A DNA stretch of 14,761 nucleotides. It comes from Candidatus Omnitrophota bacterium (GTDB lineage Bacteria > Ratteibacteria > UBA8468 > MWAK01). The notes under the pieces are model-generated. The model was not told the origin of the DNA. It did not search any database and saw only the letters and a list, made by a program, of their open reading frames with translations. The position numbers were made by a program, and so were the translations under genes. The stretch spans positions 1 through 14,761 of the forward strand of contig JAZDPL010000021.1 of NCBI GenBank assembly GCA_043797665.1. Reading direction: 5' to 3'. Below, piece by piece: positions 1 to 14,761 of this stretch; the first letter of the stretch is position 1; each line of letters begins with the position of its first letter.

Positions 1-2
1 CC

Positions 3-3000
3 GGACAACAGGCCAAATTGCATGTATTGTTTATCACCTATCTTGACGGCATCCGTGAAATCGCGCAGATTGCGCAAAGAATGGAATTGGAGCCGGTGAT
101 TACACCGGTGGCAGGCCGGGAAACATTTCTTTTCAGTGACTATGGTGAAAAATACCCCATATACTATAGCAGTGTTCCTCCTGGATTTGATGGGCCGCCT
201 TCAGCAGAGATTAATAAAGAAATCGAAAGAGTGTTGGATGGCGAATTTGACGCGCTGGTTTTAGGCACTGTCAATTGGAGTTCTTTTCCCCAGGTGACCC
301 GCGAAAAAATACTCAAGAAAGTGGAAAGCGGTGCGACGCTTATAGCCAAAGTCAGCGGAATTGACGATTTACTCACGAATGCATTAGAAGACCGGACCAA
401 ACCTGATTTGTCTTTTTTGTTTCCGTATAAAGGCCTGCCGGCATTCAGCAAATACCCTGATTTTCAGACATTCCTGGATAATACCGTGCAGATATCCAAA
501 TACGGCAAAGGCCGAATCATCCTGTTGACCGGTTATGATGTGCCGGATTATCAGATGCTGACTCCAGACGTATCCGGCAACCCGGATGACATGAAACTAT
601 TGGATTATGATTATTACCTGGCTTTTGTCATTCATTTGCTTCGTTATGCTTCGGGGAAAGAAGATGACTGCAAGGTTTCCGGCCAGCCGGTACTCAAGGC
701 GGATCGTACTTCAACCATTAATTTGGAGTTTGGTCTTGAGAGCAAGGTGAAGACCAATATGACCTGCGTTTTGACAGTCAGAGATAGAGATAATCGCCTT
801 TTGGCAACACAACAGCAGGCGGTAGCGACAAACTCCGGCAAACAAGTGGTCAAATTCAATGTAGATAAACTGCCGGCAGGAGACTATTTCGCCGATTTGA
901 GAGTGTTGAATGGTGACAAGGTTATGGACTTTGGGTCGTCCTATCTTGAGGTGACTTCCGCCAACAGTGTGGCAGAAGTCGATATAAAAAGAGAATATGG
1001 GGGGAAAGAAAAAGTCGAAGGCAAGGTCGGTCTCATACTAAATGGACAGGAAAAAGATCTAAAACTGCATATAGCCCGGCGCGATAATTATACCCGCGTG
1101 GTCAGCCGGACAGAAGCGTTGGTTAATGATGGGGAAATACCGTTTTCCCTTCCAACCGTGGAAGGGGTAATGTCCGAAAATCAATATCTGGATGTAGAAT
1201 TAAGGAAAGGCGCGGAGGTGTTGGATAGGAAAACCGTCTCATTCCGTGTCAAACAGGATGCCGCACCCGGGGAGAACCGGCATGCGGTGTTGCCGGAATC
1301 GGCGGGGAAGAACAGCTACCTGGCGCCATATCTCAGCGCCGATTATGAGCGTTGCGGGTCAGGTCGGGCGTTGAACAATTTTGTGACCGAGTTGCTTAAT
1401 ATCAGCCAGTTTGCCGATGATGCGATGCAGACGTTTACGTTTGAGAATCCCCGGGATGGTTGGGTATTCTCCGTTCTGACGGCCGATTTCCAAAAAGAGG
1501 AAGACCACGCCTGGGTTTTGCTCGGGTCCGGTCAGGAACTGCGGTCTATTCTGACAGTATCCGGCGCAAATAAGAAGCAGGAAAAAGCGGAAACCATGCG
1601 GTATTTGCCGGCCGGTAAATATACGCTGGCGGTTGGTACGCAGGGTCAAACAAAGCTGAAAAATGTTATTGTCCGAGCAGTGCCGGAAATGCAATTCTAT
1701 AGATATCCCATCTTTAAGACGAAGAGATTCTATCGGGCGGATATTAATCTTGACTGGGATTTCATGCGCCGCCATATCCTGCCGAATATCAACGTGATCG
1801 TCGGAGTTGACACCCTGAACAATGTAAAGACCGCTCTGGACTGGAAAAAAACGGGTGGGAAATGGATTGCCCAATGTAATGTTCCGAAATACCTCCCGGA
1901 AGACGGTATGCCCACGGTGGATGAAGCCTATAAGTTCTGGGCACAGGGCGATCTTGAGAACCCGCTGGTGGACGGACTGATTGCCGACGAGTTTACGATT
2001 GCCCACCTTCCGGAACAACAGAGGAAGTTTGAAGTTTATTGCGCGGCCATCCGTCAGATTAATGACAACCCATTGTATCAAGGAAAAATGTTTTATCCCT
2101 TTATCGGGCTTGGTCAGGCGCGTTATTTTCAAAGCACGTTTCGACACATTTCCGGGTTCGGCTTTAAAATGGCGCTGGAGCGTTATCTGAATGAAATGCC
2201 TTCTCGTGAGCAGGCGGTAAACATGATTGCACAATTATATGATCTGGATATGGAACCGTTCCTGGAGATCAATACCGCGCCGCAAAAGCATATCATTCAT
2301 TATTTTTGTCCCAACAATCAGCTGCAAACATCTCTGTGCGTTGATGTTCTTTCGGACGTCAATTTCAAGGCGTTCCTTGATATGCAGTTTAACTACCTGG
2401 CCAACGCACCTGCATGTGCGGGGTTGTATGGCTTGGGGCCCTGGGTATGTGAATACGCCGACGAAGAAACCATTCGGTGGATGGCTAAACTTTACCGGCA
2501 TTACTGTATTGAGGGAAAACGGGGCATGCTCTCCAGGGATACCTACGAACTTACCCATCTTCGGAACGCCGATTTCGCGAAGGGATTGGAAGACTGGAAT
2601 GTTTCTCCCGCTGAAGAAGGCTGTATTAAAGCCACGACTATTCCCGAAATGCCACGAATTGAATTTCGTGCCGGTTATGTGACGGACAAAGGCGAATGTC
2701 TGTGGCTGAAACGAAGTGCCAAGGCTCCCAACCGGTTCAGCCAGATGGTACGTAATCTTACACCCGGTCGTCTATATTCATTAAAGTTCTTCACCTATGA
2801 TTTGCAGGGACTGGAGATGGAGCCGGAGAAGTTTCACGCGCTGTCCGTCGTGATGGATAACGCCGACGTTCTCAAGGATATCGAGCCCCATGTACAATGG
2901 CGAAATGCGCAAACCAATGAGAAATGCCTGAATCAGCATTATTATCTTTTCCGCGCTAAATCGGGAACCTGCAAATTAACGATTTCGGACTGGGTGGATG

Positions 3001-3086
3001 AGAAGAATCAGGGCGGACCCGCAGGGCAGGAAATTGTTTACGACTTTGTTCAAATCCAGCCGTACCTGGAAAACAATTTGGAATGA
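3..3086 (+). CDS. Large hypothetical protein (>1022 aa), probably 5'-truncated by the window edge; multi-domain, possibly carbohydrate-active
   Basis: The frame is open from position 3 (GGA CAA CAG GCC AAA TTG) to TGA at 3084-3086, so the TTG at 18 is probably not the true start. It has beta-rich segments, a central DGLIADEF acidic motif, and a C-terminal HLRNADFAKGLEDW segment resembling the start of galactose-binding/CBM4-9-like modules. Function is inferred. Confidence 0.8.
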   Translation, partial: GQQAKLHVLFITYLDGIREIAQIAQRMELEPVITPVAGRETFLFSDYGEKYPIYYSSVPPGFDGPPSAEINKEIERVLDGEFDALVLGTVNWSSFPQVTREKILKKVESGATLIAKVSGIDDLLTNALEDRTKPDLSFLFPYKGLPAFSKYPDFQTFLDNTVQISKYGKGRIILLTGYDVPDYQMLTPDVSGNPDDMKLLDYDYYLAFVIHLLRYASGKEDDCKVSGQPVLKADRTSTINLEFGLESKVKTNMTCVLTVRDRDNRLLATQQQAVATNSGKQVVKFNVDKLPAGDYFADLRVLNGDKVMDFGSSYLEVTSANSVAEVDIKREYGGKEKVEGKVGLILNGQEKDLKLHIARRDNYTRVVSRTEALVNDGEIPFSLPTVEGVMSENQYLDVELRKGAEVLDRKTVSFRVKQDAAPGENRHAVLPESAGKNSYLAPYLSADYERCGSGRALNNFVTELLNISQFADDAMQTFTFENPRDGWVFSVLTADFQKEEDHAWVLLGSGQELRSILTVSGANKKQEKAETMRYLPAGKYTLAVGTQGQTKLKNVIVRAVPEMQFYRYPIFKTKRFYRADINLDWDFMRRHILPNINVIVGVDTLNNVKTALDWKKTGGKWIAQCNVPKYLPEDGMPTVDEAYKFWAQGDLENPLVDGLIADEFTIAHLPEQQRKFEVYCAAIRQINDNPLYQGKMFYPFIGLGQARYFQSTFRHISGFGFKMALERYLNEMPSREQAVNMIAQLYDLDMEPFLEINTAPQKHIIHYFCPNNQLQTSLCVDVLSDVNFKAFLDMQFNYLANAPACAGLYGLGPWVCEYADEETIRWMAKLYRHYCIEGKRGMLSRDTYELTHLRNADFAKGLEDWNVSPAEEGCIKATTIPEMPRIEFRAGYVTDKGECLWLKRSAKAPNRFSQMVRNLTPGRLYSLKFFTYDLQGLEMEPEKFHALSVVMDNADVLKDIEPHVQWRNAQTNEKCLNQHYYLFRAKSGTCKLTISDWVDEKNQGGPAGQEIVYDFVQIQPYLENNLE

Positions 3087-3172
3087 ATGGATTAACGATA
3101 GAACCAATTGCAAAAGTATCAGAAACCGTGAATTATTTTTGAAAAAAACGGCACAAATTTTATCAAAATATC

Positions 3173-3341
3173 ATGTCCCAAAAAAACAAAGTACAAGGCA
3201 GTCTGCTGGTCAGTTTTGACTGCACTCAGGATTATCCGGCGGAGACGTATCTAGAACATGGTTCTACCCAAATCGTAGAGACTGCGGCGGGCCGTGACCG
3301 GCTACATCGCGCGCAAAGCCGGACAGATGCTTGCAGGTTAG
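3173..3341 (+). pseudogene. Probable internal-deletion remnant: N-terminal 41 codons of a gene joined out of frame to a C-terminal tail
   Basis: 3173-3295 encodes protein-like [41 protein letters not shown]. From 3297 a different frame reads [17 protein letters not shown] (3339-3341), ending just before the RBS of the next gene. The downstream pilin-like gene has its own SD and ATG at 3374. Confidence 0.4.
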
Positions 3342-3373
3342 GAAAACTCCTTAAACAGGAGGAAAGGAGAAAA

Positions 3374-4057
3374 ATGTCTAAGAAGATAGTGAAGCGGATG
3401 GTGTTCGCGTTTACGCTGATCGAACTTTTGGTGGTAATTGCCATCATTGCCATTTTAGCGGCGATGCTTCTGCCGGCACTCAGCCGGGCACGGGAGAAAG
3501 CGAAGCAGGCGCAATGTATCAACAACTTAAAGCAGATTGGGCTGGCTGTGGCAATGTACGCACAGGATTATGACGAGTGGTTTCCTTGCACCGAAGGAAG
3601 TCCCTGGTATGTAGGTCCTGCCAACCCTTCGGGGTACTGGTGGACTAAATTACTTTACGACTTAGGATACATCCAGAACGCGGGTGTTCTCGTTTGCCCG
3701 AGTTGTTCTCCGTACCAATTTCGTATCCTCCCCGACCACCCCAACTACGCTTGGGGCCGTACCTATGGGTTCATCTACGGTGCATCCGTCCGGTTAAAAG
3801 AGGTTACCGACCCCACCTCGGCTGGTTTGATAGCCGATTCCATAGGTGTTGACAATGATCTTTTTCAATCTGCTTTTGTTTTACCACAGTATAACCCCGG
3901 GTGGCCGATATATATCCATAGCCGCCATACAGGATTTGCCAATGTTTTATTCTGGGATGGTCATGTAGCCTCCTGTAGCGATTCGGATTTGAGGAAAATT
4001 CCCAATAACTGGGCGAGTCAAGGTTTCATCACTTATAGTTATCCCGGAAATCCATAA
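3374..4057 (+). CDS. Prepilin-type N-terminal cleavage/methylation protein with C-terminal H-X9-DG domain (DUF1559-like), copy 1, 227 aa
   Basis: SD AAGGAG at 3364-3369 precedes ATG 3374. It has a basic leader [43 protein letters not shown], then [12 protein letters not shown] and [15 protein letters not shown] (H-X9-DG). The ORF-track start at 3173 is probably too far upstream. Confidence 0.93.
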
Positions 4058-4075
4058 TCAAACTATTCCTTATAA
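3482..4075 (+). repeat. Direct repeat copy 1 (594 bp), ~95% identical to 11975-12565
   Basis: Manual alignment gives 28 substitutions plus one 3-bp indel. It begins at AGCCGGGCACGGGAG and ends 18 bp past the stop codon (TCAAACTATTCCTTATAA). Confidence 0.97.
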
Positions 4076-4081
4076 TTTTCA

Positions 4082-4088
4082 AAGGAGG
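4082..4088 (+). promoter_or_regulatory. Shine-Dalgarno site for GH29 copy 1
   Basis: AAGGAGG lies 5 nt upstream of GTG at 4094. Confidence 0.8.
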
Positions 4089-4093
4089 TTACA

Positions 4094-5029
4094 GTGTCTA
4101 CTCGACGTCATAAGTGGTTCAGTCAAGCACGTTTTGGTATGTTTATCCATTGGGGCTTATATTCAATATTGGGACGCGGTGAATGGGTTATGGATGCTGA
4201 GAAAATTCCTCTGTCAGAATATGAAAAGTTAATTACAAGATTTAATCCCGAAAAGTTTAATGCAAAAGAGTGGGTTTCTTTGGCAAAATCAGCCGGAATG
4301 AAATATATGGTTCTTACGACAAAACACCATGATGGTTTCTGTCTTTTTGACAGTAAACTGACGGATTATACATCCAAGAATAGTCCGGCTAAAAAAGATT
4401 TTGTCGCCGAATTTGTTGAAGCATGTCGGAAAGAAGGCATGAAGATAGGATTTTATTATTCTCTCTTAGATTGGCATCATTCAGATTATCAGGCCAGTCC
4501 TGCTAAAGGAACACTCTCAAAAAAATATATTGACTATTATCATGGCCAGGTTAGAGAATTATGCACTAATTACGGCAAGATTGATATAATGTGGTTTGAT
4601 GGCGAATGGGACCACTCTTATCAGCAGTGGAAATCAAAGGAACTGGTAAGAATGATACGTAAGCTTCAGCCAGATATCTTAATCAATAATCGCCTCGGGC
4701 ATAAGGGAAATTGCCATAGAGATGATATTTCTTATAAAGAAGGAGATTTTGGCACTCCGGAACAGACGATTACTGCTGGGGCATCTGACCGTTTATGGGA
4801 ATCGTGTATGACAATGAATGACCACTGGGGATATGCTTTTGGTGACCATAATTGGAAAACTACAACACAACTCATCCATAACCTGGTTAGATGTGTTGCG
4901 GGTGGTGGTAACTATCTTCTTAATGTTGGTCCAAAACCGGATGGGACAATTCCATTACCATCGGTCAGGCGTCTTAAGAAAATAGGCTCATGGATAAAGA
5001 TAAATGGTAAATCTATATATGGTGCTTGA
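4094..5029 (+). CDS. GH29 alpha-L-fucosidase family protein, catalytic barrel only, 311 aa
   Basis: Motifs ARFGMFIHWGLYS, GEW, AGMKYMVLTTKHHDGFCLFDS, WFDG (nucleophile Asp), INNR, TPEQ, WESCMTMNDHWGY and GGNYLLNVGP. GTG start with strong SD. No signal peptide evident. Confidence 0.93.
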   Translation: MSTRRHKWFSQARFGMFIHWGLYSILGRGEWVMDAEKIPLSEYEKLITRFNPEKFNAKEWVSLAKSAGMKYMVLTTKHHDGFCLFDSKLTDYTSKNSPAKKDFVAEFVEACRKEGMKIGFYYSLLDWHHSDYQASPAKGTLSKKYIDYYHGQVRELCTNYGKIDIMWFDGEWDHSYQQWKSKELVRMIRKLQPDILINNRLGHKGNCHRDDISYKEGDFGTPEQTITAGASDRLWESCMTMNDHWGYAFGDHNWKTTTQLIHNLVRCVAGGGNYLLNVGPKPDGTIPLPSVRRLKKIGSWIKINGKSIYGA

Positions 5030-5033
5030 AAAA

Positions 5034-6089
5034 ATGAATAGTTTTGTCATACACAATAGGGGATTTTTGACTGATCTTTTTGGTGGAGCATCTCATAGAC
5101 ATGCAATTATTACGTGTCCAGAGCCAATCAAATCTTCGGATGGCGATTTTCTGGTTTCGAAAAAGCCGGTGAAAAACTGGCTGTCGTGGGCAGTTACTAA
5201 CTATGAATCTAAAGTAAAGATACTGGAACTTTTTCAGGATGATAGTGTTCCTTACGTCAACCTGAATACTAATACCGGTGTATTTGCGTCAGCCTTCGGT
5301 TGTTGCCTGCATGTTTACAAGGAAGATACGGCAGCTTGCGCCATGCCCATGGTTGAAACAGCAGAAGAAGCAGACCGTTTGCCAGAACCTGATTTGAACG
5401 CACCGGCCATTGAAAGATTTTTTGAACTAGCCAATTTCCTCCGCTATGAATTGGGTAAGGAAGTACCTATCAGCGTTCCGGATGTTCAAAGTCCGTTTGA
5501 CATCGCAGCCCTTGTTTGGAAAAAGGAAAATATGATGACGGCTCTGTACGAAAGGCCGGATTCTGTATTGCGATTGGTTGAGAAATGTCTACAACTTCTT
5601 AAGATTTTCCTGCGTACTTTCATACGTGAGTTTCCAAACTGCAATTTGTGTCATTGTCCAACTGCCTGGGCACCACCAGAATTCGGGGTGTGGCTATCAG
5701 AAGATGAAGCCGGTAGTATCAGCAGTGAAATGTTCGTAAAATTTTGTTTACCAAGCCTGGTTGCTCTCAGTAGAGAATTTGGCGGCATGTTCATTCACTG
5801 TTGTGCAAATGCTGATCATCAATACGGTAATTTCAGGCGTATTCCAAATTTGCGTGGGCTAAACCGTTATTTACCGAAACAGTCAGGTGGGCCGCGTGCA
5901 GTAATCGAAGCTTTCTCCGAGAAAACCGTAATCATGCCTCCTTTTGAAAACGAGCAGAAAGTGTATGAATGGCTTGATATGGCCTTGCCAAACACTCGTT
6001 TTCTCTTTAATTTGCCGGTTGATTTATTGAACATTGAGGAAGCAAAACGCATGTACGATCGCATCCGTGTTGCTGTCACTAAAAACTGA
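5034..6089 (+). CDS. Uroporphyrinogen decarboxylase / MtaA-like methyltransferase fold protein, ~351 aa
   Basis: Motifs PDVQSPFDIAALV, YERPDSV, SEDEAGSISSEMFVKFCLP and IHCCA (HxC metal-binding-like). The start is uncertain (ATG 5004, 5019 or 5034). Confidence 0.75.
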   Translation: MNSFVIHNRGFLTDLFGGASHRHAIITCPEPIKSSDGDFLVSKKPVKNWLSWAVTNYESKVKILELFQDDSVPYVNLNTNTGVFASAFGCCLHVYKEDTAACAMPMVETAEEADRLPEPDLNAPAIERFFELANFLRYELGKEVPISVPDVQSPFDIAALVWKKENMMTALYERPDSVLRLVEKCLQLLKIFLRTFIREFPNCNLCHCPTAWAPPEFGVWLSEDEAGSISSEMFVKFCLPSLVALSREFGGMFIHCCANADHQYGNFRRIPNLRGLNRYLPKQSGGPRAVIEAFSEKTVIMPPFENEQKVYEWLDMALPNTRFLFNLPVDLLNIEEAKRMYDRIRVAVTKN

Positions 6090-6166
6090 AATTAAAAAAA
6101 TGGAAGACCGTGCATTATACCATTCCATAGTAGGCAGGTACGAAAGGATCACCCAGGCAGTCAGAG

Positions 6167-7123
6167 ATGAAGATGTCAGAGGAAGAGAAGAAACGGTTAT
6201 TGCGGCTGATGCTGACCATCAGAAGTTTTGAACTGATGGTGCAGGAGAAACGTTTTCAAGGTCGTATTCCCGGCACGGCTCATCTCTATGTCGGTGAAGA
6301 AGCGTCTGCGGTGGGGGTCTGTGCCGGGCTAAAGAAAGATGATTATCTGGTCAGTACCCACCGGGGCCACGGCCACTGCATCGCCAGGGGCGCCGCGATA
6401 AATCTGCTGATGGCGGAGTTATACGGTAAATCCACCGGTTACTGCAGAGGCAAAGGTGGAAGTATGCATATATTTGTAAAGGAACTGGGTATCCTGGGCA
6501 CAAACGGCATTGTGGGCGCGGGACTTCCGTTGGCGCTTGGCGCAGGACTGCACGCAAAGTTGCGCAAGACCGGCCAGGTCTGTGCCTCTTTCTTCGGCGA
6601 CGGCGCGGCCAATCAGGGAACATTCCACGAATCGCTTAATCTGGCTGCGGTCCAGAGTCTGCCGGTTATTTTTGTCTGCGAGAATAACCTCTATGCTACT
6701 GAGACGCCGGTGCGGGATGCAACCCTGACTAAAAACTTTGCCGACCGTGCTCAGGCGTATGGCATCCCGGGAGAGGTGGTTGATGGAAACAATCTCCTGG
6801 AGGTTTGCGAGAAGGCTTCCCAGGCAATAGAGCGTGCCCGCTCCGGCCAGGGTCCAACCCTTTTAGAATGTAAGACCTACCGGTACCTCGGTCACTATGT
6901 CGGTCATGGTGAGACCGGTTACCGCACCAAAGAAGAAGTGGAAGCCTGGCGCAAAAGAGACCCGATAAAGTTATTTTTCCGGCATTTAGCAGCAGAGAAA
7001 ACCCTGAATGAGAAAGAATTCACTGACATGGAAGGAAAGGTACAGGCTGAGGTAGAAGAGGCGGTAAGGTTTGCGGAGGAGAGTCCCTTTCCGGAACCGG
7101 AAGAAGCGTTAGTAGGGGCTTGA
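6167..7123 (+). CDS. ThDP-dependent dehydrogenase E1 component alpha subunit (acetoin/pyruvate dehydrogenase-like), 318 aa
   Basis: Motifs HLYVGEEA, STHRGHGH, GKGGSMH, NGIVG, GDGAANQG...ENN (ThDP motif) and TYRYLGH. Confidence 0.93.
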   Translation: MKMSEEEKKRLLRLMLTIRSFELMVQEKRFQGRIPGTAHLYVGEEASAVGVCAGLKKDDYLVSTHRGHGHCIARGAAINLLMAELYGKSTGYCRGKGGSMHIFVKELGILGTNGIVGAGLPLALGAGLHAKLRKTGQVCASFFGDGAANQGTFHESLNLAAVQSLPVIFVCENNLYATETPVRDATLTKNFADRAQAYGIPGEVVDGNNLLEVCEKASQAIERARSGQGPTLLECKTYRYLGHYVGHGETGYRTKEEVEAWRKRDPIKLFFRHLAAEKTLNEKEFTDMEGKVQAEVEEAVRFAEESPFPEPEEALVGA

Positions 7124-7188
7124 TTCATCAAGCCCGCGGGTCGGATAAACCTGTCCCTGTGTGTAGTAAACAGGGATCCGACCCCTAC
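7112..7188. repeat. GTAG-type REP doublet (REPIN-like) with a nested hairpin
   Basis: GTAG-GGGCTTGAT-TC-ATCAAGCCC (7112-7135) is followed by GGGTCGGAT...ATCCGACCC-CTAC (7138-7188). Both have perfect 9-bp stems, with terminal inverted repeats GTAGGGG/CCCCTAC. An inner CCCTGT/ACAGGG stem sits at 7155-7175. Confidence 0.8.
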
Positions 7189-7216
7189 GTCAAAATATTT
7201 AATGCGTTTGTATTAA
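7189..7216 (+). repeat. 28-bp intergenic motif, copy 1
   Basis: GTCAAAATATTTAATGCGTTTGTATTAA matches 11830-11857 at 24/28 positions, ungapped. Confidence 0.8.
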
Positions 7217-8196
7217 TGCGTGAGATAAAGTATTTAGAGGCGCTCCGGGAAGGTTTTGCGGCCGGGATGCGCAAAGACCCTGATTCGTTTATGGCCGGTG
7301 AAGGAATCGGGGCGCGCGGCGGGTCTTTTGCTCATACTAAAGGATTGTATGAGGAATTTGGACCGGAACGGGTCCTGGATATGCCCATCTCGGAATCCGC
7401 CTTTGTGGGGATGTGTGCCGGTGCGGCAGCCTGCGGTTCCAGGGCCATAGCGGATTTGATGTATTTTGACTTTATCACCCTGGCCATGGACCAGATTGTC
7501 AACCAGGCGGCAAAGATACGGTATATCTCCGGAGGACAGTTTTCTATGCCCATGACCATAAATGCCATCTTCGGTATCTACCATTCTGCCGGTACCCATC
7601 ATTCTCAGACGTTCTATCCGTGGTTTATCAATACGCCCGGAATAAAGGTGGTCATACCCTCAACGCCGTATGATGTCAAGGGCCTTTTAGCGAGTGCTAT
7701 CATTGACGACAATCTGGTATTAGTATTAGAACACCGGGGATTGCTGAATATTAAAGGAGAGGTGCCGGAAGAAGACTATTTTTTGACCTTAGGTGAGGCG
7801 AAAGTTGTAAAAGAAGGTACTGATGTGACTATCGTGGCTACCGGTCTGATGGTACACCAAGCTCTTAAGTCTGCGGAGGTTCTGGCCGGCAAGGGAGTAA
7901 AGGCTGAAATTATAGACCTGAGAACCCTGGTGCCATTGGATGAGAAGACGGTTATTGATTCGGTTAAAAAGACCCACCGTCTATTAATTGTTGATGAAGG
8001 CTATGGCCCCTGTGGGGTTGGTGCGGAAATCACCGCTGTGGTTCAAAGCAAAGCATTTGATTTCCTGGATGCACCCGTCAGCCGTCTGCAGACTCTAAGC
8101 GTACCAATACCCTACAGTCCACCTTTGGAGCAGTATGTCATCCCTGATGTGGATAAGATTGTCAGTGCGGTATCAGATATTTTAGGAGGATTATGA
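7216..8196 (+). CDS. ThDP-dependent dehydrogenase E1 component beta subunit, 326 aa
   Basis: MREIKYLEAL is a typical beta N-terminus. Other motifs are FGPERVLDMPISE, DQIVNQAAK, HHSQ, PGIKVVIPSTPYD and IDLRTLVPLD. The extension back to TTG 7120 runs through the REP element and is probably non-coding. Confidence 0.92.
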   Translation: MREIKYLEALREGFAAGMRKDPDSFMAGEGIGARGGSFAHTKGLYEEFGPERVLDMPISESAFVGMCAGAAACGSRAIADLMYFDFITLAMDQIVNQAAKIRYISGGQFSMPMTINAIFGIYHSAGTHHSQTFYPWFINTPGIKVVIPSTPYDVKGLLASAIIDDNLVLVLEHRGLLNIKGEVPEEDYFLTLGEAKVVKEGTDVTIVATGLMVHQALKSAEVLAGKGVKAEIIDLRTLVPLDEKTVIDSVKKTHRLLIVDEGYGPCGVGAEITAVVQSKAFDFLDAPVSRLQTLSVPIPYSPPLEQYVIPDVDKIVSAVSDILGGL

Positions 8197-8990
8197 GGAT
8201 AGATTTGAAAGACAAAGTCGCGATTATTACCGGCGGTGCGGCGGGCATCGGCAAGGCTTGTGCAAAACTGATGCTGGAAAATTCTGCTCTGGTAATCATC
8301 GCAGACATCAATACTGAAGAAGGAAAAAAGACCATTACAGAACTATCCGCCCTCGGCAGTTGTGAATTTATCCGGACAGACGTTTCTGACCAAAAAAGCG
8401 TGGGAAATTTAGTGGAAGATGTCGTCAATAAATACAAAAGGATAGATATCATCGTCAACAACGCCGGCATCAATATTAACAAAGCCGAAGACCGTGTCAA
8501 TATTGACCAGTTTGTCTTTGAGGATTGGAAAAATATCCTGGATGTTGACCTCAACGGAGTATTTTATTGCTCTAAGGCGGTATCAAAAGTGATGATAAAA
8601 CAGAAATCGGGCAGAATTATCAATATCGGTTCTGTTTTTGGAAATGTTCCGGCCAGAAAACAGATCGCCTATGTGGCGGCAAAAGCCGGTGTGCACAATA
8701 TGACCAGAGCGATGGCTTTAGAATTAGCGCCGTACGGAATCAACGTCAATGCGGTAGCACCCGGTTCCACGCTCACCGAGGGTACCAGGATGTTGTTTTA
8801 CGGGGATGATGCGGCCCAGGCTGAAGTGGCGGAACGAATGTTATCCCATATTCCGTTAGGCCGCCCCGGCGAGCCGGAAGATATTGCCAACGCGGTACTC
8901 TTCCTTTCCGGTGAGGAGAGTAACTACATCACCGGCCATGTTTTAACCGTGGACGGTGGCTGGACCTGCGGATACACCAGAGACTTTTAA
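8193..8990 (+). CDS. Short-chain dehydrogenase/reductase (classical SDR, probably NAD-preferring), 265 aa
   Basis: Motifs TGGAAGIG, ADIN (acidic residue after beta-2), NNAG, YVAAK, VNAVAPG and VDGG. ATGA overlap with the upstream gene; SD AGGAGG at 8184-8189. Confidence 0.95.
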   Translation: MRIDLKDKVAIITGGAAGIGKACAKLMLENSALVIIADINTEEGKKTITELSALGSCEFIRTDVSDQKSVGNLVEDVVNKYKRIDIIVNNAGININKAEDRVNIDQFVFEDWKNILDVDLNGVFYCSKAVSKVMIKQKSGRIINIGSVFGNVPARKQIAYVAAKAGVHNMTRAMALELAPYGINVNAVAPGSTLTEGTRMLFYGDDAAQAEVAERMLSHIPLGRPGEPEDIANAVLFLSGEESNYITGHVLTVDGGWTCGYTRDF

Positions 8991-9000
8991 GGAGGAACAT

Positions 9001-9963
9001 ATGCTTAAGGTTGCGGTTACCGATTATAACTTTGGAGACCTTGCGGTAGAAAAGGAAATTCTGGAACCATTGGGTTGTGAGATAAAGAGTCAACAGAAGT
9101 ATGAAGACCAGCAAAACCTGATTGACCTGGTTGCGGACGCGGATTATGTAATCACCCAGTTTGCGCCGGTAACCGGTCCGGTTGTCAATGCGATGGAAAG
9201 ATGCAAGGTCATCGTCCGGTATGGCATCGGCGTGGACAACGTGGACCTGGTTACTGCCGCAAAGAAAGGCATTCCGGTCTGTAATGTTCCTGACTATTGC
9301 ATTGACGAGGTCGCCGATCATACCCTGGCGTTGATTTTAGCCTTAACCCGAAAGGTGGTGCCTAACCGGGAAAACATCAAAAACGGGAGATGGGGACTGG
9401 CCGTTCCGCTGGAACAAATGCAGGTGCTAAAGAGGACGACCGTAGGAGTGGTGGCTTACGGCAAGATTGGTCGGGAAGTGGCTCTCCGGCTCAAGGGGTT
9501 CAAATGCCCTGTCCTGGTCTTCGACCCGTTCGTTGATTCTTCGGTAATTGAACGGGATGGCTTTATTCCGGCAACCATGGAAGAGGTCTTTACCAAAAGC
9601 GACCTTATCTCTCTGCACTGTCCCAGTACCGCGGAAACAAAATATCTGATTAATGCGGAAAGTATTGGAAAAATGAAGAAAGGCGTCCTTCTGGTCAATA
9701 CCTCCCGCGGAACACTGGTGAAAACTGATGACCTGATTATGGCGCTGAAAAGCGGGCAAATCGGCGCGGTGGCCCTGGATGTGACTGACCCGGAACCAAT
9801 TCCTGCCGACAGCCCGTTACTGAAGATGGAAAACGTGGTGATTGGCAGCCATATCGCCTGGGCCAGCATAACCTCCGTACAAACCCTCCGCAGGAGTGCA
9901 GCGGACATTGTTGCCTGTGCCATAAAGGGTGAGGAACTGCCTAATATAGTCAAAATAAAATAA
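9001..9963 (+). CDS. D-isomer-specific 2-hydroxyacid dehydrogenase (CtBP/SerA-like), 320 aa
   Basis: SD AAGGAGG at 8989-8995 precedes ATG 9001. Motifs RYGIGVDNVD, NVPDYC, EVADH, AYGKIG, NTSRG, ALDV...EP and SHIA. Confidence 0.93.
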   Translation: MLKVAVTDYNFGDLAVEKEILEPLGCEIKSQQKYEDQQNLIDLVADADYVITQFAPVTGPVVNAMERCKVIVRYGIGVDNVDLVTAAKKGIPVCNVPDYCIDEVADHTLALILALTRKVVPNRENIKNGRWGLAVPLEQMQVLKRTTVGVVAYGKIGREVALRLKGFKCPVLVFDPFVDSSVIERDGFIPATMEEVFTKSDLISLHCPSTAETKYLINAESIGKMKKGVLLVNTSRGTLVKTDDLIMALKSGQIGAVALDVTDPEPIPADSPLLKMENVVIGSHIAWASITSVQTLRRSAADIVACAIKGEELPNIVKIK

Positions 9964-9964
9964 G

Positions 9965-10762
9965 ATGAACTTAGAAAAGGAAAAGAGACCGATAAGAATC
10001 TCTCAGGTTATTAAAGAAGAGAAGGTGAAAACAGACACAATCGCTGTCTTTTATTTGGCTCAGGCAGGTTTCTGTTTCAAAGATAGCCGTGGACAAACTG
10101 TATACTTGGACCCTTACCTGACCGATAGCTGTAACCGCCTCTTCGGTTTTAAGCGGATGATTCCCTCGGTCATTACTCCAGAAGAGGTTAACGCTGACAT
10201 CCTGGTTTCTACTCATAGTCACCTTGACCATCTGGATGTGGATGCGGTCCCCAGCTTCGCCAAAAACCCAAAAACCTGCTTTGTAGGTTCACCGGACTGC
10301 GAAGAGGTCTACCGGAAATTTCGTATTCCTGAACAGAGATACTCCATCCTCAAAAGAGGACATTCTGTAACCATTAAAGGGATAACCTTAAAGGCCACCT
10401 ACGCTGACCACGGCAAACTGGCGCCAGAAGCGGTTGGTTTCCTGATAGACCTTGACGGAATTAAGATTTACAATGTCGGCGATAGCGCTTATGCTCCAAA
10501 AAAGATTATGGATTCCCTTAAGACAAAGGTGGATATCATGATTTCGCCGATAAATGGCAAATTCGGAAATATGGATGCTAAAGAAACCTGCCGATTGGCT
10601 GGCGTTATCAAACCAAAAATTCTAATCGCCAGCCACTTCTGGATGTTTATCCAACACAATGGAGACCCGGAAAAATTCTTAAAGGAAGCCAAAAAACTTC
10701 CCGAAGGAATAAGGGCTTTGGTCATGGCGCCCGGCGAAAAACTTATCTATGTTCAAGGATGA
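9965..10762 (+). CDS. Metallo-beta-lactamase-fold hydrolase, UlaG (sugar-lactonase)-like, 265 aa
   Basis: Motifs LAQAGF, LDPYL, THSHLDHLD (HxHxDH), ADH, GDS, PINGKFGNM and SHFWMF. Confidence 0.88.
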   Translation: MNLEKEKRPIRISQVIKEEKVKTDTIAVFYLAQAGFCFKDSRGQTVYLDPYLTDSCNRLFGFKRMIPSVITPEEVNADILVSTHSHLDHLDVDAVPSFAKNPKTCFVGSPDCEEVYRKFRIPEQRYSILKRGHSVTIKGITLKATYADHGKLAPEAVGFLIDLDGIKIYNVGDSAYAPKKIMDSLKTKVDIMISPINGKFGNMDAKETCRLAGVIKPKILIASHFWMFIQHNGDPEKFLKEAKKLPEGIRALVMAPGEKLIYVQG

Positions 10763-10766
10763 TATT

Positions 10767-11828
10767 ATGAAAAAGATGATGAAGGCCGCCCGGATATTTG
10801 GAGTAAATGACATCAGAATCGTTGAGGTACCGGTGCCGGAATTAGGTTCTCATGACGTTCTCTGCCGGGTAGTAAAGGTGGGTGTCTGCGGAACCGACTA
10901 TTCCATCTATACCGGGACATTATCGTTTATCAAGACCGGTGCCATTAAGTTTCCGATGACCCCGGGTCACGAATGGTCTGGAATCGTAGAAAAGTCCGGT
11001 TCAGCGGTGGAAAATTTCAAGACCGGCGACCGGGTCGTCGGCGATACGATGGTTTCTTGCGGGGTTTGTTACGACTGCCTGGTGGGTGCCTACAGCCACT
11101 GCAAAAAGGGACGCGCGGTCGGAACAATCTATACCTGGGACGGCGCCTACGCGGAATACATTATGATGCCGGACCGGCACCTCTTCCATCTTCCGGACCC
11201 GGTGAGTTTTGATAACGGAGCGATGGTGGAACCGGCTGCCACCGCTCTCTATTCGGTTACCCGGGCTAACGTTAAAATTGCGGATACGGTTTTAGTCCAC
11301 GGAACGGGACCAATCGGAATAATGGCGGCTAAATTGGCAAAACTCTGTGGAGCGGTCAAGGTAATTATCACCGGCCGGAAAGAATTTAAGTTACAGAAGG
11401 CGCTTGCTTTAGGGGCAGATTTTGCTATCAACACCACCCGAGAAAACCTTGCGGAAAATGTCCGGGAATACGCTGGTCCTGGTGGTGTGGACAAGGTTAT
11501 TGAAGCCTCCGGCTCAACCCAACTCTTTACCGAATCGCTCGGCCTGGTCAAGCCCGGCGGTATCATTTCCATAGTCGCCTTCTATGAAAAAGAACTGGAA
11601 CGGTTTGACTTGGACAAATTCGTGATGAGCGACCTTACCATCCGGGCGGTCCCGGGAAGTTTAGGGATGTACGGACCAATCCTGAAATTGATGGCTTCCG
11701 GTACCATAGATTTTACTCCGCTCATCACCGGAAGATACCCTTTCGGAGAGGTTGAACAGGCTTTACAGGATATGGGAACCAAAAACGATACCCGCATCAA
11801 AATTATGCTGGAGATGACGGAGACCTAA
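10767..11828 (+). CDS. Zn-dependent medium-chain (sugar alcohol/threonine-type) dehydrogenase, ~353 aa
   Basis: Motifs CGTD, GHE, structural Zn CxxCxxCx7C (CGVCYDCLVGAYSHC) and GTGPIG. ATG 10767 follows AAGGA; 10749, 10776 and 10779 are alternative starts. Confidence 0.93.
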   Translation: MKKMMKAARIFGVNDIRIVEVPVPELGSHDVLCRVVKVGVCGTDYSIYTGTLSFIKTGAIKFPMTPGHEWSGIVEKSGSAVENFKTGDRVVGDTMVSCGVCYDCLVGAYSHCKKGRAVGTIYTWDGAYAEYIMMPDRHLFHLPDPVSFDNGAMVEPAATALYSVTRANVKIADTVLVHGTGPIGIMAAKLAKLCGAVKVIITGRKEFKLQKALALGADFAINTTRENLAENVREYAGPGGVDKVIEASGSTQLFTESLGLVKPGGIISIVAFYEKELERFDLDKFVMSDLTIRAVPGSLGMYGPILKLMASGTIDFTPLITGRYPFGEVEQALQDMGTKNDTRIKIMLEMTET

Positions 11829-11829
11829 T

Positions 11830-11857
11830 GTCAAAATTTGTCATGCGTTTATATTAA
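11830..11857 (+). repeat. 28-bp intergenic motif, copy 2
   Basis: GTCAAAATTTGTCATGCGTTTATATTAA is 24/28 identical to 7189-7216. It lies between the dehydrogenase stop and the SD (GGGAGG) of pilin-like copy 2. Confidence 0.8.
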
Positions 11858-11872
11858 ACGGGAGGGTGTAAA

Positions 11873-12547
11873 ATGGTTAAGAAAATGCTAAACAGGATGG
11901 GCTTCACGCTCATAGAGCTTTTGGTGGTAATTGCGATAATCGCGCTTCTGGCGGCGATGTTGTTACCGGCTTTGAGCCGGGCACGGGAGAAAGCGAAGCA
12001 GGCGCAATGTATCAACAACTTAAAGCAGATTGGGCTGGCTGTGGCAATGTACGCACAGGATTATGACGAGTGGTTTCCTTGCACCGAAGGAAGTCCCTGG
12101 TATGTAGGCCCTGCCCACCCCTTGAATTACTGGTGGACTAAATTACTTTACGACTTAGGATACATCCAGAACGCAGGTGTTCTCGTTTGCCCGAGTTGTT
12201 CTCCGTACCAATTTCGTATCCTCCCCGACCACCCCAACTACGCTTGGGGCCGTACCTATGGGTTCATCCAAGGTGCATCCGTCCGGTTAAAAGAGGTTAC
12301 CGACCCCACCTCGGCTGGTTTGATAGCCGATTCCATAGGTGTTGACAATGATCTTTTTCAATCTGCTTTTGTTTTATATTGGTATTACCCCGATTGGCCG
12401 ATACATATCCATCGCCGCCATACAGGATTTGCCAATGTTTTATTTTGGGATGGTCATGTAGCCTCCTGTAGCGATTCGGATTTGAGGGAAATTCTTAACA
12501 ACGCGGGTGAAAGTTTCATCACTTATAGTTATCCCGGAAATCCATAA
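11873..12547 (+). CDS. Prepilin-type N-terminal cleavage/methylation protein with H-X9-DG domain (DUF1559-like), copy 2, 224 aa
   Basis: SD GGGAGG at 11860-11865. Leader [21 protein letters not shown], then CINNLKQIG and [15 protein letters not shown]. Confidence 0.95.
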
Positions 12548-12565
12548 TCAAACTATTCCTTATAA
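11975..12565 (+). repeat. Direct repeat copy 2 (591 bp), ~95% identical to 3482-4075
   Basis: The offset from copy 1 is 8493 bp before the 3-bp indel and 8490 bp after it. Confidence 0.97.
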
Positions 12566-12581
12566 CTCAGAGGAGGCATCT

Positions 12582-14636
12582 ATGTCACTGCAAAGAAACA
12601 TTTCATTTACTGATGAACGAACCCGCTGGTGGCGCGAAGCGCGTTTAGGCATGTTTATTCACTGGGGCTTATATTCTATACCGGCGCGCGGCGAATGGGT
12701 GATGTACAACGAGCGCGTGCCGATAAAAGAGTATGAGAAGCTCCGGAAAATCTTTAATCCGACGGGATATAATCCCCGTTCATGGGCCAGACTCGCCAGA
12801 TCCGCCGGCATGAAATACATGGTGCTCACCACCAAACATTGTGACGGATTCTGCCTTTTTGACAGCAAACTCACCGATTATACATCCATGTATACACCAG
12901 CGCGGCGCGATCTGGTCAGAGAATATGTGGATGCCTGCCGGTACGAAGGCCTACGCGTGGGCTTTTATCATTCCGTTTTTGACTGGCATCATCCTAATTA
13001 TCCATGGCACATGCATTCAAATTACACCCCCATTGACAAGACGTTTATCAAGCCGGACGAGAAAACATATTATCAATACCTGATGGGACAATTACGCGAG
13101 CTTCTGACCAACTACGGCAAAATCGACGTACTCTGGTTCGACATAACCTACGAAAATCTTGACGCCAGACCGTTAGCCAAAATGATCCGAACCCTCCAAC
13201 CTGATATCATGATCAATAACCGTGCTGACCACGATCATGGAGACGGCAATTATAACCGGCTGGGTATCATGGGCGATTTTCTGACTCCCGAACAATTCAT
13301 TCCCAAAGGTCAAATGACAATTGACGGCCAACCCGTTCTCTGGGAAACATGCAATACATTGACGGGGAATGTCTGGGGATACGATAAATATGACAACAAC
13401 TTCCGTGCACCGGAAGAATTCATTAAAATGATATCTCTCAGCGCCGGAGGCGGCGGTAACATGCTGTTGAATGTCGGGCCGCGTCCCGATGGTTCTATCC
13501 AATCGGAAGCCGTACACATTCTCAACGGGATCGGCAAATGGATACGGAAATACGGCGAATCAATTTACGGCACTTCCGCCGGTCCGGCCTGCTCTCTTCC
13601 TTACGGTATAATGACTGCAAAAGGGCATCGCATCTATCTCCACGTCTTTGACTGGCCAAAAAACGGCCGGCTTTCCCTGCCTCCGTTAAAGGACAAGCCG
13701 ATATCAGCGTCAGTGTTAGGCGGCCGGAAATTGTCATTGTCCGGCAACAATATACTTGTGCCGCGTGTTGCGCCGAATAAAGACAATTCCGTGCTGGTAC
13801 TGGATTATGAAAATATGGACGCGCTGAAACCGACCGTCAGCGTAGTGACGTCCACAGGCAGTTCTGTAAAACCGATCCGACAGATGAAGAAAATATCAGC
13901 GAAACGTCCCGTTGACTATGTGGTTAAACCGGGCAAACCTGTTGTTCTGGATGGCGGAATTCGTTTCCAAGACTGGAAACATGCAAAATCAATCCGCGTA
14001 ACGGACAGGCATAATTGGGACGAACCAATGGGACGCTGTGCTCCGCCGAAAACGGGCGAATGCGCGTATACATTGCGCATGATGCATGCGGAAGCGACGT
14101 TATATATCGCCGTTGAAATTGAAAGCCCTTCGCCGATCTCAAAATCAATCCTCTGGCTCGGCGATTCCGCGGAAATTGTGATGGGAGGGAATCCGAAAGA
14201 AAATGAACTGCGACATAATCGCGAGTCATTTCAAATCCTCGTGGACGTTGACGGCAATATAATGACACCTAAAGAATCCAACATCCCTGGTCTTGTCTTC
14301 AGACATACGGCATGCAGAACGAAGAAGGGATTTAATATTGTATTAGCGCTTCCTTTCGGCGTTCTTCTAAAAGACGCTCAACGGCCTGATTCGGCAATTC
14401 AAATCGGCGATAAGATTGATTTCAACATAGTAGTCAACCAGGCGGACGTCGGTCCGGGTTCGTATTGGAACGAGTATCAGGGGACACTGAAAAAAGGCCA
14501 ACCTTGGTGGACCGTCAAACCACCGGCGTCGCCCATGCTTCGGCATCGGGTATTCTGGAAGGGAAGAGGTAAAGAGAACCGTCCATTAACCAATCGCCGG
14601 GAATGGGGACGGGTAAAAATAGGAGGAACAACATGA
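12582..14636 (+). CDS. GH29 alpha-L-fucosidase family protein with C-terminal beta-sandwich and CBM9/DOMON-like domain, 684 aa
   Basis: SD AGGAGG at 12571-12576 precedes ATG 12582. Catalytic-domain motifs are GMFIHWGLYS, TTKHCDGF, WFD, TPEQ, NMLLNVGP and IYLHVFDWP. The C-terminal KPVVLDG...W...LYIAVEI...WLGDSAEI...ALPF...GDKIDFNIVVNQAD pattern is CBM9-like. Confidence 0.9.
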   Translation: MSLQRNISFTDERTRWWREARLGMFIHWGLYSIPARGEWVMYNERVPIKEYEKLRKIFNPTGYNPRSWARLARSAGMKYMVLTTKHCDGFCLFDSKLTDYTSMYTPARRDLVREYVDACRYEGLRVGFYHSVFDWHHPNYPWHMHSNYTPIDKTFIKPDEKTYYQYLMGQLRELLTNYGKIDVLWFDITYENLDARPLAKMIRTLQPDIMINNRADHDHGDGNYNRLGIMGDFLTPEQFIPKGQMTIDGQPVLWETCNTLTGNVWGYDKYDNNFRAPEEFIKMISLSAGGGGNMLLNVGPRPDGSIQSEAVHILNGIGKWIRKYGESIYGTSAGPACSLPYGIMTAKGHRIYLHVFDWPKNGRLSLPPLKDKPISASVLGGRKLSLSGNNILVPRVAPNKDNSVLVLDYENMDALKPTVSVVTSTGSSVKPIRQMKKISAKRPVDYVVKPGKPVVLDGGIRFQDWKHAKSIRVTDRHNWDEPMGRCAPPKTGECAYTLRMMHAEATLYIAVEIESPSPISKSILWLGDSAEIVMGGNPKENELRHNRESFQILVDVDGNIMTPKESNIPGLVFRHTACRTKKGFNIVLALPFGVLLKDAQRPDSAIQIGDKIDFNIVVNQADVGPGSYWNEYQGTLKKGQPWWTVKPPASPMLRHRVFWKGRGKENRPLTNRREWGRVKIGGTT

Positions 14637-14761
14637 CGAGGAATGTAATTTTTGTGTGTTTGTGTCTGGGTATTGCCCTATCGCTCCGCGCGGCGGAGAA
14701 ACGGGAATATCCCTGTTACCGGCTGGCGAAAGCGCCGGCGTTGGATGGCAACATAGATAAG
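14633..14761 (+). CDS. Secreted protein, 3'-truncated; signal peptide followed by a CBM9-like start
   Basis: SD AGGAGG at 14621-14626 and ATGA overlap with the upstream stop. It translates as MTRNVIFVCLCLGIALSLRA-AEKREYPCYRLAKAPALDGNIDK and is open to the window end. Confidence 0.8.
   Translation, partial: MTRNVIFVCLCLGIALSLRAAEKREYPCYRLAKAPALDGNIDK

Follow-up and report, generated by a model that had tools for sequence, protein, structure and literature searches.

Recombination between paralogous genes has been described in several forms, summarized here from excerpts of the published accounts. In H. pylori, chimeras of babA, babB, and babC carry their crossover approximately 60–240 bp from the gene start (PMC4552749). 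For the methanogen pair mtrA-1/mtrA-2, one domain has been homogenized and the other stays distinct (PMC4632066). Conversion favors nearby copies (PMC3924837), and homology-facilitated illegitimate recombination with one-ended anchoring has been proposed for loci with a constant 5′ and a variable 3′ part, such as Vibrio T6SS modules and Rhs (PMC5361080). Neisseria pilE/pilS tracts are described as having CCGG sites at their borders (PMC13321361). Large families of DUF1559 paralogs are on record for planctomycetes (PMC4807772, PMC2754498); our literature search found no report of recombination among DUF1559 paralogs.

We analyzed a 14,761-bp window, the entire contig C74 of a 2.69-Mb metagenome-assembled genome (MAG; 93 contigs, 86% complete; hereafter G000). 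Two DUF1559 prepilin-like genes, A and B, lie within it, and an earlier note on this DNA had proposed that they join old leaders to recently shared bodies. We regard the pair as a clean natural snapshot of reshuffling in a very large pilin-like family, with a signature in six genomes behind it.

Gene layout of the window

Genes A and B are direct repeats lying 8,493 bp apart, each followed directly on its 3′ side by a GH29 gene (Table 1). A GH29 gene is found downstream of 3 of the 61 DUF1559 paralogs in G000, A and B being two of the three. The block between the repeats encodes URO-D-like, E1 alpha, E1 beta, SDR, 2-hydroxyacid dehydrogenase, metallo-beta-lactamase (MBL)-fold, and Zn dehydrogenase proteins. 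Upstream of gene A lies a 1,022-aa ORF (18–3086) with no Pfam match. GH29-A, whose end overlaps the URO-D-like ORF (5004–6089), is probably a truncated, foreign gene; apart from one contig-edge fragment, other GH29 matches have open frames of ~390–716 aa, as against its 311 aa. An 84-bp dispersed repeat at 7111–7194, between the E1 alpha and E1 beta genes, has 7 nearly complete copies in G000 as well as 154 matches there of at least 40 bp; repeats of ~300 bp are also numerous in this genome. A promoter and terminator scan of positions 3000–4200 returned nothing informative.

Table 1. Coordinates of the features of the window and the basis or chief property of each
Feature	Position	Strand	Remark
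Gene A ribosome-binding site and leader peptide	3355..3409	+	weakly similar to that of B
Gene A, DUF1559 prepilin-like, 227 aa	3374..4057	+	leader, then FTLIELL; C-terminal H-X9-DG motif
Gene A, helix-coding codons 1–24	3410..3481	+	pS 0.76 to B
Recently shared tract, copy A, 594 bp	3482..4075	+	~95% identical to B
Right junction and GH29-A ribosome-binding site	4076..4088	+	short similarity to 12566–12576
GH29-A, alpha-L-fucosidase family, 311 aa	4094..5029	+	GC3 0.32; shorter than homologs
Sugar-catabolism-type block between the repeats	5004..11828	+	profile matches
Gene B, DUF1559 prepilin-like, 224 aa	11873..12547	+	leader, then FTLIELL
Gene B, helix-coding codons 1–24	11903..11974	+	codon comparison
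Recently shared tract, copy B, 591 bp	11975..12565	+	sequence comparison
GH29-B, 684 aa	12582..14636	+	51% identical to GH29-A, pS 0.82 (saturated)

Family membership and predicted fold

Both proteins score above cut-off for the prepilin N-methylation motif (PF07963/TIGR02532; PF07963 at 27.4 bits for A and 28.1 bits for B) and for PF07596 (56.1 and 48.6 bits, respectively, against a cut-off of 23.3), the latter matching only profile positions 2–57. Both also carry the C-terminal H-X9-DG motif, read directly from the sequences; a profile search returned no NCBIfam model for it. Residues H173, N178, D183, G184, and H185 are conserved in at least 90% of 81 aligned rows. The predicted structure of B (pLDDT 80) has a helix at residues 3–53 and a small, beta-rich head. 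Queried with this model, Foldseek placed pilins in 10 of the 11 top rows, none at E ≤ 0.001.

The family is large, with ~40–65 members per genome bearing orphan heads: five other genomes of the same class each gave 47–66 DUF1559 matches among the matches listed. Best matches to the whole protein within the class reach 46%. For the A/B body, a protein collection searched at near lengths yielded 83 candidates of which one was the query itself and the only relative, and 95 pattern matches in metagenome contigs yielded none that was confirmed. A and B are complete genes, and start signals, loosely defined as an SD-like motif with an in-frame start, precede 51 of 59 G000 paralogs. Among the eight that lack this combination are C30+20756, C37+40937, C85-40270, C13+5264, and C92+98083; several of the eight have repeat-like sequence immediately before the prepilin motif.

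A step in synonymous divergence at codon 24

Comparison of the two genes reproduced the earlier counts exactly. Fourteen of codons 1–24 differ, 13 synonymously and 1 non-synonymously (I/L at codon 15), and the following 134 bp are fully identical from 3482/11975 to the first difference at 3616/12109. Of the codons that encode the same residue in both genes, 13 of 23 in the helix differ against 5 of 175 across the body (Fisher p 9.8e-11), and synonymous divergence (pS) is 0.76 in the helix against 0.06 in the body overall; by segment, it is 0.76 for codons 1–24, 0.00 for codons 25–60, and 0.07 from codon 61 to the end. The best change point of the pair is codon 24. With this step, A and B constitute a real leader/body mosaic, which simple duplication cannot produce.

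Two further descriptions in the earlier note call for refinement. The helix was said to be the portion most conserved as protein, which is true across the family; within the pair, pN is 0.057 in the helix and 0.046 in the body. Helix DNA identity between A and B is 75% against a family median of 76%, and by this measure the two helices are no more alike than those of an arbitrary pair of paralogs. At the 3′ side, identity stops 18 bp past the stop codons, at 4075/12565, as had been described, and near-identity extends slightly farther, by a few bases, within the ribosome-binding sites of the GH29 genes, where TCAAAGGAGG compares with TCAGAGGAGG after a 2-nt offset. Nine of 10 bases match through this site, which may be just shared SD sequence, and strong GH29-A/GH29-B homology begins 50–70 bp past the tract end.

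The body itself is not identical, differing by 28 substitutions and one 3-nt indel across 594 bp. By codon, these amount to 5 synonymous changes, 15 non-synonymous changes, and 1 gap, clustered at codons 69–75, 123, 159–171, and 196–205. Most changes are non-synonymous (body pN/pS ~0.74); 23 of 28 gaps between changes are 10 bp or less against a mean of 11.1 expected, and both this clustering and the ratio could be inflated by multi-base codon changes and by bubble merging during assembly. The changes tend toward alignment columns of slightly lower conservation (p 0.042), within family-variable loops that are of low confidence in the structure model. Divergence peaks under conversion are, in the excerpted account, a described sign of selection (PMC3924837), and the loop changes here may reflect selection.

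Short-read metagenome assembly could in principle have produced such a mosaic by a chimeric join or a repeat collapse. The draft state of the MAG (93 contigs, 86% complete) and the frequency with which contigs of the class end inside DUF1559 genes both invite this explanation. The 46 of 74 end pairs found in which contig ends overlap by 141 bp indicate a final assembly k of 141, however, and the 136 bp from diagnostic base 3481 to diagnostic base 3616 fit within one 141-mer. Mis-resolution of the repeat would only exchange the two leaders, leaving the mosaic pattern as it is. Collapse presupposes near-identity and cannot make saturated sequence alike; it would also have erased the differences at 3682 and 3776–3778, which survive between identical runs of 47–105 bp. 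No exact match exists elsewhere for the 21 bases that follow the junction. Taken with these points, an artefact appears highly improbable. Bubble merging at smaller k could have removed some isolated SNPs, which would lower body pS.

Breakpoints in other related-body pairs

The earlier note asked whether the breakpoint recurs at the LSRAR codons, and it does not. In G000, the pair C46/C81 has the same polarity as A/B (pS 0.65 in the helix, 0.08–0.09 in the body) and a best change point at codon 9–11; the other genomes place theirs at codon 11, at codon 13, and, with polarity reversed, at codon 30, and tract edges are scattered. Likewise, the 18-mer at the 3′ junction was found only at its two sites in the window even with 2 mismatches allowed. 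C46/C81 further share a downstream gene (pS 0.11); the two are on separate contigs, which join through a 141-bp end, and could represent two strains. On C81 (2042–5632), a 1,196-aa ORF stands between the DUF1559 gene, whose last codons it clips, and a 681-aa gene that on C46 directly follows the sister DUF1559 copy. In a third pair, on C33, the entire gene has been copied and no leader/body step is seen. Its members (9507–10224 and 21522–22240) lie 12 kb apart, extend from ribosome-binding site to terminator region, and bracket large carbohydrate-type genes; the second copy has a degenerate helix.

Trees for codons 1–24 and 25–58 (58 rows; 72 and 102 columns), built to look for leader/body incongruence, were unresolved, and AU tests rejected nothing (p 0.67, 0.65, and 0.78), the helix trees with their 72 columns neither showing nor rejecting sister status for A and B (p-AU 0.67). 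The case for incongruence therefore rests on pS, identical tracts, and linkage decay.

Origin of the shared body

We consider it probable that A and B are old DUF1559 paralogs between whose loci a single recent RecA-type ectopic event copied ~590 bp. The tract is young between old flanks, with pS values of 0.76, 0.06, and 0.82 from left to right, the right-hand GH29 homology being weak; such an old-young-old pattern is what a conversion tract would be expected to leave. Transfer of the body into a paralog already in place, as the earlier note envisaged, is the best reading because neither helix has a near-identical donor among the other paralogs, the leaders are preferentially alike, and both genes precede a GH29 gene; the special breakpoint that went with the proposal falls away. 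Among the 59 other paralogs of the set, the best helix identity to A or B is 85%. The best leader match of A is B, the two leaders being mutually first and second best among 60 paralogs, and the similarity ranks 50 of 1,830 pairs, making it weak but preferential. The best match of GH29-A is a gene on C81 at 55%, as compared with 51% for GH29-B, and GC3 is 0.32 for GH29-A and 0.53 for GH29-B; because the two GH29 genes are not clear sisters, the A and B loci do not plainly form a single unit duplicated long ago.

The same observations bear on a recent whole-gene duplication in which the leader and helix of one copy were then overwritten from a third paralog. Whole-gene copies do occur, as C33 shows, and helix-only or leader-only tracts move often: C17/C43 share 86 identical bp, C43/C87 at least 125 identical bp upstream, and the G017 pair L069/L074 shows the reverse polarity. 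Recent replacement of an N-terminus is made less likely by the lack, in the assembly, of any donor exceeding 85% for either helix, and the leaders of A and B are more alike than most, which leaves this order of events quite improbable.

An unlikely account of a different geometry has the 8.5-kb block from GH29-A to leader B inserted or duplicated by a single crossover, with the bodies as the resulting direct repeats. The repeats do bracket foreign-looking parts: GH29-A is shortened with a GC3 of 0.32, the dehydrogenase of the block was not found in 64 other genomes of the class at E ≤ 1e-80, and the MBL-fold gene finds its best relatives, at 59%, in other phyla. A search for an orthologous locus through the latter gene gave 26 loci, none from a close relative. 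The 12-kb bracket on C33 is similar, and C46/C81, sharing body and downstream gene, have only a 5′ junction, in the helix. Such a crossover would nonetheless need exchange within the conserved block to leave different helices on alike bodies, so this account differs from ectopic conversion only in geometry. Nothing points to a circular or mobile intermediate, and the 12 window ORFs scanned include no recombinase.

Under the favored ectopic conversion, strand exchange would have begun in the conserved block common to ~60 paralogs at ~75% DNA identity, helped by the 8.5-kb spacing of A and B, and its left end would have resolved at codon 24/25 by chance. The right end may have been joined where a short AGGAGG similarity precedes GH29, either through conversion against the diverged GH29 homology or through homology-facilitated illegitimate joining. 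Approximately 590 bp would thereby have been copied from one locus over the other, in either direction, placing a head domain behind a different leader and promoter and in a different operon. The clustered amino acid changes may have arisen after conversion or have been spared by patchy conversion.

A recombination signature across six genomes

We compared 293 DUF1559 genes from six genomes (59, 54, 37, 44, 60, and 39 per genome), a set that excludes short or duplicate rows. The best 30 loci were taken from 61 listed matches in G018 and the best 30 from 49 in G012; those of G024, G017, and G020 are nearly complete. As a null model, synonymous codons were shuffled within columns (100 shuffles for G000), a procedure that ignores kinship. 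Identical tracts of at least 40 bp within codons 1–45 occur in 20 of 1,653 G000 pairs against a null mean of 0.6 and maximum of 4, and counts exceed the null maximum in all six genomes, the pairs not being independent. Linkage between synonymous sites decays with distance at p < 0.05 in 5 of 6 genomes. In three genomes, tracts of at least 44 bp join 11 of 75 pairs within 15 kb, a count that includes A/B, against 14 of 4,352 others. Tandem duplication likewise favors neighbors.

Among the 293 genes, 36 pairs share at least 44 identical bp at the N-terminal block with bodies less than 40% identical. The commoner mosaic has the opposite polarity to A/B, a shared helix on unrelated bodies. Tract edges scatter from −119 to +160, and the tracts agree with expectations for gene conversion in their scattered ends and preference for nearby copies. 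These patterns indicate that, throughout the class, the ~55 initial codons common to the paralogs serve as a substrate for recombination. G000 has recA and also a mutS-family gene. In the related-body pairs L089/L127 and L069/L074 of G017 and L107/L108 of G020, the two genes cease to resemble each other at the stop codon or shortly after it, and unrelated DNA follows, as though gene-sized units were moving.

Programmed switching at a fixed site, by pilE/pilS-like conversion, a shufflon, or a diversity-generating retroelement (DGR), is barely credible here. A constant N-terminus with a variable head, as in pilins, a sharp edge, clustered non-synonymous changes, CCGG sites flanking the junction, and the presence of a DGR in the genome all lend it some appeal. 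No site recurs, however; A and B are complete with start signals, as are most of their paralogs, and the window holds no G4 pattern. CCGG is the commonest palindromic tetramer in G000, at one per 86 bp, and falls at Pro22-Ala23 in 49 of 59 paralogs. It was counted at 10 tract edges in G000 against 5.5 expected, these edges being non-independent, and is not enriched in the other five genomes (3 seen versus 4.5 expected). In its broader tetramer usage, G000 strongly avoids CTAG, GATC, and AGCT (observed/expected 0.10, 0.23, and 0.37) and over-represents CCGG.

Specific forms of such a system were rejected in turn. The template repeat of the DGR matches its own target and not A/B, the 9 kb around the genome's only reverse transcriptase hold no match to these genes, and the A/B differences involve all four bases instead of being adenine-specific. 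A shufflon or integron-type system finds neither a recurrent site nor a recombinase among the 12 window proteins, and CCGG-initiated recombination lacks CCGG enrichment at tract edges outside G000. The DGR itself (locus L016; C50, 7512–10036) looks complete, with Avd (NF033474 over cut-off) and a reverse transcriptase. Its template repeat lies at 8679–8811, and its variable repeat, at 7512–7645, closes a long ORF. Of 19 substitutions, 17 affect template adenines, and related stretches occur on C36, C56, C5, and C47.

Implications

If leader/helix and head differ in history, as the A/B pair indicates, whole-gene trees and orthology assignments will mislead for DUF1559 proteins. DUF1559 genes also break short-read assemblies. 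The two heads, 92% identical and 16 loop residues apart, provide a ready pair for comparing head binding.

A broader and more doubtful possibility is that the N-terminal block of ~170 bp serves as a recombination handle, which might re-plug orphan heads under new leaders and promoters, sometimes with carbohydrate-use genes behind, the loops then diversifying under selection. If true, unprogrammed, recombinase-free shuffling would explain the rise and spread of 40–65 DUF1559 heads per genome among sugar-use loci.

Comparison with known systems

By profile, A and B belong with DUF1559/SBP_bac_10 (PF07596) proteins, passing the Pfam cut-offs and carrying the H-X9-DG motif. They differ in being shorter, at ~215 aa when mature, and in that PF07596 covers only its first 57 of 268 positions.

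Among described exchanges, the bab chimeras are similar in joining an old 5′ end to the body of another paralog through a crossover early in the gene, and mtrA in that one domain is homogenized and the other part kept distinct. Unlike either, the DUF1559 family has 40–65 members per genome with orphan heads and no phase-variable repeat, and in A/B the block conserved across the family is the part left diverged. The T6SS and Rhs loci may offer a parallel in which, as proposed for them, a conserved 5′ coding block is the anchor, the other end joins with little homology, and a new 3′ part is brought under an old 5′ part. In A/B, by contrast, no orphan displaced 3′ remnant follows either gene, and the donor appears intragenomic.

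Neisseria pilE/pilS shares with A/B a pilin-like constant N-terminus, a variable head, and available RecA. It differs in its silent truncated donors, G4 pattern, and CCGG enrichment, none of which accompanies A/B, and in scale, the A/B tract spanning a whole body and the Neisseria tracts being patches of 10–500 bp moved into one expression locus. The A/B case is likely a familiar, ordinary recombination process and not a new switching system.

Follow-up and report, generated by a model that had tools for sequence, protein, structure and literature searches.

A probable case of helix-anchored gene conversion with divergent selection on the loops of two pilin-like genes

The gene pair and its shared tract

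The analysed window, a stretch of 14,761 nucleotides from a Candidatus Omnitrophota bacterium (contig JAZDPL010000021.1), holds two pilin-like genes, copies A and B, which are members of one sugar-use gene cluster and are each followed by a gene of the GH29 family (Table 1). The leaders of A and B are unrelated, and their heads are 91% identical and differ at 15 loop residues. Within the shared tract, 28 substitutions and a TGG indel (4010-4012 in A) amount to 15 replacements, one Trp indel and 5 synonymous-only codons, with 24 of the 28 substitutions inside three patches (84 bp). These counts, first given in a preliminary description of the DNA, were reproduced exactly. Runs of 134, 105 and 93 bp in the tract are identical, and isolated single differences occur at 3682 and 3952.

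Over the first 25 mature codons, the two proteins are nearly identical despite differences at 77% of synonymous sites (pS 0.77); over the next 31 codons, pS is 0. The synonymously saturated helix just upstream of the tract had been overlooked in the preliminary description. No Rfam match indicated a structured RNA upstream of A. No link was seen between head type and the GH29 neighbour, the other pilin-GH29 locus ranking 16th of 61 in head similarity.

Table 1. Features of the pilin-like gene pair and its surroundings
Feature	Position	Strand	Remarks
Copy A, DUF1559/H-X9-DG pilin-like gene	3374-4057	+	227 aa; Ala at -1 of the F-T-L-I-E site
Copy A leader and membrane helix	3374..3481	+	Conserved as protein, with synonymous saturation relative to B 11873-11974; forms the 5' limit of the tract
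Shared (copied/converted) tract in A	3482-4075	+	594 bp; from helix end to 18 nt past stop
Patch 1	A 3616-3634, B 12109-12127	+	Residues 81-87; loop after long helix, low model confidence
Patch 2	A 3884-3920, B 12377-12413	+	Residues 171-183; loop and strand before HxRH
Patch 3	A 3995-4022, B 12488-12512	+	Residues 208-217; segment at the C-terminus, carries the Trp indel
GH29 alpha-L-fucosidase-family gene downstream of A	4094..5029	+	311 aa; PF01120, E=4.6e-102
Copy B, paralog of A	11873-12547	+	224 aa; Gly at -1
Shared tract in B	11975-12565	+	591 bp
GH29-family gene downstream of B	12582..14636	+	684 aa; 51% identical to the GH29 after A

Family membership and predicted fold

Both copies match the N-terminal methylation motif PF07963 (27.4 and 28.1 bits, cut-off 21.2), TIGR02532 is above its cut-off, and PF07596 follows after the helix (56.1 and 48.6 bits against 23.3), restricted to positions 2-57 of the 268-position profile. 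The literal H-X9-DG pattern (H185, nine residues, D195-G196) is near-invariant across 143 sequences; an NCBIfam search at E<=0.001 gave no model named H-X9-DG among the matches listed. The genome encodes 61 DUF1559/H-X9-DG pilin-like paralogs, A and B among them, and three relatives have 56-59 Pfam matches each to this large expanded family without known function. At least 41 such genes per Planctomycetales genome, often beside signal-peptide genes, are described in passages of PMC8567305 that are silent on conversion and head exchange of this prepilin-like family, the term "gene conversion" occurring 0 times. Our literature search, which covered mainly papers available without subscription, found no paper on conversion in the family. 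The A/B head type has no relative above ~40% over most of its length.

The AF2 model of copy A (mean pLDDT 87.9), with a helix at residues 15-65 and C-terminal strands, points to a predicted type IV pilin-like fold. The best structural match was PilA4 (6xxd; rmsd 3.7, 121 aligned) at a weak Z of 5.7, below 8, and the top 25 matches were all pilins or pseudopilins, likewise at weak Z below 8; the best Foldseek match was also weak (E 0.027). A sequence search found no solved relative of the head, covariation was informative for the core only, and the single-sequence model of copy B was poor (pLDDT 43). The putative soluble head comprises residues ~37-227, and Cys48, Cys108, His185 and His197 make up a predicted metal site. 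Five PilB/GspE-like motif matches occur in the genome; named matches to its ribosomal protein S9 are only ~45-55% identical and come from mixed phyla.

Clustering and replacement rate

Compared with 5000 random placements, the tract substitutions produce six multi-hit codons where 1.27 are expected (p=4e-4), ten changes in one 39-bp window (p=6e-4) and a gap variance at p=6e-4, so that the clustering claimed earlier was borne out (p ~6e-4), the patch borders having been set post hoc. Five adjacent bases differ between the copies in patch 2, which has six replacements and no change in any of its six interleaved degenerate codons. The variable sites of the pair fall in columns that are variable across the family (p=0.001), and dN in the patches is higher than even the upper bound for dS in the scaffold (p=2e-4, without correction for windows). 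Synonymous changes are found at 3/15 in the patches versus 2/160 elsewhere (p=0.005 with the preliminary borders; p=0.04-0.06 when replacements alone define the borders).

Between A and B, dN/dS reaches 0.81 for the whole tract and 0.95 for the patches, which does not bear out strong positive selection in the sense of dN/dS >1. Simulations under four transition biases place the 15:5 ratio of replacement to synonymous changes no higher than neutral (P=0.37-0.71). The pair value is about ten times the median between-species ortholog dN/dS of the family (0.08); 15:5 departs from the 630:1500 of the orthologs (p=4e-5) and shows no significant difference from the remaining nine paralog pairs (p=0.11). 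The earlier statement that the copies differ almost only non-synonymously thus stands as an excess over the family background and falls short in that 0.81 is as neutral mutation gives; such pairs can show a 3:1 excess of replacements without this being, by itself, evidence of a diversifying machine.

Neutral conversion was simulated in several forms. Mismatch-blind conversion gave at least 15 replacements at 5 synonymous changes in 0/224 runs per setting, and short mismatch-sensitive tracts gave 15:5 in up to 53/112 runs from ortholog starts and in 64/64 from older-paralog starts. Conversion requiring a perfect-match seed left 23-40% synonymous change beside replacements versus 2/27 observed (p ~0.009), and reached 15 replacements in 0-2 of the 81-84 runs completed from ortholog starts and, from older-paralog starts, in 3-6/48 at the shorter seed and none at the longer. 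Because adding selection to the seeded model barely improved the fit (at most 13/48), old divergence kept by selection is insufficient as an account.

Paralog mosaics across genomes

Mosaics of the A/B kind occur in ten independent close paralog pairs from three genomes, as well as in non-pilin paralogs, and orthologs are largely without them. Extraction retained 54/59 Pfam matches for genome G020, 51/56 for G018, 53/58 for G017, 11/14 for G006, 7/11 for G003, 2/4 for G001 and only 2/34 for G029 (30/34 G029 loci fetched). Synonymous divergence is greater in the helix than in the head in 9/10 independent pairs, with a median helix-head gap of +0.21 in 26 paralog pairs versus +0.02 in 28 ortholog pairs. 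Differences are clustered at p<0.01 in 9/10 paralog pairs versus 2/28 ortholog pairs, a set that excludes one G006/G003 pair and in which 7/28 lack a syntenic flank in the DNA examined. Genes whose heads are unrelated share helix tracts of at least 45 bp more often than codon shuffles do in 4/4 genomes (8, 2, 3 and 4 observed; null means 0.17, 0, 0 and 0), and the shared segment ends between -9 and +47 nt from the last sense codon in 7/10 pairs.

With distance from the nearest amino-acid change, paralog synonymous change falls from 0.22 through 0.14 and 0.08 to 0.06, compared with a much flatter 0.50, 0.44, 0.44 and 0.40 in orthologs, which also have a slight near/far gradient (p=6e-4); non-pilin paralogs have a like gradient (0.22 to 0.08). 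Pooled over the ten pairs, synonymous change stands at 127/582 near replacements versus 18/303 far from them (p=1e-10), the contrast in A/B alone being weak (2/27 vs 1/83). Across relatives, the family is conserved between species; close paralogs are mosaics of one another, and genes with unrelated heads exchange the helix. The earlier proposal of segmental gene conversion between pilin-like paralogs is supported by the pS step from 0.77 to 0, by the paralog mosaics and by the shared helix tracts.

Searches for donors and for a diversifying system

No ortholog or third allele of the A/B head was found that could give the direction of copying, the nearest other heads being ~30-40% identical. 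The head had 0 relatives among 135 pattern matches in metagenome contigs, a protein search with it returned only copy B, and its protein cluster consists of A and B only. Among the matches listed, a DNA search of 61 genomes matched only in the helix region, and blastn for silent cassettes gave no head-region match outside A and B. Exact matches to the patches elsewhere in the assembly, which is 86% complete, are at most 13-15 nt long; silent donor cassettes, considered as a candidate, were not found among these matches.

A diversifying system was also suggested earlier. In a dedicated form acting on the loops it could be DGR-like, of the pilS cassette type or based on targeted mutagenesis, and the changes are indeed patchy and codon-focused. 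The proposed search for a DGR reverse transcriptase and template succeeded in part: contig C50 bears a complete DGR with bAvd, template and reverse transcriptase, paired with a caspase/FGE-sulfatase target on the same contig, which is all that its template matches. A link from this DGR to the pilin pair was rejected. An adenine-template scan found nothing for 6/6 patch windows and recovered its positive control (10/10 mismatches at A); at 14/28 differences adenine is absent from both copies, which rules out either one as the template of the other. The patches are spread over 400 bp, conservation prevails among orthologs (median dN/dS 0.08), and non-pilin paralogs are mosaic in like manner. With no adenine-type template or donor cassette in the 86%-complete assembly, we regard a dedicated diversifier as extremely improbable.

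Discussion

We favour, at a probability of roughly 0.6, helix-anchored gene conversion combined with divergent selection on variable loops, carried out by general host recombination and not by a dedicated diversifier. Synonymously saturated helices, together with near-identity that sets in sharply behind the helix and runs to 18 nt beyond the stop codon, strongly indicate that one pilin-like gene donated a copy of its head-coding part to a second pilin-plus-GH29 locus 8.5 kb away. The route would be ectopic homologous recombination, anchored 5' in the conserved membrane-helix region and ending in the spacer past the stop, each locus keeping its own leader, helix and GH29 gene. The machinery would be that of the host; RecA, RuvB, MutS and MutL motifs are present in the genome. 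Selection may then have driven the heads apart at a few variable, probably exposed loops, and we propose that the scaffold is still identical because the copy is young, because short conversions keep erasing differences, or both. The loops would be putative setters of the target of the pilin head, probably a carbohydrate or the secreted enzyme of the operon.

The loops could instead persist without positive selection if mismatch-limited conversion erases isolated differences and stalls at dense, indel-prone loops. The simulated short mismatch-sensitive tracts that reproduce 15:5, the synonymous enrichment in patches (3/15 vs 2/160) and the same gradient in non-pilin paralogs (0.22 to 0.08) speak for such a neutral mosaic, which we nevertheless hold to be rather unlikely: once a perfect-match seed is required, 15 replacements are rarely reached and 25-40% synonymous change is expected beside replacements where 2/27 is observed, and patch 2 has 0/6 synonymous changes. 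That patch is also awkward for an import of the patches as short tracts recombined in from diverged alleles or paralogs, in other strains or in the unassembled part of the genome, since a diverged donor should have carried synonymous changes into it. The excess of multi-hit codons (6 vs 1.3), the five adjacent differing bases and the 86% completeness would fit an import; the assembly holds no donor (longest outside exact matches 13-15 nt), and neither metagenome contigs nor protein collections have a close head, making this origin quite improbable.

It is very unlikely that the pattern is an assembly artefact, with strain alleles chimerically joined or scaffolds homogenised by bubble merging. 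The assembly is from short reads with 141-base contig overlaps, and contigs C46 and C81 of a second pair enter the same node; A and B, however, lie on one contig with different flanks, their longest identical run (134) is below 141, the single differences at 3682 and 3952 survive, and such mosaics recur in two other genomes. Contig breaks were suspected to fall in pilin helices, and only 3/186 contig ends do so.

A bolder extension of the favoured reading, helix-anchored conversion with loop selection, seems to us unlikely as a whole: the conserved pilin helix would be a universal recombination anchor in this bacterial class, letting ~60 sugar-utilisation operons trade whole head cassettes that have their 3' junction directly behind the stop. 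Quick retuning of each cassette at two or three loops would follow, yielding an evolvable library of putative glycan- or enzyme-recognising tips that possibly varies within populations.

The variable-loop residues are likely determinants of what these unstudied proteins recognise, and the A/B pair is a ready-made swap experiment for what the head recognises.

Comparison with known systems

In Neisseria pilE/pilS, patchy variable regions on a pilin-type scaffold are changed by RecA-type conversion, with a cis-acting G-quadruplex initiation site, and the Neisseria opa genes are multiple full-length copies. In contrast to pilE/pilS, A and B are both full genes in operons, no 5'-truncated silent cassettes were found among the matches listed in the 86%-complete assembly, and the remaining heads have diverged too far to act as patch donors; the orthologs evolve under strong purifying selection (median dN/dS 0.08), unlike a pilin that varies antigenically. 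The genome has one diversity-generating retroelement, but no assembled sequence accounts for the pilin differences as an adenine template.

Closer are the divergence peaks under interlocus gene conversion in opsin, Drosophila and yeast duplicates, for which passages of PMC3924837 describe small, highly diverged regions set in sequence that has diverged very little, with selection restricting conversion, and warn that conversion can mimic positive selection. The likeness lies in the class-wide synonymous gradient around amino-acid changes, although synonymous hitchhiking in the A/B pair is weaker than simple divergence-peak models predict. As in such peaks, a homogenised tract adjoins older divergence in the pair (pS 0.77, then 0). 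Those passages draw their examples from eukaryotic systems with two copies, whereas here ~60 bacterial paralogs share only the helix. On the favoured reading, the pair adds a new family to those with this known evolutionary signature.

Copying of a near-identical head between two pilin-like genes

The two DUF1559/H-X9-DG pilin-like genes, copies A and B, share a head-coding tract (A 3482–4075, B 11975–12565) whose paralog-pair pattern is real and was accurately portrayed in the preliminary description: recounting returned 28 substitutions and one Trp indel, with 15 replacements and 5 synonymous-only codons; 24/28 changes fall in 84 bp of patches, and identity is unbroken over stretches of 134, 105, and 93 bp. 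Changes cluster beyond random placement (p = 6e-4), and six codons carry multiple hits, again more than random placement gives (p = 4e-4).

In the pilin membrane helix upstream of the tract, which makes up the first 25 mature codons, 77% of synonymous sites differ, a divergence overlooked in the preliminary description; the 31 codons that follow are identical. The helices have ~53/72 bases in common (genome-wide median for unrelated paralogs, 54–57/72). Because of this abrupt helix/head step, together with leaders of different families, downstream GH29 (alpha-L-fucosidase family) proteins of 51% identity, and A/B identity that stops 18 nt past the stop codon, the head was evidently copied from one locus into the other, which bears out the proposed segmental gene conversion between pilin paralogs. 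The copy may have run in either direction, since no third relative was found in metagenome contigs, protein collections, or the protein cluster.

The GH29 after copy A (window 4094–5029) is possibly truncated: it has 311 aa, ends with the Pfam catalytic profile, and overlaps the next ORF, and its paralogs have at least 425 aa. A ~110-bp stretch upstream of copy A (window 3162–3273) recurs at C49:31622–31731 (90% identity), away from pilin matches, and matched nothing in Rfam. The alignment-based model of copy A is confident (pLDDT 87.9), with lowest confidence in patches 1 and 3 and a weak structural likeness to type IV pilins (Z 5.7). Residues C48, C108, H185, and H197 are near-invariant, and covariation links the first three; the four may form a metal site, or C48 and C108 a disulfide.

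Coordinates of the pilin-like pairs and of the retroelement (contigs of the same genome; window unless stated)
Feature	Position	Strand	Content
Copy A	3374-4057	+	complete gene, PF07963 + PF07596, then GH29 gene
Sugar-catabolism block between copies	5004-11828		URO-D family, two E1/transketolase-type subunits, SDR, 2-hydroxyacid dehydrogenase, metallo-lactonase-like, Zn dehydrogenase
Copy B	11873-12547	+	complete gene, PF07963 + PF07596, then GH29 gene
Second pair	C46:26826-29693 and C81:1-6438		near-identical pilins + DUF4838 gene pair 93% identical
Third pair	C33:9452-10177 and 21526-22200		helix motif altered in one copy: FALIE, conserved ARE-K-A stretch changed too
Complete DGR (L315)	C50:5448-10033		caspase + CsgG + FGE-sulfatase target, bAvd, template, RT
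DGR variable repeat	C50 7512-7645		in caspase/FGE-sulfatase target
DGR template	C50 8679-8811

Recurrence among paralogs and genomes

Among 61 pilin-like genes in this genome, two further close pairs were found. The second has a head dN/dS of 1.18, with replacements but no patchiness; DUF4838 and pilin genes adjoin in C46 and lie 3.5 kb apart in C81, and both contigs reach one assembly node. The third has a head dN/dS of 0.40, and its altered-helix copy is perhaps decaying or respecialised.

With relatives G017 and G020 included, ten independent close pairs (head identity ≥75%) were available. Clustering at p < 0.01 occurs in 9/10 of them versus 2/28 ortholog pairs, helix synonymous divergence exceeds that of the head in 9/10, and the shared segment stops −9 to +47 nt from the final sense codon in 7/10, extending into the next gene in the other three. 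Between genes with unrelated heads, the helix matches exactly over up to 86, 59, 68, and 96 bp (four genomes), exceeding all 60 codon shuffles in each genome; the helix therefore seems itself to be exchanged, and its divergence would be no clock for a pair.

Paralog synonymous differences track amino-acid changes, falling from 0.22 at 1–2 codons to 0.06 beyond 10, whereas the ortholog gradient is much weaker (0.50 to 0.40). Low-synonymous-divergence pairs of non-pilin paralogs in the same genome show the same gradient (0.22 to 0.08), which argues for general host recombination as the machinery.

C43 and C17 have 86 helix bases in common. C43:35947–36081 and C87:25702–25836, the latter at a contig end, carry 135 identical upstream and start bases before unrelated heads, reflecting either leader shuffling or an assembly branch. 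Many contigs carry abundant dispersed palindromic repeats (~46 and ~57 bp) and a 280–330 bp repeat family, frequently where a contig ends and 5′ of pilin genes. Gly precedes the cleavage site (−1) in 27/61 pilin-like genes (18 Ala, 15 Ser, and 1 Asn in the others) and in 50–52 of 51–54 in three relatives.

Selection, neutral mosaicism, and other explanations

We favour, at a probability of roughly 60%, ectopic conversion of pilin-like heads that would have been followed by divergent selection on the loops. The excess of replacements does not go beyond neutrality: the Nei-Gojobori estimate of dN/dS comes to 0.81 over the tract, with 0.95 in patches and 0.30 outside them, and random mutation gives 15:5 or stronger in 37–71% of runs. 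Relative to the family it is high, the median being 0.08 over 28 G018–G020 cross-species pairs (21/28 supported by synteny) and 0.30 over 26 close paralog pairs; 15:5 departs significantly from the pooled orthologs (630:1500, p = 4e-5) but not from the remaining paralog pairs (246:190, p = 0.11). The residues that changed sit in columns variable among 141 distant homologs (p = 0.001).

Evidence on selection versus a neutral mosaic is mixed. That conversion without positive selection left the patches is doubtful, although unseeded mismatch-sensitive simulations often yield 15:5, the patches are modestly enriched in synonymous changes, and dN/dS stays below 1. Against it, patch 2 holds six replacements with 0/6 interleaved degenerate codons changed, patch replacements are denser than the upper bound for synonymous changes in the scaffold (p = 2e-4, window picked post hoc), mismatch-blind conversion gave the observed pattern in 0/224 runs per setting, and seeded conversion predicts 23–40% synonymous change beside replacements (2/27 observed). 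Seeded conversion plus selection also fits poorly, a result that speaks for a young copy undergoing fast codon-specific change rather than for old patches that were retained; import of patches from unsampled alleles is improbable. Contig overlaps of 141 bases indicate short-read assembly, but the longest A/B run is 134, the flanks differ, and lone differences persist at 3682 and 3952, so that collapse is unlikely and an artefact very improbable. Targeted mutagenesis by a dedicated system, also raised earlier, is hardly credible: the genome's single reverse transcriptase match belongs to a classic diversity-generating retroelement (DGR) on C50 serving its own caspase/FGE-sulfatase target (18/18 template/target differences within the coding repeat at adenines, two more at the extreme end of the compared stretch), and the 86%-complete assembly yielded neither an adenine-type template for six patch windows, in a scan that recovered the C50 control, nor a patch donor >15 nt.

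Function and relation to known systems

By-eye reading places pilin-like genes mostly 5′ of long open frames, of which many start like a signal peptide; the pilin-like genes themselves often lie behind regulator-like genes. Strong between-species conservation suggests that each head has a specific maintained job rather than an escape role. That job would most likely be to bind glycans or enzymes of the operon. The A/B pair is valuable chiefly as a natural loop-swap experiment.

Variation of pilE/pilS and opa in Neisseria offers analogies for patch variation in the pilin-like genes. Similar neighbours with signal peptides are described for the Planctomycetales family in PMC8567305. As far as the literature retrieved extends, we found no description of ectopic conversion with local divergence in the H-X9-DG family. 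The closeness of paralog synonymous to amino-acid differences is the divergence-peak signature of PMC3924837. The mechanism is of a type already known, ectopic conversion accompanied by local divergence, observed here across a little-known pilin-like family.
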